A DNA stretch of 64,000 nucleotides, taken from contig CBDCWV010000017.1 of NCBI GenBank assembly GCA_965223565.1, forward strand, positions 84,463 to 148,462, written 5' to 3'. This stretch comes from Myxococcota bacterium (lineage in GTDB: Bacteria > Myxococcota_A > UBA9160 > UBA4427). The notes under the pieces are model-generated. The model worked only from the letters and a program-made list of their open reading frames with translations, did no database searches and had not been told where the DNA came from. Position 1 is the stretch's first letter. Every line of letters starts with the position of its first letter. The translations under genes and the position numbers were made by a program. Positions 1 through 64,000 of this stretch are shown piece after piece.

Positions 1-1
1 G

Positions 2-880
2 CACCGCCTCCGGACCCGCTGGCTCGGACATGCGATCGAACATTTCGAGCAGACGGATTCGACCAATCGCGTCGCCTTCGATCGCGGCCGCGCCGGCGCC
101 GCCGCCGGGACCGTCGTCGTCGCTGAGGCCCAGTCGGCCGGGCGCGGTCGGCTCGGGCGAACGTTCTACTCGCCGCCACACGCCAATTTCTACGGCTCGG
201 TCGTGTTGCGACCGACCGGCTCGATCGCCGCGACACCGACCTTGATCCTCGCCGCAGCAATCGCCGTCGCCACCGCAGTCGCCGAACGACTCGACGATCC
301 GACGCGGGTCGAGATCAAGTGGCCGAACGACGTCCTGATCGACGGCCGCAAGACCTCCGGCATCCTGATGGAGAGTAGCGCCGAGGGCACACACCTCGCC
401 TTCGCCGTGCTCGGTATCGGCGTCAATCTGAACGTCGATCGTGCGAGCTTCCCCGACGAGTTTCGCCCGCTGGCGACGAGCCTGGCCAGCGAGAGTAATC
501 GCCCGGTCGACCGCATCGCCTTCGCGCGAAGCCTCTTCGAGCATCTCGAAATCCTGCTCGACGCCCATGCCGAGTCGGGCTTCGAAGGGTTGCGTCCGCG
601 TTTCGACGCCTTCTTCCGCATGCGAGGGCGACCCATCACGATCGACGAGATCGGCGGGGACCGGATCGAGGGCGTCGCACGCGGCATCGCGCCCAACGGT
701 GCCCTCGAGGTCGAGTGCACGTCGGGTCCCCGCCGCGGCGAGTCGCTGCGCGTGCTGGCCGGGGACGTCACGCTGGCGAAACCGCAACCGAACGCGGATG
801 ATTCGCCTGCCAGCCGGGGCCGAAGCGGAGGAGAGGGCCCGAGCGCGCCAGGCGGCGAGGAGGCGACCAGCCGTGAGTGA
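2..880 (+). CDS. birA: Biotin--[acetyl-CoA-carboxylase] ligase BirA; 5' end is outside the window
   Basis: The frame is open from position 2. It translates to GRGRLGRTFYSPP...NFYGSVVLRP, KWPNDVLIDGRKTSGIL and GIGVNLN, which are typical BirA catalytic-core motifs. The stop TGA at 878-880 overlaps the coaX GTG start. Confidence 0.85.
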   Translation, partial: HRLRTRWLGHAIEHFEQTDSTNRVAFDRGRAGAAAGTVVVAEAQSAGRGRLGRTFYSPPHANFYGSVVLRPTGSIAATPTLILAAAIAVATAVAERLDDPTRVEIKWPNDVLIDGRKTSGILMESSAEGTHLAFAVLGIGVNLNVDRASFPDEFRPLATSLASESNRPVDRIAFARSLFEHLEILLDAHAESGFEGLRPRFDAFFRMRGRPITIDEIGGDRIEGVARGIAPNGALEVECTSGPRRGESLRVLAGDVTLAKPQPNADDSPASRGRSGGEGPSAPGGEEATSRE

Positions 881-1697
881 TCCCGGGGACGCACCCGTCC
901 TGCTCGTCATCGACGTCGGGAATACGAACGTCTCGCTCGGTGTCTTCGACTACGACGCGGCGCCCGAGCGCGGCACGGGTCGACTCTCCCAGCATTGGCG
1001 CGTCTCGACCCATCGCGAACAGACCTCGGACGAGCTCGTCATCTCGCTCTCCGCCCTCTTCGCGAGCGAGGGTCGCGCGACGCACGAGATCACGGACGTG
1101 ATCCTGTCGAGTGTCGTGCCGCCGGTCGTGCCGATCTGGGAGCGGGTATCGAGCAAGCTGTTCGGCTGTCCGGCGCAGATCGTCGGGCCGGGTATGCGAA
1201 CCGGCATGCCCGTGCGCTACGAGAACCCGCACGAGGTCGGCGCCGACCGGATCGTCAACGCCGTCGCCGCCTTCGAGCTCTACGGCGGGCCGATCATCGC
1301 CGTGGATTTCGGGACCGCCACGACCTTCGACTGCATCTCGGAGCGTGGCGAGTATCTCGGAGGGGTGATTTGTCCCGGCATCCACATCTCGATGGAGGCG
1401 CTCTTCGAGCGCGCCTCGAAGCTCCATCGTGTCGAGATCGCGCGGCCGCGCTCGGTGATCGGTCGCACGACGACCGGTGCCCTTCAATCGGGCCTGCTCT
1501 ACGGCTACGCGGGGCTCGTCGACTCGATGATCGGCCGGATCCGGGGCGAGCTCGGCGAGCACGCCCGCGTCATCGCAACCGGTGGCCTGGCCCGCCGGAT
1601 CGCGGAGGAATCGAGCGAGATCGAGCAGGTGGCGCCGTTTCTGACGCTCGACGGGCTCCGCATCCTCTTCGAGAAGAACGCCTCGGACCGCGGCTGA
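873..1697 (+). CDS. coaX: Type III pantothenate kinase (CoaX/Baf)
   Basis: GTG at 873 lies in the frame of ORF 441..1697. Motifs seen: LLVIDVGNTNVSLGVF, GADRIVNAVAA and AVDFGTATTFD (ASKHA fold, CoaX). The length of about 275 aa is typical. birA-coaX adjacency is common. Confidence 0.85.
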   Translation: MSDPGDAPVLLVIDVGNTNVSLGVFDYDAAPERGTGRLSQHWRVSTHREQTSDELVISLSALFASEGRATHEITDVILSSVVPPVVPIWERVSSKLFGCPAQIVGPGMRTGMPVRYENPHEVGADRIVNAVAAFELYGGPIIAVDFGTATTFDCISERGEYLGGVICPGIHISMEALFERASKLHRVEIARPRSVIGRTTTGALQSGLLYGYAGLVDSMIGRIRGELGEHARVIATGGLARRIAEESSEIEQVAPFLTLDGLRILFEKNASDRG

Positions 1698-1875
1698 GCC
1701 GCGAGCACGTCGAGCCCCCGCCAGGCTCGACGCTCGGGCCGCCTGGCCCCCTCCCCGCGCGCGTCGCGAACAGGCTCGGCAAGGGGATTCCCGGGATCAA
1801 GTCGCGTGCGCCCGAGGCCGATGCAGCCAGCGGGACGATTCCAGGCAATCCGACTCGAAAGACGACCGCGCGGGA

Positions 1876-3054
1876 TTGTGGGAAAATAAACACGTCGCTC
1901 TTCGTCGCGCGCGCGACGATCTCCGACGGAGAAGCCACGCATTGACGGAAGACACTTCGAGCAAGCCGGCCGGGGAGGCCGACGCCGGAAGCGGCCAGAA
2001 GGTGAAGCTGAAGCTCACGCTCTCGCCCCAGGCCGAGAAATACGCCCGCCGAGATGCCCCGCTCGAGGCCCGCCAGATGGCGGCGCGTGGCGCCCTGCCA
2101 CTCGAGCCGGTCGAGCTGGCGACGGTGCTCTTCGTGCTGGCGAACGACGAGGACGCCTCCGTCAAGGAGACCGCGCGCACGAGCCTCGAATCGCTCCCCG
2201 AGCAAGTACTCAAGACGGTCTTGTCGGGACCCGCCCACCCGGCGCTGCTCTCGTTTCTCGCCCGCATCCACAAGGAGACCGAATCCCACTGCGAGGCCAT
2301 CGCACTCAACCCGGCGAGTGACGACACGACGATCGCCTGGCTGGCCAGCCTGCCCCATCCCCGCGTCGTCGATATCATCAGTCAGAACCAAGAGCGGATG
2401 ATGCGGCACGAGGAGATCGTCGACGCACTCGGCGCGAATCCCCTGACCGGTCGGGCCGTGATCGAGCGGATCTTGACCTTTCTCGGCCTCGAAGAGCGCG
2501 CTGTCGACGACGCAGACGATGCCACGGTCGACGAGGACCAGGCGGAGGCGGCCGTCCTCGAGCTGCTCGGTGAAGAGATGGGCGACGTCGCTCGATTGCT
2601 CGCACAAGAGGGCGGCGACGACCTCGAGGACGAGGAGCTCGAGGGCAGCCTCTACGCGGCCGTCCAGAAGATGACGGTGATGCAGAAGATCAAGCTGACC
2701 CGCGTCGGCGGCAAGGAAGCCCGTGCCCTGCTCATCAAGGACCGGAACCGGATCGTCGCCTCCGCCGTGCTCGGCAGCCCCAAGCTCACCGAGACCGAGG
2801 TGATCGGCTTCGTCCAGAATCGCTCGATCGGCGACGAGCTGCTGCGAATCATCGCGAACAACCGCGACTGGACGAAGAACTACCAGATCAAGCTGGGCCT
2901 CGTGACGAATCCCAAGACGCCACAGCCGCAGGCGATCAAGTTCATCAACTACCTCCAGGACAAGGACCTGCGCGCACTCATGAAGAGCAAGGACGTTCCG
3001 AGCAACATCAGCGCCCAGGCTAGGCGCATCCTCGGCAAGAAGGGAAAGCTCTGA
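1876..3054 (+). CDS. HEAT/ARM-like helical repeat protein, function unknown; first gene of a coupled trio
   Basis: 392-aa ORF with high GC3. It shows recurring helical repeat segments (LPEQVLKTVL, HPALLSFLA, NPLTGRAVIERIL, SPKLTETEVIGFV, NPKTPQPQAIKFINYL) and an acidic linker. An alternative TTG start is possible at 1942. Its stop overlaps the next ATG (TGATG at 3052-3056). Confidence 0.6.
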   Translation: MWENKHVALRRARDDLRRRSHALTEDTSSKPAGEADAGSGQKVKLKLTLSPQAEKYARRDAPLEARQMAARGALPLEPVELATVLFVLANDEDASVKETARTSLESLPEQVLKTVLSGPAHPALLSFLARIHKETESHCEAIALNPASDDTTIAWLASLPHPRVVDIISQNQERMMRHEEIVDALGANPLTGRAVIERILTFLGLEERAVDDADDATVDEDQAEAAVLELLGEEMGDVARLLAQEGGDDLEDEELEGSLYAAVQKMTVMQKIKLTRVGGKEARALLIKDRNRIVASAVLGSPKLTETEVIGFVQNRSIGDELLRIIANNRDWTKNYQIKLGLVTNPKTPQPQAIKFINYLQDKDLRALMKSKDVPSNISAQARRILGKKGKL

Positions 3055-4067
3055 TGAAGGGCGTCAACGCGCGGATCCTGCTCTGGGGGATCGCCGGCAG
3101 TGGAAAGTCGACGACGCTCCGGACGATCCACGACAAGCTGCGATCGGACCTGCGCGGCGATCTCCGCCTCGAGCCGACGCGACTCGACCCGACGCTCCAA
3201 TACGAAGTCCTCCCGATCACGCTCGGCGAGGTCGCGGGCGTCGCGACCGAGCTCGAGATCGTCGCCGTACCGGGCGCCGACGAGCATGCGATGACCCGCA
3301 AGCAGCTGCTCGACGGTGTCGACGGAATCATCCTGCTGATCGACAGCAGCCCCGAGAAGATCGAAGCGAACATCCCCGCGATCGAGGAGCTCAAGACGTC
3401 GCTGGCCGCCTACGGTCAGCGCCTCGATGCATTCCCGGTCGTGCTCCAGTACAACAAACGGGACGTCGCCGATCCCTTCGCGATCGAGGATCTCCATCGT
3501 CGCATCGGCCTCGATCAGACGGCCGTCTTCGAGACGATCGCAACGACGGGCCACGGCATCCTCGCCACCCTCACGACGATCTCGAAGCATGTCGTGCGCG
3601 CGCGACGCGGTACGTCGCAGTCGAGCGGGTCGGCCGCAGTCACGTCCGATGGCGCCCCAGCCGACATCCACGCAACGACGGCAGCCGTGATCGCGTCGAA
3701 CGCCGACCTCGAGCTGCTCGAGCCGGACGAGGCCGAAGGAGCAGCCGAATCGATCGCGGATCCAGCTGCCGGTACGGTGCCTGCGGAGCCCCACGACGTG
3801 CTCGAAGCGGCGATTCTCGCCGAGGGCGAGGCACTCGCCGACACCGACCCGGCCGGCGACGCCGGGTTCCCGAACGTCGACGACACCGCGAAGGCCGACG
3901 CGTCGCCGCTCGGACCCGAGCTCCGCGTCGTCTCGGTCGGTCGCGCCGAGCTCGCCGCGGACGGCGGTGTCCGGCTGCCGCTGGTCCTGGGCGACGCCGC
4001 GGGCCGATCTCGGAGCGTCGTTCTCTCGCTGCGTCTGGATGCGCTCGCGTCGGAGCTCAGCGACTGA
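3054..4067 (+). CDS. MglA-family Ras-like small GTPase paralog with an approximately 150-aa acidic C-terminal extension
   Basis: P-loop GIAGSGKST. The segment DPTLQYEVLPITLGEVAGVATELEIVAVPGADEH aligns to MglA [34 protein letters not shown]. G4 motif QYNKRD is identical to MglA; G5-like ETIATTGHG. Residues at the MglA Arg53 and Gln82 positions are Pro and Ala. Confidence 0.8.
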   Translation: MKGVNARILLWGIAGSGKSTTLRTIHDKLRSDLRGDLRLEPTRLDPTLQYEVLPITLGEVAGVATELEIVAVPGADEHAMTRKQLLDGVDGIILLIDSSPEKIEANIPAIEELKTSLAAYGQRLDAFPVVLQYNKRDVADPFAIEDLHRRIGLDQTAVFETIATTGHGILATLTTISKHVVRARRGTSQSSGSAAVTSDGAPADIHATTAAVIASNADLELLEPDEAEGAAESIADPAAGTVPAEPHDVLEAAILAEGEALADTDPAGDAGFPNVDDTAKADASPLGPELRVVSVGRAELAADGGVRLPLVLGDAAGRSRSVVLSLRLDALASELSD

Positions 4068-6349
4068 TGCGTCGGCGTCTCGGCATCTGGGGGGCATCGG
4101 AGGAATCGCTCCGCCTGCTGCGCCTGCTCGCGGGCAACCCCGAGGTCGAGGTGATCCGGATCTTCGACGACGACGCGAGCGTCGGGCTCGCGCGCGCGCG
4201 CGGTCTCGGCGGCGCCCTCGCCCACGACGTGGCCCCCTTGCTCGTCGACGAGGTCGATGCGTTCTTCGCGCCCGCCACGGAATACGACGCCATCATCGAC
4301 GCCCGCGGCGATTTCGCGCAGCACGCACCCGAAGGTCCGCGCGCGGCGCTCCAGGTCGTCACGCCGCTCACGGCTCGGCTGCTCTGGGGCTACGGCGTCG
4401 CACCGCGCGACCGCAAGGCGGAGCTACTCCAGGCGCTGCACGAGGTCGTCGAGTCCGTCGAGCTCACGATCGACGGCGACGAGCTCTTCAAACGCATGCT
4501 CGAGATCGCGGTCGGCGTGACGGGCGCCGAGGGCGGCAGTCTCATGCTGCTCGATCCCGAGACACAGGTCCTTCGCATTCGCGTCGCGACGGGCGTCGAG
4601 CCCGAGCTCTGGCCGAAGATCCGCGTGGCACTCGGTCAGGGGATCTCGGGTCGGGTCGCCTCCGAGGGAAGGTCGATCCACCTGCGCGGTCGCGCGGACG
4701 GCGCGAAATTCGATCTGATCCGCGAGCGCGTCGACGTCGAGTCCGCGCTCTGCGTACCGCTCATCCACAGCGGTCGTGTGCTCGGCGTATTGAACGTGCA
4801 CCACGCGACCCAGCCGGACGTCTTCTCGGAAGAAGACCTTCGCTTCATGGAGCAGCTCGCGCGACTCGACGCCCAGATCATCGCGCGCGCCCAGGAGCAC
4901 GAACGCCTGCGCAGCCAGGCTGCTCGCTACGGCGCGGTCCAGGAGGTCCAGCGCATGCTCCGGGGCTCTGCCGTCCTGTCCGACCGCCTGCGCGAGTTCT
5001 GCGCCTACATGGCGGAGCGCGCCGGGCACGGTATCGCACAGCTCTACCTGCGCGAAGCCGACGGCGGGCTGCGACTGGCTGCGACGTCTCTCAAGGGCGG
5101 CGGCTTCGGCGGCGAGTACCGGCTCGAGCCCGGACAGGGGATCGACGGCGAAGCGATTCGCACCCGCGAGCTCTGCGTGCTCCGCCGCGAGGATGCACGC
5201 ATCGGCTATGCCGCCCTCCCCCTGGTCGCCGGCAAACAGCTCGTGGGTCTTCTGTCGATTCAGGTCGGTCCCGACAGCGAACAGAATCGCGGCACGCTCG
5301 AGGGCTGGCAGGAGATCGCGGCGGCCGCTGCCGACGCGATCGCCCGCAGCGACCACGAGGCGCGCCTCGCGAGTCGCGCGGAGCGCATCAATGCGATCAA
5401 CGAGACCTCGATCCGCATGCTGTCCTGTACCGATCCGAGCGAGGTCGCACGTCTGGCGACGTCGTCGGCCGCCATGGTGCTCGAAGCGGACCACGCGGTC
5501 CTGCGGCTTCAGAACCCAAAGACGCGACGTTATTCGATCCGTTCCTACTTCGGTGCCGCCGACGGCGAGGCCCAGGAGGCCCTCTTCCGACTCGACAAAG
5601 CCGTCACGGTCGACACGATCCGGCGTCGCACGCCCCACCTGATTCCCGATGCGAGCCTCGATCCGAAGCTCGGGGAATTCGTCGACGAGATGCGCTCGGT
5701 CCTCGCGGGCCCGATCAAGCGCGAAGGTGAAGTGATCGGGACGATCGCCGTCTACGACAAGGTCGCCCTCGACCGATTCTTCGCCAGTCGCTTCGACGAC
5801 GAGGACCTGCTGGTCTTCGGACGCTTCGTCTCCTACGTCGAGCGTGCGATCGACCATGCCCTCTCCCACCGCGAGAACCAACGCAATCGCAACTTCGACG
5901 ACGAGACCGGGCTACCGAACGCGGGCTACCTCGCGAAACGGACGGACGAGGAGATCGCACGTGCGGCCGGCCGCGAGAACGCACTCGCACTCTGCATCTG
6001 CCGGCTCGAGAACCGCGCCGAGCTGACGGCGGAGGCGAACGCGGCCCACGTCGGGCGGGTGATCCGGTGCCTGGCGGAGAGCCTGCAGACCCACCTGCGC
6101 GAGTTCGACGTGCTCGCGCGACTGGACAAGGACGAATTCGCCGTCCTGCTGCCCGAGCCGGGTCGCACGCCGGGGGAACGCGTCTTCGAGCTCGCCCGCG
6201 CGGTTGCCGACGCGATCGCGAAGAACGAGGCCCTGAACCAGCCGATCCGAGTCGGCCTGGCCTTCGGCTATGGCATCCATCCGGCGGATGGAGAAGATCG
6301 CGAAGCCCTGCTGGCGCACGCCCGCGAGCCACGTATTCGTATGGTCTAG
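4067..6349 (+). CDS. Multi-GAF protein with a C-terminal degenerate GGDEF domain (DKDEF) and a retained RxxD I-site
   Basis: GAF-like blocks are present, e.g. GAEGGSLMLLDPETQVLRIRVATG...GISGRVASEG...ALCVPLIHSGRVLGVLNVHH, followed by two more. The C-terminus reads DETGLPNAGYL...REFDVLARLDKDEFAVLLPE, a GGDEF fold with GG replaced by DK (nt 6125-6139) and RxxD (REFD) five residues upstream. The start overlaps the previous stop (TGATG at 4065-4069). Confidence 0.8.
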   Translation: MRRRLGIWGASEESLRLLRLLAGNPEVEVIRIFDDDASVGLARARGLGGALAHDVAPLLVDEVDAFFAPATEYDAIIDARGDFAQHAPEGPRAALQVVTPLTARLLWGYGVAPRDRKAELLQALHEVVESVELTIDGDELFKRMLEIAVGVTGAEGGSLMLLDPETQVLRIRVATGVEPELWPKIRVALGQGISGRVASEGRSIHLRGRADGAKFDLIRERVDVESALCVPLIHSGRVLGVLNVHHATQPDVFSEEDLRFMEQLARLDAQIIARAQEHERLRSQAARYGAVQEVQRMLRGSAVLSDRLREFCAYMAERAGHGIAQLYLREADGGLRLAATSLKGGGFGGEYRLEPGQGIDGEAIRTRELCVLRREDARIGYAALPLVAGKQLVGLLSIQVGPDSEQNRGTLEGWQEIAAAAADAIARSDHEARLASRAERINAINETSIRMLSCTDPSEVARLATSSAAMVLEADHAVLRLQNPKTRRYSIRSYFGAADGEAQEALFRLDKAVTVDTIRRRTPHLIPDASLDPKLGEFVDEMRSVLAGPIKREGEVIGTIAVYDKVALDRFFASRFDDEDLLVFGRFVSYVERAIDHALSHRENQRNRNFDDETGLPNAGYLAKRTDEEIARAAGRENALALCICRLENRAELTAEANAAHVGRVIRCLAESLQTHLREFDVLARLDKDEFAVLLPEPGRTPGERVFELARAVADAIAKNEALNQPIRVGLAFGYGIHPADGEDREALLAHAREPRIRMV

Positions 6350-6452
6350 CACTTTCCCGGACACATCCGGGGCCAATTGGCCACCTAACGGGAGAGGTTC
6401 GAGACCGCGCTGCCGATGGTGCGCACTCGAGCACCACCCGGAGGGTTTCGCC

Positions 6453-7139
6453 GTGTCCCGCATCCTCGTCTCATTGGTCGCCCTCCTGGCGACCGCGGCA
6501 TCGTCCGCGACCGCGATCACCTACTCGGACGGTACGTTCCTCGACGCCGACTGGACGGGCGTCAAGGTCGTCGATACGACCGCGAGTGCCGACGCCACGT
6601 TCGTCGCCGTACAGGTCGCGACCAACGGCAACCCCGACGCCTATCGCCGTGTCGAGCACGGCTATGGCCCCGGCTCGATCGGAATCCGCCACTTGAGAGA
6701 CGACGCGACCTACGACCCCGGTGCGCTCGGCGCGATCGCAACGCTCGACTACTCGTTCGACGCGATCCATCTCGATCCACCGACGAATCAGGCGGTCGCT
6801 TTCAACATCCTGCTCTTCCAGTCGGACTCGACCTATATCGCTGCGGGGCACAACGCCTTCGACGCCGTCTGGACGCCGTTCGGCGGCGCTGGGCTCGTCG
6901 CGGCCGATTTCTCGCTCTACGCCGGGACGGGCCCGTCCAATCCGGATTTCTCTCCGAGCGGCGGGGTGATCACGGCCGGCTATGCGACACGCAACACGAA
7001 CTCCGGGGGCGCGACGCGAATCACGCGGTTGGGCGGAATCGACAACTGGAGCGTGACGTTCAACCCCATCCCGGAACCGACAGCCGCGTGTCTGATCGGA
7101 ATTGGACTCGCTGGTCTCGCGTCATTGCGCCCTCGCTGA
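6453..7139 (+). CDS. PEP-CTERM sorting-domain secreted protein
   Basis: GTG at 6453 follows GGAGGG. Signal peptide VSRILVSLVALLATAASSATA. The C-terminus IPEPTAACLIGIGLAGLASLRPR shows PEP, a TM helix and a basic tail. Confidence 0.75.
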   Translation: MSRILVSLVALLATAASSATAITYSDGTFLDADWTGVKVVDTTASADATFVAVQVATNGNPDAYRRVEHGYGPGSIGIRHLRDDATYDPGALGAIATLDYSFDAIHLDPPTNQAVAFNILLFQSDSTYIAAGHNAFDAVWTPFGGAGLVAADFSLYAGTGPSNPDFSPSGGVITAGYATRNTNSGGATRITRLGGIDNWSVTFNPIPEPTAACLIGIGLAGLASLRPR

Positions 7140-7370
7140 GGCGAGCGCGGAGTCGAGCTCCGGACCGCCTCTCGAACTCCTGAGCTTCTGCTGATGTTCC
7201 CTTTCGTGCACTCTAGGGACAATTCCCTTGAGACACGCATGCCCTCGAGGGTTGCCTGCCGGCAGCCTCCTACAGGCAGTATGCGTGACCACGAGATTGC
7301 GTACGTGCCGCCCACACGTCGCGATCCATTCGCGCCGCGAGGTCCACCTCCGACGCGATTGAGGACTGAC

Positions 7371-9896
7371 ATGACGGAGCGATGGGTAGGATGGTCAGAT
7401 CGTCGAACGAAACGCATATCGACACCGCAGCGGACCGATCGCCTCGCGCAGCTTCCCGCACGAAACGCAATCCTCACCTTTGCCGTCGGCGCCGCGATCG
7501 CTCTACTCGCCAGCGCCGTCTCGGCCAAGACCTTCACCATCAACTCGACCGCTGACGCGGTGGACAACAACCCCGGCGACGGGTCGTGCTTCACGGGCAA
7601 CATCATCGTCTGGAGCATCGATCCCCCAATCAGTGAAGGCGAATGCACGTTACGAGCGGCGATCCTCGAAGCGAATCTTCTGGGCGGCGCCGACGAGGTG
7701 CATTTCGACGGCCGCCTCCCGGCGCCCGGCGGATTCGTCACGATCGTCCCGGGCAGCCCTCTGCCCTTTGTGACCGAGACACTTCAGATACGAGGCTCGA
7801 GCCATCCGTCCTACTCGGGCTCTTCGGCGTTCCCCACGCCGATCATCCATCTTTCGGGTCTTGCGCTCGCACCCGCCACACTGGCCTCGGGGATCGTTTT
7901 CTCCGTACCCGGCGCCCGATCCTCGTACGTCGAAGGACTCTCGATCGCGGGGTTCCCAGGCTGGGGCATCGAGATCCAGGGAGGACCGGCATTCCAGAGC
8001 GCGTCGATCCGAGTCGAGGGGAATCACATCGGTATCCGCAAGGGCCAATTCGTCGACGGCAACGGCCAGGGTGGCATCCTGATTTCGCAGGCGAACGAGA
8101 ACGCCATCGGACGGGTCTGCGTCGCGACGTGCGCGGGACGCGGCAACGTGATCTCCGGCAACGGCGGCCACGGGCTTCGCGTCGACGGCGAGTTCAACCT
8201 GGTCGGCGGCAATCGCATCGGTACGACCGTCGACGGCCTCGCCGCCGTGACCGCGTCCGGAATCCCAACCGGCAATTCGGGCAACGGCATCTGGATCAGT
8301 GACGGAGGTTCGAACGTGGTCGGGAGCATCGAAGCCCTGCCCGGTGGCGTCGTGCTGGTCGACAACGGCAACCTCGTCTCGGCCAATGGACTGAACGGCG
8401 TGACCGTCAACGGCGGGGACGACCATCGCGTGATCGGAAACCGAATCGGAACAGATCTGAACGGAAGCCATGCGCTCGGAAACGCGAGGTCAGGCGTCGT
8501 AGACGAGGCCTTCGAGACGGTCGTTGGCAGTGAAGGCCTCGGCTCGAATCTGATCTCCGGCAACTCGAGATACGGAATCTTGAACAACGGCGAATTCGCT
8601 CGCTACGCACACAACCGAATCGGGTTGAGCGCGAGCGGTCTCGGCACGATTCCGAACGGGCTCGGCGGCATTCTCGACGAGGGCTTCGAAGACACCATCG
8701 CCAACAACGCGATCGGAGGGAATTTCGGCTTCGGTATCGAGCTCTTGGGCACGGAGACGAGCGTCGTCGACAACTACGTCGGGACGGACGAAGCCGGAGC
8801 GGACTTCGGGAATCGGCTTGCTGGCATCATGGCCGGCGCCGGCGAGTACGATATCCAGAGAAACGTCGTCGGCCACAACGGCGGGGCTGGAATCTACGTC
8901 TCCAGCAACACCTTCGCCGTCGATCTCGGACACAATTGGATCGGAACCAATTCGGCCTGGCAGGATATCGGGAATTCGCTCGATGGCATCGAATCCCATT
9001 CGAAGTTCCGCATTGCCACGTTCGCCAACCGGATCGGGTTCAATGGAGGGCACGGCATCGCATTGCGAGCCGCTCCCAAGGACACGACCGGCGAATTCGC
9101 TGCCACGGGAAACTACATCGGAACGAATCCCGACGGCGACGATCTCGGCAACGTCGGCAGTGGCGTCTTCGCGGCCACAGGACCGAACGCACAGGTCTTG
9201 ATCGGCCTTCGACCCGCGACACCAGCACCCTACTCGCCTCCGGCGTGGGGAAACGTGATCGGCTGGAATGGAGGAGACGCGGTCACCATCCTGAGTGGTG
9301 CGGGAGCCGAGGTCGTCGGTCTCTTCGCTCGCGGCAACGGCGGTCAGGCCATCGATCTCGCGAACGACGGTCCGACGCCGAACGATCCTGGCGATGCGGA
9401 TACGGGCCCGAACGATCTACTCAATACGCCCGAGTTCGATATCTCTGCGACGAGATACGATGACACGACCGGCGAGCTCGTGATCCGATACCGCGTCGAT
9501 TCGACGATCGGGTCGCTCTCGGACGACGCCATCGTCGACTTCTACCTGTACGACCCGCTGAGCGACCCAGCGGAGCAGCTCGGTCGATGGGTCGGATTCG
9601 AGGTCGTGCCCGAGGCGGACCTCGGAATCGATCGTACGGTTCGCATCCTGCCACCGGCAGGATCGTTGGTTCCCTTCGACGGCGCAGGCTCTATCTTCTC
9701 GACCCTCCGCGCGACGACCACCCGTTCGTCGGGGACGAGCGAGCTCTCGACAGAATGGGTGCCCGTCCCCGAGCCGGCCTACGGCCTCGCACTCGCAGCG
9801 GGCGGATTGCTCCTTGCTGCTTCGCGATTCGGATCGGAACGAACGCCTACTGTCGATAGGCCTCGATCAGGACGTCGGAGGTCTCGGGTCGCATGA
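7371..9896 (+). CDS. Large secreted parallel beta-helix repeat protein with a CSLREA-like N-terminus and a PEP-CTERM anchor
   Basis: Signal-like [21 protein letters not shown], then [20 protein letters not shown]...[12 protein letters not shown]. There are many N-x-I-G-x-N/G-type beta-helix repeats and a [18 protein letters not shown] motif. The C-terminus [24 protein letters not shown] is followed by an Arg-rich tail. The ORF is open from 7194, so the start is uncertain. The 3' end overlaps convergent sat by 50 bp. Confidence 0.7.
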
Positions 9897-11109
9897 TGCG
9901 CGGGTCCGGGCGTTCGCCGGCCTGCAGCATCGACCGCACCTTCGTGCCGGAGATCGAGAAGGGCTTCTCGTCCGGATGGCGATCGGTCAGGTCGACACGC
10001 CCGAGGCTCTCGTAGAACGCGGCGAAGCCGACCTTACAAGGCTGGATCTTCAGGTCGCCGGGGAGCTCGTCGAAGATCTCGTGCGCATCGAAGTCGCCCC
10101 AGATCGCCTCGCCGTCCTCGAACGGTGCGTCGGCGTGCTTGCGACCGATCACGATGTCCGAGAAACCGTAGTTCTGTCGGTAGACACCGTGCATCACCGC
10201 CTCGGCCGGTCCGCCGTAGAACATCTTGATGTCGAGACCGATCAGCTCGAAGACGTCGGAGATGTCGTAGCCGGCCTTGTCCCAGATGGCCTGCTCCTTG
10301 TCGCCCTCTCCGAGAAGGCGTTCGCTGTGGAGCCTGCGGTAGCAGAGCATGCGGGTCGCAGCCGGGACGTCGTCTCCCTTGAGCTCGCCCATCAACGGAT
10401 TCAGCACGGCCCCGGCGAAATGGCCCTGGGCCGTCAGCTGCTCGACGCCGTAGACGAGCGCGTATTCATGCGCGCGATGGAGCGGATTGCGCGTCTGGAA
10501 GGCGAGCGCGCGCTCCCACTTGCGCTCGCGGATGAAGGCGCGTGTCATCCGGGGTGACAGCATGAACTCACCGTATTCCTTGTTCGGTCGCTGGGGCAAC
10601 GCACGCAACAATCCGCCGATCAGCTTCGACCTATCGTCGTTGTCGACGATTCGACCACCCGGATGATCGACGCGTTCCGTACCGTACACGGCCTTCAAGT
10701 AGGCGGGCTTGTCCCAATCGAAGACCTCGAGGTCGTCGAGGATCGCGACGACGTCCCCGGCCTCCGTCTTGACGGCGCAGGCGCCGCCGGTTGCGAGGCT
10801 GCCGGCCTCCGCATCCGTCAGGGGGAGCGAGATCGGGATCGTCCAGGCATAACGTCCGCCCTCGGAGAGCACGACGCGCTCGCTCAGCGCCAGATCGTAG
10901 GCCTCCTTCTTCATGGGCCCGACGAGCGGCGAGAGCGCGCCGTCGGCCAGACGATGGACCGTGGAGAGATCGGCGTCCGTCACGCGAATCGCGGGCAGCT
11001 TCTCGGCCTCCGCCAGAAACGCGGCCTTCTCCTTCCACGGAACGATCCGGTCTACGGGTTCGGCGAGGCCACCATGGACCGGAACAAGATCTCGATTCGA
11101 TCGACTCAT
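9847..11109 (-). CDS. sat: Sulfate adenylyltransferase (ATP sulfurylase)
   Basis: Signature [15 protein letters not shown] plus GRKHADAPF and GTKVRSML regions. At 420 aa it is the size of homo-oligomeric Sat enzymes. Confidence 0.85.
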
Positions 11110-11220
11110 CGCGTTGCCACCTTCCTTGCATTCTCGATTCGTATGCGTTTGTCACGACCGCTCGATCGTGAGCTCGATCGCGTCTTCCATGCCATTCGGG
11201 ACGTGCATGGTTCCGTCTGG

Positions 11221-12363
11221 CTACCAGACGGGGAATTCCGACCAGCCCGAGGACACCAGGACACGCTCGTCTTTTCCGTCGTAGCGGCGGACCGCGAGGC
11301 GGCGGCGACCACTGCGCGACTGTACGAAAGCGACGAAATGACCGTCGGGAGACACGGCGGGCATGCGCTCGTCATCGCCCGCGGGGCTGAACGAGCCGAT
11401 CGCCACGCGGGTCGTGCCGTCGAGCCGCATGCGCCGCAGTCGATAGCCCGCTGAGGATGGAGATGCAAACACGATCCACTGTCCGTCGGGCGTCAGGACC
11501 GGCTCGCGGCCCCTCAGCAGGAGTTGGGGGGCAGCACCCTTCGCGAGTGCACGGATCGCGATCGTCGACTCGAGCACGGCCGGCCCGTTTCGCCGCGGTC
11601 GCGAGCGAACGTGCTCGTAGATCACGCGGTCGCCGTCGGGCACGAACCGGAGCGTACCGGGCGGTACGTCCGACAGGAGCGGCGGGCCGATTCGCCCGCC
11701 GGATGCGATGCGATGGACCGTATTCGCGGAGCGTCCGACCGACTGCACGCGCTCGATCTGCTGAACGACCAGCTCGCCTCGCGCGACGTCGCGGCCGATC
11801 ACGTAGTCGCCGCGTGGGTGCTCGGCGGCTCCCGTCGTAATCGGTGTCAGGTCCCTGCGATCGAGATGATATTCGTAGAGCTGCTCCTTCCCGCCGCGAT
11901 GGGACGAGGCGAAGAGCAGGCGGCGGCGATCCGGCGACCAGGCGATCGGAAGGGCATCACGGGGGGCTGCCTCGACGCGCTCGGTTCGACCCGTTCGCGG
12001 CCAGATCAGCATCAGCCGACCCGAGTGCTTTGCGAGCTGCCCCTTCGTGGCGAGCGTCTCGTCCCCACGCAGATAGGTCCGAATCCGGAACTCTTCGGTC
12101 CGCTCCGGATCGACCGGATCCGGAGGCACGGGCGGTGCCTCGCCTGCCTTCGCAAAGATCTCGCTGCGCTTCTGCGCCGCCTTGTCCTCCCAGTGAAGGA
12201 AGGCGATCGGCTGCTCCGGAAGCTCCTCTTGCGCCAGACGCCGCGAGACACAGGCACCCGCGAGCTGAACCACCAGGCCCGTCGCGAGCGCGGCCGCGAG
12301 GACACGCATCGCGCGTCGACCGCATCCCGCCGATCGAGCCCGAGAGCCGCTCGCCCGCCTCAC
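11221..12363 (-). CDS. TolB-like WD40/PD40 beta-propeller lipoprotein
   Basis: Lipobox LAGAC. PD40-type repeats WSPDRRRLLFAS, TPDGQWIVFAS and VSPDGHFVAFV. The GTG at 12363 overlaps the stop of the upstream JAB gene (GTGA). An alternative ATG is at 12309. Confidence 0.65.
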   Translation of the reverse strand: MRRASGSRARSAGCGRRAMRVLAAALATGLVVQLAGACVSRRLAQEELPEQPIAFLHWEDKAAQKRSEIFAKAGEAPPVPPDPVDPERTEEFRIRTYLRGDETLATKGQLAKHSGRLMLIWPRTGRTERVEAAPRDALPIAWSPDRRRLLFASSHRGGKEQLYEYHLDRRDLTPITTGAAEHPRGDYVIGRDVARGELVVQQIERVQSVGRSANTVHRIASGGRIGPPLLSDVPPGTLRFVPDGDRVIYEHVRSRPRRNGPAVLESTIAIRALAKGAAPQLLLRGREPVLTPDGQWIVFASPSSAGYRLRRMRLDGTTRVAIGSFSPAGDDERMPAVSPDGHFVAFVQSRSGRRRLAVRRYDGKDERVLVSSGWSEFPVW

Positions 12364-12863
12364 GGAACCGCCTCCAGGCGCCGTCCGACGAAACGACGCT
12401 GATCGGTCTCGACCGGATCGAAGATTCCCACCTCACGCACGCGATCTGCCAACAGCGAAACGACGATCTGTGACGCCTCCGGGAAGGGAAAGAGCGGGTG
12501 TGCTGCGAAGGCGAGGTCGTCCTTCGAGAGATAGCACCCCTTGCCGAAGTGCGAGTGATAGATTGCAGACACCTCTTCGTCCCGCGCCTCCGCTTCCTCG
12601 ATCGCACGAAGGTATTCCAGCTCCGACATGTAGTAGGCATGGCGCGCATCGCGCGGAAACGAATCCGGGTCCGCGACATGCATCTTGGTCATCACGTTCG
12701 TGATCCGCACCGCCCGGCGTAGCGGCTCGGCGCGCGTCCCCATCACGAGACCACAACATTCCTCGGGTGCGACGTCGAGCGCATGCCGGCAGATCTCGTG
12801 GAGCAGATCGCTCGAAATCTGTCGACTCTCTCGTTCCGGATTCAGTTCGATGCGCTCGGACAC
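12360..12863 (-). CDS. JAB/MPN (JAMM) metalloprotease-family protein, Mec-like
   Basis: The JAMM signature is present: E (PEECCG) ... HSHFGKGCYLSKDD, i.e. ExnHxHx7Sx2D. 167 aa, GTG start. Confidence 0.75.
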   Translation of the reverse strand: MSERIELNPERESRQISSDLLHEICRHALDVAPEECCGLVMGTRAEPLRRAVRITNVMTKMHVADPDSFPRDARHAYYMSELEYLRAIEEAEARDEEVSAIYHSHFGKGCYLSKDDLAFAAHPLFPFPEASQIVVSLLADRVREVGIFDPVETDQRRFVGRRLEAVP

Positions 12864-13023
12864 GGGGATCGACCCGGATCGACCCGGTACGGGCGATCCT
12901 GTTCGTGGGGGATGAAGCCGTCGACGAGCTTAATCGAGTGTCCAGGTACACGCGAACGCCACAGGGATCCCGTCCGTCGCTCCGGTGTCGACCCGGACGA
13001 GGCCGCCACGGCGGGGACAAGTG

Positions 13024-13473
13024 TCAGATCTGGTAGTCGAGACCCCCCGGCAGATCGCGTTCGACCGATTGGCGAACGGCTTCGCGGCAGACCTCCGAGA
13101 CCGCGATCGTGTCGAGCAGTGTCGCGATCCGCGACGACAGCTCCGACCACAGGAAATCCGGTCGGTGGACCGAGGCGGGCCGATCGTCGGTCGACGCGTC
13201 ACCCGCGATGGCGAGGGGACCCTCGATCGCTTCGATCACCTCGCGCAGGCTGATCTTTTCCGGTCGACGCGTGAGGACATAGCCGCCTCCCGGCCCCCGC
13301 TTGCCGGCGACCAGCCCCGCCCGACGCAGGTCCTGGAAGATCTGCTCGAGGAACCGGTAGGGGATCGCCTGCCGTTCGCCGATCACACGAACCCGGATCG
13401 GCTCGCCCGCACCGTTGTAGGCGAGGTCGAAGATCCCGCAGAGGGCATAGCAGGCACGGCGAGAGAGATGCAT
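13024..13473 (-). CDS. Rrf2-family transcriptional regulator (IscR/CymR-like)
   Basis: MHLSRRACYALCGIFDLAYNG...IPYRFLEQIFQDLRRAGLVAGKRGPGGGYVLTR is the typical Rrf2 winged-helix N-terminus. An internal ATG at 13473 gives a canonical length of about 150 aa. Confidence 0.8.
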   Translation of the reverse strand: MHLSRRACYALCGIFDLAYNGAGEPIRVRVIGERQAIPYRFLEQIFQDLRRAGLVAGKRGPGGGYVLTRRPEKISLREVIEAIEGPLAIAGDASTDDRPASVHRPDFLWSELSSRIATLLDTIAVSEVCREAVRQSVERDLPGGLDYQI

Positions 13474-13586
13474 CGAGCGAGCATGCAGGAGGCCCAGCGA
13501 TCTCGCCAACGTCGTGGACGGGGCTGCGCACCATCCGTCGCCGAGGAGGCGTGGGCCCGAAGCGTCCAGCTCGGATTCCACGCGGC

Positions 13587-15944
13587 TCAGTCGGCGCTCT
13601 TCCGCGCGGCACCGCCACGCCGCCGGCCGCCCGGGCGATCCGCTCTCCGACGCGACGAACCACGGCGCTCTCCCGGCTCGATCGGCTCGAACGCGAGCCG
13701 CGCGAGGTCCTGATCGACGGCGACGAGCCGAACGTCGATGGGCGCGCCGACCTCGATCCGTTTGCGAAGCCCCTGCGACACGAGTGCCTCACCATCGTCG
13801 ACGACCTCCCAGTGGCCCTCGAGCGAGCGGATCGGAACGAGACCCTCGACGCCGGGTGCCTCGAGTCGGATGAACAGACCGAACTCGGTCGCCGCCACGA
13901 CGCGTCCGCGAAAGCGCTCGTCCTCCCGGCCCGCCATCAACGCACAGCATGCGAGTGCGTCGGCGTCGCGTTCGGCGTCGACGGCCAGGCGCTCTCGACC
14001 CGACAGCCAGATCGCGAGACCCTCGGCCGAATCGGCGGGCTTCGACTCACCCGCATGCTGCGCGCCCGCGCGCCGCGGACTCGATTCGCCGCGTATCGCG
14101 CGACGCATCGAGCGGTGGACCTCGAGGTCGGCATAGCGTCGGATCGGCGACGTGAAGTGAACGTAGTGCTCGAAGCGAAGCGCGTAGTGCCCACCCGACT
14201 CGGCTGCGTAGTGCGCCTGACTCATCGCTCGCAACGCCGCCATGTGAAGCCGTTCCTCGGACGCCGTGCCACGCGCTGCCTCGAGCGCCGCCGCCAACAC
14301 GCCCGGCTCGTCGAGCTCGCCAGTGAGCTCGATGCCGGCCCGCTCGAAACGCTCGCCGAGGGCATCGAGCCGGTGGGGCGGCGGCGGGGGATGGACGCGA
14401 TGGATCGCCGGTCGATCCGCTCGGTCGAGCGCACGCGCGACCGCACGATTCGCCGCGAGCATGGCTTCCTCGATCAGGACGTGCGCGCGATTGCGCGGGC
14501 GACTGCGCGCGTCGACCGGGCGCCCCTCCCGGTCGACGATGACCTCAATCTCGGGGAGCTCGAGCGCGAGCGACCCGGCGCGCTCACGCTCGCGCGCCAG
14601 ACCCGTCGCGATCTCGTCGAGACATCGAAGCGAGGCCGCCCATTCGGGATCCGTCTCGGGCTCCTTCGGATCCGCCCCCTGCGACGTCTCGAGCCAATCC
14701 GCAACCGCCTCGTAGGCGAGTCCTGCACGACTACGGATCACGGCCTCGTGGAATACGGCGTCGAGCACGACACCGCCTGCATCGATCCTCAGCTCGACGA
14801 CGAGGGCGAGTCGATCCACCCCGGCGCGGAGCGAGCAGAGATCGCTCGAGAGCACGTCGGGCAACATCGGAATCGAACGACCCGGCAAGTAGAAGCTGTT
14901 GCCACGCCGTCGTGCTTCCGCATCGAGAAAGCTCCCCTCCCGCACGTAATGACTGACGTCGGCAATCGCCACCCAGAGCGTTCGCGACCAACCGGTCTCG
15001 CGTCCGCCTCCGCGCACCGACGAGCGAGCCGGAGGGGCGTCGCGGGACTCGACGCGAAGCGCTGGCGAGGCCCTTCGCTGCTCGGCGAAGACCGCGTCGT
15101 CGTGGTCCCGTGCCGAAGCGGGGTCGATCGTCACGAAGGGCAGGTGTCGAAGATCGCGGCGGCCGTCGATCGCTTCTGACCCCTCTTCGCTCGCAATCGC
15201 TTCCGCCTCGAGTCGCGCTCGCCGCGAGAAGTCCGTCGGCAAGCGATGTTTCCAGACGATCGCCGCATGGTCTGCCGCCGGCTCGCCCGCTTGCCCGAGC
15301 ACTTCGACCATGCGAACACGTAAGCGGCGTCGACTCGCCGGTCGGGGTGCACGCCCGGCACCCGACCGGTCGCCGCCGCGCGACTTCGACGAACCGACCG
15401 GTGTCACGAGGACCCGATCCCCGTCGCGCGCATCTCCCAGATCGTTCCGCGCCAGCTCGAGTAGCGGCGTCTCGACCCCACCGAAGGGAACGAGTCGAAG
15501 CCGGCCTCGCGCCCCGCGACCATCGACGTGCAGGCGACAGACGAAGTCCGACCGCGCGGAATCGAGCACCCGTACGTGCTCGCCATGACGCGCCGAGATG
15601 GAACCGACCGCCTCGAAGGTAATCCGGGCGCCCGCTTCGACGGGCTCGCCGAGGCAATCGACCGACCACCGGTCGCCCTCACGATCCTCGACCACGAGAG
15701 ACTGGCCCGCGACGCTCGGCGTTCCCGCTTCACGCACCCAGCCCTCGCGCAATCGCGCCGCCGGCCCCTCGTGCGAGCGCGAGCCCGCGCCGCGGCTCGC
15801 ACCCGAACCCGTGTGCTCGCGCCTCCGACTGCCCCGCCGCGCCTCGCGCTCGCGCCGACCGGCTCGGTTCTTTCGCCTCGCCCGCCCGTCACCCCGTTTC
15901 GAGCGGCCCTTGTCGCGCCCGCCCGTTCGACCTCGTCTCGCCAA
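13587..15944 (-). CDS. rnr: Ribonuclease R (RNB family 3'-5' exoribonuclease) with Arg-rich N- and C-terminal tails
   Basis: RNB catalytic motif HYALRFEHYVHFTSPIRRYADLEVHR, then a C-terminal S1-like region (GRVVAATEFGLFIRLE) and a basic tail. The exact start is uncertain. Confidence 0.85.
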   Translation of the reverse strand: MARRGRTGGRDKGRSKRGDGRARRKNRAGRREREARRGSRRREHTGSGASRGAGSRSHEGPAARLREGWVREAGTPSVAGQSLVVEDREGDRWSVDCLGEPVEAGARITFEAVGSISARHGEHVRVLDSARSDFVCRLHVDGRGARGRLRLVPFGGVETPLLELARNDLGDARDGDRVLVTPVGSSKSRGGDRSGAGRAPRPASRRRLRVRMVEVLGQAGEPAADHAAIVWKHRLPTDFSRRARLEAEAIASEEGSEAIDGRRDLRHLPFVTIDPASARDHDDAVFAEQRRASPALRVESRDAPPARSSVRGGGRETGWSRTLWVAIADVSHYVREGSFLDAEARRRGNSFYLPGRSIPMLPDVLSSDLCSLRAGVDRLALVVELRIDAGGVVLDAVFHEAVIRSRAGLAYEAVADWLETSQGADPKEPETDPEWAASLRCLDEIATGLARERERAGSLALELPEIEVIVDREGRPVDARSRPRNRAHVLIEEAMLAANRAVARALDRADRPAIHRVHPPPPPHRLDALGERFERAGIELTGELDEPGVLAAALEAARGTASEERLHMAALRAMSQAHYAAESGGHYALRFEHYVHFTSPIRRYADLEVHRSMRRAIRGESSPRRAGAQHAGESKPADSAEGLAIWLSGRERLAVDAERDADALACCALMAGREDERFRGRVVAATEFGLFIRLEAPGVEGLVPIRSLEGHWEVVDDGEALVSQGLRKRIEVGAPIDVRLVAVDQDLARLAFEPIEPGERRGSSRRRADRPGGRRRGGAARKSAD

Positions 15945-16007
15945 ACGTCACCCCGTCCGCTTCGTGGTTTGACGCTATCGCGTCCGCACCGTACCCTGCG
16001 GCGCGCT

Positions 16008-16094
16008 GCCCGGGTGGCGGAATTGGTAGACGCGCTGGACTCAGAATCCAGTGTTCGCAAGGACGTGCTGGTTCGACTCCAGTCCCGGGCACCA
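16008..16094 (+). tRNA. tRNA-Leu (anticodon CAG), long variable arm, CCA encoded
   Basis: Folded by hand. Acceptor GCCCGGG/CCCGGGC, D-arm GCG-GAATTGGTAGA-CGC, anticodon stem CTGGA/TCCAG with loop CTCAGAA, long variable arm, T-arm GCTGG-TTCGACT-CCAGT, discriminator A plus CCA. A T8 run follows. Confidence 0.9.
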
Positions 16095-16299
16095 TTCCTT
16101 TTTTTTGAGATATGGATGCGGTTGGTTCGGATTCGCGGCAGGGGTGCTGTTCAGCGACCGTGGGGACCTGTGTGCCTGAATCGACGGGCTCGCTATGCGG
16201 GCGACGTGCGGATTCGTGGCAATGATGTGCCCCTGACCCAGTCGTCGGCTGGGCGAGCGCGAGCCGAGTCCCGAGATATCCGCGCCGATCGGGATGCGC

Positions 16300-17307
16300 T
16301 CAGAACCGGTCCCGGTCCAGGCAACAGCGGGCGACGGCGTTGGCGTCGCTGGCCGCGACGGAGAACCCGGCGAGGCAGGCGCCGGGATTCGACGAAGATC
16401 CCCCCGCTTGTAGGTGGTGGCTCCCCATGGAGCCCAGTCGCGCGGCCGACCACTCCGGTCCGAACGCGCCGGGGTCAACGAGCAGATCGAGGAGGCAGGC
16501 GGCCGATAGCTCATACGGAGTACAAGCTCGTGTTTGACGCGTGGCGCAACTGGTCACCACGGCACCGTAGTTGCTAAACACCGGCGGGTTTGGACCTTGC
16601 AGTTGGGATTCGATGCAGAAACCGGGTGCCTCCACCATTCCGAAATCCGCACAGACCACGGAAGATTGCGCAGACGAGCAGGTGCTGTCGTCGCACAGGT
16701 TGACGCCACCCGGCGTGCCCCCCGTCACCGCACCCAGGGTGTTGTCCGAGAAGACATTGCCACTGTACAGCGAGTCGCTGCCCAGGAACCGAATTCCATA
16801 GCCATCGTTTCCGGCGATGCGGCTGTCTCGCACGATCGAGGTTTGGTCCACGTCGATCCCGTCCCCGAGGTTGCTGAGGACGTTCACCGACTCGACGACC
16901 GACGCCCCGCCGATGTCGATGCCGTCGCCACCCATCGACTGGATGGTGCCGTTCCGGATCGTGATCGCGGAGGCGCCCGGCTCGCCGCGGATGCCGGTGC
17001 CGCTCCCGCCGCCCGCGCCGACGATGCGGAAGCCGTTCAAGTCGATCGTGACGTCGCGCACGACGCTGCCCACCACAATCGCGTCTGCGGTTCCGGGATC
17101 CAGGTTGGAGGTGAGCCTGTAGCTGCCCGCGCTGGAGATCCGCACGGGGAAGCCCGAGGTGTCACCCGTGAAGCAGCCCGTGTTCGTCACGCACACCTGA
17201 TTGATCTCGAGCACCCCGTCCGAGGCCGGGGCCACACCCGAGGTGACCAGCAACGCGACGAACGAGGTCGTGGCGAGAGCAATCCGAAGCGAGTCGATTC
17301 TCTTCAT
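16300..17307 (-). CDS. Secreted right-handed beta-helix repeat protein with a Cys-rich C-terminal region
   Basis: Signal peptide MKRIDSLRIALATTSFVALLVTSGVAPA. Repeats of the type GxGIRG, GGDGIDIGG, LGDGIDVD and GNDGYGIRF. The C-terminal approximately 120 aa contain 9 Cys. Confidence 0.6.
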   Translation of the reverse strand: MKRIDSLRIALATTSFVALLVTSGVAPASDGVLEINQVCVTNTGCFTGDTSGFPVRISSAGSYRLTSNLDPGTADAIVVGSVVRDVTIDLNGFRIVGAGGGSGTGIRGEPGASAITIRNGTIQSMGGDGIDIGGASVVESVNVLSNLGDGIDVDQTSIVRDSRIAGNDGYGIRFLGSDSLYSGNVFSDNTLGAVTGGTPGGVNLCDDSTCSSAQSSVVCADFGMVEAPGFCIESQLQGPNPPVFSNYGAVVTSCATRQTRACTPYELSAACLLDLLVDPGAFGPEWSAARLGSMGSHHLQAGGSSSNPGACLAGFSVAASDANAVARCCLDRDRF

Positions 17308-17896
17308 CTCGATCTCCCGGTTCGGGTCGCCGGCTCAAGACCGCGGCGCGGGCGCCGGCGCCTTCGATGGCAGGTGCAAAAGAGGCCCAGCCCCGCGAAG
17401 GATTCGTAGACACCGTGCACGTCGTCCAGAGCGTTATTTTCACACTCGGGGACCGGGCGTCAAGCGACACCTGGTCCTACGAGCTGAGAGGACACCGACC
17501 GTTTCGAGAATTCGTCTTGTCCGGGAATCTGGAGACGTGGCTGCGCGGGACCTTGCAGGGCGTGAGGCTCAAGCACCCCCGCGCGATCCCGACGAGTTCG
17601 TGTCCCGGTTCGACCGCGGATAGGCAGAATCGGCTGTACTTCGACCACCGCCGATGTGTAGCGATCTGACGAGTACGCCCCGCCGGGGTGCATCAGCCCC
17701 TTCCGGGGCATTCGCGGCGAAGACGGGGATTGGGCGGCGAGCTCTGCCCGACACCACCAATGGAGCCGCCCGCTCGTGCGTTCGCGGCAGATCGCGAGAT
17801 GCCGCCGTCCCTCGGAACGCCCGCTGACAGCACCGATCCCCACCCCGATGGAATCGTCAACCGACCCGGGAATCCCGGAGACTCTCGTACGGCGGG

Positions 17897-18232
17897 ATGG
17901 CGACGCGCATGGCGCTAGACGCGCGCCTGCACGAGCTGCTGGCGGCGGACGCGCCGCCCTTCGCGGCACACGTCGACTTGTACGGCCCGTGCTTCCAAGA
18001 CTTCCGAATCGCGCGCACGACGGGCGCCCCGCTGCTCACTCTGCGCGGAGCCCGAGATGCGTCGAACGAGCTGGTGCAGCGCTCGATCGGGGAGGAGCGT
18101 CTGCGGATGAACAGCGGCCGCTTCTTCGAGGGCTGCCTGGGCGTGGGCTACATCGTCGGCCGCGACGATGCGACGCACCAGGACGCGAACGCGCAGCTAC
18201 TTCGCTTCCTCGACGCAAAGCTGCGGCACTGA
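17897..18232 (+). CDS. Small hypothetical protein; possibly the C-terminal remnant of an alpha/beta (dienelactone-type) hydrolase
   Basis: 111-aa ORF with genome-typical high GC3. APLLTLRGARDA...LLRFLDAKL resembles the last strand and helix of DLH-like hydrolases. No matching N-terminal part lies upstream in frame. Confidence 0.3.
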   Translation: MATRMALDARLHELLAADAPPFAAHVDLYGPCFQDFRIARTTGAPLLTLRGARDASNELVQRSIGEERLRMNSGRFFEGCLGVGYIVGRDDATHQDANAQLLRFLDAKLRH

Positions 18233-18310
18233 CCGCCGTAGGCCGGGTCGGATGGCCGCCGATCCACAATGCTTGACGGTATCTCCTGGGGTGGGGGCTA
18301 TAGTCGTTCG

Positions 18311-19129
18311 ATGGCGGATGAATCGGTCTTGTTCGAGGTCGACTCGGATGGGGTGGCGCTGATCACGTTGAATCGGCCGGACAAGATGAATGCTTGTTCG
18401 GGGGAGATGCTGTCGGGGCTGTCGGACGCGTACCGGCGGTGTGACGAGGACGATGCGATTCGCGCTGTCGTCCTGACCGGGGCGGGTCGCGGCTTCTGCG
18501 CCGGAGCCGACATGAGCGACGCGGCGCGCACCTTCGATGTCTCGGAGAGTGGCGGCTTCGGCGATTTCAGTGCGGCGGCGATCGAGCTGCCGGCCTTCCG
18601 TGTCCGCAAGCTCGTCGTCGCCGCCGTGAACGGACATGCGATCGGGCTCGGCATGACGCTCGCGATGCAATGTGATCTGCGGATCTTTGCGCGGGAGGGG
18701 AAGTACGGAATCGTCCAGGTGCGCCGCGGCGTGATGGGTGACGCCTACTCGCATTGGACGATGGTCCGACTGGTCGGTCTGGCCCGCGCAGCAGAGATCA
18801 TGTTGACGGGCCAGACCTTCCGCGGTGACGAGCTCGAGCGGCTCGGCGTCGCCAATCGCATCGTCGCGAGCGCCGACGTGTTGCCGACGGCGCTCGAGCT
18901 CGCGCGCGATACTGCGATCCATGCGGCGCCACTCTCTCTCGCGCTCTCGAAGAAGCTCCTGTGGGAGTCGGTCGAGCTCTCACCCGAAGAGGTCGAGCGG
19001 AAGGAGACCGAGCTCCACAAGCACATCATGCCGCGCGCCGACGCTGTGGAGGGGCCGATGGCCCACGTCGAGAAACGGCGGCCGAGCTGGCAGCTCCGCG
19101 TCTCACGCGATTGGCCGGACTGGCCCTGA
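18311..19129 (+). CDS. Enoyl-CoA hydratase/isomerase (crotonase) family protein
   Basis: VALITLNRPDKMNA...AVVLTGAGRGFCAGADM is the classic crotonase oxyanion-hole region. The ATG at 18311 is in the frame of ORF 18269..19129. Confidence 0.8.
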   Translation: MADESVLFEVDSDGVALITLNRPDKMNACSGEMLSGLSDAYRRCDEDDAIRAVVLTGAGRGFCAGADMSDAARTFDVSESGGFGDFSAAAIELPAFRVRKLVVAAVNGHAIGLGMTLAMQCDLRIFAREGKYGIVQVRRGVMGDAYSHWTMVRLVGLARAAEIMLTGQTFRGDELERLGVANRIVASADVLPTALELARDTAIHAAPLSLALSKKLLWESVELSPEEVERKETELHKHIMPRADAVEGPMAHVEKRRPSWQLRVSRDWPDWP

Positions 19130-19253
19130 GCCGGTGGTGCGACCGGAGTGGTGCGTCTCTGAGCTCGATTTCATGAGCGTTTTCGACCCTTTGGGGCCAT
19201 GAGCCCGATCTACGACGAATCGGCCGGGCATCGCCCTTCGGCGGCGCCCCGCG

Positions 19254-19282
19254 CTTGACCGGTCGCCTCGCGGACTTACGTT
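19254..19282 (+). promoter_or_regulatory. Candidate RpoH (sigma-32)-type promoter upstream of lon
   Basis: CTTG-N17-CTTACGT compared with the alphaproteobacterial-type consensus CTTG-N17/18-CYTATNT. It lies about 55 nt upstream of the lon start. This is pattern match only. Confidence 0.25.
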
Positions 19283-19336
19283 CGCGCGACCCGACGCCCC
19301 ACCCCCCGGCCCGCCCATTCGCCCACAGGAGTCGCC

Positions 19337-21790
19337 GTGTCCGACGACGACCGCAACGAAGACGAAATCGACGATCCCGCCACCGAAGAGGTCGAGCATC
19401 CGAGCGATCCGCAAGACCCGGAGATCGCCTCGCTATCGGTCGAGGTACCCGGCGCCGAGGTGCTCGAGGTCCCGGCGATCCTACCCGTACTGCCGGTGCG
19501 AGACGTCGTGGTCTATCCGGGCGTCACGATGCCGCTCGCGATCGGACGCGTCCGCTCGCTCGCCGCCCTCGACGAGGCGGGCCAGGACGGCTACCTGCTC
19601 GTCGTCTCCCAGCGCGATCCGATGACGGAGAATCCGGGTGTCGACGACCTCCACGACGTCGGCACGATCGTCCGCGTGATGCGAATCATCGACGCGCGCC
19701 GGGAGGGCAAGCAGGCGCTCGTCGTCGGGCTCGCGCGCGCGGTCATGACGCGAACGGTCGCGCGTGAGCCCGCGCTCCGCGCACAGGTCCAGCCACTGGT
19801 CGAGCCGAGCGAGGTCACTCCCCAGCTCGAGGCCGCCTGGCGTCGTGTCGTGATGTTGACCCAGCGGATCGTCGATCTGCGCGAGGACATGCCCGACGAG
19901 TGGAAGGCCTTCATCCAGGGCATCCCGACGCCCGGCATCCTGGCCGATCTGGTCGCATCGAACATCGCACTCACGCCCGGCCAGAAGATCGAGCTGCTCG
20001 AGGAGCCGGATCCGGAGAAGCGCCTGGCACTCGTCGAGGCCCACCTCGAAAAGGAGGTGACGATCGCGGAGACCCAGCGCAGTCTGGCCGATGAGGCCGG
20101 CGGCGAGACCGATCCGCGACGCCGGGAGCGGATGCTGCGCCAACGCATGCGTGAGATCCAGAAGGAGATCGGTGAGACCGACGCGAGCGCACGGGAGGTC
20201 GACGACCTGCGCGAGAAGCTCGATGCGCTCGAGCTGCCCGAGGAAGCCGAGACGCTCGCGGATCGGGAGCTGAAACGCCTCGCCTCCCTCCCCCAGCACG
20301 CACCGGATCGTCATCTGATCCGGACCTATCTGGATTGGCTGATCGACCTGCCCTGGAACGTCGAGACCGAGGACGACCTCGACCTGCGTCGCGCGCGCGA
20401 GATTCTCGATGCCGATCATCATGGACTCGGTCAGGTAAAGGATCGCATCCTCGAGTTCCTCTCGGTTCGCAAGCTCGCTCCCGACGCGCCCGCACCGATC
20501 CTCTGCTTCGTCGGTCCGCCGGGCGTCGGCAAGACCTCGCTCGGCCGCTCGATCGCGCGCTGCATGGGACGCAACTTCACGCGTGCCTCCCTCGGTGGTG
20601 TCAGAGACGAGGCGGAGATTCGCGGCCACAGACGCACCTACGTCGGCTCCATGCCCGGCCGCATCCTGCAGAGTCTCAAGCGGGCCGGGTCGCGCAATCC
20701 CGTGTTCCTGCTCGACGAGATCGACAAGGTCGGCTCCGATTTCCGAGGCGACCCGTCCTCGGCGCTGCTCGAGGTCCTCGATCCCGAGCAGAATCATGCC
20801 TTCTCCGACCACTACATCGAAGCGTCCTTCGATCTCTCGAAGGTCCTGTTCATCGCGACGGCCAACACCCTCGCGACGATCCCGCCCGCCCTGCTCGATC
20901 GTATGGAGGTGATCGAGCTGTCTGGCTATACGGAGCGGGAGAAGCTCGTGATCGCCGAGCAGTTCCTGGTCCCCCGCCAGCTCGACGCCCACGGGCTCGA
21001 GGCCGATCAGGTGAGCATCTCCGAGGCTGCCCTCGAGAAGGTCGTCGTCGAGTACACACGCGAGGCCGGCGTTCGCAATCTCGAACGCCATGTCGCCACG
21101 CTGATGCGAAAATGCGCGCGCAAGATCTCGCAGGACCGCGAGGCGACGATCACAGTCGATCCCGACTTCGTGTCCGAGGCACTCGGCGCGCCGCCCCACC
21201 TGCCCGAGACGGCCGAGGAGGCGAGCATCCCGGGCGTCGCCGTCGGACTCGCCGTGACCGCGCACGGCGGCGATATCCTCTTCGTCGAAGCGGCCGGCAA
21301 TCCCGGTGGCAAGGACATCCGGCTGCGCCTGACGGGCCAGCTCGGCGACGTGATGCGCGAGTCGGCGGAGGCCGCCCTGTCCTGGGTGCGTGCCCACGCC
21401 GACTCGCTCGGTCTCGACGAAGCGGCGCTCGCGCCGGGAGAGATTCACCTCCACGTCCCGGCGGGTGCCGTACCCAAGGACGGCCCATCGGCCGGCGTCG
21501 CACTCGTCACCGCACTCGTCTCCTTGCTCGCGGGCCGCAGCGCCCACAGCAACGTGGCGATGACGGGTGAGATCTCGCTGCGCGGCCGCGTGCTGCCCGT
21601 CGGCGGCATCAAGGGCAAGCTGCTCGCAGCGAGTCGCGCCGGGATCGACACGGTCGTGATTCCCAAGCGAAACGAAAAGGATCTCGTCGAGGTGCCGGAC
21701 GAGGTCAAGGAGTCACTCGGGATCCATCTCGTCGATACGATCGACGAAGCACTTGCGATCACGATGGGCGAGCTGCCGGCCTCGGCCTGA
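19337..21790 (+). CDS. lon: ATP-dependent protease La (LonA), copy 1
   Basis: N-terminal LON domain (LPVLPVRDVVVYPGVTMPLAIGR), Walker A GPPGVGKTS, and a proteolytic Ser-Lys dyad context PKDGPSAGVAL ... PVGGIKGK. GTG start. Confidence 0.9.
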   Translation: MSDDDRNEDEIDDPATEEVEHPSDPQDPEIASLSVEVPGAEVLEVPAILPVLPVRDVVVYPGVTMPLAIGRVRSLAALDEAGQDGYLLVVSQRDPMTENPGVDDLHDVGTIVRVMRIIDARREGKQALVVGLARAVMTRTVAREPALRAQVQPLVEPSEVTPQLEAAWRRVVMLTQRIVDLREDMPDEWKAFIQGIPTPGILADLVASNIALTPGQKIELLEEPDPEKRLALVEAHLEKEVTIAETQRSLADEAGGETDPRRRERMLRQRMREIQKEIGETDASAREVDDLREKLDALELPEEAETLADRELKRLASLPQHAPDRHLIRTYLDWLIDLPWNVETEDDLDLRRAREILDADHHGLGQVKDRILEFLSVRKLAPDAPAPILCFVGPPGVGKTSLGRSIARCMGRNFTRASLGGVRDEAEIRGHRRTYVGSMPGRILQSLKRAGSRNPVFLLDEIDKVGSDFRGDPSSALLEVLDPEQNHAFSDHYIEASFDLSKVLFIATANTLATIPPALLDRMEVIELSGYTEREKLVIAEQFLVPRQLDAHGLEADQVSISEAALEKVVVEYTREAGVRNLERHVATLMRKCARKISQDREATITVDPDFVSEALGAPPHLPETAEEASIPGVAVGLAVTAHGGDILFVEAAGNPGGKDIRLRLTGQLGDVMRESAEAALSWVRAHADSLGLDEAALAPGEIHLHVPAGAVPKDGPSAGVALVTALVSLLAGRSAHSNVAMTGEISLRGRVLPVGGIKGKLLAASRAGIDTVVIPKRNEKDLVEVPDEVKESLGIHLVDTIDEALAITMGELPASA

Positions 21791-21834
21791 ATCCTCGCGG
21801 CCGCTCGCACGGCGGGACTGCTAGACTGCCGGCG

Positions 21835-23052
21835 TTGAGAGTCGCGCTCGTACACGACTGGCTGACCGGCTATCGGGGTGGGGAGCGCGTGCTGCTCCAC
21901 CTCGCGCGCCGCTTTCCCCATGCCGACCTCTACACGCTGTTCCACACGCCGGGGAGCCAGCCCGCGGCAGTCGAAGCCCTCCGAATCACGACCAGTCCCC
22001 TGGATCGCCTGCCGGCGAGTCGTCGTCACTACCGGAAGCTCCTGCCGCTCTTTCCCTGGGCGATCCGGCAGCTCGGCGCCAGCCTGGCCCGCGCCCATCG
22101 CACCCGGGCCTACGAGCTCGTCCTGTCGACCAGTCACGCCGTCGCGAAGAGCATCCCCGTACCGCCCGGCGTTCCGCACGTCGACTACTGCTTTACACCC
22201 ATGCGATACGTCTGGGATCAGCTCGACGCGTACCTCGGCGAGCGACGCATCCCAAAGTCGCTGGCGTTACCAGTCGTCACGGGCCTCCGACGCTTCGACG
22301 TCGCGACGAGCGGGCCCGATTCGGTCACGCGCTTCCTGGCGATCTCGAGCGACGTGGCAAGCCGGATCGAGCGCCACTACGGCCGCCAATCGCGGCTCGT
22401 TCCGCCCCCGGTCGATCTCGCATGGCTCGAGGTCGCCTCGGCGCCGGCGGACGACTATTTCCTGCTCGTCGGGGGATTCGTGCCCTACAAGCGCGAGTCG
22501 CTCGCGATCGACGCGTTTCGCCGCCTCGGACGCCGCCTCGTCGTCGTCGGCGATGGACCGGGGCGCAGGCCCCTCGAGCGGCGAGCACCAGCAGGGATCG
22601 AGTTCACGGGCCGCGTGAGCGACGCCGAGCTGGCCCGGCTCTATCGCGACTGTCGCGCCCTCGTCTATCCCCAGCACGAGGATTTCGGTCTGGTGGCCGT
22701 CGAGGCGCAAGCTGCGGGCCGTCCGGTGATCGCCTATCGCGCCGGTGGCGCGCTCGATACGGTCTGTGGGCTGGTGAGCGACTCGGCGACGAGCGGCGGC
22801 GACGAAGCGGGTGAGCGATCGCCCGCGCAACCCGCGAGCGGACCGACCGGGATCTTCTTCGAGGAGCAGACGCCCGAAGCGATCGTCCATGCGATCGAGC
22901 GATTCGAGAAGGCCGAGCACGTCTTCGATCCGCCTCGCCTGCGGCGGTGGGCGGAGCGCTTCTCACCCGCGCGTTTCGATGCGGCGCTCGACCACGAGAT
23001 CGCACAGGTGCGTGACGGAGCGCGACCGAGCGCGCGGGAGGGTCTCCGTTGA
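21835..23052 (+). CDS. Glycosyltransferase, GT4 / group-1 family
   Basis: MRVALVHDWLTGYRGGERVL is a typical N-terminus. The C-terminal region FVPYKR...LYRDCRALVYPQHEDFGLVAVEAQAAGRPVIA is EX7E-like. TTG start. Confidence 0.75.
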   Translation: MRVALVHDWLTGYRGGERVLLHLARRFPHADLYTLFHTPGSQPAAVEALRITTSPLDRLPASRRHYRKLLPLFPWAIRQLGASLARAHRTRAYELVLSTSHAVAKSIPVPPGVPHVDYCFTPMRYVWDQLDAYLGERRIPKSLALPVVTGLRRFDVATSGPDSVTRFLAISSDVASRIERHYGRQSRLVPPPVDLAWLEVASAPADDYFLLVGGFVPYKRESLAIDAFRRLGRRLVVVGDGPGRRPLERRAPAGIEFTGRVSDAELARLYRDCRALVYPQHEDFGLVAVEAQAAGRPVIAYRAGGALDTVCGLVSDSATSGGDEAGERSPAQPASGPTGIFFEEQTPEAIVHAIERFEKAEHVFDPPRLRRWAERFSPARFDAALDHEIAQVRDGARPSAREGLR

Positions 23053-24224
23053 CGCTCGGCGAGGCGAAGATCCCGATGCTCGATCTCGCCGCGCAGCACG
23101 CCGAGATCGAGGAGGAGCTGCTCGAAGGCATCGCGGCCGTCCTGGCCTCGGGCCGCTTCGTGCTCGGCCAGAGCGTCGAGCGCTATGAATCCGAGCTCGC
23201 AGAACGCTGCGGCGTACGACACGCGATCGCCTGCAACTCGGGAACCGACGCGCTCTGGCTCTCCCTCGCCGCACTCGGGATCGGGTCCGGTGACGCCGTG
23301 TTATGCCCCGCCTACTCCTTCTTCGCAACGGCCGCGACGATCGTCCGGCTGGGTGCCTCGCCCGTCTTCTGTGACATCGACCCCGCGACGCTGAACCTCT
23401 CGCCCGCCGACGCGATCGCCCGGCTAGGCGACCGCGACGACGTGCGCGCGATCGTCGCAGTCGACCTCTTCGGGCGCGCCTGCGAGCTCGGCGACCTCGA
23501 GCACGTCGCCGGTGCTCGCGACGTCCCGATCGTCGCCGACGCGGCGCAGTCGATCGAGGCCCGCGACGCGACGGGGCGACGCGTCGGCGAACGCACGAGG
23601 GTGACCTGTCTGAGCTTCTATCCGACGAAGAATCTCGGTGCGCTCGGCGACGCGGGCGCCGTCCTCACGAACGACACGACGCTCGCGCGAACGCTCGCCG
23701 AGCTACGCGTCCATGGCGAGTCGGCCCCCGGCCTCTATTCGCGAATCGGGATCAACTCGCGCATGGACGCAATCCAGGCCGTCGCACTCGCGGTCAAGCT
23801 CCGGCACCTCGATGGATGGGCGCGAGCGCGAAGCCGATTGGCGAGCCACTATGACGCGCTCCTTCTCGAACGCGGCGCCGCGACGGGGGCGACCCCGCTG
23901 GACGAAGCGCTGCTGCCCGTGCGACCTCCGGTTGCGACCCCCGATCCCGCGCGCCACGGCTACCACCGCTACGTGGTGCGGGTGCCGGCAGCGTGCCGTG
24001 CCGGGCTGATCCGCGCGCTCGAAGACGAGGGGATCGCCAGTGAGATCTACTACCGACGCGGCCTGCACGAGCAGCCGGCCCTGGCCCGCTTCCGACCCAG
24101 CGAACCGCTACCCGAGATCGAGCGGGCGTGTCGCGAGACGCTGGCCCTGCCACTCTACCCCGAGATGGGCCTCGCACGCGTCGAGCGGGTCGTGGATGCG
24201 GTCGCGCGCCACCTGAAGCGATAG
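23049..24224 (+). CDS. DegT/DnrJ/EryC1/StrS-family PLP-dependent sugar aminotransferase
   Basis: IPMLDLAAQHAEIEEEL...GRFVLGQSVERYESELA...NSGTDAL...FYPTKNLGALGDAGA are family hallmarks. The TTG start overlaps the preceding stop (TTGA). Confidence 0.8.
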   Translation: MTLGEAKIPMLDLAAQHAEIEEELLEGIAAVLASGRFVLGQSVERYESELAERCGVRHAIACNSGTDALWLSLAALGIGSGDAVLCPAYSFFATAATIVRLGASPVFCDIDPATLNLSPADAIARLGDRDDVRAIVAVDLFGRACELGDLEHVAGARDVPIVADAAQSIEARDATGRRVGERTRVTCLSFYPTKNLGALGDAGAVLTNDTTLARTLAELRVHGESAPGLYSRIGINSRMDAIQAVALAVKLRHLDGWARARSRLASHYDALLLERGAATGATPLDEALLPVRPPVATPDPARHGYHRYVVRVPAACRAGLIRALEDEGIASEIYYRRGLHEQPALARFRPSEPLPEIERACRETLALPLYPEMGLARVERVVDAVARHLKR

Positions 24225-24246
24225 CACTCGCCGGAAGCAGCCGCGC

Positions 24247-25638
24247 TCAATAGGCGGTCCGGTCCCGACCGCCCCGCACGAGCGTCATGAACAGGATCCG
24301 CAGATCGAGCCAGAAGGACCATTTCTGGATGTAGTACAGGTCGTGCTCGACCCTTTCGTGAATCGAGGTGTCGCCGCGCCAGCCGTGGACCTGGGCCCAG
24401 CCCGTCATCCCCGCACGCACCTTGTGACGCAACATGTAGCCGGGGATCTCGCGTCGAAAGGCCTCGATATAGGCGGGCTGCTCAGGCCGCGGACCGACCA
24501 GACTCATGTCGCCGCGCAGCACGTTGACGAGCTGCGGAAGCTCGTCGAGGCTGCGGGCGCGCAGCCAACGCCCGAGCCGCGTACGCCGCGGATCGGATTC
24601 GGTCGTCCAGCCCGGCCCCTCGCGCTCTGCGTCGCGGCGCATCGAGCGAAACTTCAGCATGTCGAAGACGCGCCCGTCGTGGCCCATCCGCGCCTGGCGG
24701 TAGAGAATCGGACGCCCCATCGTCGCCGCGATCGCCAGCGAGATCACGATCCAGAGCGGTGACAGCAAGGCGATCAACGTCGCACTCGCGACCAGATCGA
24801 AGCTCCGTTTGGCGAGCGCCGACCAACCGACGAGCGGCGTCTCCTGGAGGCCGATGACGGGGATCCCATCCAGGCTTTCGACCGTACTGTGGAGGCCGAT
24901 CCCATGGACGAGGTCGGGGACGACCTTCACGTTCACGACCTGGTCGGAGAGCTCGGCCGCGACCTTCTCGAACAGCTCGTACTCGTGACGCGAGAGCGCG
25001 ACGATCACCTGATCGACGCGGAGCGAGCGCAGAATGCGGCCGAGGTCCGCATAGCCCCCGATGATCGGCACCCCCGCCACGCGTCCGCCGAGCGCGCCGT
25101 CCGCGACGACGCCGACCAGGCTGAGGCCCGCATCCGGGCGGCCTTCGATCCGTGAGACGACCGACTCCGCGAGGGGGCCCGAGCCGATCACGACGACGAA
25201 GCGCAGGTTGAAGCCCCGACGACGCAGGCGGCGCAGACCAAAGCGGATCGCGGAGCGGAAGCTGATCACACCGATCGGCGCGAGCACGGCGAAGAAGCCG
25301 AGCGCCAGGCGCGAGTAGGAGAAGCTGCGCGCGAAGAACGTCGTCGCGGCCAGCAGCAGGACCGCCATCCCGGTCGCACGAACGATCGCGGATGCCTCTC
25401 CGAGCGGGGAATCCATCCGCCGCGCCTCGTAGAGACCGTGCGATCGGAACAGGAAGAGAAAGAGCGGCAGGATGAGCGCGAGGGCGTAGACGTAGGGCTC
25501 GGGCGGTGCGTGCCCGAGCGGTGCCGGCAGACCGACTTCGAAGCGCAGCCAGTAGGCGGCGAGCCAGGCGGCCCCGATGATCGCGAGGTCGGCGACTGCG
25601 AGCAGCGTGCGGAAGACTTCGCTGTAGCGATAGAGCAT
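24247..25638 (-). CDS. Polyprenyl-phosphate sugar phosphotransferase (WbaP/EpsB-type initiating enzyme)
   Basis: N-terminal TM helices. The C-terminal bacterial sugar transferase domain reads KRSFDLVASATLIALLSP...KFRSMRRDAE...DELPQLVNVLRGDMSLVGPRP. Confidence 0.85.
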   Translation of the reverse strand: MLYRYSEVFRTLLAVADLAIIGAAWLAAYWLRFEVGLPAPLGHAPPEPYVYALALILPLFLFLFRSHGLYEARRMDSPLGEASAIVRATGMAVLLLAATTFFARSFSYSRLALGFFAVLAPIGVISFRSAIRFGLRRLRRRGFNLRFVVVIGSGPLAESVVSRIEGRPDAGLSLVGVVADGALGGRVAGVPIIGGYADLGRILRSLRVDQVIVALSRHEYELFEKVAAELSDQVVNVKVVPDLVHGIGLHSTVESLDGIPVIGLQETPLVGWSALAKRSFDLVASATLIALLSPLWIVISLAIAATMGRPILYRQARMGHDGRVFDMLKFRSMRRDAEREGPGWTTESDPRRTRLGRWLRARSLDELPQLVNVLRGDMSLVGPRPEQPAYIEAFRREIPGYMLRHKVRAGMTGWAQVHGWRGDTSIHERVEHDLYYIQKWSFWLDLRILFMTLVRGGRDRTAY

Positions 25639-25684
25639 CCCTGGCTCGACCCCCGTCCGGGCGAAGAGCTTGCCAGATCCCGCT

Positions 25685-27373
<1,689 letters not shown>

Positions 27374-27380
27374 TCGCGCC

Positions 27381-28613
27381 TCAGCCCGATTCGCGGGAAT
27401 CGGCCTCGACCGCCTCGGCGAGATCGCTCAGGAAATCCGGCATCGCCGACAGCACCCGACTCCAGTTCGGAATCTGCGGCGAGCCCATCGGATCGCGCAC
27501 GAAGTCCAGCCCCGCCGCACGCAGAGCGCCCGAAAAGGTCTCGACCGCGACCTCCTCCTCATGGCGGTCGAAGATCAAGCCGTTCAGCTTGGCGTCATCG
27601 CTATAGCGAGCGATCGCGTCCTGCGCGGTTCGCACGTAGGCGGAGATCATCGTATTCAGGAAGCCCGAATCGAACTCCACGCCATAGCTCGCGAGGTTGC
27701 GAATCAGGGAGGCCGCGATGTCGCGCACCATCCGATGCAGCCCGCGACTCGGGTCGTGCTCCGACAGCGCCTGGTGCTTGTGATCGTAGTTCTCGACCAG
27801 CTCGACCTGACAAATGCGCTTGAGGGAGCAGTTGCGATAGACCTCGGCCAGCACGCCGACCTCGAGCCCCCAATCCGCCGGGATCCGATTCGCGCGCACG
27901 AGCTCGGTCGTCATCGAACACTCACCCGCGAGCGGGTATCGAAACGACTCGAGGTAATCGAGCAAAGGCACTGGTCCCAGTACGGATTTCATCGATCGCA
28001 TGAGGGGTGTCATGAAGAGCCGGGTGACCCGCCCGTGCATCCGGTCCGAGACCCGGCTGTAGTAGCCCTTGGCGAACTCGTAGCTCATGTTCGGATTGGC
28101 GGTCGGATAGCAGAGACGCGCCAGGAGATCGCGACGATAGTCGAGGATGTCGCAGTCGTGACTCGCGACGACGCGGGCACGATGGGTTGCGAGGACGTAG
28201 CCGTAGGCGATCCAGTTGGCCCGCCCCTTGCCGTCGACGCCCGGGTCGAGTCCCTCGTCCCGCAGTCGGGCCAGCAGGGCCTGAATGCGCGGTCCCTGAT
28301 TCCAGATCACGGTCGGTGGCGCACCGGACAGACAGGGGATGCGATCGACGAGTGCGCGCATCTCACGGAACTGGGCCGCATCGGCCTCGCCCGACAGGCT
28401 CAGCACACATTGCGTCAGGTAGGGCACGCGCGACAGCTCGTCGACGATCCGCTTGAGGGCTGGACCGTGGATCTCCGAGTAGAGCGAAGGCAGCACGAGT
28501 GCGATCGGCCGCTCTTCGCTGTACTGAACGAGCTCCGCCTCGAGTCGAGCCAGGTCCGGCTCACCCAGACGATGCAGAGAGGTGATGACGCCTGTCTGGT
28601 GGAAATCCGCCAT
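27381..28613 (-). CDS. GpgS/MpgS-like retaining glycosyltransferase (glucosyl/mannosyl-3-phosphoglycerate synthase-like)
   Basis: N-terminal MADFHQTGVITSLH. Blocks HDCDILDY, HGRVTRLFMTPL, PLAGECSMTTEL, WGLEVGVL and ENYDHKHQ parallel the DxD, GGRVTEL, LSGEYA, YGVEIGLL and HRNR blocks of GpgS-type enzymes. This is based on recollection, not a search. Confidence 0.5.
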   Translation of the reverse strand: MADFHQTGVITSLHRLGEPDLARLEAELVQYSEERPIALVLPSLYSEIHGPALKRIVDELSRVPYLTQCVLSLSGEADAAQFREMRALVDRIPCLSGAPPTVIWNQGPRIQALLARLRDEGLDPGVDGKGRANWIAYGYVLATHRARVVASHDCDILDYRRDLLARLCYPTANPNMSYEFAKGYYSRVSDRMHGRVTRLFMTPLMRSMKSVLGPVPLLDYLESFRYPLAGECSMTTELVRANRIPADWGLEVGVLAEVYRNCSLKRICQVELVENYDHKHQALSEHDPSRGLHRMVRDIAASLIRNLASYGVEFDSGFLNTMISAYVRTAQDAIARYSDDAKLNGLIFDRHEEEVAVETFSGALRAAGLDFVRDPMGSPQIPNWSRVLSAMPDFLSDLAEAVEADSRESG

Positions 28614-28678
28614 GGCCGGGACGGTCGCACTCGCTTCGATCGGGCGCCAACCGAGGGCGCCGAGGCCGGTCGTCGCGG

Positions 28679-29041
28679 CTAGCCGACCGGTGTCAGCTCG
28701 GGCTCGATGGCCTCTTCGAGCATGCGAACCACCTCGGGCTCGATCTCGAAGAACTCAATGCCGACTTCCTGGGTCAGGGGATCGAGATCCGTCGCCCAGG
28801 CGACGCGCCCCGAGGCGACGACCGTCTGGTCACCAACGGCGAAGGTCACGCGCAGATGATCACCGAGATTGATCTCGACGCCGACGACTTCGAAGCTGAT
28901 CCCGCCCTTCGACAGGTTCTTCGAGACCGCCAGCCGATCCGAGTGATCGAGCTCGGCGAAGGAGATCACCTGATCCGTCGCGACGCGATGGTACTTGCGT
29001 CGCTCCGCGCCTCTGGCCTCGCTCGTTCCCATCAGCGGCAC
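28679..29041 (-). CDS. PilZ-domain protein (putative c-di-GMP receptor)
   Basis: Both PilZ signatures are present: RRKYHR (RxxxR) and NLSKGG (D/NxSxxG). 120 aa. It is the first gene upstream of the co-directional glycosyltransferase genes. Confidence 0.75.
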   Translation of the reverse strand: MPLMGTSEARGAERRKYHRVATDQVISFAELDHSDRLAVSKNLSKGGISFEVVGVEINLGDHLRVTFAVGDQTVVASGRVAWATDLDPLTQEVGIEFFEIEPEVVRMLEEAIEPELTPVG

Positions 29042-29166
29042 GCTCCCGCGCGACCGCCACGATCCCGGTCGCCAGGCTGCGTTTCGGCCTGCCCGAGGCC
29101 CCGCTTGAGACGGAGCGGCGTCCCCCGCGACCGTCTCGCGACGAATCCGTCGCGCGCAGACTCCGC

Positions 29167-30294
29167 TCAGTCCGATTCCGAACCGACCTCCGGGCTCGCT
29201 CCCGGTCCGATGGACGCAAAGAGGTCGAGCTGGCGATCGTCGCGGCCGGCAGCCTCGAGACCCTTCAGAACGAGGCCCACTCGGCGGGTGCGGTCGATCT
29301 CGGGGACCGTGCGCTCGAGCAGACCTCGGGCCGCCCGTGTCAGCTCGTCCGCACGCGTCGCAGCCGCAGGCAGGGTGCAGCTGCGCGTGCGCGTCCTGTC
29401 GTCGGGGCCGGTCAGGCGCAGCGCGATCCGCGCCGCCTGCAGGCCGTCGCGACGCAAGGCCGCCTCGAGATTCTCGGCCAGACGCCGCAGACTCGCCTCG
29501 ATCCGCTCGCGCTCGCGACCGGCCTCGTCGGCATCCTCCAGCGTCTCCTCTCGCGAGAGCGTGTCGGGCCGGCGGCGCACCCGTAGCGGACGCGGATCGT
29601 CGCCACCCGCCAGCTGCCCGAGCACCCGCCCGTGGTTGCCCAGGAGCAGCTCGAGACGATCCTGTCCGAGCGCCCGCAGCCCGGCGACGTCACGCGCGCC
29701 CAGCTCGGCCAGGCGCGCCGCCGTCTTCGGCCCGACACCCGGTAGCCGCTCGATCGGCAAGCCCAGCAGATAGGCCTCGAACTCGTCGGGCTCGACCACC
29801 CGCACGGAATCGCGTCCCGCGTCCTGCGCCGCCAATCGCGCCGCGAAGCGAACCGGCGCGATGCCGACCCGCAATGGCAGACCGGTCCGCGTGGCGACCC
29901 GACTCGCGAGCCGCTCCGCCAGATCGACCGCTGCCTGCCGCTCGCGCGGCATCCGCAGATAGAAGCTTGCGAGCCCTTCGGTCTCGAGCGCCTCGACGAC
30001 TTCGCGAACCGCGGCGCGGAGCCTTCCGGAGGCCTCTCTCGCCAGCCGGATATCCGTCCGCACCCATTGTGCCTCCGGCTCTCGGTCGAGCACCTCCGCC
30101 ACGTGCATGCCCTCCGCGACACCACGCGCCTGGAGCACCGCACTCGCGGCCACGACCTTGCCGCGTTTGGCCGGGTCGCCACCGACGACGATCGGTCGGT
30201 CGTGCCATTCGGGATGACGCTGTCTGACCAGAGCGACGTGAAACTCGGGGACCTCGGCGAAGCCGATCGAGGTCGCGCCGCGCGCTCCCACCAT
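29167..30294 (-). CDS. Y-family DNA polymerase homolog lacking the catalytic carboxylates (ImuB-like)
   Basis: The DinB-like fold is recognisable: PIVVGGDPAKRGKVVAAS, LPIERLPGVGPKTAARL, little-finger region. Where DinB has VDMDxFFA and SLDEAYLD, this protein has AEVPEFHVA and GLASFYLR. The ATG at 30294 overlaps the stop of the upstream gene (TGATG). Confidence 0.65.
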   Translation of the reverse strand: MVGARGATSIGFAEVPEFHVALVRQRHPEWHDRPIVVGGDPAKRGKVVAASAVLQARGVAEGMHVAEVLDREPEAQWVRTDIRLAREASGRLRAAVREVVEALETEGLASFYLRMPRERQAAVDLAERLASRVATRTGLPLRVGIAPVRFAARLAAQDAGRDSVRVVEPDEFEAYLLGLPIERLPGVGPKTAARLAELGARDVAGLRALGQDRLELLLGNHGRVLGQLAGGDDPRPLRVRRRPDTLSREETLEDADEAGRERERIEASLRRLAENLEAALRRDGLQAARIALRLTGPDDRTRTRSCTLPAAATRADELTRAARGLLERTVPEIDRTRRVGLVLKGLEAAGRDDRQLDLFASIGPGASPEVGSESD

Positions 30295-32825
30295 CAGGGT
30301 GCGGGCTCCAGCACGAGCGCGTCCCAATCGCCCTCCTCGATCGCCAGGCGACTCAGCGGAAAGAGCGTCAGACGATGCTTCGACCAGCGCGTGATGCCGT
30401 CCGCGTAGTTGGGATGGCCCGGATGCTCCACCTGTCCCGGCGCCAGCGTACTCAGCATGCCGTCGGGTGCTGCCAGGTCGATTGCGAGTCGGTAGAGCGC
30501 TGCACGTTCTACGGCGAACGAGACACCGGGCCGATGTCGTGCAAAGTCGAGCGTGTGAGCGCCTCCCGGAACCGGCATGCTTTGCAGCGACTCGGAGACG
30601 ATGCCCACCTCGCGTGCGAAGGGCAGGAAGCGCAGGCGATGCAGTCCACCCCACGACCACCGCGAGCGCGTCGGGCCGAGGCGATGGTTGAGGCTGACCC
30701 AGGCAACACGCAGTCCGTCGCGCGCCGCCTCCGCCACACGTGATTGATCCGTCCAGCCACCGGCGCGCCGAAGCCGAGCGGCCTGCACGACGAGCGTCTC
30801 GATCGCCACCTGGGGCTGCACGTGGGGCACCTCGAGGTAGCGCTCGAACAGCGCCGGACCAAAGGGCTCGCGCAGGAGTGCGCCGATCAGATGATCGATC
30901 ACGAGATGATAGGCAGCCGCGCCTCCGCTCTTCGCATTCATGCGCCCATCCCAGCGTTCGAGCAGTCGCGCGATCTCGGCTGCCTCGACCGGCAGCGGAC
31001 CGGCCCGCCGTGCCATTCCGACGATCGCTGCGACCACGCGTGTCACGTCCTGCGCGCGGTCATCGAACAACAGATCCGCGGCCGCGCGCAGGTCGAGGCG
31101 ACCCGCCTCGGTTCGCTCGCGCAGTGCCGCTTCGAGCCGATCCGCCCGATCACCGGGGCGCCAGAGCCACTCGAGCTGATCGAGCCCACCGCGACCCGGC
31201 CAGGGCTGATCGAGTGCCACGATCCAGGGCGCCTCCGGCGCCGCGTCGTCCGACCCGAAGCGCATTGCCGGCAGGCGCTCGATCGGGACGCGTTCGCGCC
31301 AGTCGAAGCTCCGCAATCGACCCTGAACGGGCACCAGTCCCGTCGGCAGCGGACGATCCGCCAGCCAACCCGCGACCTGCAGGCCACCACCCCCGCGCGT
31401 ATCGGCGTAGACGATGGCCAATACCGGCTCGTGATGTTCGGCGAGCGCAGCCTCGACGCCGTCGACGTTTCGCATCCCCAACAGGCGCAACATCGACGTG
31501 ATCCCGTCACCGACGCGCGCCCCCGTCCACGCGAGGGCACGAGCGACACGCTTCGGATCGGTCTCCGCCGCGCGCAGCTCGCCGTTCGGATCCCAGAGCG
31601 ACTCGATCAGGGGACCATGGCGCGTCGAGCGGATCGCCAGCGTCCGTGTCTCGCGCTCGCCGCGCGCGTTGCGGAGGCCGAGCTCCTCGTTGCGCTCCTC
31701 GAAGGGCACCCAGAGCCGACCGTTCTGGTAGCGCCCGCGATCCTCGCGCAGCGTCTCGATGAAGAGATCCGAGATCGGCGCGCTCGCGGGCACGCTCGCC
31801 CAGGCGAAGTCGCGGTTTCGCCCGGCCCAGAAGATCGGTGAGCCGGGCATCGTCGCACCCGCCACGTCGAGCCTGCCCGCCGCCAGATGGGCTTCGTAGA
31901 ACAGCCCCGGGGCGGCGGGCTCGAAATGCCAATCCGCCATCAGCAGCGGTGCGCGGTCTTCGCTCTGCGATCCCGCCAGGACCCAGGCGCCGCCCGTCGG
32001 CGTACCGATCCCGCGACACAGGGCACGCGTCGAGCCGAGCAGTCGTTCGGCGACCGCACGTGAGCGCGCCGTCGGCGCGATGACGTGGCGCGAGACCTCG
32101 GGCGAGACGCGAAAATCGACCGACGCACGCGCTGGAAAGAAGGGCCGTGCGGATACCGCCCCGAGTCGCTGGATCAGATCGTCGAGCACGAGCGTCGTCT
32201 CGAGCGTTCCGCCGATACACCAGGACAGGAGCTTCACGACGGCGATCGAGTCGGCCGGCCGCCAATCCTCGAGCGAGTCGACGTCCCCGATCAGGTGCTT
32301 CGGTGCGGCCACGCGCGCCTCGCGGATGCGTGAGATACGCGCGTTGACGCCTTCGGCGTAGGCGAGCAATACGGCCATCGTTTCGCGCGGGAGTGCTTCG
32401 GCCGTCGCCTCGGAGGCGGCACCGATCGCGAGCACGCGCGCCAGCCGATCCGAAGCGAGTCCGGGCTCACCCATCCACTCGGCGGTCGTTCCCAACGCGC
32501 GGCGGCGCAGCCAGGCCATCTGCGCCAGGCGGTCCTGAGCGTGTGCGAAGCCGAGCGCGAAGAAGCCCTCCTGCTCGGCCTCCGCGAAGAGGTGCGGGAT
32601 GCCGCGGTCGTCGCGCAGGATCTCGATCGGCGAGTCGAGATCAGCCAGGCGGATCGTGCCCGAGACCAGCGCGAAGGACTCGCGGTCGAGGCGATCGTCC
32701 TCGCCCCATCGCCCGGCCAGCAGCAGCAATCCGACGAGCACCGCGGCCAACAGACCGAGCCGAGACACCAGCTGTCGCAACGAGGGCGACCCCACGCCCT
32801 CTCCCCTTGCCTCCTCGGCCGACAT
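30294..32825 (-). CDS. Penicillin-amidase (S45, Ntn-hydrolase) family protein with a substituted nucleophile motif
   Basis: ILRDDRGIPHLFAEAEQEGFFALGFAHAQDRLAQM is the typical S45 alpha-subunit start. The expected SN(A/M)W nucleophile site reads TGGAWVLAGS (nt about 31981-32009), and the NDPH-like block reads ADWH. N-terminal TM anchor. The ORF is open to 33071; the ATG at 32825 is preferred. Confidence 0.7.
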   Translation of the reverse strand: MSAEEARGEGVGSPSLRQLVSRLGLLAAVLVGLLLLAGRWGEDDRLDRESFALVSGTIRLADLDSPIEILRDDRGIPHLFAEAEQEGFFALGFAHAQDRLAQMAWLRRRALGTTAEWMGEPGLASDRLARVLAIGAASEATAEALPRETMAVLLAYAEGVNARISRIREARVAAPKHLIGDVDSLEDWRPADSIAVVKLLSWCIGGTLETTLVLDDLIQRLGAVSARPFFPARASVDFRVSPEVSRHVIAPTARSRAVAERLLGSTRALCRGIGTPTGGAWVLAGSQSEDRAPLLMADWHFEPAAPGLFYEAHLAAGRLDVAGATMPGSPIFWAGRNRDFAWASVPASAPISDLFIETLREDRGRYQNGRLWVPFEERNEELGLRNARGERETRTLAIRSTRHGPLIESLWDPNGELRAAETDPKRVARALAWTGARVGDGITSMLRLLGMRNVDGVEAALAEHHEPVLAIVYADTRGGGGLQVAGWLADRPLPTGLVPVQGRLRSFDWRERVPIERLPAMRFGSDDAAPEAPWIVALDQPWPGRGGLDQLEWLWRPGDRADRLEAALRERTEAGRLDLRAAADLLFDDRAQDVTRVVAAIVGMARRAGPLPVEAAEIARLLERWDGRMNAKSGGAAAYHLVIDHLIGALLREPFGPALFERYLEVPHVQPQVAIETLVVQAARLRRAGGWTDQSRVAEAARDGLRVAWVSLNHRLGPTRSRWSWGGLHRLRFLPFAREVGIVSESLQSMPVPGGAHTLDFARHRPGVSFAVERAALYRLAIDLAAPDGMLSTLAPGQVEHPGHPNYADGITRWSKHRLTLFPLSRLAIEEGDWDALVLEPAP

Positions 32826-32993
32826 CGCGCGGCGTCCCCCCTCCGACTCGGCGCGGCGCCGCGCCCGATCCCGACTCGCCCCGCGAGCGAAAAGAGGCGA
32901 CAAGTCGGGCACTTGAGAGCATACCCGAGGGCGGGTACATTGCGCGCTCCCCCGCCCCGACAACACGAGGCGATCGATCCGCGCGGACGATCG

Positions 32994-34208
32994 ATGCCCG
33001 GACGGTCCGCCAGATTGCCGATCCAATCTCTCGATTCGCTGCTCGAACGACATCCGGTCGCAGGTCGTCACGTTTTCGTGCGTGCCGACCTGAACGTGCC
33101 GCTCTCGGACGGCCGGATCGCAGACGACAGTCGCATCCGCGCGTCACTGCCGACCCTCACGCGGCTGCTCGAAGCTGGCACTCGCGTCGTTCTGGCCTCG
33201 CATCTCGGCCGACCGAAGGGCGCGCGCCGCCCCGAGCTTTCCCTCGCCGTCGTGGCCCCGGCGCTCGCCCGGGCCCTCGACGTGACCGTTCATTTCGCAG
33301 ACGACTGCGTCGGGGCGCCCGCACGCGAGGCGGCGGCCGCGCTCGCGGATGCTGAAGTGCTGCTGCTCGAGAACCTGCGCTTTCACGCCGAAGAGACCGC
33401 GAACGATCCCGCCTTCGCGCGCGCCCTCGCCGAGCTGGCCGATGTCTACGTGAACGACGCCTTCGGCACGGCCCATCGCGCCCACGCGTCGACGGCCGGC
33501 ATCGTCGAGCACGTCGCGCACGCGGCCGCGGGGCTGCTGCTCGAGCGCGAGCTCGAAGCGCTCTCGGCCGTGCTCGACCCGGAGCGCCCCTTCGTCTGCT
33601 TCCTCGGCGGCGCCAAGGTCTCGGACAAGCTCGGCGTACTCGAGGCGCTCGTCGAGCGGGCCGATACGATCGGCGTCGGCGGCGCGATGGCCTACACATT
33701 CCTGCTGGCCCGGGGCGAGTCCGTCGGCCGATCGCTCGTCGAAGGCGATCGTCTGGAGGATGCGCGACGTGTGATCGAGCGCGCCGAGCAACGCGGCTGC
33801 CGATTGCTGCTGCCGACCGATCACGTCGTGAGCGATCGCGTCGCAGCCGATGCCCCAGCCGAGACGACGCGCTCGATTCCCGACGACCGGCTCGGCGTCG
33901 ACATCGGCCCGGAGACCGCCGCGCGCTTCGCCGAGGCCGCCGCCGACGCGCGCACGATCCTCTGGAACGGGCCGATGGGCGTCTTCGAGATCGACGCCTT
34001 CGCGGCTGGCACCGAGGGCGTCGCGCGCGCCGTCGCCGACTCGCCCGCCCGAAGCATCGTCGGGGGCGGCGACTCGCTCGCCGCGGTCGCCAAGGTGGGC
34101 GTCGGCGACCGCATCTCCCACCTCTCGACCGGCGGCGGTGCCTCGCTCGAGTTCGTGCAGGGCTTGACACTCCCGGGTGTCGCCGCCCTCGAAGGAGCGA
34201 ATGCGTGA
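32994..34208 (+). CDS. pgk: Phosphoglycerate kinase
   Basis: VFVRADLNVPL, ASHLGRPKG, FLGGAKVSDK and WNGPMGVFE motifs. About 404 aa counted from the ATG at 32994. Confidence 0.9.
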   Translation: MPGRSARLPIQSLDSLLERHPVAGRHVFVRADLNVPLSDGRIADDSRIRASLPTLTRLLEAGTRVVLASHLGRPKGARRPELSLAVVAPALARALDVTVHFADDCVGAPAREAAAALADAEVLLLENLRFHAEETANDPAFARALAELADVYVNDAFGTAHRAHASTAGIVEHVAHAAAGLLLERELEALSAVLDPERPFVCFLGGAKVSDKLGVLEALVERADTIGVGGAMAYTFLLARGESVGRSLVEGDRLEDARRVIERAEQRGCRLLLPTDHVVSDRVAADAPAETTRSIPDDRLGVDIGPETAARFAEAAADARTILWNGPMGVFEIDAFAAGTEGVARAVADSPARSIVGGGDSLAAVAKVGVGDRISHLSTGGGASLEFVQGLTLPGVAALEGANA

Positions 34209-34999
34209 TGCGCCCCTTCGTCTGCGCCAACTGGAAGATGCATCTCACGCCGAGCGAGGCCGAGCGGTTCGCAGCGGATTTCCTCGCGCGCATCGCGACC
34301 CACTCGGCCGCGCTCGCCGATCGTGTCGACGTCGCGATCGCCCCGGCCCATCCCGCGCTCGATCGTCTGGGTCGCGCACTCGCCTCGAGCGCCGTCACGC
34401 TCGCGGCGCAGAACGTGCACGCCGACGAGGCCGGCGCGTTCACTGGCGAGGTCTCGCGCGCCATGCTCGAGGATCTCGGCTGCCGCTACGCGCTGGTCGG
34501 CCATAGCGAGCGACGGCAGCTCTTCGGCGAACGCGACGCCGTCGTCGCCGCGAAGGCGAAGCGGCTCTGGGGCTCGCCGGTCTGCCCGATCCTCTGTGTC
34601 GGCGAGACCCTCGACGAACGCGAACACGACGCGACCTTCGAGGTCGTTGCTGCCCAGCTCTCGAGCGTGCTCGACGTGGTCCTCCCCGAGGACGGCAATG
34701 CTGCCGCGCTTGGCGCCGACTGGGTCGTCGCCTACGAGCCCGTCTGGGCGATCGGTACGGGGCGGACGGCGACACCCGAGATTGCCCAGGAAGTCCACGC
34801 GGCGATCCGGCGTCTACTCGTCGACCGGCTCGGCCCACGCGGCGATGAGATCCGCATCCTGTACGGGGGCTCGGTCAAGCCGTCGAATGCGAAAGAGCTA
34901 CTCTCGCAGCCCGATGTGAACGGTGCCCTCGTCGGCGGGGCCAGCCTCGATCCCGAGGACTTTACGAATATCGTGCTTGCCAGTCTGGAGACTTCCTAG
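34205..34999 (+). CDS. tpiA: Triosephosphate isomerase
   Basis: ANWKMH, VGHSERR and AYEPVWAIGTG motifs. The start overlaps the pgk stop (GTGATG). Confidence 0.9.
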   Translation: MMRPFVCANWKMHLTPSEAERFAADFLARIATHSAALADRVDVAIAPAHPALDRLGRALASSAVTLAAQNVHADEAGAFTGEVSRAMLEDLGCRYALVGHSERRQLFGERDAVVAAKAKRLWGSPVCPILCVGETLDEREHDATFEVVAAQLSSVLDVVLPEDGNAAALGADWVVAYEPVWAIGTGRTATPEIAQEVHAAIRRLLVDRLGPRGDEIRILYGGSVKPSNAKELLSQPDVNGALVGGASLDPEDFTNIVLASLETS

Positions 35000-35578
35000 G
35001 TGGAGACCTTCCTCTACGCGCTTCATTTCATCGTCTGCTTCGTCTTGATCGGCGTCGTCCTACTCCAGCGCGGCAAGGGGGCGGACCTCGGCGCCTCGCT
35101 GGGCGGTGGCAGCGCGAACACGATCTTCGGCAGCCGGGGTGCAGGCAACTTCCTGACCAAGATCACGACGGCGAGCGCGATCGTCTTCATGGCCACCTCG
35201 CTCTCGCTCTCCTACCTGGGCTACAAGGCCTCCGACGTCCAGCTCTTCGACGAGACCGAGCCCTTCGAGCTGCCGACCGGCGGTGCCTCGCCGGGAGAAG
35301 ACGAAGCCGGCGGCCTCCAGGCCGTCCCGGACGAGGCGGGACTGCAGGAGGTCGAGGACGGCGCCGGGCTGGTCGAGATCCCGGCTGCGGCTGCCGTCGA
35401 GTCCGCTGCCACGGAGGCGGCCGATGGGGTCGATGCAGCCGTGGCGCGGGGCGCCGAGGCGGTGGATGCAGCCGTGACGAGGGGAGCCGAGGCCGTCGAG
35501 GCCGCGGTGGTGGAGGGGACCGAGGCCGTTGAGACCGCGATCGACGACGCCGTCGCGGATCCCGCGGCGACCCCCTGA
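35000..35578 (+). CDS. secG: Preprotein translocase subunit SecG with an approximately 110-aa acidic, Ala-rich C-terminal extension
   Basis: FVLIGVVLLQRGKGADLGASLGGGSANTIFGSRGAGNFLTK is the SecG core. The GTG start directly follows the tpiA TAG. The pgk-tpiA-secG-tRNA-Leu(GAG) order matches the known E. coli secG-leuU adjacency. Confidence 0.85.
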   Translation: METFLYALHFIVCFVLIGVVLLQRGKGADLGASLGGGSANTIFGSRGAGNFLTKITTASAIVFMATSLSLSYLGYKASDVQLFDETEPFELPTGGASPGEDEAGGLQAVPDEAGLQEVEDGAGLVEIPAAAAVESAATEAADGVDAAVARGAEAVDAAVTRGAEAVEAAVVEGTEAVETAIDDAVADPAATP

Positions 35579-35682
35579 CCCGCGCGACGAATCCGGCCAC
35601 CAGATCACCCGAGCGGCCCGCAGCGGCCATCACCACGCCCCTGGGCGGTCCTTCGCGCCTTCGTTATGATGCGCGCCCGCGT

Positions 35683-35769
35683 GCGGCGGTGGCGGAATTG
35701 GTAGACGCGCCAGCTTGAGGGGCTGGTGGGCTTCGGCCCGTGGAAGTTCGAGTCTTCTTCGCCGCACCA
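35683..35769 (+). tRNA. tRNA-Leu (anticodon GAG), long variable arm, CCA encoded
   Basis: Folded by hand. Acceptor GCGGCGG/TCGCCGC (one G-U pair), D-arm GCG-GAATTGGTAGA-CGC, anticodon stem CCAGC/GCTGG with loop TTGAGGG, long variable arm, T-arm GGAAG-TTCGAGT-CTTCT, A plus CCA. Confidence 0.85.
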
Positions 35770-35867
35770 TTACTCTTCGCGCTCCCTGACGACCAGCCAC
35801 CTCACCCCAGCTATCGGGTGCCAGCCCTCGTGCAGGTCGCGGCGCGACGATCAGGCAGCCGATCTAC

Positions 35868-36839
35868 TCACTCCGCCCGCTGCGCGAGCGTATCCGTTCT
35901 CGTTGCTCCGGCCTCCGAGCCTGCGCGAAGGAACGACCACAGGGCCTCGATCTCGAGGTCGCTCAAGCCGGCGAAGGCGGGCCACGGCATGTATTCGCGA
36001 TCGAGGACGCGGCCGTCGGGCGTGCGCCCTGCGCGCATCGCGACGGCGAAGTCCGTGACGGTCCAGCCCGGCAGGCTGCCCGCGCCGACGAGGCTCGGGG
36101 GCTCGGGCTCGTCGGGGAGTGCGAGCGGATGCAGACCGCCGCGCAGATCGGCCTTGTGGCAGATCCGACAATTTCCGAGCTCGACGAGATAGGCGCCATA
36201 GGCGGGATCGGCAGCGGGTCGTAATGCCACGCGGCGTCCCTCGGCCGTCGCCACGTCGTGGGCCGAGAAGATGTCCCGTACGCCGCCCAATGCAATCGCC
36301 AGACGGGTCACGGGACCGAAGCGCGACTGGCGCGGCATCCGATCCACGGGGGGCACCTGGCGCAGGTAGGCGATCAGCGCCGCCAGGTCCGCGTCGGTGA
36401 TCCGCGACAGATGCCGCGACGGCATCAGAAGGAGCGAACGTCCGTCCGCGCGGACCCCGAAGCGAATCGCGCGCACCCAGTCTTCGGTGCTGAAGCGACG
36501 CGCGATGCCGCCCTCGCCCGCCGTGAGATTCGTCGAATCGAGTCGGCCGATCCAGAAATCGTCGGCGGCTTCACGCCCGCCGAGATCCGATCCATGACAG
36601 AATTGACACTGGCTGACGATCGTCGCCAGGTGTCGACCGCGCTCGACCTGCTCGGGCGAGCCGTCGACGACCGCGCGGAGCGTCGCCGGGGGAATCGGGT
36701 AGCGCTTCGCAAAGACGCGCTCGCTCGCCAGGTAGACCGCGATCCCACCGATCGCGACCGACGCGCTCGCGAGGCCGAGTCCGATCCCCATTCGTCGCAG
36801 CCAGCGCGCGTCGAACGTGCGCGGACGGCGCACGCTCAT
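35868..36839 (-). CDS. Membrane-anchored di-haem cytochrome c
   Basis: Two CxxCH motifs (CQFCHG, CRICHK) and an N-terminal TM helix GIGLGLASASVAIGGIAVYL. The ATG overlaps the stop of the upstream gene (ATGA at 36836-36839). Confidence 0.75.
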   Translation of the reverse strand: MSVRRPRTFDARWLRRMGIGLGLASASVAIGGIAVYLASERVFAKRYPIPPATLRAVVDGSPEQVERGRHLATIVSQCQFCHGSDLGGREAADDFWIGRLDSTNLTAGEGGIARRFSTEDWVRAIRFGVRADGRSLLLMPSRHLSRITDADLAALIAYLRQVPPVDRMPRQSRFGPVTRLAIALGGVRDIFSAHDVATAEGRRVALRPAADPAYGAYLVELGNCRICHKADLRGGLHPLALPDEPEPPSLVGAGSLPGWTVTDFAVAMRAGRTPDGRVLDREYMPWPAFAGLSDLEIEALWSFLRAGSEAGATRTDTLAQRAE

Positions 36840-39268
36840 TGCACTGCAGCGGCGTGCTGCTCGAGTGCGTGGAAGACGTAGAGATCCGTCGCCTCGAGGA
36901 ACATGCTGGAGGAGATCGCTTCCGCCCCGAAGCGCTCCTTCTCGAGCGTCGCGCCGAAGCCGAAGTAGACGGGCCTGCGCCCGAGCTCACGCGCTCGATC
37001 GACCGCTTGTCGCAACATCTGGCGATAGAGGCCCTGATCGAGCACATAGTCGTAGTCGAGACCCGCGAAGAGCGGGATGAACCCCCGTTGGCCGCGGTAG
37101 GCCGCGCCGAACGCGATCACACGGCCGGCAGGATCCCCCGACTCGCGAACGCGCACGAGCTCCCAATCCGGCGACGCAATGACGGCGCGAAGCAGATTCT
37201 CCGGCAATCCGAACGTATTGAGCTCGAGATTGCGGTTGCGCACGTTCTCGTAGAGCGAATGCAGATGCGCGATCTCGTCGTCCGGCAGCTCGGTGACTTC
37301 GTCGGGAAGCACTTCGAAGTCATAAGAATCGTTCCAGGGCTCGACCTCGCGGCGTTGGTAACGCCGCGCGCGATAGGAGAGTCTCGCGAGGAGCTCCTCG
37401 CTCGTTCGACCCGGGTCACGCAGGACTAGACTCTCCGGACAGGGCATGCGCATCAGGCCCTCGTCCTCGAAGATCTCGATCAGCTCGGGACAGCGATCCG
37501 GGATGTCACGGATCACGCGCATGTCGCATTCGAGTCGTTCCGCATCACGGCGGACCGCACTGAGCAGAATCTCGATCGCCTGACGACTCGCCGGACTGTC
37601 GGCCGGATCACGCAGCCAGAGATGGTTCCCCTCCGACAGCAAACAGCCCATCGCAAAGACGCTCTGCGTCAGATAGAGGGGCTCCTCGACGCGGCGGGCT
37701 TCGATCTCCGCGGAGACCGCCGCGGGCGAGAGCATGTCGGCCTTCCAGAGCGACTTCGTGAAGCAGGTCGCCAGGACCGGATCGCCATCTTCGTCGCGGA
37801 CGATGTAGTAGCGGAAATCCCAATGGCGCTCGATCGAATCCTCGGCGCCGAATACGGACTCGAAGGTGGCGAGCGCCGTCGAGCCGAGACTGCCTCGCTC
37901 CCCGAGCATGCGATCCCACTCCGCGCGATCGAGCTTTTCGATCGTATCGGCCGTCTCCAGCCGGAAGACGCCCGCGAGCGACGGCTTGCGCTCACAGGGC
38001 GCAACGGGTGGCTCGATTCGGAAGGCCCGGTACACGTCTTCGGGCGAGGTGCCTGCGTCCTTCAGGGCGGGCTCCCAGTGATAGGCGATGCGATGCATCA
38101 GGGATTCGATGTCATCCATCGTGTGATGTCGTGTCAGCAGAAATCGACCCCCCGCCCGTCGCGCGGGCAGCGCCGGGAACTGGGCCGGGTTGATGTAGAA
38201 GCCGTCCTCGAGCAGCCGGCTGCACAGGCTGTGACAAGCCTCGATCGCCCCCATCGCAACCAGACCTACGGGCGTGTCGGGCGAGGAGGTCATCGGAAGG
38301 CCGAGCGCCTCGGCGATTTCATTCCTGCGCTTCATGCGCGCTCGCAGATCGGCCTGGAGCTCATCGATCTCGGGCGTGAGATGGATTCGAGCCGACTCGA
38401 TCGCCGCGCCCAGAACGGGCGGCTGGAGTGGTCCCCCGAAGATCAGCGTCGGGCCACATCGCTGTACCTGAAGACGCGTCGCCTCGTCCGGCAGCACGAC
38501 GAGACCACCGCCCGTGCCGAATCCCTTACCCAGGCCCGTCGTGAGGACCATCTGCGGATGGAGCGGCGTCTCACCGAGGATGCTCCCGGAGCCGCGGGGC
38601 CCACACCAGCTCATCCCATGCGCGTCGTCGACGTAGAAACGCAGCTGGGGATAGCGGTCGAGCAAAGCGACGACCTCACGGGTCGGGGCGAGCTTTCCCG
38701 TCATGCTGTGGACGCCGTCGGCCATGTACCAGATGCGTCCGTGCCTTTCCGAGAGCGCGCGCACACGACGCTCCAGTCGTCCGAGACCGTTGTGCGGCAC
38801 CACCTCCATATGAACACCGCCGGCCTGCGCGACCTTGCAGGCCATCTGGACACTCGCGTGCACCTGGTGGTCGAGCAGGATCGCATCGCCCTCGTCGACG
38901 AGCGTCGGAATCGCCGAGAAATGGCCCAGCGTCGTCGTCGACGCGACGACGACATGCGCCTCGAAGATCTGCCTGAGCAGCGCTTCGAATTCCTCGTAGA
39001 GCGACGCCGACAGATAGGATCGCGACGCGCAGACCTGGATGCCGTGCGAACGCACCGCACGAACGGCGCCCTCGACGAGCCGTGGGTCGAGCTCCAGGCC
39101 GAGATAGCTGCAGGAGGCGTAATTGACGAGCGTGCGGCCGCGAATCCGCACCATCCGGCCATCGTTCTCGGCGGGCGCGTCCTCCGCGATGCAGCCAGCG
39201 ATTCCGGCCTCGTTCAGGTCGGCCATGATTCGCGTCGTGAATTCGAGTCGGTCTCGTTGTGTGCGCAT
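36836..39268 (-). CDS. Fusion protein: alpha-oxoamine synthase (AONS/KBL/SPT family, PLP) joined to a C-terminal FemAB/BioF2-like acyltransferase-type domain
   Basis: The N-terminal half reads NYASCSYLGL...TTLGHFSAIP...FYVDDAHGMSW...TTGLGKGFGTGGG, which fits class-II aminotransferase / alpha-oxoamine synthase blocks including the PLP Lys. The C-terminal approximately 400 aa (AEWDRML...WDFRYYIVRDEDGDPVLATCF...) resemble a GNAT-fold FemAB/BioF2-like domain. That second call is tentative. Confidence 0.65.
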   Translation of the reverse strand: MRTQRDRLEFTTRIMADLNEAGIAGCIAEDAPAENDGRMVRIRGRTLVNYASCSYLGLELDPRLVEGAVRAVRSHGIQVCASRSYLSASLYEEFEALLRQIFEAHVVVASTTTLGHFSAIPTLVDEGDAILLDHQVHASVQMACKVAQAGGVHMEVVPHNGLGRLERRVRALSERHGRIWYMADGVHSMTGKLAPTREVVALLDRYPQLRFYVDDAHGMSWCGPRGSGSILGETPLHPQMVLTTGLGKGFGTGGGLVVLPDEATRLQVQRCGPTLIFGGPLQPPVLGAAIESARIHLTPEIDELQADLRARMKRRNEIAEALGLPMTSSPDTPVGLVAMGAIEACHSLCSRLLEDGFYINPAQFPALPARRAGGRFLLTRHHTMDDIESLMHRIAYHWEPALKDAGTSPEDVYRAFRIEPPVAPCERKPSLAGVFRLETADTIEKLDRAEWDRMLGERGSLGSTALATFESVFGAEDSIERHWDFRYYIVRDEDGDPVLATCFTKSLWKADMLSPAAVSAEIEARRVEEPLYLTQSVFAMGCLLSEGNHLWLRDPADSPASRQAIEILLSAVRRDAERLECDMRVIRDIPDRCPELIEIFEDEGLMRMPCPESLVLRDPGRTSEELLARLSYRARRYQRREVEPWNDSYDFEVLPDEVTELPDDEIAHLHSLYENVRNRNLELNTFGLPENLLRAVIASPDWELVRVRESGDPAGRVIAFGAAYRGQRGFIPLFAGLDYDYVLDQGLYRQMLRQAVDRARELGRRPVYFGFGATLEKERFGAEAISSSMFLEATDLYVFHALEQHAAAVQ

Positions 39269-39469
39269 CCCCGCGCTCCTTCCGAGATTTCCGCAGCCTC
39301 GATGTCGAGGAGGTTACGATCGGTTGGAGATCCTTCGGAAATAAACGCGCAACGCTTGAGCAAGGGCGACTTGAATACGAGTATGTCAGTCCTCCCCGCG
39401 TGATCCGCCGAAACGGGCGACGTCGTTTCTGGAAGCTACGCTGTCTCAGAGTCGCGCCCCGAATGGAGT

Positions 39470-41464
39470 ATGAGAATGAGCGGAGTCTCGGCGAGAGCGC
39501 TCTCCGCGATTCTAGAGGCCGCTCCATCCGAGCGGATCGCCCTGGCGGATCTCTTCGACGGGCTTCCGATCTCGCCCGCCGTCCTCGAGTCGCCCGGAGA
39601 GCGGATCGAGTGGGAAGACTTCGCGACGATCATCGATCGTCTGGCGGATCGGGTGGACGGACCCTCCGGATTGATCGCGGTCGGGGAGTCGATCAGCTCG
39701 AAGACGGGGCTCCGGGTGCTACGCGTGATCGGGCGCGCCGTGACGAACCCGCGAGACCTCTATGTTGCGGGCACGCGCTGGATCGGGCCGCGACTCTTTC
39801 CCATGCTCGAGGCGACGATCGAGGAGACGCGGGAGGGCCTCCTCGTCCAGCGTCTCACCCTGCAGTCCAACCATCGGAGCTGCCCGGCACTCTTCTATGT
39901 GATCCAGGGAAGCCTGGCGAGCTCACTCCGCAACTGGGGACACGGTCGCTCGGAGGTCAGCCTTCGAATCGATGGACGGCGCGCCACCTACCTGATCCGC
40001 CCGCATAACACACGGATCGGCCTGCTGTCGCGCGCGGTCCGGTCGCTGCGGCGACGCAAAGCGCTCGAAGATCTGAGCAGCGAATTCGATCAGCAGCGCG
40101 TCGAGATCCATGCGAGCTATCGCGAGATCCGTGAAGCGCGCGACCGAGTCGCCGCCTACGCGCACGACCTCGAACGGATCAACGCCTTCGGTCGCGAGCT
40201 CTCCGAGGAGATCGAGCTCGAACGCGTGGCGGATTCGCTCGGTCGAATGCTGATCGTCGACCTCGGCCTCGCCGGGATCGACCTCGAGCTCGTCCTCGAC
40301 GCGAACGCCGGAGACCAGAACGGCGAGGAGGCCAGCCGACCCGATGTCTTCCGACGTCGCGAAGGCGCTTGCGAGGGCGAGCCCGGGTCGAGCTTCGACC
40401 TCGTCTCCGCGGGGCGATCGATCGGAGCCCTCCGAATCTGGAACGCCGATCGCGAAGACGACGGCACACCGACCGAAGCCCTCGTCGAGCAGATCCTGCC
40501 GTGGATCACGATCGCCCTGGACAACGCGCGCACCTACGAGGCCCTCGAACGGCATGCCGCGGACCTCGAACATCGGATTGAGGAGCGCACGACCCGCCTG
40601 CTCGCCGCGAACCACCAGCTCGTACGCGAGATCGACGAGCGCAAGCGCGCGACGGATGCACTGCTTCGGTCCGAGGCGCAGCTACGCGAATCAGAGCGAC
40701 TGGCGGCGATCGGCACGCTCGCAGCCGGGATCGCCCACGAGATCAACAATCCGATCGGGTCGATTCTGGCAGCGGCCCAGTTCGCCCAGCTGATCGGTCG
40801 TGAGCAGATTCAGCCGCCGGAAATCGAGACGGCCCTCCGCGATATCGTCGTCGAATCGAAGCGCTGTGGCGAAATCGTGCGAAGCGTCCTGCAGTTCTCG
40901 CGCGAGGAGCGGACGGAGAAATGGGATTGCGAGCTGCGCGAGATCGTTCGCCGCGCCAGCCGCCTGGCAGAATCCTTCGCGACCGAGCACCGAGCCGAGC
41001 TCGATGTCGTGCTTCCCGACCAGCCCGTGTGGGCCGTCGTCAATCCGATCCAGATCGAGCAGGCCCTGGTGAACCTGATTCGGAACGCGGTCGAGGCGGG
41101 TAGTGCGTCAATCCGGATATCGCTCGAGGAGCGCTACGCGGAGCGGACGGCGCTGATCGAGGTGCTCGACGACGGCAGCGGCCTGGCGGCGGGCGATGCG
41201 ACGCGGATCTTCGAGCCCTTCTATACGACACGACGCACCGATGGCGGCACGGGTCTCGGACTCAGCGTCGTCCACGGCATCTCGGCGGAGCACAACGGCA
41301 GCCTCAAGATCGATTCGAGCGAGGGCGGCGGGGCCTGCGCGCTGTTGGAGCTCCCGACCATTCCCGATCCCGCGCTCCGAGGCCGAGAGGGCCTGGACGC
41401 CGAGAAACCCAAGGACGACCTCCAGCCCTCGTCGGGGACGACGCTCGAAGAGCGTCTCGGCTGA
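39470..41464 (+). CDS. Sensor histidine kinase (cytoplasmic, orphan)
   Basis: H-box AAGIAHEINNPIGSI, N-box LIRNAVEA, G1 DDGSGL, G2 GGTGLGLS. A coiled-coil and a GAF-like region lie upstream. No response regulator is adjacent. Confidence 0.85.
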   Translation: MRMSGVSARALSAILEAAPSERIALADLFDGLPISPAVLESPGERIEWEDFATIIDRLADRVDGPSGLIAVGESISSKTGLRVLRVIGRAVTNPRDLYVAGTRWIGPRLFPMLEATIEETREGLLVQRLTLQSNHRSCPALFYVIQGSLASSLRNWGHGRSEVSLRIDGRRATYLIRPHNTRIGLLSRAVRSLRRRKALEDLSSEFDQQRVEIHASYREIREARDRVAAYAHDLERINAFGRELSEEIELERVADSLGRMLIVDLGLAGIDLELVLDANAGDQNGEEASRPDVFRRREGACEGEPGSSFDLVSAGRSIGALRIWNADREDDGTPTEALVEQILPWITIALDNARTYEALERHAADLEHRIEERTTRLLAANHQLVREIDERKRATDALLRSEAQLRESERLAAIGTLAAGIAHEINNPIGSILAAAQFAQLIGREQIQPPEIETALRDIVVESKRCGEIVRSVLQFSREERTEKWDCELREIVRRASRLAESFATEHRAELDVVLPDQPVWAVVNPIQIEQALVNLIRNAVEAGSASIRISLEERYAERTALIEVLDDGSGLAAGDATRIFEPFYTTRRTDGGTGLGLSVVHGISAEHNGSLKIDSSEGGGACALLELPTIPDPALRGREGLDAEKPKDDLQPSSGTTLEERLG

Positions 41465-41474
41465 GTGGCGCCGC

Positions 41475-42899
41475 TCAGGCGGAGTAGCTGCCCACCGCAC
41501 GCAAGGCAGGTCCGCGTTCCGCTGCGAGCGCGACGAGCGCCGCCGCTTCGCGCTCGATTCCGTCGCGGAGCACGTGCACGTCTCGCACGACATCGGGATC
41601 ACAGTTGAAGGCGAAGAAGAGCGACCCGCCGTAGCTCATCACGGTCACGCCGAGCGCCGACGAATCCTGCAGGGGCAGGATGCCATAGCACTCGACCAGC
41701 CGGGCGCCGTCGAGGTAGAGCGGCTTCTGCGGTCCGGGAGACTGGAGGATGGCGAGCTGGCCCGTGTCGATCGTCTTGATCGCGCGCGCGGCGATCGAGA
41801 ACAGGCGCGCTGCGTTCCACTCGTGACCCGCGGAGATGATCTCCGCCGACGCCGCATCCGACTCGCTGACGATCAGCCGCGTCTGCTCGACGAGCAGCGC
41901 GTGTCGGTCGATCGCCGTCTCCTCCCAGATCGGCAGCTCGAGCACCCAGGGGCGCGCCTCGCGTCCGGTCGAGTCGAGAACCGGCGTCACGGCACGCAGG
42001 TCCACCGTCTCCGGGCTGACCCGGAGCTCGTCGACGAAGCCCCGAAGGGCACCGGTCAGAATCGTCAGCACGACGTCGTGAACGGTGCCACCCAGCGATT
42101 GACGAACGGACTGGATGCTCTCGAGATCGACCTCGCAGACGGAGAAGGCGCGATGGGGGCCGAGATTGCCGTCGAAAGGGGATTCACCCGCCGGCCGCAG
42201 CTGGTAGCCCATCGCTCGCAGGACACCCTGGGCCTGCACCTGCAGGCCACGGCTGGCACGGCCAGGCGTGCGGATGATGTCGAGGCCTGCCCGGATCAGC
42301 TTTCGAGTCGGGCTCCAGCGTCGGACCACCTCCTGCCCGAAGAGCTCGAGCGGCGACGGCGCCGGTCGAGGACTGAAGCGTCCGGCGCTACCTCGAACCG
42401 GATCTTCGGTCGCCGAGAGAATCGAACGCAGCAGATCCGTGCCCTCCAGATGTGCGAGCGACTTGTGCATCTTCAGCACGAGCGCGAATCGACCGCCTTC
42501 GAGCCCCTCGATCAGCCAGCAGTCCCAGAGCGGTCGGGACCGGTCGAGTCGCGTCGCCGCGATTCGCGACGCGGTGCGGCAAAGCTGTGCGTGATTGCCC
42601 GGGCGCGGCAGACTCGACTGTTGCAGGTGGTAGTCGAGGTTGAACTCCTGGTCGTCGACCCAGACCGGATGCCCATCGAGCGGAACCCGGCGGAGCTTCG
42701 TGCGCAGGCGTGGCAGCTCGGGCAGGCGGGACAACACGATCTCGCGAATGCGGTCGAAATCGATGCCACCCCCTTCCGTCGCGAGCGGTCCGGCTTCGAA
42801 GACGAGGATCATCGCCGTATGCGACCGACGTCGCGAGGACTCCTGGTTGAGGTGGTTCGCGCTCTCTTCCGAGAGTCGCTCGTAGAAGACTCGTGCCAC
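41475..42899 (-). CDS. WS/DGAT-family acyltransferase paralog with a degenerate HHxxxDG motif
   Basis: Family architecture is present (PLWDCWLIEGLEGGRFALVLKMH...; C-terminal LYLDGARLVECYGILPL). The active-site block reads MHKSLAHLEG instead of HHxxxDG. Confidence 0.65.
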   Translation of the reverse strand: MARVFYERLSEESANHLNQESSRRRSHTAMILVFEAGPLATEGGGIDFDRIREIVLSRLPELPRLRTKLRRVPLDGHPVWVDDQEFNLDYHLQQSSLPRPGNHAQLCRTASRIAATRLDRSRPLWDCWLIEGLEGGRFALVLKMHKSLAHLEGTDLLRSILSATEDPVRGSAGRFSPRPAPSPLELFGQEVVRRWSPTRKLIRAGLDIIRTPGRASRGLQVQAQGVLRAMGYQLRPAGESPFDGNLGPHRAFSVCEVDLESIQSVRQSLGGTVHDVVLTILTGALRGFVDELRVSPETVDLRAVTPVLDSTGREARPWVLELPIWEETAIDRHALLVEQTRLIVSESDAASAEIISAGHEWNAARLFSIAARAIKTIDTGQLAILQSPGPQKPLYLDGARLVECYGILPLQDSSALGVTVMSYGGSLFFAFNCDPDVVRDVHVLRDGIEREAAALVALAAERGPALRAVGSYSA

Positions 42900-43025
42900 T
42901 GGTCCTGCTCCTCTGGCCGCAGACTCTGCCCACGGACTACCGTCGCGTCTCGATTCTGCTGGTGACGCCGGTCGCGACGACGCTCGCCGCCGCGCTCGCT
43001 TAATCGCTGTCTCGGGTCGATTCGC

Positions 43026-44258
43026 TCAGCCCGCCGCACGCTCCTCGCTTGCCTCGTCGAACGCGAAGGGCGCCTCTCCTTCCGCGAAGAGATCCCGGCC
43101 GGCGATGCGACGGACGAAGGGTTTGAGATCGGATTTCATCGATGCCAACACGTGCCCCGACGGCAGCCAGGCGATCTCAGGCTTCTGCCAATGGCGCCAC
43201 AGGGCGCGCGCCTGGTCCGGTCGCGCCACGCGGTCGGCGACGCCGGCATAGATGTAGCGCTTCGAGACCGGCAGGCGCGGCTCGAAGGTGAGCGGCGAGA
43301 CCGGGTGCATCACCTCGTAGACGAGCCCCCAGTCCGTCTGCAGATCGCCGCCATAGGCCTGGTAGGCCCAGGGCTCGTTGTCCCTCGCCAGCGACGTGAA
43401 GTCGACGGCCGGGATCCCGGCGATCACGCAGGCCAGGTCGTCGATGAACGCAGAGGCGAGCGAGACGGTGTAGCCGCCGAGGGAGATGCCGTAGAGACCG
43501 ACGGGCGCCTCGCTGCGCTGTCGGATCCAATCGACCATCCGGCGAATATCCCAGACGGCCTGGGAGAACATGTGGAGCACGTTGGCGAATTCGGGCTGCA
43601 GCAGGCCGCCACCGCTGAAGCGCGTACTCGAGCGGGGCCCATGGAGGGGAAGCACCGGCATCAACACGTTCAGGCCGAGCTCCTCGTGGAGCCAGTCGGC
43701 CGCCAATCCGTGGATGTTCGAGGTCGGCTGCCCCATGCTGAAGCCGTGCGTGCAGACGAGCCAGGGTCGATCAGCCCCCTCGTGCTCCATGACGTAGGCG
43801 ACCGCCGTCCCGTTCTCTTCGTGCGCCAACCATCGCTCGCGACCGGGCTCGCCCGGACTCGGCTCGTATTGACTCTCGAACGTCATCTCGATGTAGTCGG
43901 TGCGTCCGCGCATGCTGCTCGAGACACGCGGTACGAGTGTCGGCGCGCGCAGCACCGGCGGCCGCCGGTGGTAGCCGCTCGGATCGTCGTACCAGCCGTT
44001 CTGCGCGATGAAGTCGCGCATCGCGAGTAGCTCCTGATGTCCGCGCCGAACCTGCTGCGATTCGGGCACGCCGACGAGCAGGCTGACCAACAGCGAGAAC
44101 CCACCGTCGATCAGCGCTTCCGCGATGATCCCCGCGTTCGGCTCTACCGCCGGTACGTCGCGATAACGCTGTTCGCGACGCAGCACGGCGGCCGTGTCGT
44201 TCGCCATGGCGGCGATCTCGATCGCCGGCGCCGTCAACCATCGAATCAAGCTACTCAT
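43026..44258 (-). CDS. Alpha/beta-fold hydrolase (esterase/lipase-like)
   Basis: Nucleophile elbow GISLGGY (GxSxG) and a C-terminal His region LPSGHV. The ATG overlaps the tetR stop (ATGA at 44255-44258). Confidence 0.7.
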   Translation of the reverse strand: MSSLIRWLTAPAIEIAAMANDTAAVLRREQRYRDVPAVEPNAGIIAEALIDGGFSLLVSLLVGVPESQQVRRGHQELLAMRDFIAQNGWYDDPSGYHRRPPVLRAPTLVPRVSSSMRGRTDYIEMTFESQYEPSPGEPGRERWLAHEENGTAVAYVMEHEGADRPWLVCTHGFSMGQPTSNIHGLAADWLHEELGLNVLMPVLPLHGPRSSTRFSGGGLLQPEFANVLHMFSQAVWDIRRMVDWIRQRSEAPVGLYGISLGGYTVSLASAFIDDLACVIAGIPAVDFTSLARDNEPWAYQAYGGDLQTDWGLVYEVMHPVSPLTFEPRLPVSKRYIYAGVADRVARPDQARALWRHWQKPEIAWLPSGHVLASMKSDLKPFVRRIAGRDLFAEGEAPFAFDEASEERAAG

Positions 44259-45097
44259 CCAACCTCCTGCTGGGCTTCCGTCGGGTCCGCGCAGACCATC
44301 CGGAGAAGTCGTCGCACCAGGCGCTCGGAAACACCTTCGGCATCCTGCACGCCGTGCTCGATCGCGCTCACGACCTGCACGCGTGTCATCGCGCGAATCA
44401 TCTGGGCCGTCTCGGTTGGGTCGTCGTCACAGAAGACGCCGGCCGCGATCCCCTCTCGCAACATCGCTTCGTAGGCGAGCTGCCCCTCGTCCCAGAGCGC
44501 GCCCGCGCCTTCGTCTTCCGGCCGCATCGCCCAGGACACGTGGCTGCGCATGTGGATGCGCGACCAGTCCCGATGCTCGAAGAGGAACCGCACGAAGGCA
44601 CGGGTGCCCGCCACCAGCTGCTCGACCGGCCCCCCGGCCCCGCGACGGGCCCGCTCGACCGCGTCGAACATCGCCTGCCCGCGCGACAGCATGATCGCCT
44701 CGTAGAGCTCCCGCTTGCCGGCGAAGCTCGCGTAGACGGTCTTCAACGAGACCCCGGCTTCGGTCGCGATCTCCTGCATGGTGGCCTGATCGAAGCCCTT
44801 CTCTCCAAAGACGCATTCGGCGGACTCGAAGATCAGGTCCTGGTACATCCGACTGCGCGCGTCCTCGAGCCGGGAGGGGCCCGACCGAGACGGCACCTCC
44901 CGCCTGGCCGTCAGCTTCTGGGTCCGCTTGCCGGCAGTCTTGGCCGCTCGTTTGGCTGTACCCTTGCCGCGTGCACGCTTGCCCCGCGAGGCTCCCTTCG
45001 CGGCAGCCGTCTTCACTGACGCCTTCGCCGGCGTCTTCGGGTTCGCCCCTGCGGGACCCGACCCCTTCGCGTCAGTCGGCTTGCTGGTTCCTGTCAT
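44255..45097 (-). CDS. TetR/AcrR-family transcriptional regulator with a Lys/Ala-rich (histone-H1-like) N-terminal tail
   Basis: HTH region GFDQATMQEIATEAGVSLKTVYASFAGKRELY, preceded by about 75 aa rich in K/A/G/T (KTPAKASVKTAAAKGASRGKRARGKGTAKRAAKTAGKR). Confidence 0.8.
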   Translation of the reverse strand: MTGTSKPTDAKGSGPAGANPKTPAKASVKTAAAKGASRGKRARGKGTAKRAAKTAGKRTQKLTARREVPSRSGPSRLEDARSRMYQDLIFESAECVFGEKGFDQATMQEIATEAGVSLKTVYASFAGKRELYEAIMLSRGQAMFDAVERARRGAGGPVEQLVAGTRAFVRFLFEHRDWSRIHMRSHVSWAMRPEDEGAGALWDEGQLAYEAMLREGIAAGVFCDDDPTETAQMIRAMTRVQVVSAIEHGVQDAEGVSERLVRRLLRMVCADPTEAQQEVG

Positions 45098-45110
45098 TTG
45101 CTCGTCTCTC

Positions 45111-45182
45111 TCGTGACCGGGCTCGTGACCGGGCTCGTGACCAGGCTCGTGACCGGGCTCGTGACCAGCCCCGTGAACGCCC
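45111..45182. repeat. Tandem 12-bp direct repeats (TCGTGACCGGGC): 5 good copies plus 1 degenerate, starting 14 bp upstream of the tetR start codon
   Basis: Read directly. Units at 45111, 45123, 45135, 45147 and 45159, with a degenerate unit at 45171. Variants are CCGGGC, CCAGGC and CCAGCC. Confidence 0.9.
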
Positions 45183-45343
45183 TCGCGACGGTTCTCGCCC
45201 CGGCCACCCTGGCGACTCGGCCCACCGGATCCCCCCGGCAGTCGATTGTTGCCTTAATCGTGTCGAATGCTCGCAGCGCCGTAATCGCTACTTCCGACTG
45301 GAAAATGATTCGTTGCCGAGCATAGAACACTTGAATCGCTTTT

Positions 45344-45361
45344 GGAAAATCTTTATTTTCC
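45344..45361. promoter_or_regulatory. Perfect palindrome GGAAAAT-CTTT-ATTTTCC in an AT-rich patch about 42 bp upstream of the WS/DGAT start; candidate operator
   Basis: Read directly. The half-site GGAAAAT also occurs at 45300-45306. It lies in the tetR / WS-DGAT divergent intergenic region. The function is inferred. Confidence 0.35.
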
Positions 45362-45402
45362 CCGCTGAAACCAAGAATCGACCGCACTCACGGAGCGCCC
45401 CC

Positions 45403-46794
45403 ATGCAACAACTCAGCCCGAACGACGCCGTGTTCCTCTCGATCGAAACCGATGAGCTGCCCGCCCACGTGGGTGGCCTGAGCTTCCTCGAGCCCGTCGC
45501 GGGTCACCCCTTCAGCTACGACGCATTCGTCGAGCTGACCCGCGAGCGGATCGCACTCTGCGACCGATTCTCCTGGCGGCTCCAGGAGGTCCCCTTCGGC
45601 CTCGATCGACCTTATTGGGTGAGGACGCCCGACTTCGACGTCGCAGATCACCTGAGCCAGATCGCCCTGCCCGCACCCTACAGCGACGAAGCGCTCGCGA
45701 AGCTCGTCGGAATGCTCTTCGAGCGACCCCTCGACCGCACCCGACCGCTCTGGGAGATGATCCTGATCGAGGGGCTGCCGGGCGATCGGCGCGTTCTGTT
45801 GTGGAAGGTGCATCATTGCCTGATGGATGGTGCGTCGGGCGCGAACCTGAGCGAGCTGATGTACGACCTCGGCCCGGAGCCGGCTGCACGCGAGCGCAAC
45901 GCGCTCGTCGAGGAAGCGACCGCGGGCGATCCGGTCGCGCCGAGCGAGCTGATCGCGCGCGCGACCCGGAACGCGGCGCGGCTCCCGATCGCTCAATCGC
46001 GTCACCTCTTGCGACTCGTTCGTGACCAGCTGACTCGCCGAGAGGAGGAGGCACCAGCCACCGCCCCCGTCGCGCCCTTCAATGGCGTCGTCGGTATGCA
46101 GCGCGGCGTCGTCTGGTCTTCCGTGTCCTTCGATGCGGTCAAGCGTCTCAAGGATACGCTCGGCGTCACAGTGAACGACATCGTCCTGTCGATCACGGCG
46201 GGCGCGCTGCGCGACTACCTGAAGGAACACGACCGCCTACCCGAAGCGTCGCTCGTCGCGTCCGTTCCGTGCTCGCTGCGCAAGGCGGACGACAAGCGGA
46301 TGGGAAACCAGGTCTCCGAGCTCGCCGTGCGATGGTCGACGGATATCGCCGACCCGATCGAGCGCGTGCTGCGGATCCACGACGACGCCGATCACGCGAA
46401 GCGTCGCGCGAAGAACGGCGAATCGCTCGACATGATCAAGATGATGGGCGATGCGCTCCTGCCGGGTGCGCTCCAGCTGATGATCCGCGGCGCGTCGATT
46501 GCGGCCGACAAGATGCCGCTACCGGCGAACGCGGTCGTCTCGAACGTGCCGATGACACCCTTTCCGCTCTACTGCGCGGGGATGAAGATCGCCAAGGCGA
46601 TCCCGATCTCGCTGCTGGCGCCGACGCAGGGTATGAACATCACCGTGCTCACCTACTGCGGCGAGATGCATTTCGGGATCGTCCACGATCCCGAGCTGCT
46701 GCCCGAGCCCTGGTCCCTGGCCGGACGGATCGAGAAGAACCTCCAGGTTCTCCAGCAGGCGGTAGACGAACAGATCGAAGGCGATCCGTTCTGA
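45403..46794 (+). CDS. Wax ester synthase / diacylglycerol O-acyltransferase (WS/DGAT), canonical
   Basis: MQQLSPNDAVFLSIE N-terminus, PLWEMILIEGLPGDRRVLLWKVHHCLMDGASG (intact HHxxxDG) and C-terminal NVPMTPFPLYCAG. The ATG at 45403 follows GGAG. Confidence 0.85.
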   Translation: MQQLSPNDAVFLSIETDELPAHVGGLSFLEPVAGHPFSYDAFVELTRERIALCDRFSWRLQEVPFGLDRPYWVRTPDFDVADHLSQIALPAPYSDEALAKLVGMLFERPLDRTRPLWEMILIEGLPGDRRVLLWKVHHCLMDGASGANLSELMYDLGPEPAARERNALVEEATAGDPVAPSELIARATRNAARLPIAQSRHLLRLVRDQLTRREEEAPATAPVAPFNGVVGMQRGVVWSSVSFDAVKRLKDTLGVTVNDIVLSITAGALRDYLKEHDRLPEASLVASVPCSLRKADDKRMGNQVSELAVRWSTDIADPIERVLRIHDDADHAKRRAKNGESLDMIKMMGDALLPGALQLMIRGASIAADKMPLPANAVVSNVPMTPFPLYCAGMKIAKAIPISLLAPTQGMNITVLTYCGEMHFGIVHDPELLPEPWSLAGRIEKNLQVLQQAVDEQIEGDPF

Positions 46795-46801
46795 CCGCCG
46801 T

Positions 46802-47452
46802 TCACGGATCGTCTCGAGACACGTCGATCAGACCTTCGTCCCGCTCGAGACTCCGCTCGATCCAGCGGCGGTAGACCGATTCCGGCTGGGCCCCGATCAC
46901 GATTGCCTCGTTGTCGATCCGTCGGATCGCGGGGACGCCACTGGCGCCGAGGCGCCGGGCCTCGGCGTGCTCCCGACGTGCTTCGTCTGCGAGCACGGGG
47001 TCCCGTGCCCGCTCGAAGTCGGCCAGGGGGAGATCGCATTCGAGCCAGATCTCGCGCAAGACCTCGAACGAGGAGATGTCACGACTCTCGGAGAAGTAGG
47101 CGCTCATCAGGCGCAGGTGGATCCGCGCGAATCCGGCCTCGGAGACGAGCCGCGCCGCCTTCGCGACGCAATGAGCCGGGACGCTATGCGAAGGCGGTGG
47201 ATCGTTCGAAGCCCAGGGGTTGAATTCGCCCGCATCCGGCTCGGCTGCCGGCCGCGTCCAGGACTCCGTGTAGCGGCGAAACCGGATGGGATCGCGCTCG
47301 CCGCGCGCGACCGGACGAAGGAGGTAGCTCTGCCAACGGATTTGGACGCGCCCACCGAAGTCCGCTCTGAGGCGTTCGAGCCGACGCGCCGCATTCCAGC
47401 ACCAGGGACAGAGATAGTCGGACCACGCAACGAACCCGACGGCGCGCGACAC
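46802..47452 (-). CDS. DsbA-family (FrnE-like) thiol-disulfide oxidoreductase
   Basis: FVAWSDYLCPWCW gives the CPWC active site in a DSBA-like thioredoxin-fold context. 216 aa. Confidence 0.75.
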   Translation of the reverse strand: MSRAVGFVAWSDYLCPWCWNAARRLERLRADFGGRVQIRWQSYLLRPVARGERDPIRFRRYTESWTRPAAEPDAGEFNPWASNDPPPSHSVPAHCVAKAARLVSEAGFARIHLRLMSAYFSESRDISSFEVLREIWLECDLPLADFERARDPVLADEARREHAEARRLGASGVPAIRRIDNEAIVIGAQPESVYRRWIERSLERDEGLIDVSRDDP

Positions 47453-47463
47453 CGGGGGACGGC

Positions 47464-47961
47464 TCAGCTCGCGGGCTCGAAACGACCGTAGCCGCCACGA
47501 AAGAAGAGCAGCGGCTCACCTTCGTGAACCTGCGCCTCCTCGATCTCGCCGACGCAGAGCACGTGATCCCCGGCCTCGTGCCACCCGACGAGTCGGCAGT
47601 CGAGATTCACGAGTGCGCCGACGAGCAGCGGTGCACCGGTCTTGGCCTCGAAGGTCTCGACGCCCTCGAAGCGCTTGAACTCGTCTTTCTTGGACGCGAA
47701 GCGATTGGAGAGGGAATCCTGGTCGCTTCGCAGGACGTTGACGCCGAAGCAGCGTCCCCGCTCGATCACACCGGTCGTGACCGACGTCTTGGCGGCGCAG
47801 ACCAGGGCGAGCGGGGGATCGAGTGATGCCCCGCTGAAATCGGACACGGTCATGCCGTGGATCTGATCGCCGGCGCGCGAAGTGATGATCGTGACACCGC
47901 TCGCCCAGGAGCCCATCGCGGCTCGAAACTCGTCTGCGTCTATCGCCATCCGCCCTCCCAC
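47464..47961 (-). CDS. Flavin reductase-like (FMN-binding split-barrel) protein
   Basis: WASGVTIITSRAGDQIHGMTVSDFSGASLDPPLALVC is the typical flavin reductase domain start. 165 aa. Confidence 0.75.
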   Translation of the reverse strand: MGGRMAIDADEFRAAMGSWASGVTIITSRAGDQIHGMTVSDFSGASLDPPLALVCAAKTSVTTGVIERGRCFGVNVLRSDQDSLSNRFASKKDEFKRFEGVETFEAKTGAPLLVGALVNLDCRLVGWHEAGDHVLCVGEIEEAQVHEGEPLLFFRGGYGRFEPAS

Positions 47962-48018
47962 CTTTCGCGCGACCCGCGTCGGACGCGCTCGATTCTACAC
48001 GGGTGGGATCCGCGCCGC

Positions 48019-49395
48019 TCAGGTGGGTGGGGCCGCGTCTCCCCTGGCAGCGTCGCGTCGCGCACCCTGCTGCAGGAAGGCCAACACGTAGGGCCCGACG
48101 ACGTCGAGCGGGCGGATCCCGGGCGCGAGCTCCGCCGCCAATCCGTAGAGCAGCGAGAACGCCCTGCCCCACGCCACCAGACCGTCCGGCAGCCGAAAGC
48201 TCTGCAACATCCAGAGATGCTCGCGCATCCGCGCGAAATACTCCCCGAAATCGAGCTCGCTCAGCTCGGCGGGCGTGAGGTTGTAGTAGGCGGGGTCGAA
48301 GGAGATGCGAGCGAGCGAGCGAGCGGGCTCGCGATCCCTCTCCGCCAGGATCCCGATCTGGATCATGCTGTCGACCCAGAGCGCCTCGTTGCGCGTCACG
48401 GCGGCCAACACGTTCTGCCGGATGCCATCCATGATCTGTGGGTCGATTTCCTGGTTCATCCCGAAATCGATGATCGCAACGCGGCCGGACTCGTCGACGA
48501 GCAGGTTTCCCGGATGGGGATCACAGTGGAAGAAGTTGTCGCGGAACATCTGGTGCAGAAAGGCGCGCGTCGCCACCTCGACGGCTGCCTGGAGGTCGAT
48601 GCCGCGCGCCTCGAGGGCGGCCCGATCGTTGATCTTGTCGCCCTCGATGAACTCCATCGTGAGGACCCGACGCGCAGAGGTCTGCCATTCGATGTGCGGG
48701 ATTCGGACGCGCGCGAAGAGCTCGGGATCGTTCGCGAGATTGGCCGCCACGCGCTCCGCCGCCCTGCCCTCCGCGATGTAGTCCATCTCGCCCCGGATCG
48801 AGCGCGCGAGCTGGGCGTGGATCGAGAGCAGGTCGGGCGGCACGAAGCGATCGAAGAGCCAGAGCGCGAGCCTGGCCATGCGCAGGTCGACCGCAACCGA
48901 TCGTTCGACATCCGGATAGAGCACCTTGACGGCGACGTCCTTGCCACTCCGGTCACGCGCGCGGTGGACCTGACCGAGACTGGCTGCCGCCACGGGCTCG
49001 CGCTCGATCGATTCGAAGAGCTCCGCAGTCGAGCGGCCGAGCTCCTGCTCGATCTGGTAGTCGATCTCCGCGAAGGGATGGGGCGGCACGCGATCCTGCA
49101 GTCGTACCAGCTCCGCGGTCATCGCGTCCGGAATCACGTCGACCCGGAGACTCGCGACCTGCCCGAGCTTGATGAGTCCGCCCCGAAATGTCGCGGCGAT
49201 CCGTACGAAACGGGCCGCAAAACGCCGATCGAGCTCTTCGATCCAGAGGGCATCGCGGGCGAGCCAACCGCGGCGCACGGCTCGATGGAGTACGTAGACC
49301 CAACCGGCGTGGACGATCAGGCTCCCCAGTACGAGTGCGCGTCGGATCAGGGTCGAGCGACGGATCCGGAAGCTCGGCCTTCCCGCCTCACTCAA
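48019..49395 (-). CDS. ABC1/UbiB-family atypical kinase
   Basis: GGLIKLGQVASLRVDVIP, AAASLGQVHRA, VAVKVLYP and FFHCDPHPGNLLV motifs. The proposed TTG start at 49395 overlaps the upstream stop (TTGA). The ORF is open to 49707, so the start is uncertain. Confidence 0.75.
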   Translation of the reverse strand: MSEAGRPSFRIRRSTLIRRALVLGSLIVHAGWVYVLHRAVRRGWLARDALWIEELDRRFAARFVRIAATFRGGLIKLGQVASLRVDVIPDAMTAELVRLQDRVPPHPFAEIDYQIEQELGRSTAELFESIEREPVAAASLGQVHRARDRSGKDVAVKVLYPDVERSVAVDLRMARLALWLFDRFVPPDLLSIHAQLARSIRGEMDYIAEGRAAERVAANLANDPELFARVRIPHIEWQTSARRVLTMEFIEGDKINDRAALEARGIDLQAAVEVATRAFLHQMFRDNFFHCDPHPGNLLVDESGRVAIIDFGMNQEIDPQIMDGIRQNVLAAVTRNEALWVDSMIQIGILAERDREPARSLARISFDPAYYNLTPAELSELDFGEYFARMREHLWMLQSFRLPDGLVAWGRAFSLLYGLAAELAPGIRPLDVVGPYVLAFLQQGARRDAARGDAAPPT

Positions 49396-50387
49396 CGCGG
49401 CGTCTGCGACGGACTCGGTGCGGCGTTCATCGACCGAACCCGCTTCGCCTTCGGAATCGTCTCGCCGGGCGCCTGCTGGCGCTCCGAGCCCGCCTTCGAT
49501 CGCTTGCGATCCCGCAGCGGCTGCGGCTTTCCGCGGGGCTCCAGACGGATTTCGATGCGCCGGTTGCGAGCGCGATTCTCGGCACTCGAGTTCGGCGCGA
49601 CCGGGTCGTTCGGGCCGAGCGAGACCGCCGCCAGGCGATCGCCGGGGACCCCCCTCTCCTCGAGCAGCCGCACGACGCGCGCGGCGCGCGCCGCCGCCAG
49701 CTCCCAATTCGTCGGGAAGCGTCGCGAGAGGCTCCCGCGGATCGGGCGATCGTCGGTGTGACCGCGAACCTCGATGAAGTCGTCGAGGCTCTTGAGCTGA
49801 CCGGCGACCTTGACGAGCACCTCGCGACCGATCCGATCGAGCTCCGCCGAGCCCGACGCGAACAAGACGTCGTCGGAGACGTTCAGTCGGATTCCGTCGC
49901 GAAGCCGCTCGATCTCGATCTGACCCGAGGAGACCTCGGCCTCGAGATCCATCACCATCTCGTCATAGGTGGATTGCAGGGCCGCGATCTCCGCCTCGCG
50001 CGCCGCCAGGGCGGACGCCGTCTCCATCAAGGCCCGCTTCTTCTGGCCGAGGTCGGCATCGAGCTTCTTCGCCTGCGCTTCGAGCTCGGTCAGGTTGCTC
50101 GCCAGGCGTGTCCGCACGACGCGCTCGTCCTCGTAGGACTCCTGCGCTTCGTAGAACTGTTCCTGCAGACTGTTCCGCTCGATCTCGAGCCGCTCGACCT
50201 TCGTCTCGAGCGCCTCGCGTTGGCGATCGAGCGCGGCGTGCTCGGCGCGCAACGCATCGTATGCCGTGCGCGTCACACAGCCCGAAAGGCCCGACACGAG
50301 AGCCACGCCGAGCACGATCAGCCACAAGGGTCGCGCGCCAGTCCGCGCGCATCGGATTCGCGACACGAGATGAGCCCCCCGATTCAT
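49392..50387 (-). CDS. OmpA/MotB-domain lipoprotein with a long coiled-coil
   Basis: Lipobox LSGC, then about 150 aa of heptad-like coiled-coil. The OmpA_C-like block reads LFASGSAEL...VRGHTDDRPI...NWELAAARAARVV...NRRIEI. ATG at 50387. Confidence 0.8.
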   Translation of the reverse strand: MNRGAHLVSRIRCARTGARPLWLIVLGVALVSGLSGCVTRTAYDALRAEHAALDRQREALETKVERLEIERNSLQEQFYEAQESYEDERVVRTRLASNLTELEAQAKKLDADLGQKKRALMETASALAAREAEIAALQSTYDEMVMDLEAEVSSGQIEIERLRDGIRLNVSDDVLFASGSAELDRIGREVLVKVAGQLKSLDDFIEVRGHTDDRPIRGSLSRRFPTNWELAAARAARVVRLLEERGVPGDRLAAVSLGPNDPVAPNSSAENRARNRRIEIRLEPRGKPQPLRDRKRSKAGSERQQAPGETIPKAKRVRSMNAAPSPSQTPR

Positions 50388-50404
50388 GACGCCGGTCGCG
50401 TGCC

Positions 50405-52843
50405 TCAGCCGAGCGTGAGGTCGAGCGCCTCGTCGATCGTCCCGACGAAGCAGAGCTCGAGGCCCTCGAGCAACGGCTGGCTGATCTCCTCGACGTCCCG
50501 CCGATTCCGCTCGGGCAGGACGACACGCTCGATCCCGGCTCGTTTCGCCGCCAGCACCTTCTCTTTCACGCCGCCAACCGGTAGCACTTTCCCCCGCAAA
50601 GTGATCTCGCCGGTCATCGCGACCCGCGGTCGTACGCGTCGACCCGTCAGGAGTGATGCGAGTGCGGTCACCATCCCGACGCCGGCCGACGGCCCGTCCT
50701 TCGGAACGGCACCCTGCGGCACGTGGACGTGGACGTCGTGTGACTCGAACTGGTTGGGCTCGAGCTTGTACTCGTCGGCGTGATTGCGTAGCCAGGAACG
50801 CGCCGCCTCGACGGATTCGCGCATCACGTCCCCCATCGAGCCCGTCAGCTTCAGGTGTCCCTTGCCCGGCATCCGAGTCGCCTCGATGAAGAGGATGTCG
50901 CCCCCGGTCGGCGTCCACGCCAATCCGACCGCGACCCCCGGCACCATGTCGTCCTCGGCCAGCTCCGGCTCGGCCTTGATCGGCCCGAGCAGCTCGTGCA
51001 CGGCCTCCTCGTCGATCTCGATTTTTTCGGGTGCCGTTCCCTCGGCCACCTGACGAGCGACCTTGCGACAGACGGCACCGATCTCACGCTCGAGGTTGCG
51101 CACGCCAGCCTCGCGCGTGTAGCGCTCGATGATGCGTTGGATCGCACCGTCGGTCAGCTGGAAGTCGACCCCGCCGATTCCGTTTCGCACCACCTGGCGC
51201 GGAATCAAGAAGCCCTTGGCGATCTCGACCTTCTCTTCGAGCGTATAGCCGGGTAGCTCGATCACCTCCATTCGATCGCGCAATGCGGGCGGAACCGTAT
51301 CCATCACGTTGGCCGTCGCGATGAAGAGCACCTGGGAGAGATCGATCGGCACCTCGAGATAGTGATCGCTGAACTCGGAATTCTGCTCGGGGTCCAGTAC
51401 CTCGAGCAGGGCCGACGAGGGATCGCCGCGACCATCCGCACCCACCTTGTCGATCTCGTCCAACACGATCACCGGATTGCGCGTCCCGGCCTTGCGCAAT
51501 CCCTGGACGAAGCGACCGGGCAAGGCGCCCACGTAGGTGCGGCGATGGCCACGAACCTCGGCCTCGTCACGCACACCACCGAGCGAGATCCGCACGAATT
51601 GGCGTCCGAGGGCGCGCGCGACCGACTTCCCGAGCGAGGTCTTGCCCGTCCCGGGCGGCCCGGCAAAGCAGAGAATCGGCCCCTTCAGGTCGCGCTTGAG
51701 CGACAGGACGGCGATGTACTCGACGATCCGATCCTTGATCTTCTCGAGCCCGAAATGATCCGCATCGAGCACCTCACGAGCGGCTTCGACGTCGAGCACG
51801 TCCTCGGACGTCTCGTTCCAGGGAAACGCGATCATCCACTCGAGGTAGTTCCGGATCACGGCGTGCTCGGCGGCCGCCGATGGGGTCTGCGCGAAGCGTT
51901 CGAGCTCGCGCGTCGCCTGCTTGAGCGCCTCTTCGGGCATACCGGCGGCCTCGATCTCGTTGCGCAGGCGCTCGACCTCCTCCTCGTCGTCCTCCCCTTC
52001 GCCGAGCTCGCGTCGAATCGCATCGAGCTGCTGACGCAGCATGTACTCGCGCTGCGTCTTGCCCATCTCGTTCTGGACCTTCTGCTTGATCTCGGTCTCG
52101 ATCTGGAGCGCCTCCGTCTCCTTCGAGAGCTGATCGAGCACGAGTCGCAGGCGGATTCGAACGTTTCTCGCCTCGAGGATCTGCTGCTTGCCGGCGACGT
52201 CGAGATCGAGGTTGGATGCGACCAGATCGGCCAGCTTCGACGGGTCGTCGAGGTTCGCGACGAGAACCTGGAGCTCGTCGGACAGACGCGAGCTCTCGGA
52301 GACGAGGGTGCTGAACTGCTGGGCAACGCTGCGCACGAGCGCCGTCATCTCGACCGACGCCTCGTCGTCCTCCGTGGTCGCGTCGTCGTCTCCGACCTCC
52401 TCGATTCGGGAGATCTCCGCACGCAGGAAGGGCTCGCTTGCCGTAAATCGGCCCAGCTCCACGCGGGCCACACCCTGCACGAGCAGCCGGTACGAGTCGT
52501 CCGGGAACTTGAGCATCTTGACGATCCGCAAGACCGTTCCCACGGAATAGACGTCGTCCGCCCCCGGCGGTCCGGCGACGTCGCGTTTGACGGCCGTGCA
52601 GACCATCAAGCGATCCGGCCGCACGAGTACGTCGTCGATCAGGCGCTGCGAGGCCGGCGTATTCACCAACAGGGGTGAGAGCAGGTACGGAAACAGGACC
52701 GTGTTCTTGAGCGGCAGCACGGGCAGCTCGTCCGGCAGCTGGGTCAGCTCGTCGACCTCGTCATCCGGACCGCTCCCGACCTGGATCTCCATGCCGCCCA
52801 GCTGCTCTTCGAAATCGCTCTCGTCTTCTTCCATCGGCTCCAT
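50405..52843 (-). CDS. lon: ATP-dependent protease La (LonA), copy 2
   Basis: LPVLPLKNTVLFPYLLSPLLV, Walker A GPPGTGKTS, PKDGPSAGVGM, PVGGVKEK. An ATG at 52843 (MEPMEED) is chosen; the ORF is open to 53053. Confidence 0.9.
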   Translation of the reverse strand: MEPMEEDESDFEEQLGGMEIQVGSGPDDEVDELTQLPDELPVLPLKNTVLFPYLLSPLLVNTPASQRLIDDVLVRPDRLMVCTAVKRDVAGPPGADDVYSVGTVLRIVKMLKFPDDSYRLLVQGVARVELGRFTASEPFLRAEISRIEEVGDDDATTEDDEASVEMTALVRSVAQQFSTLVSESSRLSDELQVLVANLDDPSKLADLVASNLDLDVAGKQQILEARNVRIRLRLVLDQLSKETEALQIETEIKQKVQNEMGKTQREYMLRQQLDAIRRELGEGEDDEEEVERLRNEIEAAGMPEEALKQATRELERFAQTPSAAAEHAVIRNYLEWMIAFPWNETSEDVLDVEAAREVLDADHFGLEKIKDRIVEYIAVLSLKRDLKGPILCFAGPPGTGKTSLGKSVARALGRQFVRISLGGVRDEAEVRGHRRTYVGALPGRFVQGLRKAGTRNPVIVLDEIDKVGADGRGDPSSALLEVLDPEQNSEFSDHYLEVPIDLSQVLFIATANVMDTVPPALRDRMEVIELPGYTLEEKVEIAKGFLIPRQVVRNGIGGVDFQLTDGAIQRIIERYTREAGVRNLEREIGAVCRKVARQVAEGTAPEKIEIDEEAVHELLGPIKAEPELAEDDMVPGVAVGLAWTPTGGDILFIEATRMPGKGHLKLTGSMGDVMRESVEAARSWLRNHADEYKLEPNQFESHDVHVHVPQGAVPKDGPSAGVGMVTALASLLTGRRVRPRVAMTGEITLRGKVLPVGGVKEKVLAAKRAGIERVVLPERNRRDVEEISQPLLEGLELCFVGTIDEALDLTLG

Positions 52844-52982
52844 CCCCCGCAATCGTTGCTCGACTGCCGGGCCTGCTCGCCTACCGCATGACCGTTCGGC
52901 CGCTACCGCTTTCCGCCTGCTCTCGTCGACGCGTCGGCTCCCGTACGGGCAACGCGCGCGTCCGCTGCACTCGACGCCGAGC

Positions 52983-53432
52983 TCATTGAGACTCGATCTC
53001 GAGCGTCTTCTTTCCTTCGTCCCGCTTGGGAATCCGCACCTCGAGAAACCCATCTTCGAGCCGTGCCCGCACCCGGGCGGGGTCGAAGCGGGCGTCGATC
53101 GGGATCTCGCGTTCGAAGGGACCGAACGAGATCTCCATCTGCTGCAGCCGATCGATCGGCCCGCTCGACGGCGCGCGTCGGATGCCGCGCAGCCGCAGGA
53201 CCGAGCCCTCGACGTTCACCCGCAGGTCGTCGCCGCTCACCCCGGCGACCTCGAAGCGCACGATCACGTCCGACGCCGTCTCGAAGACATCGGCCGAGGG
53301 CTGCCAGCGATCTCCGCGCAGGCGATCCGGAAACTCCCCGTAGAGCTCGGCGAGTGGATGCCGCCGGCTCTTCTCAGGAATCGTCGTTCTCCTGGGTGAA
53401 CTCGGCGTCGATGACGTCGTCGTCCCCCCCAC
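52983..53432 (-). CDS. Hsp20/alpha-crystallin small heat-shock protein (start codon unresolved)
   Basis: Alpha-crystallin core [41 protein letters not shown]...[10 protein letters not shown]...[14 protein letters not shown]. The only in-frame canonical start is a GTG at 53432, inside the dnaK 3' end. An ATT at 53381 sits behind AGGAGA. Confidence 0.75.
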
Positions 53433-55299
53433 CGCCGGTGCTGCCGGCCTCGCCGCCAGCCCCCGCCGAGGGGCCCGCGTCTGCGCCTGCCGCCTCGCTC
53501 TTGTAGAGCTTCTCGGCAACCTTGTGCAGCTCGGTCTCCACCCGCTGTCGCGCGGCATCGAGCTTCGCGACATCGCCCGACTCGAGATCCGCCTTGGCGT
53601 CCGTGAGGGCCGCCTCGATCGAGGTCTTCTCGGCGTCGTCGAGCTTCTCGGCGTTCTCTGCGATCGTCTTCTCGGCCTGATAGATCAGGCTATCGAGCTG
53701 GTTCTTCTTCTCGATCCCCTCGCGTCGCTCCTTGTCGGCGCTGGCATTCGCCTCGGCGTCGTTCACCATCCGCTCGATCTCGCCCTGATCGAGTCCGCCG
53801 CTGCCCTCGATCCGGATCGACTGCTCCTTGCCCGACGCCTTGTCCGTCGCACTGACTGCGAGGATGCCGTTCGCGTCGATATCGAAGGTGACCTCGACCT
53901 GTGGCACGCCACGCGGCGCAGGCGGGATCCCGTCGAGGATGAAGCGACCGATCTCGCGATTGTCGGCGGCCATCTCGCGCTCGCCCTGGAGCACACGGAT
54001 CTCGACCTGTGGCTGGTTGTCGGCCGCCGTCGAGAAGGTCTGCTGGGCCTTCGTCGGGACCGTCGTATTGCGTTCGATCAGCTTCGTCATGACCCCACCG
54101 AGCGTCTCGATTCCGAGCGAGAGCGGTGTCACGTCGAGCAGCAGCACGTCCTTGACGTCTCCCGCCAGAACGCCGCCCTGGATCGCCGCGCCGATCGCCA
54201 CGACCTCGTCGGGGTTCACGGTCTGGTTCAGCTCCTTGCCGAAGAGCTCCTGCACCTTCTGCTGGACGAGCGGCACGCGGGTCGAGCCACCGACCAACAC
54301 GACCTCGTCGATCTCGCTCGCCTTGAGCCCGGCGTCGGCCAGGGCCTTGCGGCAAGGCTCGAGGCTGCGATCGACCAGGTCGTCGATCAGCTGCTCGAAC
54401 TTCGAGCGGGTCAGCTTGAGCGTGAGGTGCTTCGGTCCGGACTGATCCGCCGTGATGTAGGGCAGATTGATGTCGCTCGCCTGCGCGGTCGACAGCTCGA
54501 TCTTCGCCTTCTCCGCCGCCTCGCGGAGCCGCTGGAGCGCCATCGGGTCCTTGCGCAGATCGATGCCCTGATCCTTCTGGAACTCCTCGACCAGGTAGTC
54601 GATCACGCGCTGATCGAGGTTGTCGCCGCCCAGGTGGGTATCCCCGTTGGTCGCCTTCACCTCGACCACGTTCTCACCGACCTCGAGAATCGAGATGTCG
54701 AAGGTGCCGCCACCGAAGTCGAAGACGGCGATCTTCTCGTCCTCTTTCTTGTCGAGTCCGTAGGCGAGCGCCGCGGCGGTCGGCTCGTTGATGATGCGCT
54801 TGACGTCGAGGCCCGCGATCTTGCCCGCGTCCTTGGTCGCCTGACGCTGGGCGTCGTTGAAGTACGCCGGGACGGTGATCACGGCGCCCGTCACGGTCGT
54901 TCCCAGATACGCCTCGGCGGCGGCCTTCAGCTTGCCGAGGATCATCGCCGAGATCTCGGGCGGTGCGAACGTCTTGTCGTCGATCTTGATCGCGACGCTG
55001 CCGTCCTTGCCCTCGACGATCTCGTAGGGCACGAGGCCCTTCTCCTCCGGCACCTCGGAGAGGCGACGACCCATGAAGCGCTTGACGGAGTAGACGGTCT
55101 TCGTCGGATTCGTGACGGCCTGGCGCTTGGCGATCGCGCCGACCAGCCGCTCGCCGTCGTCCGCGAAGCCGACGACGGAAGGCGTCGTGCGGCCCCCCTC
55201 CTCGTTCGCGATCACGGTCGGCTGGCCGCCCTCCATGACCGCCACCACGGAATTCGTCGTTCCCAGATCGATGCCGATGATCTTTCCTTCGCCTGCCAT
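53374..55299 (-). CDS. dnaK: Molecular chaperone DnaK (Hsp70)
   Basis: [28 protein letters not shown] and [10 protein letters not shown] motifs, with an acidic C-terminus. 641 aa. Confidence 0.95.
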
Positions 55300-55437
55300 G
55301 CTCGTCGCCCCTTCTCTCTGTCCTGTCTCTCTCGCTCGCGGTCACGCGCTCTCTCGCTCGCGCGGATGCGCGAGCGGGTCGCTCCGTCAGAGCCTGACGA
55401 AGCACGGATCAGCCCCCCGGTTGACTTCCGTCGGGGA

Positions 55438-55465
55438 AACTGGGGCCGGGGACCCGGCTGTCAAT
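55438..55465 (-). promoter_or_regulatory. Candidate sigma-32-type heat-shock promoter upstream of dnaK
   Basis: The minus strand reads ATTGACA-N13-CCCCAGTT, compared with the E. coli-type consensus CTTGAA-N13-15-CCCCATNT. It lies about 140 nt upstream of the dnaK ATG. Pattern match only. Confidence 0.3.
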
Positions 55466-55858
55466 CCGACGCCAGCAATATTTCGGCGCTCGACCGAGCG
55501 GCGGCTCGGGCCCGATCTGTGACGGAGAGCACGGCCTGCGAGTCCAGATTGCAGTGGAATCCCTTCGCCTCGTGCGAGGCCCCGACCCCGCGCCGCGCGA
55601 ACCCGGTCCCGGCGCACGGGGTCTGCTCGAGGTGGGCTGCAGCCGGGATCGGCGCGCCGGCGAGCGACCGGCGGATGTGATGAAAGATCTCCAGTAACCG
55701 CCTGAATCTCCGATGGTTTGAATGGAGATGGTGTCGGGGCCCGGCTATATTGCGCCGGCTCCGGAATCGTCGCCCGAGCGAGCCCGTGGCCTGGCACGAA
55801 CGGCTTCGCGTGAGCGAGCCGGCGGCGAGGCGCGGACGGCGGAAGGACGAGGAACGGA

Positions 55859-56752
55859 ATGGGTCCCTGGCTGATCAAGGCACTCAATCTCGGGCTGCTG
55901 CTGGCGAGCTGCTTTCTGGTCGCCGACATCGTGACCGAGATCGGGGCCGAGGCCCTCGAGCCCGACCGGGTCCAGACTCCCGCCGAGCGCGTCGAGCGGG
56001 TTGCGACCGCGCCGAGCGCGGCACCGTCGAAGATCCTCGAACGCAACCTCTTCGGTGCCCAGCTCGCGGGCGAGGTCCAGATCACGCTCGAGGACGAGGA
56101 GCAGAGCGAGCCCCTCACGGCGACCAAGCTCCCCCTGCGGTTGCTCGGCACTGCGGCCGCAAGCCGCGAGGAACGCTCGCGCGCCGCGATCGAAGACGAA
56201 AAGACGAAGAAGCATCTCGTCGTCGGCGTCGGCGATCCACTCGAGGGCCATCGGCGCGTGAGCGTCAAGGCGATCGAGCGCAGCCGCGTGATCCTCGACA
56301 ACGCCGGACGGCCCGAGGAGCTCGCGCTGCACGAAGACGACCCCAATGCGCGACCCCGTGCCCGTCCGCGTCGCAATGCGCGCCAGGCGCGTCGCTCGCC
56401 CCGCGCGCAGAACGCGTCACTCAACGACCGTTTGAAGGCGCTCGGCGGCGAGGACGGTCAGGGCATCTCGAAGATCCTCTCCTCGGCGCGCATCGTGCCG
56501 CACTACCAGGACGGCGAGATGCTCGGCATGAAGGTCGATTCGATCAAGAGCGACAGCGTCTTCGAGCGCGTCGGTCTCGAGAACGGCGACGTCATCACCG
56601 AGGTGAACGGCATCGTGATCGACCGCCTCGAGGCGACGAGCGCCATCTTCGACGAATTCGCCAGCGCCGATGAGATCAGCGTATCGGCCACCCGCGGCAA
56701 CGAAGCCGTCATCCTCTCGGCTTCGGCCAGCGAGATCATGGAGCAGCAATAG
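55859..56752 (+). CDS. gspC: Type II secretion system protein C (GspC), PDZ-containing
   Basis: N-terminal TM helix LIKALNLGLLLASCFLVADIV and a C-terminal PDZ-like region GMKVDSIKSDSVFERVGLENGDVITEVNG. It sits immediately upstream of gspD. Confidence 0.7.
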   Translation: MGPWLIKALNLGLLLASCFLVADIVTEIGAEALEPDRVQTPAERVERVATAPSAAPSKILERNLFGAQLAGEVQITLEDEEQSEPLTATKLPLRLLGTAAASREERSRAAIEDEKTKKHLVVGVGDPLEGHRRVSVKAIERSRVILDNAGRPEELALHEDDPNARPRARPRRNARQARRSPRAQNASLNDRLKALGGEDGQGISKILSSARIVPHYQDGEMLGMKVDSIKSDSVFERVGLENGDVITEVNGIVIDRLEATSAIFDEFASADEISVSATRGNEAVILSASASEIMEQQ

Positions 56753-56753
56753 C

Positions 56754-59339
56754 GTGCGCCCGCAGCATTCCTTCGACTCGACGATTGCCCGCCTCGCCCG
56801 ACCGGTCGCGACCGCCGCGGATCGGACCCCGGCGCACCACGCGGCGAACCGGTCGCGCCTGCACGCCCGCTACGCCCTCCGCGCGCTCGCGGCCTGCGCG
56901 CTCGGCCTCGCCGTCGGATTCGCCGCCGATTCCGCTCAGGCCCAGCGCGGCGCGAGCGAGCGACCGGCGGCCGTCGGCGAAGAGGAGCTCGTGACGCTCG
57001 ACTTCAACGACGTCGAGCTTCCCGTCGTCGTCGACACGATCTCGCGCATGACCGGCTACAACTTCATCTATGACGATCGCGTGCGCGGCCGCGTCACGAT
57101 CGTCTCGCCGACCCAGGTGACCGTCGATCAGGCCTTCGCCGTCTTCGAGTCCGTGCTCAAGGTGAAGGGCTTCTCGCTCGTACTCGGCCCGGGGGATACC
57201 TACAAGATCATTCCGATTCGCGACGTCAAGGAATCGAGCATCGATACGATCAAGGACAACCGGCCCTCCCCCAATCGCGATCGCTTCGTGACCCGCCTGG
57301 TGCCGCTGCGATTCATCGACGCCGAGGCGATCACCCAGACGATCAAGCCTCTGATCTCGAAAGACGCCTCGCTCGTCGCCTACGAGGCGACCAACACGAT
57401 CATCGTGACCGACAGCGAGAGCAATATCCGGCGTCTGCTCTCGATCCTCGATGCGATCGACGTCGAGAGCTATCGCCAGGAATTGACGGTCATCAAGATC
57501 GAGCACGCCGACGCGAATACGCTGGCCGAGCAGCTCTCGGAGATCTACGGCGCGGAGGTCGCCTCGGCCTCCGGCGGCTCGACCGCGGCCCAGCGGCGCG
57601 CGCGCTCGCGACGCCGCACCTCGACGACGACGAACGGCACGTCGGAGAAGGCCGGCGCGATCGGGCCGACGGTGCGGATCCTGCCCGACGAGCGCACGAA
57701 CTCGCTGCTCGTGCTGGCGTCGCGTCAGCAGACGGCCGACATCCGTGGCCTCGTCCGCAAGCTCGACATCGAGGTGACGGGCGAAGGCCGAATCCAGGTC
57801 TACTACCTGCGCCACGCCGATGCCGAGGAGCTCTCGGAGACGCTCAACTCGCTGGTCGGCAGCGGCGGCGGGGGGGGCGCCGGCGGTCGCTCGTCGATCC
57901 CGGGCGCCGCCTCGAACGCGCAGAACATTCGCTCCGCCGTGACGCCGCTCGACGAGGGCATCACGGTGACCGCCGATCCCGCGACGAACGCGCTCGTGAT
58001 CAAGGCCAGCAAGGAAGGCTACGAGACGCTCAAGAAGGTGATCGAGAAGCTCGACATCTCGCGACCACAGGTGCTGGTCGAGGCGCTGATCGTCGAGGTC
58101 GACGTGACCGACTCGCTCAACCTCGGCTTCGATGCGGCGTTCCGGCTCGTCAATGGCGACACGGATCTGCTCTTCCAGACCGGCTCGGCCTTCATTCCCG
58201 GCGCCTCGGCCTTCACGCTCGCGCAGGCGTTGCGCTCGGGCACCCACAGCGACCCGAGCCAGGCCTTCAACGGCGGTGTCGCCCCGGACAGCAACGGCTC
58301 GAGCGTCGGCATCGGCGTGCGCGCCGACGCCTCCGACAAGGACGTCAACATCGTCTCCGCCCCGCATATCCTGACCTCGGACAACGAGGAGGCCGAGATC
58401 ATCATCGGCGACAACATCCCGATCGTGACGGGTCGAACCGAGGCCGCGACGGGTAACGCAGACGCCCTCTCGCAGGCGGTCAACGTCGACCGCCAGGACG
58501 TCGGCGTCACGCTCCGCGTCACGCCGCAGATCAGCGAGGGCGACACGCTCCGGCTGAACATCTTCCAGGAGATCACGGAGGTCTCGCCGAATCCCGAGGT
58601 CGGCGCTGCGAACGAGGTCGGCGTCGCGCTCAGCAACCGCAAGATCGAGAACACGGTCGTCGTGAACGACGGCGAGACGGTCGCGATCGGCGGGCTGATC
58701 GACGAGAGCTTCACCGATAACGAGAGCGGCGTGCCCTTCCTGCGCGACATCCCGTTCTTCGGCTGGTTCTTCAAGACGAAGCAAGAGGAGCTGCGCAAGA
58801 CGAACCTGCTGATCTTCTTGACGCCGCATATCATCCGCAACGCCGACGACCTCGAGCGGGAGACGATCCGCAAGCGCCTCGAGCTGGAAGACCGGCTCGG
58901 CGACGAGGACGACTTCCCGGAGCTCGCCAATCTCGACCGCCCCTCGTCGAGTCGCTCCTTCGCCGTCGCCGAAGAGCTCGCGCGCCACAGCGGGCGCTAC
59001 CCGATCGATCGCATGCGCGAGCTCGAGGAGGCCCGGGCGGCGAAGCGCGCCGAGGCCGAAGACGAGGCCGAGCGCCGCGAGGCGATCGGACGCCGCCAAT
59101 ACGCCGTCCAGGTCGCTACCTTCGTCGACGAGATCGAGGCGACCGAGGCGCTCACCCGGCTCGTCGATGCGGGCTACGACGGTACGCTGATCTCGAGCGA
59201 CTCGAAGGGGCGCATCGTCTTCACGATCCAGGTGGGACCCTTCGACGACCTCTGGGAGGCCGATCGCACGGCCGAGACCCTCGACGAAGCCTACGGCTAC
59301 GAGTCGTCCGTGACGCTCTTGCGAGGAGAGTCGCCATGA
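56754..59339 (+). CDS. gspD: Type II secretion secretin GspD with a C-terminal SPOR-like domain
   Basis: N0/N1-type domains (VTLDFNDVELPVVVDTISRMTGYNFIYD) and a secretin core (VVVNDGETVAIGGLIDE...VPFLRDIPFFGWFFK...NLLIFLTPHII). The C-terminal approximately 80 aa YAVQVATFVDEIEATEALTRLVDAGYDG...IQVGPFDD are SPOR-like. GTG at 56754. Confidence 0.85.
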   Translation: MRPQHSFDSTIARLARPVATAADRTPAHHAANRSRLHARYALRALAACALGLAVGFAADSAQAQRGASERPAAVGEEELVTLDFNDVELPVVVDTISRMTGYNFIYDDRVRGRVTIVSPTQVTVDQAFAVFESVLKVKGFSLVLGPGDTYKIIPIRDVKESSIDTIKDNRPSPNRDRFVTRLVPLRFIDAEAITQTIKPLISKDASLVAYEATNTIIVTDSESNIRRLLSILDAIDVESYRQELTVIKIEHADANTLAEQLSEIYGAEVASASGGSTAAQRRARSRRRTSTTTNGTSEKAGAIGPTVRILPDERTNSLLVLASRQQTADIRGLVRKLDIEVTGEGRIQVYYLRHADAEELSETLNSLVGSGGGGGAGGRSSIPGAASNAQNIRSAVTPLDEGITVTADPATNALVIKASKEGYETLKKVIEKLDISRPQVLVEALIVEVDVTDSLNLGFDAAFRLVNGDTDLLFQTGSAFIPGASAFTLAQALRSGTHSDPSQAFNGGVAPDSNGSSVGIGVRADASDKDVNIVSAPHILTSDNEEAEIIIGDNIPIVTGRTEAATGNADALSQAVNVDRQDVGVTLRVTPQISEGDTLRLNIFQEITEVSPNPEVGAANEVGVALSNRKIENTVVVNDGETVAIGGLIDESFTDNESGVPFLRDIPFFGWFFKTKQEELRKTNLLIFLTPHIIRNADDLERETIRKRLELEDRLGDEDDFPELANLDRPSSSRSFAVAEELARHSGRYPIDRMRELEEARAAKRAEAEDEAERREAIGRRQYAVQVATFVDEIEATEALTRLVDAGYDGTLISSDSKGRIVFTIQVGPFDDLWEADRTAETLDEAYGYESSVTLLRGESP

Positions 59340-61216
59340 GTCGCGAATTTCTGGTCGACCCGAGCGAGGAGCCCGGTGATGGGCTGAGCCCCGACGCCGC
59401 GGCCGACGAGCAGGCCCGACGCGCGGCGGCCCAGGCGGCGGGTGTCGCGCCCTCACCCTCACCCTCGTCGCGGAGCCGACCGGCGGGGCGCGGCGCCGAG
59501 AGCCTCGAACTCGGCGACATCCTGCTGCGCGAGACGCGCCTCACGCCGGAGCAGCTCGAGACCGCCCGCCAACGCCAGGCGGAGAGCCACGAGCGGCTGG
59601 CCGACGTGCTCGTCGAGGAGGGCTTCCTGAACGCCGACGAGGTGCTGCACGCGCTCGGCCACCAGCAGGGGCTCGCCGTCGTCTCCGCGATCGACCCCGA
59701 GGAGGTCGATGAGACGCTGCTCGCGGCCGTGCCGATCACGTTCGCCAAGCAACATCGCGTGCTGCCGCTCGCCTGGGCGTCGGAGGGCGTGCTGCGCGTC
59801 GCCGTGGCGGACCCGCTCGAGGTCGCGCCGCTCGACGATCTGCACCTGCTCTTCGACGGCGCCGAGATCGATCTCGTGCTGGCGCGCGAGCCGGTGATCC
59901 TGAACGCGATCAACGTCGCCTACGACCGCGGCGTCACCTCGACCGACCAGCTCGCCGAGGAGGCCGAGGACGATCTCGACGCGCTGGCGACCGAGATCAG
60001 CCACGAGCCGAAGGACCTGCTCGAATCGACCGACGACGCGCCGATCATCCGGCTGGTCAACTCGATGATGCAGCACGCGGTCAAGGAGCGCGCGAGCGAT
60101 ATCCATATCGAGCCCTTCGAGCACGAGATCCGGGTGCGCTTCCGGATCGACGACGTGCTCTACGAGCCCATGAAGCCGCTCCCGCGCGCACTCCAGGCCG
60201 CGATCGCGTCGCGCATCAAGATCATGGGCAATCTCGACATCGCCGAGAAACGCCTGCCCCAGGACGGCCGGATCCGGCTCAAGATCGCGGGGCGCGACTA
60301 CGACGTGCGGCTCTCGACCGTGCCCGTGGCCCACGGCGAACGCCTGGTCCTACGCCTGCTGCCCGATACCCAGGAGCTGCTCGATCTCGAGAAGATCGGC
60401 TTCAGCGAGTCCCAGCTGGCCGCCCTCGATCGCATCATCCGGCGCCCGAACGGCATCTTCCTCGTCACGGGACCCACCGGTAGCGGCAAGACGACGACGC
60501 TCCACGCCGCACTCGCCAAGATCAACGGCCCGGACAAGAACATCATCACGATCGAGGACCCGGTCGAGATCACGCAGCAGGGCGTCGGCCAGATCGAGGT
60601 CAATCCCAAGATCCAGCTCTCGTTCGCGACCGGCCTGCGCGCGATCCTGCGCCAGGATCCCAACGTCGTACTGGTCGGCGAGATCCGCGACAAGGAGACG
60701 GCCGAGATCGCGATCCAGGCCTCGCTCACGGGCCACCTCGTGCTGTCGACGCTGCATACGAACGACGCGGCGAGTGCGCTGACGCGGCTCGTCGACATGG
60801 GCGTCGAGCCCTTCCTGGTCGGCTCGTCGCTCGTCGCCGTCCTCGCCCAGCGCCTCGTCCGCGTGCTGTGTCAGGAGTGTCGCGAGGCCTATACGACGAC
60901 CGACGAGGAGCTGCGCGAGATCGGCGTCAAGCCGCCGGGCCGACCGGTCACGCTCTACCGGGGAACCGGCTGCGCGGCCTGCAGCCATACGGGCTATCGC
61001 GGTCGAATCGGCATCTTCGAGCTGATGACGATCGACGACGAGATCCGCTCACTCGTCAGCCAGAACGTCGATGCCAAGACGATCAAGGCGGCGGCGACGC
61101 GCAAGGGCATGGGCACGCTGCGCGCCGATGGTGCGCGCAAGGTCCTGGCGGGGCGCACCTCCGTCGCGGAGGTGATCCGCGCGACCGAGGAAGAAGGCAG
61201 CGCGGCCCAGGTCTAG
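59336..61216 (+). CDS. gspE: Type II secretion ATPase GspE (PilB/MshE-like N-terminal domain)
   Basis: Walker A GPTGSGKTTT, Asp/His boxes, a tetracysteine CQEC...CAAC, and an N-terminal T2SSE_N-type region. The start overlaps the gspD stop (ATGA). Confidence 0.9.
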   Translation: MSREFLVDPSEEPGDGLSPDAAADEQARRAAAQAAGVAPSPSPSSRSRPAGRGAESLELGDILLRETRLTPEQLETARQRQAESHERLADVLVEEGFLNADEVLHALGHQQGLAVVSAIDPEEVDETLLAAVPITFAKQHRVLPLAWASEGVLRVAVADPLEVAPLDDLHLLFDGAEIDLVLAREPVILNAINVAYDRGVTSTDQLAEEAEDDLDALATEISHEPKDLLESTDDAPIIRLVNSMMQHAVKERASDIHIEPFEHEIRVRFRIDDVLYEPMKPLPRALQAAIASRIKIMGNLDIAEKRLPQDGRIRLKIAGRDYDVRLSTVPVAHGERLVLRLLPDTQELLDLEKIGFSESQLAALDRIIRRPNGIFLVTGPTGSGKTTTLHAALAKINGPDKNIITIEDPVEITQQGVGQIEVNPKIQLSFATGLRAILRQDPNVVLVGEIRDKETAEIAIQASLTGHLVLSTLHTNDAASALTRLVDMGVEPFLVGSSLVAVLAQRLVRVLCQECREAYTTTDEELREIGVKPPGRPVTLYRGTGCAACSHTGYRGRIGIFELMTIDDEIRSLVSQNVDAKTIKAAATRKGMGTLRADGARKVLAGRTSVAEVIRATEEEGSAAQV

Positions 61217-61227
61217 CAGCCCGCGTC

Positions 61228-61369
61228 CGCGCCCCGGGTTGGACGCGGTCAACGGCCCGCGGAGAGCGCCGGGTTGGATGCGGTCAACGGCCCGCGGAGA
61301 GCGCCGGGTTGGATGCGGTCAACGGCCCGTGGAGAGCGCCGGGTTGGATGCGGGCAACGGCCCGTGGAG
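61228..61369. repeat. Four tandem copies of a 35-bp unit (GCGCCGGGTTGGATGCGGTCAACGGCCCGYGGAGA) filling the gspE-gspF intercistronic gap
   Basis: Read directly. Copies start at 61228 (37 bp, 2 extra C), 61265, 61300 and 61335, with 1-3 substitutions each. A period of 35 is not a multiple of 3. Each unit contains an imperfect inverted repeat (CCGGGTTG ... CAAC-GG-CCCG). Confidence 0.95.
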
Positions 61370-61383
61370 GATGAAGAGGGACC

Positions 61384-62625
61384 GTGCCGGTCTACGCCTA
61401 CAAGGGTGTCAACCAGTCGGGCAAGCCGACCCGCGGAACGATCAGCGCCGAGGGCGCGCGAGCGGCGCGCGCACAGATGCGTGCGGCTGGCGTCTTCCTC
61501 ACCGAGATCGCCGAAACGACCGCGACGGCAGGCCAGAAGGCCGGAGCCGCGGAGGGCACGGGCCGCTTCAACTTCGAGATCCGCCTGCCCCAGCGCATCC
61601 CCGGCATGGAGCGCGCCATGGCGACGCGCCAGCTCGCCACACTCGTGTCGGCGGGCGTCCCGCTGGTCGAGGCGCTCTCGGCCCTCGTCGAGCAGACGGA
61701 ACATCGCGCTCTGCGCGACGTCTTCGCGCGCGTGCGCGACCGCGTGAACGAGGGCTCGTCACTCGCGGACGCGCTCGTCGCGACCGGCCGCTTCGACAAT
61801 CTCTACGTCTCGATGGTGCGGGCCGGCGAGGCGAGCGGCGCGCTCGAGGCCGTGCTCACGCGGATCGCCGACTACCTCGAGGATCAGGTGCGGCTCAACA
61901 ACCGCGTGCTCTCGATCATGACCTACCCGCTCTTCATGTTGGTCTTCGCGGCCGTCGTCGTCGGCGTGATGGTCACCCTCGTGCTGCCCCAGATCACGGA
62001 GCTGCTGATCTCGCAGGATCTCGAGCTGCCCTGGTACACCGAGCTCGTGATCGGCAGCTCCGACCTGCTGCGGGGCTATTGGTGGCTGATGCTGCTGGCG
62101 CTCGTCGGATTCGCGCTCGTCTACCGCGCCATCGGCCGGACCGAGGGGGGCCGGCATTTCCTGGATCGTTTCTGGCTGCGCTTTCCGATCATCGGCCGTG
62201 TGATCCGATTCCTGGCGATCGCCCGCTTCACGCGCACGCTCGGCTCCCTACTCGCCAGCAGCGTCAATATCGTGCAGGCCCTGAACATCGCGCGACACGT
62301 CGCGAACAATGCCGTCTTCGAGCAGGCCGCGGACGACGCGAGAGAGAGCATCCTCGAAGGGGCGGCGCTCGCGAGTCCGCTCCGCGCGAGCGGCCAGTTT
62401 CCGCCGCTCGTGACCACGATGGTCGAGGTCGGCGAGCGTTCGGGCGAGCTCGAGGGCATGCTGATCAAGGTCGCCGACACCTACGAGGAGCAGGTCGAGA
62501 CGAGCGTGACCCGGCTCACCTCCCTGCTCGAGCCCATCCTCATCCTCGTCATGGTCGGCATCGTCGGCGTCATCATCATGGCGGTACTGATGCCGATGCT
62601 GCAGCTGACCGAGAGCATCGGATAG
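61384..62625 (+). CDS. gspF: Type II secretion inner-membrane platform protein GspF
   Basis: MPVYAYKGVNQSGKPTRGTISAE is the typical GspF/PilC N-terminus. Two T2SSF repeats and three TM segments. GTG start. Confidence 0.85.
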   Translation: MPVYAYKGVNQSGKPTRGTISAEGARAARAQMRAAGVFLTEIAETTATAGQKAGAAEGTGRFNFEIRLPQRIPGMERAMATRQLATLVSAGVPLVEALSALVEQTEHRALRDVFARVRDRVNEGSSLADALVATGRFDNLYVSMVRAGEASGALEAVLTRIADYLEDQVRLNNRVLSIMTYPLFMLVFAAVVVGVMVTLVLPQITELLISQDLELPWYTELVIGSSDLLRGYWWLMLLALVGFALVYRAIGRTEGGRHFLDRFWLRFPIIGRVIRFLAIARFTRTLGSLLASSVNIVQALNIARHVANNAVFEQAADDARESILEGAALASPLRASGQFPPLVTTMVEVGERSGELEGMLIKVADTYEEQVETSVTRLTSLLEPILILVMVGIVGVIIMAVLMPMLQLTESIG

Positions 62626-62805
62626 AACCGAGACGCGTCGACTATCATCGAATCTCGGAGCCTGAACCGCTCGAGCCAAGACAATTCGCCCCACTGGAGA
62701 ATTCTCGTCATGAAAGTAGACATCCCGTTCGCACCCGGAGAGGCGCGCCGACCCGAAATCGAGCCCCCCGATCGACACGCGGCCCGACCGACCGAATGCG
62801 CCGAC

Positions 62806-63246
62806 GTGGAGCGCCGCCAAGCGGCGGGCTTCACGCTGATCGAGATCATGGCGGTCGTCGTGATCATGGGCATGTTGATGGGCGTGCTCGCCGTCGGAAT
62901 CGCGGGCCAGCTCGAGCAGGCCGAGAAGAAGACCGCCCGTGGCCAGATCACGCGGATCGAGCAGGCGCTCGAGTTCTATCGCCTGGACAACCGTCGCTTC
63001 CCGACCGATGACCAGGGTCTCGAAGCGCTGGTCAGCAAGCCGAGCGCGCCACCGGTTCCCAAGGACTACAACCCGGCGGGCTACATCAAGCCCGAGGCGC
63101 TCGAGGATCCCTGGGGCCAGCCCTTCCAGTACCGCATGCCGGGTCAGCACAACCCCTACACCTTCGATATCTGGTCGCTCGGACCCGATGGTGTCGAAGG
63201 GGGCGACGACATCCAGAACTGGGCGGGTGGCGAAAGCGACGCTTGA
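62806..63246 (+). CDS. gspG: Major pseudopilin GspG
   Basis: Prepilin leader and cleavage site VERRQAAG|FTLIEIMAVVVIMG. GspG-specific blocks ARGQITRIEQALEFYRLDN and DPWGQPFQY. The GTG at 62806 gives a normal 8-aa leader and about 146 aa; the ORF is open from 62710. Confidence 0.85.
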   Translation: MERRQAAGFTLIEIMAVVVIMGMLMGVLAVGIAGQLEQAEKKTARGQITRIEQALEFYRLDNRRFPTDDQGLEALVSKPSAPPVPKDYNPAGYIKPEALEDPWGQPFQYRMPGQHNPYTFDIWSLGPDGVEGGDDIQNWAGGESDA

Positions 63247-63325
63247 AGGCGGTCGAGCGGTCACGCGCGAATCGCCCGATTTCGCCGCAGAGCGCGTCGA
63301 TCCCGTCCAAGAGGCAGGCGCAAGA

Positions 63326-63985
63326 ATGACTCCCATGCGCGCACGCGACGATCGACGAGCGGTTCGAAAACGCGAGGGCTTCACCCTGATCGAGATGATG
63401 GCCGTCGTGGCGATCATCGTGATGGTCTTCTCGATCGGCATTCCGATGCTCGGCGGCAGCGACTGGGACCCGCTCGAGGACGAAGCCGAGACGCTGGCCG
63501 AGCGCATGCGCTTCGCGCGCCAGCGCGCGATCATGACGGGCATTCCCCATCGTGTCTTCGTCGATCTCGAAGACGGCTTCTACCGCGTCGAGTGGTACGT
63601 GTCCGAGACGCGCGCGGCCGGCGGCGGTGGGGGTGGCGGTCTCGACTTCGGTGCCTTGCTGGGAATCGACGCCGGCGGCGATGCCGGTGACTCGGAGGCC
63701 TTGCTCGATTTCGTGCCGGCGAGCCGCGAGGAGCGGGCCTACTACCCGATTCCGAGTCGCGAGATGGGCAGTGATCGCTGGCTCGACGAGGCCCTCTATT
63801 TCGTCGGCGTCGACGGATCCTCGGGCTGGGTCGAGAGCGGCGACTACTCGATCGTCTTCTACGTCGACGGCACGACGGACCCGGCGCTGCTCGAGCTGGC
63901 CGACGCCGACGACAACCATCTGACGCTCGAGATCGAGCCCATCCTCGATCGGGTCCGCGTGCGGGCGGGCGGAGCGCGCTCGTGA
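63326..63985 (+). CDS. gspH: Minor pseudopilin, GspH-like
   Basis: Prepilin-type N-terminus RKREG|FTLIEMMAVVAIIVMVFSIG, followed by LAERMRFARQRAIMTG (GspH-like). A following GTG at 63982 overlaps its stop, so the operon continues beyond the window. Confidence 0.7.
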   Translation: MTPMRARDDRRAVRKREGFTLIEMMAVVAIIVMVFSIGIPMLGGSDWDPLEDEAETLAERMRFARQRAIMTGIPHRVFVDLEDGFYRVEWYVSETRAAGGGGGGGLDFGALLGIDAGGDAGDSEALLDFVPASREERAYYPIPSREMGSDRWLDEALYFVGVDGSSGWVESGDYSIVFYVDGTTDPALLELADADDNHLTLEIEPILDRVRVRAGGARS

Positions 63986-64000
63986 GAGGCTGCACGAGCC

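Follow-up and report, generated by a model that had tools for sequence, protein, structure and literature searches.

A conserved operon of a helical-repeat protein, an MglA-fold G protein and a degenerate GGDEF protein that looks like an uncharacterised signalling module

To our knowledge, almost everything known of Ras-like G proteins in bacteria comes from the control of polarity by MglA and MglB and from the actinobacterial conservons, and orphan MglA proteins without an MglB are known as well. The main published survey of bacterial Ras-like G proteins took in only those of 150-240 aa, so that longer proteins such as the one described here were outside it. In MglA and in the orphan MglA paralogue SofG, the arginine finger R53 is needed for GTPase activity (PMC4316618). 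The component types considered here have been brought together in Bdellovibrio bacteriovorus, where MglA binds the TPR protein Bd2492 and the latter binds CdgA, a receptor with a degenerate GGDEF domain (Milner et al. 2014, PMC3983030), a precedent that the first-pass annotation of the present locus had named accurately. In that bacterium there is no MglB, and MglA, with a residue other than glycine at position 21, is reported to conserve what is critical for binding GTP; the genes of the three components are not linked to one another, and CdgA as described there has no GAF domains (PMC3983030).

The locus analysed here encodes a predicted alpha-solenoid protein (P1), an MglA-fold G protein (P2) and a GAF/degenerate-GGDEF protein (P3), and is best explained as a three-protein signalling module produced from one mRNA. 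In the literature, no paper describing such a P1-P2-P3 module was found, and the trio looks like an uncharacterised signalling module.

Gene order and neighbourhood of the locus

Three consecutive ORFs were listed on the + strand of the window (the whole 64-kb stretch of DNA that was analysed), at positions 1876-3054 (P1), 3054-4067 (P2, 337 aa) and 4067-6349 (P3, 760 aa). As had been annotated, both junctions are TGATG stop/start overlaps of 1 nt on this strand, the first at 3052-3056, where the sequence reads ctcTGATGaag, and the second at 4065-4069, where it reads gacTGATGcgt. A single overlap in a compact operon with 68% GC is unremarkable, so the weight rests on the conservation of the overlaps across loci. 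In particular, among related genome and metagenome loci the P1/P2 junction was overlapping in 85 out of 105, 79 of these 85 being TGATG, and the P2/P3 junction in 52 out of 66, and shared end and start coordinates also appeared in the independent gene calls of related MAGs. Moreover, about 100 related loci, with P1 identities as low as 50%, had the same gene order and overlaps, and the whole trio recurred in over 50 Myxococcota-type loci of uncultured bacteria. Among the loci with enough downstream sequence, P1 was followed by P2 in 87 out of 98 and P3 came next in 53 out of 65, so that the synteny proposed as a check in the first-pass annotation was borne out.

Upstream of the trio, Pfam recognised birA (2-880) and coaX, which encodes a type III pantothenate kinase (about 900-1697), the two occupying positions 2-1697 of the + strand. 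The window also holds a T2SS/T4P-type E/F/G gene set at 58.7-63.2 kb. A nadC-birA-coaX neighbourhood was found in Myxococcota-type relatives and likewise in Geobacteraceae, where a SPOR protein and an EF-G paralogue intervene, and one Myxococcales locus (L040) presented the order birA-coaX-EF-G-P1. The P1-P2 pair follows birA-coaX in several lineages, both Myxococcota-type and Geobacteraceae. Judging from the sequences compared, P1-P2 is the older core, to which P3 was added in one clade only; the annotated trio is thus syntenic, but its basic unit is the P1-P2 pair.

Features of the three proteins

The reading frame of P1 is open from position 1876, but the TTG found there is probably not the real start, which would be TTG 1942, since an identical database protein has 370 aa; the gene would then span 1942-3054 on the + strand. 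The relatives of P1 are ~357 aa long, and GTG 2002 is an alternative start. More than 1300 homologues were found in the database, every one annotated as 'hypothetical', and the family comprised 3435 clusters at 50% identity (E<=1e-3). No Pfam family exceeded the threshold for P1, with LRV_2 alone appearing below it (17.7 bits vs. a cut-off of 27), and no TPR family was found at E<=0.1, while its relatives gave weak HEAT_2 and LRV_2 matches. The AF2 model (pLDDT 90.2, pTM 0.81) was an all-alpha solenoid of about 25 short helices, for which Foldseek returned only generic ARM/HEAT matches (E>=0.02, TM about 0.2), the best of them being importins, PP2A-A and beta-catenin. According to this model, P1 is an ARM/HEAT/LRV-like alpha-solenoid of a large family without a Pfam model, which agrees with the HEAT-like repeat protein that had been annotated, and neither Pfam nor Foldseek placed it in any characterised family. 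Furthermore, the basic and polar residues K249, K251, K258, R261, N269, R302 and N323 are invariant in P1 and equally conserved in loci without P2. The protein itself is equally conserved in lineages without an adjacent P2, which argues for a P2-independent role of P1.

P2 (3054-4067, + strand) was identified by phmmer, Foldseek and AF2 as an MglA-fold G protein with a C-terminal extension. It matched Pfam Arf and MglA, phmmer aligned it with M. xanthus MglA (5ymx) at E 7e-33, and the top 14 Foldseek matches were all MglA (TM 0.83), confirming the MglA-like G protein expected as the second ORF. The G domain, delimited from the alignments (3054-3623, + strand, aa 1-190; pLDDT about 90), is followed by an acidic, Ala-rich linker predicted to be disordered (3621-3914, + strand; pLDDT below 50 except one short helix) and by a three-stranded beta domain (3915-4037, + strand, aa 288-328; pLDDT about 90). 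Within the linker, a short helix at aa 246-260 (nt 3789-3833) is conserved, with E251, A253, I254 and L255 being invariant. The C-terminal beta domain, for which Pfam gave no match, is homologous across all P2 groups, the Geobacteraceae loci included, and is the hallmark of the P2 family. With 337 aa, a linker and this domain, P2 departs from the single-domain size of about 150-240 aa of MglA Group 1.

Regarding its motifs, P2 presents those expected for guanine-nucleotide binding, namely GxxxxGK[ST] (intact as GIAGSGKS, aa 12-19), the switch-I Thr of G2 (T47) and NKxD (intact as NKRD, aa 134-137), and an acidic residue is kept directly after G3. Pro46 (3189-3191) occupies the position of MglA R53, with P46-T47 standing for R53-T54; Ala75 (3276-3278) occupies that of Q82 in a G3 motif reading AVPGA, and Ala is also found at the positions of T78 and G21, the latter being equivalent to Ras G12. 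P2 therefore has the G-domain similarity of MglA Group 1 but neither its R53-T54 arginine finger nor TVPGQ with Gln82, and its P-T and AVPGA also differ from the T-T in G2 and GTPGQ in G3 that define Groups 2-5 (PMC4316618). The annotation as an MglA-like GTPase thus held for the fold but not for the GTP-hydrolysis residues of MglA, which are gone (R53 to Pro, Q82 to Ala, G21 to Ala), and with these equivalents lost, P2 is probably no cycling switch.

Such substitutions characterise a whole clade of loci whose P2 is predicted to be catalytically dead (dead P2), in which G2 was D-P-[TSAG] in place of R-T (90/90 loci), xVPGQ almost never appeared in G3, the Q82 position being Ala, Gly or Ser, and the G21 position was Ala or Glu. 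The P-loop Lys was kept in 90 out of 106 P2 sequences and gone in the other 16. In one subclade (L074), NKxD was lost as well while P1 and the C-terminal domain were kept, and the partnership therefore survives a complete loss of nucleotide chemistry. R53 was kept in nine loci, three of them with the glutamine too, all nine having a SPOR-domain protein upstream and none of them P3. Accompanying this, P3 was found only with a P2 that has lost its catalytic residues (53/53 informative loci without R53/Q82 and with P3 scored), a correlation that counts as a single evolutionary event and not as 53 independent ones, because the dead-P2 loci form one clade. Dead P2 without an adjacent P3 was seen in one subclade and one further locus.

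A search of the window ORFs with M. xanthus MglB gave nothing better than E = 5 (phmmer --max), the flanks of 126 related loci gave nothing at E <= 0.01 (phmmer, default filters), and Pfam gave no Robl_LC7 match for the small coding-like ORFs of this stretch. The reported absence of Roadblock/LC7 proteins from the 64 kb is thus supported by phmmer and Pfam, at moderate sensitivity.

P3 (4067-6349, + strand; 760 aa) begins with an N-terminal domain (aa 1 to about 125) for which Pfam gave no match. Three GAF domains follow, at about aa 130-279, 290-430 and 445-600, and a degenerate GGDEF domain occupies aa 609-753, the Pfam values being 1e-34 for GAF_2 in three stretches and 2e-15 for GGDEF. When aligned to the GGDKF, GGEEF and GGDEF of solved cyclases, its active site reads DKDEF in place of GG[DE]EF (6125-6139, + strand), and CICRLENRAE stands where cyclases have the upstream DxDxFKxxND, so that the GG, the metal-binding Asp and the substrate-binding Asn/Asp of an active diguanylate cyclase are replaced. 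The GG was absent from all 30 orthologues. The I-site motif RxxD is present as R678-E-F-D681 (6098-6109, + strand), in register with the RxxD of solved cyclases and five residues upstream of the degenerate motif, which is the canonical spacing, and P3 thereby shows the motif pattern of a putative degenerate-GGDEF receptor. Among the orthologues, RxFD appeared in 30/30 and R[ED]FD in 28/30, while the secondary I-site arginine had no confident placement in P3. By its motifs, P3 is a catalytically dead GGDEF protein with RxxD kept and three GAF domains, the Pfam matches and the DKDEF alignment being in line with the first reading of this ORF.

Possible mechanism and rival explanations

The reading that we prefer, to which we give slightly less than an even chance, is that P1, P2 and P3 form a complex in which the sensing of a ligand or of c-di-GMP by P3 replaces the GTPase cycle. 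P1 and P2 would be an obligate pair and the oldest part of the module, and the fixed stoichiometry suggested in the first-pass annotation may apply to the three proteins. In the dead-P2 clade, P2 would bind GTP and not hydrolyse it via the MglA mechanism, being permanently 'on' as a pseudo-GTPase-like structural subunit rather than a timer. P3 would join the complex and provide the regulatory input in place of a GTPase/GAP cycle, sensing c-di-GMP at its I-site and a small ligand at its GAF domains. As for the output, our best guess is that the module may act in spatial regulation, at the pole or where the cell divides, since polarity is what MglA-family proteins control and a SPOR (septal peptidoglycan-binding) protein accompanies the pair in its ancestral form.

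Alternatively, P2 could be a true GTPase switch, with P1 or P3 as a built-in GAP acting in trans or with a mechanism of the HAS-GTPase type, which appears rather unlikely. RasGAP gives an Arg finger, RapGAP gives an Asn thumb to the Gln-less Rap, and some GTPases without the catalytic Gln hydrolyse GTP by other means (HAS-GTPases). The nucleotide-binding motifs, intact in the P2 of the window and in most orthologues, the acidic residue common after G3, the invariant P1 residues given above and the tight translational coupling, which fits a G protein and its GAP, are consistent with such catalysis. However, those P1 residues are equally kept where P2 is absent, and a comparison of the dead-P2 clade with the Arg-keeping loci showed no column of P1 fixed in the former only, the sole difference being one Q to E, so nothing points to a compensating finger. 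Moreover, the Ras-G12-equivalent is Ala or Glu in P2, and either residue at that position of Ras blocks a GAP-supplied Arg finger, while the loss of the P-loop Lys in 16/106 sequences, and of NKxD too in one subclade, is hard to square with selection for hydrolysis. A diguanylate cyclase active in P3 under P2 control has a next to negligible probability: Pfam recognises the GGDEF fold, but the GG, metal-binding Asp and substrate-binding Asn/Asp are replaced in every orthologue examined, and the sequence contradicts it.

It is also improbable that the trio is a hard-wired version of the polar hub of Bdellovibrio, an idea that goes back to the first-pass annotation, and that it controls type IV pili or pole identity. 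Three like component types interact in B. bacteriovorus, likewise without MglB and with a non-Gly at position 21 (PMC3983030), and the window has the T2SS/T4P-type E/F/G genes at 58.7-63.2 kb. Nevertheless, the component types alone are in common, as P1 has neither a TPR match nor a specific structural relative, the Bdellovibrio MglA keeps its GTP-binding residues and has unlinked partner genes (PMC3983030), RomR was not seen adjoining the module, and the ancestral neighbours are a SPOR protein and housekeeping genes rather than pilus genes. As regards three co-transcribed neighbours with unrelated functions, whose overlaps would come from genome compaction, GC-rich operons often have stop/start overlaps, the upstream birA and coaX are housekeeping genes, and P1 is alone in some lineages. 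This explanation is nonetheless very improbable given that about 100 loci keep order and overlap even where P1 identity falls to 50%, that the P1-P2 pair spans lineages as distant as Myxococcota-type MAGs and Geobacteraceae, and that whether P3 is present goes with the catalytic state of P2.

Beyond the preferred P1-P2-P3 complex under P3 control, we propose, only tentatively, a prokaryotic pseudo-GTPase module: one lineage would have lost the MglA-type cycle, P2 being permanently GTP-loaded or nucleotide-independent and held by P1, with P3 in control, and the ancestral SPOR-P1-P2, its P2 still equipped with the arginine finger, would have been a septum-tied small-GTPase system. If so, P1 would be a new class of MglA-family partner, present in thousands of protein clusters, and the ancestral arrangement a small-GTPase system previously unrecognised. 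The locus adds a large, conserved, unnamed partner family (P1) and an MglA subfamily that lacks MglB and carries a C-terminal domain. Furthermore, P2 offers a natural series running from the arginine finger kept (three with glutamine) to hydrolysis-dead and then fully degenerate forms, the first transition coinciding with an exchange of the third partner, a septal SPOR protein giving way to a c-di-GMP-type sensor. Were the proposed mechanism true, it would provide a clear bacterial case of a G protein becoming a pseudo-enzyme scaffold regulated by a second messenger instead, and testable hypotheses on the connection between small-GTPase and c-di-GMP signalling.

Comparison with described systems

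Alpha-solenoids commonly grip small G proteins (importin-beta with Ran, SmgGDS, formin GBD), and these ARM/HEAT partners have a generic fold class in common with P1, with no sequence family match. Rnd/RhoE and RhoH have a Ras-like fold in which the nucleotide-binding motifs are kept and the catalytic residues substituted, and they are regulated by partners, with no GAP/GEF cycle. P2 shows a like substitution pattern, although its descent is unrelated and it is prokaryotic, with partners from the same operon. The cytoplasmic part of PelD has a GAF domain and then a degenerate GGDEF domain, an order that P3 resembles. The inactive motif and RxxD are what P3 appears to have in common with the degenerate-GGDEF I-site receptors (PelD, PopA, CdgA, SgmT), from which it differs in its three GAF domains and extra N-terminal domain, its coupling to a G protein and the lack of membrane or receiver domains.

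The nearest match of P2 in both sequence and structure is MglA of Myxococcus xanthus and Thermus thermophilus (Group 1, Wuichet & Sogaard-Andersen 2014), with which it shares a G3 of xVPGx type without Asp and intact G1 and G4. They differ in the substitutions R53 to Pro, Q82 to Ala/Gly/Ser, T78 to Ala and G21 to Ala/Glu, and also in that P2, for which no MglB was found, reaches 337 aa through its linker and beta domain and is coupled to P1 instead of a Roadblock GAP. Other published counterparts of P2, compared by description only, are the 'Group II MglA2' (Fremgen et al. 2010, PMC3000849, Table 2), described as keeping TxxG (PMC3000849), and SofG, which keeps a functional Arg finger (PMC4316618); no P1- or P3-like partner was found reported in the literature for either of them. 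Finally, the Bdellovibrio hub has the same component types, but here all three genes belong to a single operon, the repeat protein is of ARM/HEAT-like type and the catalytic residues are missing from P2. Given that P1 is without TPR, being set apart by the TPR search and Bd2492 by its description, this hub is an analogy and not a homologue.

Organization and conservation of the operon

The operon can be classed among the MglA-type small G-protein modules, with partners that are new and a G protein that is degenerate. In the ORF listing of the window, which has a G+C content of 67.6%, three consecutive forward-strand ORFs appeared at 1876-3054, 3054-4067 and 4067-6349, encoding a helical-repeat protein (P1), a 337-aa MglA-like G protein (P2) and a GAF/degenerate-GGDEF protein (P3), respectively; the window contained one MglA-like ORF and one P1-like ORF. 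The forward-strand sequence read TGATG at both the P1/P2 (3052-3056) and P2/P3 (4065-4069) junctions, the last base of the stop codon being thus common to the next ATG. These were the three overlapping ORFs described in the first-pass annotation, the sole correction being the start of P1, which was placed at TTG 1942 (P1, 1942-3054) because the database entry identical to it has 370 aa. The relatives of P1 are approximately 357 aa long, and GTG 2002 is an alternative start.

Related loci were taken from a scan with one genome per species (44 loci), a metagenome scan (80) and contig look-ups (4), all the carriers of the trio being uncultured MAGs. According to profile searches, P2 came immediately after P1 in 87 of the 98 loci with 900 nt or more beyond P1, and P3 was next in order in 53 of the 65 loci with at least 2500 nt downstream. 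Moreover, stop/start overlaps were found at 85 out of 105 P1/P2 junctions, 79 of them being TGATG, and at 52 out of 66 P2/P3 junctions, so the synteny that the first-pass annotation had proposed to survey was recovered among relatives.

The gene order was nadC-birA-coaX-P1-P2-P3 in the window and its close relatives, nadC-birA-coaX-EF-G paralogue-SPOR protein-P1-P2 in the Geobacteraceae MAGs and birA-coaX-EF-G paralogue-P1 in a Myxococcales MAG (L040), while P1 stood alone after coaX in a soil clade. P1-P2 is the older unit of the operon. The housekeeping genes 5′ of P1 were located at 2-1697 in the window and at 3924-6609, 6839-9826 and 502-2049 in the related loci L045, L127 and L040, respectively. 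For a signalling gene, the synteny of nadC-birA-coaX with P1, seen in the Myxococcota-type, Geobacteraceae and soil P1-alone groups, has unusual depth. A further association of the P1 family with pantothenate/CoA genes was found in P0222, a 711-aa P1 homologue joined to ketopantoate hydroxymethyltransferase (PanB), either as a true fusion or as a mis-call.

A clade of P1 without an adjacent G protein (L116-L126, L114 and L040; approximately 35% identity) came mostly from soil metagenomes, and P1 therefore has a function independent of P2. The ORF 3′ of P1 in two of these loci (L040 and L119) was considered as a decayed P2 and rejected, its Leu/Arg-rich composition indicating a spurious antisense ORF; the one in L119 had no match to the G-domain profile. 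The Myxococcales locus L040 lacks P2; there, a response regulator of 687 aa, whose long coiled-coil-like region recalls FrzS, was encoded convergently with P1 (5515-7578, minus strand).

Regarding the surroundings, a sigma-54 activator response regulator, a sigma-70 family factor and a PP2C phosphatase were found 5′ of nadC in both L127 (1012-4493) and L128 (1248-6844), the latter having an additional large response regulator. Several operon-bearing MAGs are titled Spirochaetaceae, including L002 and L127 (JACKFD010000001.1) and several ‘uncultured Spirochaetaceae’ records; one isolate among them has MYXO in its name and proteins assigned elsewhere to Myxococcota, the Spirochaetaceae label on these MAGs being probably a taxonomic mislabel. 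A convergent ATP sulfurylase gene occupies the minus strand of the window at 9847-11109, and between it and P3 are the genes of two secreted proteins: one at 6237-7139 with a weak Pfam match to PEP-CTERM, and one of 900 aa at 7194-9896 with a PEP-CTERM-anchor-like tail and glycine-rich repeats, for which no Pfam match was found. Both are missing at the same position in L127 and L128, so they may represent a lineage-specific insertion. Furthermore, a T2SS/type IV pilus-like set was located at 58721-63246, comprising an ATPase (E) that carries an MshEN domain, a domain known to bind c-di-GMP, a platform protein (F) and a pseudopilin (G) with an N-methylation motif.

The three proteins and the search for MglB

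P1 represents a new family, which is not TPR. No Pfam or NCBIfam family was matched except for a sub-threshold hit to LRV_2, and among solved structures neither a sequence relative nor an informative match was found. A word-indexed search returned more than 1300 homologues, every one annotated as ‘hypothetical’, the closest 120 of which showed 72-83% identity; distant relatives had names that were all ‘hypothetical’ or absent. An exhaustive HMMER scan (E≤1e−3) placed the family at 3435 clusters of 50% identity. Using an alignment of 54 diverse homologues, AlphaFold2 predicted an all-alpha solenoid of approximately 25 short helices (pLDDT 90.2, pTM 0.81), for which Foldseek found only generic ARM/HEAT proteins in the PDB (importins, PP2A-A and beta-catenin; best E 0.02, TM ~0.2). 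Because of this predicted fold and these matches, the name ‘HEAT-like repeat protein’ given in the first-pass annotation fairly describes the fold, and the characterised family whose existence had been left to be checked was found neither in Pfam or NCBIfam nor among solved structures or homologue names.

Residues 3-183 of P2 matched MglA of M. xanthus (E 7e−33) and T. thermophilus (E 5e−31). The G domain (aa 1-190) was modelled confidently by AlphaFold2, and its best 14 structural matches were all MglA (TM 0.83), followed by Ras and Rho at E ~1e−8. The linker after it is disordered and acidic/Ala-rich, with a single conserved helix (aa 246-260), and leads to a C-terminal three-stranded beta domain (aa ~288-328), also confident in the model, which is homologous across every P2 group and matched no Pfam family. 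The nucleotide-binding motifs GIAGSGKS, the switch-I Thr and NKRD were intact, while the MglA positions R53, Q82, T78 and G21 were replaced by Pro, Ala, Ala and Ala, respectively, the last position being equivalent to Ras G12.

In P3, three GAF domains (at ~aa 130-279, 290-430 and 445-600) precede a GGDEF domain (609-753), and nothing in Pfam matched the N-terminal domain. Aligned with solved cyclases, RLDKDEF falls on R-x-GG[DE]EF, REFD on the RxxD I-site and CICRLENRAE at the position of DxDxFKxxND. Among 30 orthologues, the GG pair was present in none, RxFD in all and R[ED]FD in 28. Judged from these motifs, P3 is not a cyclase, because GG is absent from the 30 orthologues and DxDxFKxxND is replaced, and the reading of P3 as an active cyclase is thus excluded at the sequence level; it carries instead the signature of an I-site c-di-GMP receptor.

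The absence of a Roadblock/LC7 ORF from the 64 kb, claimed in the first-pass annotation, was supported at moderate sensitivity. The M. xanthus MglB sequence, confirmed as identical to PDB 6h5b_B, gave no match better than E = 5 against all ORFs of the window (phmmer --max) and none in 126 related loci (phmmer, default filters, E≤0.01), and in Pfam scans the coding-like small ORFs of the window belonged to other families or to none, never to Robl_LC7.

Catalytic state of the G protein and its third partner

The arginine finger was retained by P2 in nine loci, with R-T and [TS]VPGQ in L038, L112 and L113, and G-R-M and TVPG[ED] in the Geobacteraceae loci. In all nine (L038, 155-3473; L041-L046; L112, 820-4349; L113, 4304-8322), P3 was absent and the gene directly upstream of P1 encoded a membrane-anchored protein bearing SPOR domains at its C-terminus, which suggests an unrecognised septum-linked small-GTPase system. 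P3, in turn, was confined to loci whose P2 lacks both R53 and Q82 (53 out of 53). When the P1 tree was rooted with the Geobacteraceae loci, all 90 loci with such a P2 fell into one clade, so the correlation of P3 with the loss of both residues reflects a single evolutionary transition and not many independent ones. Nested within this clade, six loci form a subclade in which P3 has been lost and P2, where inspected, has decayed further, with weak G-domain profile scores in L074 (6795-8054), L030, L072, L081 and L084. The P-loop lysine, absent from 16 of 106 P2 sequences overall, is missing in L030; L074 has neither this lysine nor NKxD (P-loop GSESVGLT, G4 TGPD) but keeps the C-terminal beta domain as well as P1 and the overlap. 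P2 of this subclade therefore looks like a fully degenerate pseudo-GTPase.

We propose that P1 is obligately paired with P2. In the clade lacking R53 and Q82, P2 would bind GTP without hydrolysing it by the MglA route, being thus constitutively ‘on’ or a pseudo-GTPase subunit, and P3 would enter the complex to supply regulatory input via its I-site (c-di-GMP) and GAF domains. The P1-P2 pairing outlives the complete loss of nucleotide motifs in one subclade, which argues for a structural partnership over a GTPase timer. Polarity is under the control of MglA-family proteins, and SPOR domains bind septal peptidoglycan; since the ancestral P1-P2 was linked to SPOR, our best guess, held with low confidence, is that the module acts in spatial control, either at the septum or at the pole.

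Alternatively, catalysis could occur in trans, with P1 or P3 completing the active site of P2, as RasGAP and RapGAP do for their G proteins, or P2 could be HAS-GTPase-like. However, a column comparison of P1 between loci with P2 lacking both residues and those keeping R53 revealed only one Q to E difference, the conserved basic residues of P1 are equally conserved where P2 is absent, and several P2 sequences have lost their nucleotide-binding motifs. The P1 columns of loci with and without P2 showed no clustered differences to mark a P2-binding patch. A mere co-transcription of unrelated neighbours, for its part, is unlikely given the deep conservation of the arrangement.

Comparison with known systems

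In the literature covered, which was incomplete so that one may exist elsewhere, no account was found of the trio, the P1 family or an MglA subfamily lacking both Gln and Arg, and nothing specific on MglA2-type proteins or SPOR/small-GTPase links. Published MglA Group 1 is defined by R-T in G2, whose arginine is essential for GTPase activity, and TVPGQ, and Groups 2-5 by T-T and GTPGQ (PMC4316618); P2 matches neither definition. That survey covered only 150-240 aa, so proteins as long as P2 would be omitted (PMC4316618). The nearest published mention, by description, is that of the ‘Group II MglA2’ proteins (Fremgen et al. 2010, PMC3000849); a 291-aa protein of G. sulfurreducens, NP_952979.1, is listed as an ‘MglA2’. 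Finally, the MglA-Bd2492-CdgA hub of Bdellovibrio, invoked in the first-pass annotation, is a real precedent for the same combination of component types (PMC3983030). However, its repeat protein is TPR, its genes are unlinked and the GTP-binding residues of its MglA were reported as conserved by the authors (PMC3983030), so the hub is only an analogy.

What the first reader, a model, noticed from the sequence alone, without database searches (positions are those of the whole stretch)
3054..4067. MglA paralog missing both catalytic residues (Arg53 to Pro, Gln82 to Ala) and carrying a 150-aa acidic tail
Seen in sequence: the switch regions align closely with MglA (DPTLQYEVLP... vs [10 protein letters not shown]...; VPGADEH vs VPGQVFY; QYNKRD identical). 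The intrinsic Arg finger position is Pro, and the catalytic Gln position is Ala. The P-loop and G4 motif are intact.

Established knowledge: substitutions at Q82 and R53 in MglA abolish MglB-stimulated hydrolysis and lock the GTP state.

Inference: this protein probably binds nucleotide but cannot hydrolyse it by the MglA mechanism. It would then be a constitutive 'on' scaffold or a pseudo-GTPase, which fits the absence of MglB. The low-complexity acidic extension (from about nt 3610) ends in a short conserved-looking beta segment (LRVVSVGRAELAADGGVRLPLVLG).
Basis: partly seen in the sequence, partly recalled or inferred. Interest (0 to 1): 0.6.

Follow-up and report, generated by a model that had tools for sequence, protein, structure and literature searches.

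The report
Catalytically dead MglA-like GTPase clade
This gene encodes a relative of the bacterial polarity switch MglA that has lost all three residues needed to hydrolyse GTP, and it belongs to a large conserved lineage of such dead switches that sits between a helical-repeat protein and an inactive-looking c-di-GMP signalling protein.

Summary
ORF 3054-4067 (337 aa) aligns without gaps to Myxococcus MglA. Arg53 is Pro, Gln82 is Ala, and Gly21 (Ras Gly12) is Ala. The P-loop, switch-I Thr, switch-II Gly and NKRD are intact.

These changes mark a whole clade. In 154 homologues the Arg-finger column is Pro in 151, the Gln column is never Gln, and the Gly21 column is never Gly.

The gene is the middle of a translationally coupled trio. 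Upstream is an ARM/HEAT-like helical-repeat protein. Downstream is a GAF-GGDEF protein with a destroyed A-site and a kept RxxD I-site. This trio is conserved across the organism's class.

Outside the class, three cassette-linked loci (two with the repeat gene, one with all three genes) carry an intact Arg/Gln GTPase, which fits a derived loss.

Among 45 cassette GTPases from the class, only 19 keep the P-loop Lys, P-loop Ser/Thr and NKxD together. These motifs were lost several times independently, yet G-domain dN/dS stays mostly near 0.1-0.26.

The best reading is a pseudo-GTPase adaptor. The window copy is probably still nucleotide-bound. Hydrolysis and binding were not measured. It is a new variant of a known kind.

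The parts
3054..4067 (+). Pseudo-MglA gene, 337 aa, stop at 4065-4067
   Evidence: ORF list. MglA is the best PDB match by sequence at E 7e-33. MglA is also the best fold match, with TM-score 0.81 normalised to the target.
3054..3617 (+). G domain, residues 1-188
   Evidence: The AlphaFold2 model is mostly at pLDDT 80-90. It is 75% identical on average across 20 family members. dN/dS against genus relatives is 0.17-0.24.
3087..3110 (+). P-loop GIAGSGKS, residues 12-19. A14 (nt 3093-3095) sits at MglA Gly21, the Ras Gly12 position
   Evidence: Alignment. In the family this column is Glu 107, Ala 21, Asp 9 and never Gly. Lys18 is kept in 148 of 154.
3186..3194 (+). Switch I Asp45-Pro46-Thr47. 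P46 (nt 3189-3191) replaces the intrinsic Arg finger, MglA Arg53
   Evidence: Pro in 151 of 154, and Thr/Ser47 in 150 of 154.
3264..3278 (+). G3 / switch II AVPGA, residues 71-75. A75 (nt 3276-3278) replaces the catalytic Gln82
   Evidence: Ala 137, Gly 11, Ser 4, Gln 0 of 154. Gly74 is kept in 148.
3453..3464 (+). G4 motif NKRD, residues 134-137, intact
   Evidence: Asn, Lys and Asp are each kept in 152-153 of 154.
3618..3785 (+). Acidic disordered linker, residues 189-244
   Evidence: pLDDT below 50 over 189-243. 10 Asp/Glu and no Lys/Arg, and 13% mean identity.
3786..3839 (+). Conserved acidic amphipathic helix HDVLEAAILAEGEAL, within residues 245-262
   Evidence: Modelled as a helix at 246-260. 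57% mean identity against 13-16% for its flanks. The motif is found mainly in the window's own family f1.
3840..3917 (+). Second variable acidic spacer, residues 263-288
   Evidence: pLDDT below 50 over 261-286. 16% mean identity.
3918..4064 (+). C-terminal beta domain, residues 289-337 (LRVVSVG...LSLRLDAL)
   Evidence: Three strands and a short helix at pLDDT about 80-85. 73% mean identity. A profile search of 1.84 billion proteins finds it almost only at the C-terminus of MglA-like GTPases.
1942..3054 (+). Upstream partner gene: a 370-aa all-alpha helical-repeat (ARM/HEAT/LRV-like) protein. The longest ORF starts at 1876
   Evidence: 72-83% identical homologues, none with a Pfam domain or a functional name. 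The AlphaFold2 model is all helical with pLDDT 78.7. Fold matches to armadillo and HEAT repeats are only weak. It lies directly upstream of the GTPase in every cassette.
3052..3056 (+). TGATG: the stop of the repeat-protein gene overlaps the ATG of the GTPase by one base
   Evidence: Sequence read.
4065..4069 (+). TGATG: the stop of the GTPase overlaps the ATG of the GAF-GGDEF gene by one base
   Evidence: Sequence read. The same abutment is seen in L005 and L006.
4067..6349 (+). Downstream partner gene: a 760-aa GAF-GAF-GAF-GGDEF protein
   Evidence: Pfam GAF_2 at 1e-34 with 3 stretches, and GGDEF at 2e-15. 74-80% identical in cassette homologues.
6098..6139 (+). REFD (RxxD I-site, nt 6098-6109) followed five residues later by DKDEF in place of GGDEF (nt 6125-6139)
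   Evidence: The A-site is degenerate in all 14 cassette partners examined (for example DRDEF, DGDEF, EEAEF, SEGKF). The RxxD is kept in all of them.

Best explanation
ORF 3054-4067 encodes a pseudo-GTPase that descends from Group-1 MglA.

The G domain keeps the MglA fold. In this copy it also keeps the nucleotide-binding motifs: the P-loop, switch-I Thr, switch-II Gly and NKRD. It has lost all three residues on which MglA hydrolysis depends: Gly21 to Ala, the intrinsic Arg finger Arg53 to Pro, and the catalytic Gln82 to Ala. It therefore cannot hydrolyse GTP by the MglA/MglB mechanism.

The most likely role is a non-cycling adaptor in a three-protein module made from one translationally coupled operon. 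The partners are an ARM/HEAT-like helical-repeat protein and a GAF-GGDEF protein. The GGDEF has a destroyed cyclase site but keeps its RxxD site, so it is probably a c-di-GMP receptor rather than a cyclase.

The conserved switch surfaces would be the docking sites. The small C-terminal beta domain, held on a long acidic disordered tether, would be a second docking or dimerisation site.

Shown: the substitutions, their conservation across the clade, the fold, the cassette, purifying selection, and repeated loss of binding motifs in sister lineages.

Inferred: absence of hydrolysis, a permanent nucleotide-bound state in this copy, physical contact among the three proteins, and c-di-GMP binding.
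For: 1. Gapless alignment to MglA places Pro, Ala and Ala at Arg53, Gln82 and Gly21. The fold search puts MglA first.

2. Q82A abolishes intrinsic and GAP-stimulated hydrolysis. R53A and G21V strongly reduce it (PMC3199381).

3. In 154 homologues the columns are Pro in 151, never Gln and never Gly.

4. The degenerate proteins form one clade with SH-aLRT 100 and a stem of 0.52 changes per site. Their nearest outside neighbours are L021, L019 and L060. These have intact DRT/PGQ, a comparable linker and C-terminal segment (a weak profile hit for L021, by eye only for L019 and L060), and the same upstream repeat gene. L060 also has the GAF-GGDEF gene.

5. The cassette is conserved across the class with TGATG overlaps.

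6. Among 45 cassette GTPases from the class:
- Arg is present in 0 and Gln in 1.
- P-loop Lys is kept in 34, P-loop Ser/Thr in 38 and NKxD in 29.
- All three are kept in only 19.
- The tree needs at least 5 changes of this state.
- All 12 members of the sister family f11 are eroded.

7. G-domain dN/dS is 0.09-0.15 in six of nine eroded pairs (0.26 and 0.40 at worst). These include pairs that lack the P-loop Lys. It is 0.17-0.24 for the window protein.

8. The partner's GGDEF A-site is degenerate and its RxxD is kept in all 14 cassettes.

9. The genome has a separate canonical mglB-mglA pair, so this paralogue is not the cell's MglA switch.
Against: No biochemistry was done, so hydrolysis and nucleotide binding are untested.

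In the window's own genus the binding motifs are nearly invariant: NKRD about 100%, Lys18 96%, Thr/Ser47 97%. Nucleotide therefore probably still matters here, and a trans-acting activator cannot be excluded.

A Gln or His three residues after the lost Gln (VPGAxDQ/H) is present in 141 of 154 members. It could in principle act as a relocated catalytic residue.

Contact among the three proteins is inferred only from gene order and coupling. No complex model could be made.

The 'quick' tree has many unresolved forks and the root is not inferred, so 'derived from an active ancestor' rests on outgroup logic.
Confidence: 0.7

Rival explanations
1. It is a working GTPase with a non-canonical mechanism. 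The catalytic groups would come from elsewhere. One candidate is the conserved Gln/His at position 78, three residues after the lost Gln. Another is an Arg or Asn supplied in trans by the repeat protein, the GAF-GGDEF protein or the protein's own C-terminal domain. This would resemble Rap/RapGAP, or GTPases with a hydrophobic residue in place of the catalytic Gln.
For: The P-loop, Thr/Ser47, Gly74 and NKRD are almost invariant in the window's own family. Gln/His78 is present in 141 of 154. The C-terminal domain carries conserved Arg residues (R320 nearly invariant, R327 invariant). dN/dS is low.
Against: The Gly21 position is Glu, Ala or Asp and never Gly. In Ras and MglA this change itself blocks stimulated hydrolysis.

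Sister lineages in the same cassette lost the P-loop Lys (to Val, Ile or Thr), the P-loop Ser/Thr or NKxD at least five times and remain under purifying selection. The conserved function of the clade therefore does not need hydrolysis.

Gln/His78 is kept in 7 of 11 lineages that lack the P-loop Lys. This fits a structural or interface role better than catalysis.

The Arg residues of the C-terminal domain are not conserved in its distant homologues L025 and L030.
Confidence: 0.2
2. It is a decaying relic: a paralogue that lost its function and is drifting towards a pseudogene.
For: The catalytic residues are lost. The stem branch is long. Overall identity (51-64%) is lower than for its two neighbours (72-83%).
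Against: More than 500 full-length homologues exist. Synteny and translational coupling are conserved across a class. The G domain is 75% and the C-terminal domain 73% identical, and the low overall identity comes from the linkers. dN/dS is 0.09-0.26 in all but one compared pair (0.40). All but one of the 46 class-level copies compared read as full-length open frames.
Confidence: 0.03
3. It is an Arf/SR-beta-type GTPase, as the database names suggest ('signal recognition particle receptor subunit beta', 'ADP-ribosylation factor-like protein').
For: Pfam Arf hit at 23.4 bits, just above the 22.3 cut-off. JGI and NCBI give such names to homologues.
Against: PDB sequence search gives MglA at E 1e-32 and no Arf or SR-beta chain with E up to 1. 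In the fold search MglA scores E 6e-16 and the best Arf about 1e-7. The VPG motif in G3 and the tree place it with Group-1 MglA.
Confidence: 0.02

Closest known systems
MglA, Group 1 of the MglA family (Myxococcus xanthus, Thermus thermophilus; Wuichet and Sogaard-Andersen 2015, PMC4316618)
   Same: Same fold and a gapless alignment at about 33% identity. It shares the VPG core of the unusual G3 motif, the switch-I Thr, NKRD, and a basic alpha5 helix that includes the Lys185 equivalent. On the tree it joins the Group-1 radiation.
   Different: It lacks the Arg finger that the 2015 survey found in all Group-1 members, and the Gln found in all five groups. It also lacks Gly21. It carries a 149-aa acidic tail with a C-terminal beta domain. 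It is not coupled to MglB but to a helical-repeat protein and a GAF-GGDEF protein.
Bdellovibrio bacteriovorus MglA hub: MglA(Ser21, no MglB) with TPR protein Bd2492 and CdgA (PMC3983030)
   Same: This is an MglA proposed to be permanently GTP-bound because of a substitution at position 21, in a genome without MglB. It works with a helical-repeat protein and a degenerate-GGDEF c-di-GMP receptor (GVNEF) at a cell pole. The three component types match those of the cassette here.
   Different: Bdellovibrio MglA keeps Arg53 and Gln82 and is the cell's only MglA. Its partners are not encoded next to it. The repeat type is TPR, not ARM/HEAT-like. No homology between the partners was tested. Here the genome also keeps a canonical MglA/MglB pair.
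Cassette-linked MglA paralogues with intact catalytic residues and a related C-terminal beta segment (L019, L021, L060) or the profile-detected domain (L025, L030, P0279, P0289, P0366, P0379)
   Same: Same architecture: G domain, long linker and a C-terminal beta segment. L019, L021 and L060 have the same upstream repeat gene, and L060 also the degenerate GAF-GGDEF. The domain profile detects the segment in the second group and weakly in L021.
   Different: They keep DRT and PGQ, and some keep Gly21, so they are probably real GTPases. They lie outside the degenerate clade. None of them has been characterised.
Eukaryotic pseudoGTPases (for example the p190RhoGAP domains and AAGAB; PMC5593906, PMC12490416)
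   Same: A GTPase fold kept as a protein-interaction module after loss of the catalytic residues. Some also lose nucleotide binding ('class i').
   Different: They are unrelated lineages. The clade here is prokaryotic, is a stand-alone small G protein, and spans both states: binding motifs intact or eroded.
SofG, the second MglA-like GTPase of M. xanthus
   Same: An MglA paralogue that MglB does not stimulate.
   Different: SofG keeps the Arg finger, and this residue is needed for its GTPase activity in vitro. The window protein has Pro there. The genome's other paralogue (contig 10, L003) is a better SofG-like candidate, but this was not tested.

Membership tests
MglA family, Group 1 | Ras-like G domain most similar to MglA | tested here: met
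   PDB phmmer gives E 7e-33 to M. xanthus MglA, and the next non-MglA hit has E above 0.5. Foldseek puts MglA first at E 6e-16.
MglA family, Group 1 | Intrinsic Arg finger next to the G2 Thr, conserved in all Group-1 members (PMC4316618) | tested here: not met
   Pro46 in the window protein. Pro in 151 of 154 homologues, and Arg in 0 of 45 across the class.
MglA family, Group 1 | G3 motif TVPGQ with the catalytic Gln | tested here: not met
   The motif is AVPGA. The VPG core is kept, Thr78 is Ala and Gln82 is Ala. Gln is present in 0 of 154.
MglA family, Group 1 | Genomic coupling to a Roadblock/LC7 MglB (common but not universal) | tested here: not met
   The Robl_LC7 search of the genome finds hits on contigs 8 and 16 only, and none on contig 17. 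The contig-16 copy sits beside the canonical MglA.
MglA family, Group 1 | Phylogenetic placement with Group-1 sequences | tested here: inconclusive
   The clade joins the Group-1 radiation next to cassette-linked active paralogues. Groups 2-5 were not in the tree and the root is not inferred.
PseudoGTPase (GTPase fold without catalysis) | GTPase fold retained | tested here: met
   AlphaFold2 G domain mostly at pLDDT 80-90. TM-score 0.81 normalised to MglA.
PseudoGTPase (GTPase fold without catalysis) | Catalytic residues absent by sequence, as a conserved trait | tested here: met
PseudoGTPase (GTPase fold without catalysis) | No GTP hydrolysis in vitro | not testable with these tools
   This needs recombinant protein. 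The exact Q82A change abolishes hydrolysis in Thermus MglA.
PseudoGTPase (GTPase fold without catalysis) | Nucleotide-binding state, which sets the class | not testable with these tools
   The motifs are intact in this copy and eroded in 26 of 45 relatives across the class.
Arf / SR-beta family (names given by databases) | Significant, specific similarity to Arf or SR-beta | tested here: not met
   Pfam Arf scores 23.4 bits against a cut-off of 22.3. No Arf or SR-beta chain appears in the PDB sequence search at E up to 1.
SofG-type MglA paralogue | Conserved Arg finger needed for GTPase activity | tested here: not met
   Pro46. The SofG property is taken from PMC4316618.
Degenerate-GGDEF c-di-GMP receptor (the downstream partner) | A-site GG[DE]EF lost with the RxxD I-site five residues upstream kept | tested here: met
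   REFD-VLARL-DKDEF in the window. The same pattern is seen in 14 of 14 cassette partners. c-di-GMP binding itself was not tested.

The most novel reading that the evidence does not exclude
This is a class-wide prokaryotic pseudo-GTPase lineage, the first described for the MglA family. The switch fold has become a nucleotide-independent adaptor. In this reading it pairs with a pseudo-diguanylate-cyclase to form a c-di-GMP-responsive scaffold made of two 'dead' enzymes and a helical-repeat platform.

A bolder sub-reading concerns the window's own family. There, the tethered acidic helix (residues 245-262) might bind in cis to the basic alpha5 / beta2-beta3 pocket that the acidic C-terminal helices of MglB and RomR use on MglA (PMC6785124). 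That would hold the G domain in the 'on' conformation without a GTPase cycle. The co-occurrence test for this sub-reading was uninformative, so on its own it deserves only about 0.1.
Probability: 0.35. Interest if true: 0.75.

Novelty: new variant of a known kind. Interest (0 to 1): 0.62.

Why it matters
Bacterial small Ras-like GTPases are understood as switches driven by a GAP/GEF cycle. The 2015 survey of the family found the catalytic Gln in all five MglA groups.

This clade has hundreds of members in uncultured Myxococcota, and it has given up that cycle while staying under selection in a fixed three-gene module. It offers a natural series running from active GTPase, to hydrolysis-dead but binding-competent, to binding-dead. 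That series can be used to ask what a G-domain does when it no longer switches.

It also links MglA-type polarity proteins to c-di-GMP signalling at the level of an operon. The only earlier hint of such a link came from protein interactions in Bdellovibrio.

It also corrects misleading database names for the family, such as 'SRP receptor beta subunit' and 'Arf-like'.

Tried and rejected
1. Arf/SR-beta identity was rejected. The Pfam hit is marginal and MglA is far better by sequence and by fold.

2. NCBIfam gives only sub-threshold Obg and LepA fragments.

3. I asked whether the C-terminal domain occurs in other protein contexts.
- The word-based search returned only the same family.
- The profile search of 1.84 billion proteins returned almost only MglA-like GTPases and short fragments.
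- A few long repetitive proteins had multiple short matches, which I regard as low-complexity noise and did not follow up.

4. The fold search of the upstream protein gave only generic armadillo/HEAT matches, none with E below 0.001 and all with TM-score under 0.3. No specific family could be assigned.

5. The cis-helix idea was tested by asking whether the LExAILxE helix co-occurs with a basic alpha5. The basic alpha5 is present everywhere, including in lineages without the helix. The helix is largely confined to family f1. The test was therefore uninformative.

6. The pseudogene reading was rejected on dN/dS and synteny.

7. Two literature searches for a pseudo-GTPase or a GGDEF-linked MglA paralogue found nothing relevant.

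9. The AlphaFold2 output gives no coordinates or PAE. I could not tell whether the helix or the beta domain docks on the G domain.
Full report
**The observation**

The window holds an ORF at 3054-4067 on the + strand that encodes 337 aa. A phmmer search against all PDB chains returns only MglA as a significant hit. M. xanthus MglA scores E 7e-33 and Thermus MglA 5e-31; every other chain has E above 0.5. The alignment to M. xanthus MglA has no gaps, so window residue n corresponds to MglA residue n+7. This gives:

- Pro46 at the intrinsic Arg finger (Arg53)
- Thr47 at Thr54
- Gly74 at Gly81
- Ala75 at the catalytic Gln82
- GIAGSGKS as the P-loop
- NKRD (134-137) as G4

Ala14 occupies the MglA Gly21 position, which is Ras Gly12.

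The literature basis holds. In Thermus MglA, Q82A abolishes both intrinsic and MglB-stimulated hydrolysis. R53A and G21V strongly reduce hydrolysis, and all three mutants still bind MglB (PMC3199381). The window protein therefore carries all three 'GTPase-negative' changes naturally, including the exact Q82A substitution.

An AlphaFold2 model built on a 21-sequence alignment gives a confident G domain. Residues 189-243 and 261-286 are disordered. A helix lies at 246-260, and a three-stranded C-terminal unit at 291-333 has pLDDT about 80-85. Foldseek against PDB ranks MglA structures first, at E 6e-16 and TM-score 0.81 normalised to the target.

The tail (residues 189-337) has 28 Asp/Glu against 7 Lys/Arg and pI 4.05.

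**A clade trait, not a one-off**

More than 500 homologues of 310-385 aa, 53-64% identical, exist in public data. Where a taxon is named, it is uncultured Myxococcota or 'Deltaproteobacteria'. Many carry the misleading name 'signal recognition particle receptor subunit beta'.

Across 154 members the key columns are as follows:

| MglA position | Residues in the family |
|---|---|
| Arg53 | Pro 151, Arg 1 |
| Gln82 | Ala 137, Gly 11, Ser 4, never Gln |
| Gly21 | Glu 107, Ala 21, Asp 9, never Gly |
| P-loop Lys | kept in 148 |
| Switch-I Thr/Ser | kept in 150 |
| Switch-II Gly | kept in 148 |
| Asn, Lys, Asp of NKRD | each kept in 152-153 |

Conservation is modular: G domain 75%, linker 13%, helix 57%, spacer 16% and C-terminal domain 73%.

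**Genomic context**

The gene is the middle of three genes joined by one-base TGATG overlaps at 3052-3056 and 4065-4069.

The upstream gene encodes a 370-aa protein with no significant Pfam domain (one sub-threshold LRV_2 hit). It is all-alpha in the model (pLDDT 78.7) and gives only weak armadillo/HEAT-type fold matches.

The downstream gene encodes a 760-aa GAF-GAF-GAF-GGDEF protein. Its A-site reads DKDEF, and an RxxD (REFD) sits exactly five residues upstream.

The order nadC-birA-coaX-repeat protein-GTPase-GAF-GGDEF recurs on long contigs from other assemblies. The three-gene core recurs in every complete locus of the family.

The two neighbours are more conserved than the GTPase as a whole, at 72-83% and 74-80% identity.

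In all 14 cassette partners examined, the GGDEF A-site is degenerate and the RxxD is kept.

The repeat protein belongs to a family found in 359 of 401 sampled genomes of the phylum. Outside the window's class it stands without the GTPase or the GAF-GGDEF gene. In two genomes examined (L087, L095) it lies near panB and panC.

**The rest of the genome**

The assembly (6.8 Mb, 94% complete) has two further MglA-like genes.

- One is a canonical 196-aa MglA with DRT and PGQ. It lies directly downstream of a Roadblock/LC7 MglB on contig 16.
- The other is a paralogue with intact Arg and Gln on contig 10, next to a MeaB/ArgK-type gene.

No Roadblock gene lies on the window's contig. The pseudo-MglA is therefore an extra paralogue and not the cell's polarity switch. 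'Absence of MglB' is true only locally.

**Origin**

A profile of the C-terminal domain was searched against 1.84 billion proteins. It finds the domain almost only at the end of MglA-like GTPases. These fall into two kinds. Some have intact DRT/PGQ (L025, L030, P0279, P0289, P0366, P0379). Many diverse ones are degenerate.

Three loci from unclassified bacteria (L019, L021, L060) carry a GTPase with intact catalytic residues and a comparable linker and C-terminal segment. The profile scores this segment only weakly in L021 and not at all in L019 and L060. All three have a homologue of the repeat protein directly upstream, and L060 also has a degenerate GAF-GGDEF downstream.

On a maximum-likelihood tree of 85 G domains, the degenerate proteins form one clade with SH-aLRT 100 and a stem of 0.52 changes per site. 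Its first branch is a member that keeps Arg but lacks Gln (P0367). The nearest sequences across the stem are L021, then L019 and L060.

This fits an active, cassette-linked ancestor followed by loss of catalysis. The caveats are that the tree came from the 'quick' method, has many open forks, does not include MglA Groups 2-5, and is not rooted.

**Evidence that decides between 'locked on' and 'pseudo-GTPase'**

I fetched the gene downstream of the repeat protein from 46 genomes across the class; one gave no GTPase hit and one could not be aligned. Together with the window copy, that gave 45 cassette GTPases to compare:

- None has the Arg finger, one has Gln, and none has Gly at the Gly21 position.
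- The P-loop Lys is kept in 34. It is replaced by Val, Ile or Thr in the rest.
- The P-loop Ser/Thr is kept in 38. It is replaced by Leu, Arg, Ala or Gly in the rest.
- NKxD is kept in 29. The others read NHRD, NQRD, NRRD, NFRD, NHQD or NKRG.
- Only 19 keep all three elements, and the window protein is one of them.
- The tree needs at least 5 changes of the intact/eroded state. It needs 7 changes for the Lys alone.
- All 12 members of the sister family f11 are eroded.

These genes are not decaying. G-domain dN/dS between close pairs of eroded lineages is 0.09-0.15 in six of nine pairs, and 0.26 and 0.40 at worst. The low values include pairs that lack the P-loop Lys. For the window protein against its genus relatives it is 0.17-0.24.

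The conserved function of the clade therefore needs neither hydrolysis nor, in many lineages, canonical nucleotide binding. In the window's own family the binding motifs are almost invariant. This copy most likely still holds a guanine nucleotide that it cannot hydrolyse by the MglA route.

**Mechanism proposed**

I propose a non-cycling adaptor. The strongly conserved switch I, switch II and alpha2 surfaces (for example the invariant TRKQLL) would be fixed docking sites. The tethered C-terminal beta domain would be a second docking or dimerisation site. Together they would join the helical-repeat protein and the GAF-GGDEF* protein into one module.

Regulatory input would most plausibly come through the GAF domains or through c-di-GMP at the RxxD site, rather than through a GTPase cycle.

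These interaction steps are inferred from gene order, translational coupling and conservation. They are not shown.

The closest functional precedent is the Bdellovibrio pole hub. There an MglA is predicted to be GTP-locked by Ser21, in a genome without MglB. It works with a TPR protein and with the degenerate-GGDEF receptor CdgA (PMC3983030).

**Rivals**

*Non-canonical GTPase.* The catalytic groups could be relocated or supplied in trans, and this is not excluded for this copy. In its favour, the binding motifs are conserved, and a Gln/His three residues after the lost Gln is present in 141 of 154 members. Against it:

- The Gly21 substitution alone blocks stimulated hydrolysis in MglA.
- The binding motifs have eroded repeatedly in sister lineages.
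- Gln/His78 is kept in 7 of 11 lineages that lack the P-loop Lys.

I give this rival 0.2.

*Decaying relic and Arf/SR-beta identity.* Both are rejected.

**Comparison with what is known**

[quoted passage not shown] It also states that Groups 2-5 share GTPGQ, so the Gln is present in every group (PMC4316618). The clade here fails both catalytic criteria while keeping the Group-1-like VPG core and tree position.

Two literature searches found no description of a pseudo-GTPase branch of MglA, or of an MglA paralogue linked to a GGDEF protein in an operon.

I file it as a new variant of a known kind. By descent it is an MglA Group-1 offshoot. By sequence criteria it is a pseudo-GTPase.

**Limits**

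- No biochemistry was done.
- No complex modelling was possible, and the structure tool gives no PAE or coordinates.
- Every genome record that names an organism is a metagenome-assembled genome, and I saw no cultured representative.

Earlier first-stage notes on the same genome describe the trio and the DKDEF/RxxD site. I had reached both points independently and re-tested them.

Noticed in passing
window 4067-6349 (motifs at 6098-6139): The GAF-GAF-GAF-GGDEF protein has DKDEF in place of GGDEF and an intact RxxD five residues upstream. All 14 cassette homologues are likewise degenerate, including the one (L060) paired with an active GTPase. The 'dead' cyclase therefore appears to predate the 'dead' GTPase.
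   Followed up: partly
window 1942-3054; L087 5002-6120(-), L095 5003-6115(+): The helical-repeat protein belongs to an uncharacterised family found in 359 of 401 sampled genomes of the phylum. Outside the window's class it stands alone, without the GTPase or the GGDEF gene. In two genomes it lies close to panB and panC, and here it follows coaX. A recurring pantothenate/CoA neighbourhood is unexplained.
   Followed up: partly
G000 contig 10, L003 1402-2127: A third MglA-like paralogue with intact Arg and Gln and a short C-terminal extension lies next to a MeaB/ArgK-type GTPase gene. On the tree it groups with long-tailed paralogues from Anaeromyxobacter and a Myxococcales MAG. It may be SofG-like.
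   Followed up: no
G000 contig 8, 162465-165797: Two further Roadblock/LC7 hits lie about 3 kb apart. One scores 55.9 bits and the other is sub-threshold. They are away from any MglA-like gene and may be MglC-like.
   Followed up: no
P0367 (from the profile search): One clade member keeps the Arg (TRLDRTV) but lacks the Gln (VPGAAE), and it branches first in the degenerate clade. This fits Gln being lost before Arg. Conversely, L114 has Gln at the catalytic column (AAPGQSDQ) but no Arg or switch-I Thr.
   Followed up: partly
L016, L017, L022, L024, L026, L042, L044, L050, L064 and others: Many catalytically intact MglA homologues in Planctomycetota, Fibrobacterota, Zixibacteria, Ignavibacteria and Acidobacteriota carry C-terminal extensions of 100-300 aa that do not match this C-terminal domain. 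Tailed MglA proteins are common and varied.
   Followed up: no
L012, L014; P0153: Some cassette-bearing MAGs are labelled Spirochaetales or Spirochaetaceae. Their cassette proteins are 55-57% identical to the Myxococcota ones, and the same protein cluster is also named Myxococcota. These are probably taxonomic mislabels or mis-binning.
   Followed up: no
L108 (G233:C61:129250-130950): The GTPase hit in this same-family genome did not align at any G motif. The cause may be a wrong frame or ORF choice by my script, or a disrupted gene. It was left out of the counts.
   Followed up: no
L092, L093, L097-L100: In other genera of the class about 2 kb lies between coaX and the repeat-protein gene. 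In the window the two are about 250 bp apart. An extra gene has been inserted there or lost here.
   Followed up: no
window 6270-7139 and 7194-9896: Two adjacent secreted proteins end in PEP-CTERM-like sorting signals (IPEPTAAC... and VPVPEPAYG...). The larger one is rich in beta-helix-type repeats.
   Followed up: no

What the first reader, a model, noticed from the sequence alone, without database searches (positions are those of the whole stretch)
29167..32825. Overlapping gene pair of two apparent pseudo-enzymes: S45 acylase without its Ser nucleophile and Y-family polymerase without its catalytic Asp/Glu
Seen in sequence: the penicillin-amidase-family ORF has the family's alpha-subunit start. 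At the autoprocessing/nucleophile site, where S45 members read G-S-N-x-W, it reads T-G-G-A-W-V-L-A-G-S (about nt 31981-32009). Its TGA overlaps the ATG of a DinB-like ORF (TGATG at 30292-30296). In that ORF the DinB blocks VDMD and SLDEAYLD are AEVP and GLASFYLR.

Established knowledge: the beta-chain N-terminal Ser is essential in Ntn acylases. Y-family polymerases that lack the carboxylate triad (ImuB) act as non-catalytic adaptors in imuA-imuB-dnaE2 mutasomes.

Inference: neither product can use its family's canonical chemistry, yet both are full-length with normal codon bias and are translationally coupled. No imuA or dnaE2 gene is nearby. A membrane-anchored acylase-fold protein paired with an ImuB-like protein is an unexplained association.
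Basis: partly seen in the sequence, partly recalled or inferred. Interest (0 to 1): 0.6.

Follow-up and report, generated by a model that had tools for sequence, protein, structure and literature searches.

The report
Dead polymerase coupled to degenerate acylase
An uncultured class of Myxococcota keeps a DNA polymerase IV copy that cannot polymerise but still has its sliding-clamp hook, translationally coupled to a penicillin-acylase homologue that has lost its catalytic serine in this genome's family; both are real and conserved, but what they do is not known.

Summary
Gene A (30294-32825, minus strand) is a full-length S45 penicillin-amidase homologue with Gly278 where the family has its Ser nucleophile. 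Gene B (29167-30294, minus strand) is a complete Y-family fold with E14, A109 and S110 in place of D8, D103 and E104. The two genes share a TGATG stop/start.

Three results change the reading:
- Gene B is not an orphan ImuB. The genome carries dnaE2, a canonical dinB, an imuB-like gene and an imuA-like gene together on another contig. Gene B is a third paralogue, separate from canonical DinB in a tree. It ends in a consensus clamp motif (RQLDLF) and is found only in this class. It persists in genomes that lack DnaE2.
- The pair is adjacent in 50 of 57 genomes of the class. Each gene has nevertheless been lost alone in some lineages.
- The acylase is a pseudo-enzyme only in the window's family, where all 12 sampled genomes lack the Ser. 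The other eight families keep an invariant Gly-Ser and the beta-23 His.

Most likely gene B is a non-catalytic, clamp-bound DNA-binding factor, and gene A is an uncleavable, membrane-anchored binding protein. They are co-expressed but not obligate partners. A joint function is neither shown nor excluded.

The parts
30294..32825 (-). Gene A: S45 penicillin-amidase-fold protein, 843 aa, without a Ser/Thr/Cys at the nucleophile position.
   Evidence: PF01804 matched at positions 1-674 of 675, E = 8e-129. Foldseek top hits are D-succinylase 7eby (E = 1.5e-24) and the precursor cephalosporin acylase 1keh. The AF2 model has a mean pLDDT of only 63.
32715..32771 (-). N-terminal hydrophobic helix (residues 19-37, LVSRLGLLAAVLVGLLLLA): a signal anchor or signal peptide.
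   Evidence: Mean Kyte-Doolittle hydropathy over 19 residues is 2.43. A comparable stretch is present in all 18 homologues. AF2 predicts a helix at residues 16-49. Orientation was not determined.
31983..32003 (-). Degenerate autoprocessing/nucleophile site T275-P-T-G278-G-A-W281. Gly278 sits where the family has beta-Ser1.
   Evidence: Single-sequence and profile alignments to PDB beta chains. Class-wide alignment: families f2-f9 have an invariant G-S here, and family f1 has G, V or A.
30292..30296 (-). TGATG: the stop codon of gene A shares one base with the ATG of gene B.
   Evidence: Overlapping ATGA, GTGA or TGATG junctions are also seen in distant relatives.
29167..30294 (-). Gene B: catalytically dead Y-family (DinB-derived) paralogue, 375 aa.
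   Evidence: PF00817, PF11798 and PF11799 match. It scores below all NCBIfam Pol IV cut-offs (155.7 bits against 389). AF2 mean pLDDT is 87. Foldseek top hits are MsDpo4, DinB and Dpo4, with E down to 5e-31.
30247..30258 (-). A-E-V-P in place of V-D-M-D. The first catalytic Asp is Glu14 and the second Asp of the motif is Pro16.
   Evidence: Pro at the D10 position is invariant in the aligned class-wide pseudo-polymerases.
29953..29976 (-). G-L-A-S-F-Y-L-R in place of S-L-D-E-A-Y-L-D. D103 and E104 are Ala109 and Ser110.
   Evidence: The E104 equivalent is absent in every family member examined.
29218..29232 (-). Q-L-D-L-F: consensus beta-clamp-binding pentapeptide in a disordered C-terminal tail.
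   Evidence: RQL[D/R/E]LF lies at or near the C-terminus of nearly all homologues, down to 31-38% identity. pLDDT is below 50 for residues 351-375.
32922..32937 (.). 16-nt palindrome TACCCG-N4-CGGGTA in the 168-nt divergent pgk/gene A promoter region.
   Evidence: Conserved with up to 3 changes at the same place in 15 related loci. It is unique in the 6.8-Mb genome. It overlaps the only sigma-70-like match in the region.
28679..29041 (-). PilZ-domain gene, 125 nt downstream of gene B. Part of the conserved block.
   Evidence: PF07238, E = 1.4e-11. Syntenic in most relatives.
27381..28613 (-). GpgS-like glycosyltransferase (glucosyl-3-phosphoglycerate synthase type). The most conserved gene of the block.
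   Evidence: NF040724 over its full length, 351 bits, below the cut-off of 700. It is 50-91% identical across the class.

Best explanation
The locus is an old bicistron, conserved across one class, that sits between the divergent pgk-tpiA-secG operon and a PilZ / GpgS-like / glycosyltransferase row.

Gene B is a third Y-family paralogue (shown).
- It has lost the metal-binding carboxylates, and in this genus also the Ser/Thr/Tyr that hold the dNTP.
- It keeps the whole palm-fingers-thumb-little-finger fold and the helix-hairpin-helix segment.
- It keeps a strictly conserved C-terminal RQLDLF clamp-binding peptide on a flexible tail.

Inferred for gene B: it binds DNA and the beta sliding clamp without synthesising DNA. 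It would act as a clamp-occupying regulator or adaptor of polymerase traffic. It works independently of ImuA, ImuB and DnaE2.

Gene A is an S45 Ntn-acylase homologue with an N-terminal membrane anchor or signal. In this genome's family its Gly-Ser autoprocessing/nucleophile site has decayed to Gly-Gly (shown).

Inferred for gene A: it cannot self-cleave into alpha and beta chains or form an acyl-enzyme. It survives as a single-chain binding or structural protein of the envelope.

The two genes are co-transcribed and probably translationally coupled. They are not obligate partners, because either one can be lost while the other is kept.
For: Loss of catalytic residues:
- Gene A: beta-Ser1 aligns with Gly278, and the oxyanion Asn aligns with Ala or Asp.
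- Gene B: E14, A109 and S110.

Folds kept.

Clamp motif: RQL[D/R/E]LF is at or near the C-terminus across the class, while overall identity falls to 31-38%.

Gene B is a separate paralogue:
- In a maximum-likelihood tree all 26 pseudo-polymerases lie on one side of a 100/100 branch. The canonical DinBs from inside and outside the class group together at 100/100.
- The profile search finds the paralogue only in the window's class. Elsewhere in the phylum there is only canonical DinB with DMD and DE intact.

Gene B is not the mutasome's ImuB:
- The genome's own contig C5 carries dnaE2 (NF004225, 1198 bits), dinB (NF002882, 394 bits), an imuB-like gene and an imuA-like gene.
- Gene B is kept in G113, G118 and G193, which have no DnaE2 above the cut-off. 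DnaE2 is kept in G008, which lacks gene B.
- In G193, G223 and G298, gene B's orthologue is the only Y-family match at E <= 1e-20.

Linkage: gene A lies directly upstream of gene B in 50 of 57 class genomes. The stop and start overlap in the window and in the five homologue loci read first, and in some of the distant loci.

Independent loss:
- The acylase is absent and gene B intact in G193 and G027.
- The acylase is broken in G198.
- Gene B is absent and the acylase intact in G008 and G063.

Purifying selection: both ORFs are intact in more than 50 genomes at 31-66% identity.
Against: - No biochemical, expression or interaction data exist.
- Clamp binding is inferred from a motif only.
- The topology of gene A's product is undetermined. 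K/R counts on the two sides of the helix are ambiguous, so a cytoplasmic domain is not excluded.
- A Thr or Ser at position 277 is conserved within the window's genus-level clade. It could be a shifted nucleophile.
- The near-universal stop/start overlap across a whole class is more than mere neighbourhood usually gives, and it fits a stoichiometric relationship.
- The acylase model is of low confidence (pLDDT 63).
Confidence: 0.6

Rival explanations
1. The two proteins form one functional module. The membrane-anchored acylase-fold protein would sense or bind an envelope ligand. Through its short N-terminal tail, or through a cytoplasmic orientation of its domain, it would tether or release the clamp-binding dead polymerase. 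This would link the state of the envelope to replication or repair.
For: - The genes are adjacent in 50 of 57 class genomes, and many junctions have a 1-4-nt stop/start overlap, even where the proteins are only about 32% identical.
- Both genes evolve fast and at similar rates, with mean Kimura distances of 0.82 and 0.87 against 0.41 for Pgk.
- The charge distribution around the anchor does not exclude a cytoplasmic domain.
Against: - Each gene is kept intact after the other is lost: G193, G027 and G198 on one side, G008 and G063 on the other.
- There is no specific co-evolution signal. The partial correlation for gene A and gene B is 0.57, no higher than gene A with WbaP (0.65) or gene B with WbaP (0.68).
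- The N-terminal tail is conserved only within the closest clade.
- By family precedent the acylase domain is extracytoplasmic.
Confidence: 0.2
2. Gene B is an ImuB-type adaptor that recruits DnaE2, or another polymerase, to the clamp. It would be a second mutasome scaffold.
For: It is a dead Y-family core with a clamp motif, as in ImuB (PMC10421592, PMC6511836). The genome encodes DnaE2. Inactive PolY homologues coupled with DnaE2 but lacking ImuA are described in PMC6511836.
Against: - There is no ImuB-C domain and no RecA-NT motif. Homologues end at the clamp motif. The class's canonical DinBs do carry a RecA-NT-like tail.
- It is not linked to dnaE2 or imuA. The genome has its own imuA-like/imuB-like pair.
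- It is kept in genomes without DnaE2.
- No lexA-type palindrome (GAAC-N3/4-GTTC) lies in the window.
Confidence: 0.08
3. Gene A is still an enzyme. Its nucleophile has moved by one residue to Thr277, or the fold uses a new site such as the family-specific His464-His465-Glu466.
For: - Thr or Ser at position 277 is conserved in the genus-level clade, and His300 is kept in the window.
- HHEP is conserved in most of families f1-f8 and is absent from canonical acylases.
- Catalytic residues that have migrated are a known pitfall in calling pseudo-enzymes (PMC10211241).
Against: - Other genera of the same family have no Ser, Thr or Cys at the equivalent positions, for example EGGGAW in G057 and LQVGAW in G103.
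- The beta-23 residue varies there: H, Q, N, S or A.
- Pro276 would be the residue before the scissile bond.
- The oxyanion Asn is missing.
Confidence: 0.1
4. One or both ORFs are decaying pseudogenes or chance ORFs in high-GC DNA.
For: Catalytic residues are lost. Both evolve about twice as fast as Pgk. In a 70% GC genome long spurious ORFs are common.
Against: - The frames are intact in more than 50 genomes spanning a class.
- Many columns are invariant.
- The GC3 signature is that of coding sequence.
- Family HMM matches cover the full length, and gene B gives a confident fold.
Confidence: 0.02

Closest known systems
[quoted passage not shown]
   Same: It is a Y-family fold without the catalytic carboxylates, and it keeps a beta-clamp-binding motif. 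A non-catalytic role at the clamp is expected.
   Different: - There is no C-terminal ImuB-C domain and no RecA-NT motif.
- By sequence it is DinB-derived: 32% identical to the genome's own DinB, against a marginal hit to the imuB-like ORF.
- It is not next to imuA or dnaE2, and it persists without DnaE2.
- The genome has a separate imuA-like/imuB-like pair.
Other inactive PolY homologues noted by Timinskas and Venclovas (e.g. the scDinB2-like and Kyrpidia-type groups; PMC6511836, PMC12926913)
   Same: These are catalytically dead relatives of the PolY core with clamp motifs, described as dispersed or diffuse groups.
   Different: - Those groups are linked to dnaE2 and/or ImuB-C, and most carry RecA-NT.
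- This family forms a tight clade restricted to one class. About 30 of the best 150 representatives at 50% identity belong to it.
- It lacks RecA-NT and is coupled to an acylase gene. Neither paper mentions an acylase or amidase.
Canonical DinB / DNA polymerase IV
   Same: Same domain order, helix-hairpin-helix, little finger and position of the clamp motif. The Foldseek top hits are DinB, Dpo4 and MsDpo4.
   Different: - The D8, D103 and E104 equivalents are E, A and S.
- The dNTP-contact motif S-T-x-S-Y-E-A-R reads A-A-S-A-V-L-Q-A-R.
- It scores below every NCBIfam Pol IV cut-off.
S45 Ntn acylases (penicillin G acylase, cephalosporin acylase, PvdQ, D-succinylase) and their engineered Ser1 mutants (e.g. 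PDB 4pem, the S1G mutant of Kluyvera PGA)
   Same: The full-length fold, the alpha-domain start, the variable spacer region and the C-terminal PGQSxHP motif are all present. The natural Gly at beta-1 mirrors the engineered S1G substitution.
   Different: - Natural loss of Ser-beta1, and in the family also of His/Gln-beta23 and Asn-beta241.
- The N-terminal anchor is retained.
- New family-specific HHEP motif.
- Under selection as a presumably uncleaved single chain.

Membership tests
S45 penicillin amidase family (PF01804 / MEROPS S45) | Full-length match to the family profile and fold | tested here: met
   PF01804 positions 1-674 of 675, 432 bits. Foldseek to 7eby, E = 1.5e-24.
S45 penicillin amidase family (PF01804 / MEROPS S45) | Ser (or Thr/Cys) at beta-1, the nucleophile for both autoproteolysis and catalysis | tested here: not met
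   Beta-Ser1 of PGA, cephalosporin acylase and D-succinylase aligns with Gly278. It is lost in all 12 sampled family f1 genomes and kept in 19 genomes of families f2-f9. The role of B-S1 is taken from PMC11241749.
S45 penicillin amidase family (PF01804 / MEROPS S45) | His/Gln at beta-23 and Asn at beta-241 (oxyanion hole) | tested here: not met
   His300 is present in the window. In family f1 the position varies: H, Q, N, S or A. The Asn position aligns with Ala or Asp.
S45 penicillin amidase family (PF01804 / MEROPS S45) | Autoproteolytic maturation into alpha and beta chains | not testable with these tools
   Needs expression and SDS-PAGE or mass spectrometry.
DNA polymerase IV (DinB) | Score over the curated equivalog cut-off | tested here: not met
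   The best match is NF002882 at 155.7 bits against a cut-off of 389. The genome's real dinB scores 394.5.
DNA polymerase IV (DinB) | Catalytic carboxylates D8, D103 and E104 (E. coli numbering) | tested here: not met
   They are E14, A109 and S110. The canonical DinBs aligned alongside keep DMD and DE.
DNA polymerase IV (DinB) | Y-family fold with little finger and a C-terminal clamp-binding motif | tested here: met
   pLDDT 87. Foldseek E = 5e-31. QLDLF at residues 355-359.
ImuB | Inactive Y-family core with a beta-clamp motif | tested here: met
ImuB | C-terminal extension (ImuB-C, RecA-NT motif) that binds ImuA/ImuA' and DnaE2 | tested here: not met
   Homologues end at the ...RQLDLF motif. 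The window protein has only 16 further, unconserved residues.
ImuB | Genomic and phyletic association with imuA and dnaE2 | tested here: not met
   dnaE2, imuB-like and imuA-like genes are on contig C5. Gene B orthologues are present in G113, G118 and G193 without DnaE2, and absent from G008, which has DnaE2.

The most novel reading that the evidence does not exclude
The acylase-fold protein and the dead polymerase are two halves of an undescribed signalling module. A membrane-anchored ligand-binding Ntn fold, catalytic in most families and purely a binder in this one, would control a clamp-binding Y-family pseudo-enzyme by sequestering or releasing it. This would couple the state of the envelope or of acyl-metabolites to replisome or repair activity. 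The gene would then be kept even in streamlined genomes that have dropped DinB and DnaE2.
Probability: 0.12. Interest if true: 0.85.

Novelty: new variant of a known kind. Interest (0 to 1): 0.55.

Why it matters
- **For the translesion-synthesis field.** Inactive Y-family polymerases are understood only through ImuB. This is a second, phylogenetically coherent dead-polymerase family with a near-consensus clamp hook. It has no RecA-NT or ImuB-C module and does not depend on DnaE2. In some reduced genomes it is the only Y-family gene left. That points to a basic, non-mutagenic role at the sliding clamp, and the role is directly testable by clamp binding, polymerase competition and replication slowing.
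- **For pseudo-enzyme evolution.** The acylase offers a natural series within one orthologous group: Gly-Ser/His kept, then Gly-Gly-Ser/Thr, then Gly-Gly. This is a clean system for asking what an Ntn fold does once it can no longer cut itself.
- **For the gene pair.** The very stable stop/start coupling of an envelope-type gene and a replication-type gene remains unexplained.

Tried and rejected
- **Co-evolution test.** Partial correlations of distance matrices for six block genes over 19 loci gave gene A-gene B 0.57. That is not above gene A-WbaP (0.65) or gene B-WbaP (0.68), so the test is uninformative.
- **dN/dS.** Not computed. The closest available orthologues are only 65-66% identical, so synonymous sites would be saturated.
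- **SOS regulation.**
  - The conserved intergenic palindrome is unique in the genome, so it is not a regulon box.
  - The upstream regions of lexA, recA, imuA, dnaE2 and dinB share no 10-mer in three or more of them.
  - A palindrome CAGAACAGCGTTCTG lies upstream of lexA. No GAAC-N3/4-GTTC site lies anywhere in the window.
  - This is a weak negative, because this lineage's LexA box is not established.
- **Defence system.** No PADLOC match for any of the four genes.
- **Structure of the acylase active site.** The AF2 model has a mean pLDDT of 63, with low confidence at residues 274-278. It was used for fold assignment only.
- **Topology.** K/R counts around the anchor are ambiguous. No signal-peptide or topology predictor was available.
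- **First acylase alignment (A2).** It sampled only sequences of the window's family type (Gly at position 278) and wrongly suggested an 'invariant Gly278'. Class-wide sampling corrected this.
- **Longer gene B ORF from GTG at 30660.** Rejected, because GC3 falls from 0.82 to 0.745 when that stretch is included, and homologues start at the overlap.

Full report
**1. What is in the window**

On the minus strand, an 843-codon ORF (30294-32825) is followed by a 375-codon ORF (29167-30294). The junction reads CCCTGATGG, so the TGA of the first gene shares its A with the ATG of the second.

Both ORFs have the GC3 signature of the neighbouring genes (0.81-0.82). The longer reading of gene B from the GTG at 30660 lowers GC3 to 0.745 and is not supported by homologues.

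The neighbours are as follows.
- Upstream and divergent: pgk (ATG at 32994), tpiA and secG.
- Downstream: a PilZ gene, a 410-aa gene with no Pfam hit, a GT-C (PMT_2) glycosyltransferase and a WbaP-type sugar transferase.

**2. Gene A**

It matches PF01804 from end to end (E = 8e-129). Alignments to solved acylases place the beta-chain N-terminal Ser opposite Gly278 in the sequence T-P-T-G-G-A-W. This holds for the single sequence and for a profile.

The oxyanion-hole Asn aligns with Ala or Asp. The beta-23 position is His in the window.

An N-terminal hydrophobic helix (residues 19-37) is present in all homologues. The flanking charges do not settle its orientation.

The AF2 model is only moderately confident (pLDDT 63). 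Its low-confidence stretches include the variable spacer (223-251) and the junction (274-278). Even so, its best structural matches are D-succinylase and uncleaved precursor acylases.

**3. Gene B**

It carries PF00817, PF11798 and PF11799. It scores far below every NCBIfam Pol IV cut-off (155.7 bits against 389).

In alignments to solved DinB and Dpo4 structures, and to canonical DinBs of the same lineage:
- D8, M9 and D10 become E14, V15 and P16.
- D103 and E104 become A109 and S110.
- The dNTP-contact motif is degenerate.

The AF2 model is confident (pLDDT 87) and matches Y-family polymerases with E down to 5e-31. The last 25 residues are disordered. They contain Q-L-D-L-F, the consensus beta-clamp pentapeptide, at residues 355-359.

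**4. The rest of the genome**

The genome (6.8 Mb, 18 contigs) has three IMS-family genes. Contig C5 carries, within about 10 kb:
- dnaE2 (NF004225, 1198 bits, over the cut-off);
- a canonical dinB (NF002882, 394.5 bits, over the cut-off);
- an imuB-like ORF;
- immediately upstream of that, a RecA-fold imuA-like ORF.

Gene B is therefore a third paralogue, not the organism's ImuB. It is 32% identical to the genome's own DinB over its full length. It gives only a marginal BLASTP hit (E = 5e-4) to the imuB-like ORF.

**5. Distribution of gene B**

More than 120 clusters at 90% identity, 55-66% identical to gene B, come from Myxococcota or 'Deltaproteobacteria' MAGs. In a library of representatives at 50% identity, about 30 of the best 150 hits are of this type. 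Below about 210 bits the hits are canonical DinBs with HVDMD.

A profile search of 301 genomes of the phylum gives a bimodal result:
- Genomes of the window's class have the paralogue at 184-580 bits, usually together with a canonical DinB at about 140-165 bits.
- Outside the class only the canonical type is found, with DMD and DE intact.

In a maximum-likelihood tree the 26 pseudo-polymerases lie on one side of a 100/100 branch. All canonical DinBs, from inside and outside the class, group together at 100/100.

Every pseudo-polymerase examined lacks the E104 and D8 equivalents and has Pro at the D10 position. Some keep D103.

Nearly all end in RQL[D/R/E]LF and have no tail beyond it. The class's canonical DinBs continue into a RecA-NT-like motif...RLNRALDEI..RFG.

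The literature recognises inactive PolY homologues other than ImuB as dispersed groups. Most carry RecA-NT or are linked to dnaE2 or ImuB-C. Neither paper mentions an acylase or amidase (PMC6511836, PMC12926913).

**6. Conservation of the pair**

The block pgk<>acylase-IMS-PilZ-GpgS-like-(GT-C)-WbaP is found in every long contig examined, with the stop/start overlap kept.

I combined the coordinates of the gene B profile search and the gene A profile search over 57 other genomes of the class. Gene A lies directly upstream of gene B in 50 of them. This includes the most distant family, where the proteins are only 31-38% identical to the window's. Two further cases are cut by contig ends.

The exceptions are informative:
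- G193 (2.8 Mb) and G027 (3.1 Mb) have gap-pgk<>IMS directly. The acylase is gone and gene B is intact.
- In G198 the acylase is split. The N-terminal part, with an in-frame TGA, stays next to pgk. The C-terminal remnant has moved away with gene B and the GpgS-like gene.
- G008 and G063 (one family) have pgk<>acylase-PilZ-GpgS with gene B gone.

Either gene can therefore be lost alone. A distance-matrix co-evolution test was not discriminating. Both genes evolve about twice as fast as Pgk and about three times as fast as the GpgS-like gene.

**7. Relation to DnaE2 and DinB**

DnaE2 is over the cut-off in 49 of the 57 genomes.
- Gene B orthologues are kept in G113, G118 and G193, which lack DnaE2.
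- DnaE2 is kept in G008, which lacks gene B.
- In G193, G223 and G298 the pseudo-polymerase is the only Y-family match at E <= 1e-20.

This speaks against a role as a DnaE2 adaptor. It suggests a function that survives genome streamlining.

**8. The acylase is a pseudo-enzyme only in this family**

My first alignment sampled only sequences with Gly at position 278, of the window's family type. Sampling 31 orthologues across nine families gives a different picture.
- Families f2-f9 (19 genomes) read x-G-S-[S/L/T/A]-[A/G]-[W/F/V] with an invariant Gly-Ser, followed by an invariant D-x-H.
- A profile of eight of these aligns its Ser exactly to beta-residue 1 of solved beta chains. It scores 364 bits against D-succinylase, compared with 205 bits for the window-type profile.
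- All 12 sampled genomes of family f1 (seven genera) have Gly, Val or Ala at that position. The beta-23 residue there is H, Q, N, S or A.
- Within f1, several genera read G-G-[S/T]-A-W. The window's genus reads P-[T/S]-G-[G/S]-A-W, mostly PTGGAW.

The ancestral pair was therefore 'probably processing-competent acylase plus dead polymerase'. The double pseudo-enzyme state is derived.

Even the Ser-keeping orthologues have Asp, or nothing, where canonical enzymes have the oxyanion Asn. The whole orthologous group is therefore atypical.

The f1 proteins remain full length (843-881 aa) and open across seven genera. The fold is thus still selected for. A shifted nucleophile at Thr277 in the window's genus cannot be excluded. 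It is disfavoured by the other f1 genera and by Pro276.

**9. Regulation**

The 168-nt region between pgk and gene A holds a 16-nt palindrome (32922-32937). It is conserved at the same place in relatives and is unique in the genome. This makes it a local operator or promoter element rather than a regulon box.

No GAAC-N3/4-GTTC site, the type found in front of lexA, occurs in the window. No PADLOC model matches.

**10. Reading**

Shown:
- two intact, conserved genes whose products lack their families' catalytic residues in this genome;
- a stop/start-overlapped, class-wide linkage;
- a separate mutasome elsewhere in the genome;
- independent loss of either gene;
- family-level timing of the acylase's decay.

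Inferred:
- gene B's product binds the clamp and DNA without catalysis and modulates polymerase access;
- gene A's product is an uncleaved, membrane-associated binding protein;
- the two are co-expressed but act separately.

A joint module remains possible, at roughly one chance in five to eight. It would be the interesting outcome.

It is not independent evidence.

Noticed in passing
window 27381-28613 (-): This 410-aa gene has no Pfam hit. It matches NCBIfam NF040724 (glucosyl-3-phosphoglycerate synthase, Methanococcoides type) over its full length at 351 bits, below the cut-off of 700. It is the most conserved gene of the block (50-91% identity, more than Pgk). It lies close to pgk, which makes its presumed substrate 3-phosphoglycerate.
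   Followed up: partly
window 32922-32937: The palindrome TACCCGAGGGCGGGTA lies between the -35-like and -10-like hexamers of the only sigma-70-like match in the region, in the pgk/acylase divergent region. It is conserved at the same place in 15 related loci and is unique in the 6.8-Mb genome.
   Followed up: yes
genome contig C5:152314-162317 (locus L037): A compact SOS-type neighbourhood: dnaE2 (-), canonical dinB (+) with a RecA-NT-like tail, a small methyltransferase-like ORF, an imuB-like ORF (-) and an imuA-like RecA-fold ORF (-). The imuB-like N-terminus reads LLVPNLPL, so it too has Pro where DinB has its second Asp.
   Followed up: partly
L038 and L056 (genome G198, contigs C3 and C2): The acylase orthologue is broken in two by a rearrangement. 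The N-terminal part, with an in-frame TGA, stays beside pgk. The C-terminal 200-residue remnant sits in front of the intact dead polymerase and the GpgS-like gene on another contig.
   Followed up: partly
window residues 464-467 of gene A (about nt 31425-31436): The motif H-H-E-P is conserved in most orthologues of families f1-f8. It is absent from family f9 and from canonical acylases, which have W-G-A-P or similar. Together with the His-rich C-terminal PGQSEHPGHP, it could mark a new metal or ligand site.
   Followed up: no
genome contig C1:118886 and C4:38042: The perfect palindrome CAGAAC-N3-GTTCTG lies just upstream of lexA and occurs at one other place in the genome. It is a candidate LexA operator of this lineage. 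None occurs in the window.
   Followed up: partly
protein P0264 (representative library): This 447-aa database protein begins with the acylase C-terminus (...SRLVIEEENAERLVLEPAP) and runs on, out of frame, into the dead polymerase. It is probably a frameshifted assembly of the same junction, not a natural fusion.
   Followed up: no
protein P0291 (representative library): This is another apparently impaired Y-family type (HIVLDDFY, GLDRFFVD, ...EQLSLFG) with a long N-terminal extension. It is unrelated to the family studied here.
   Followed up: no
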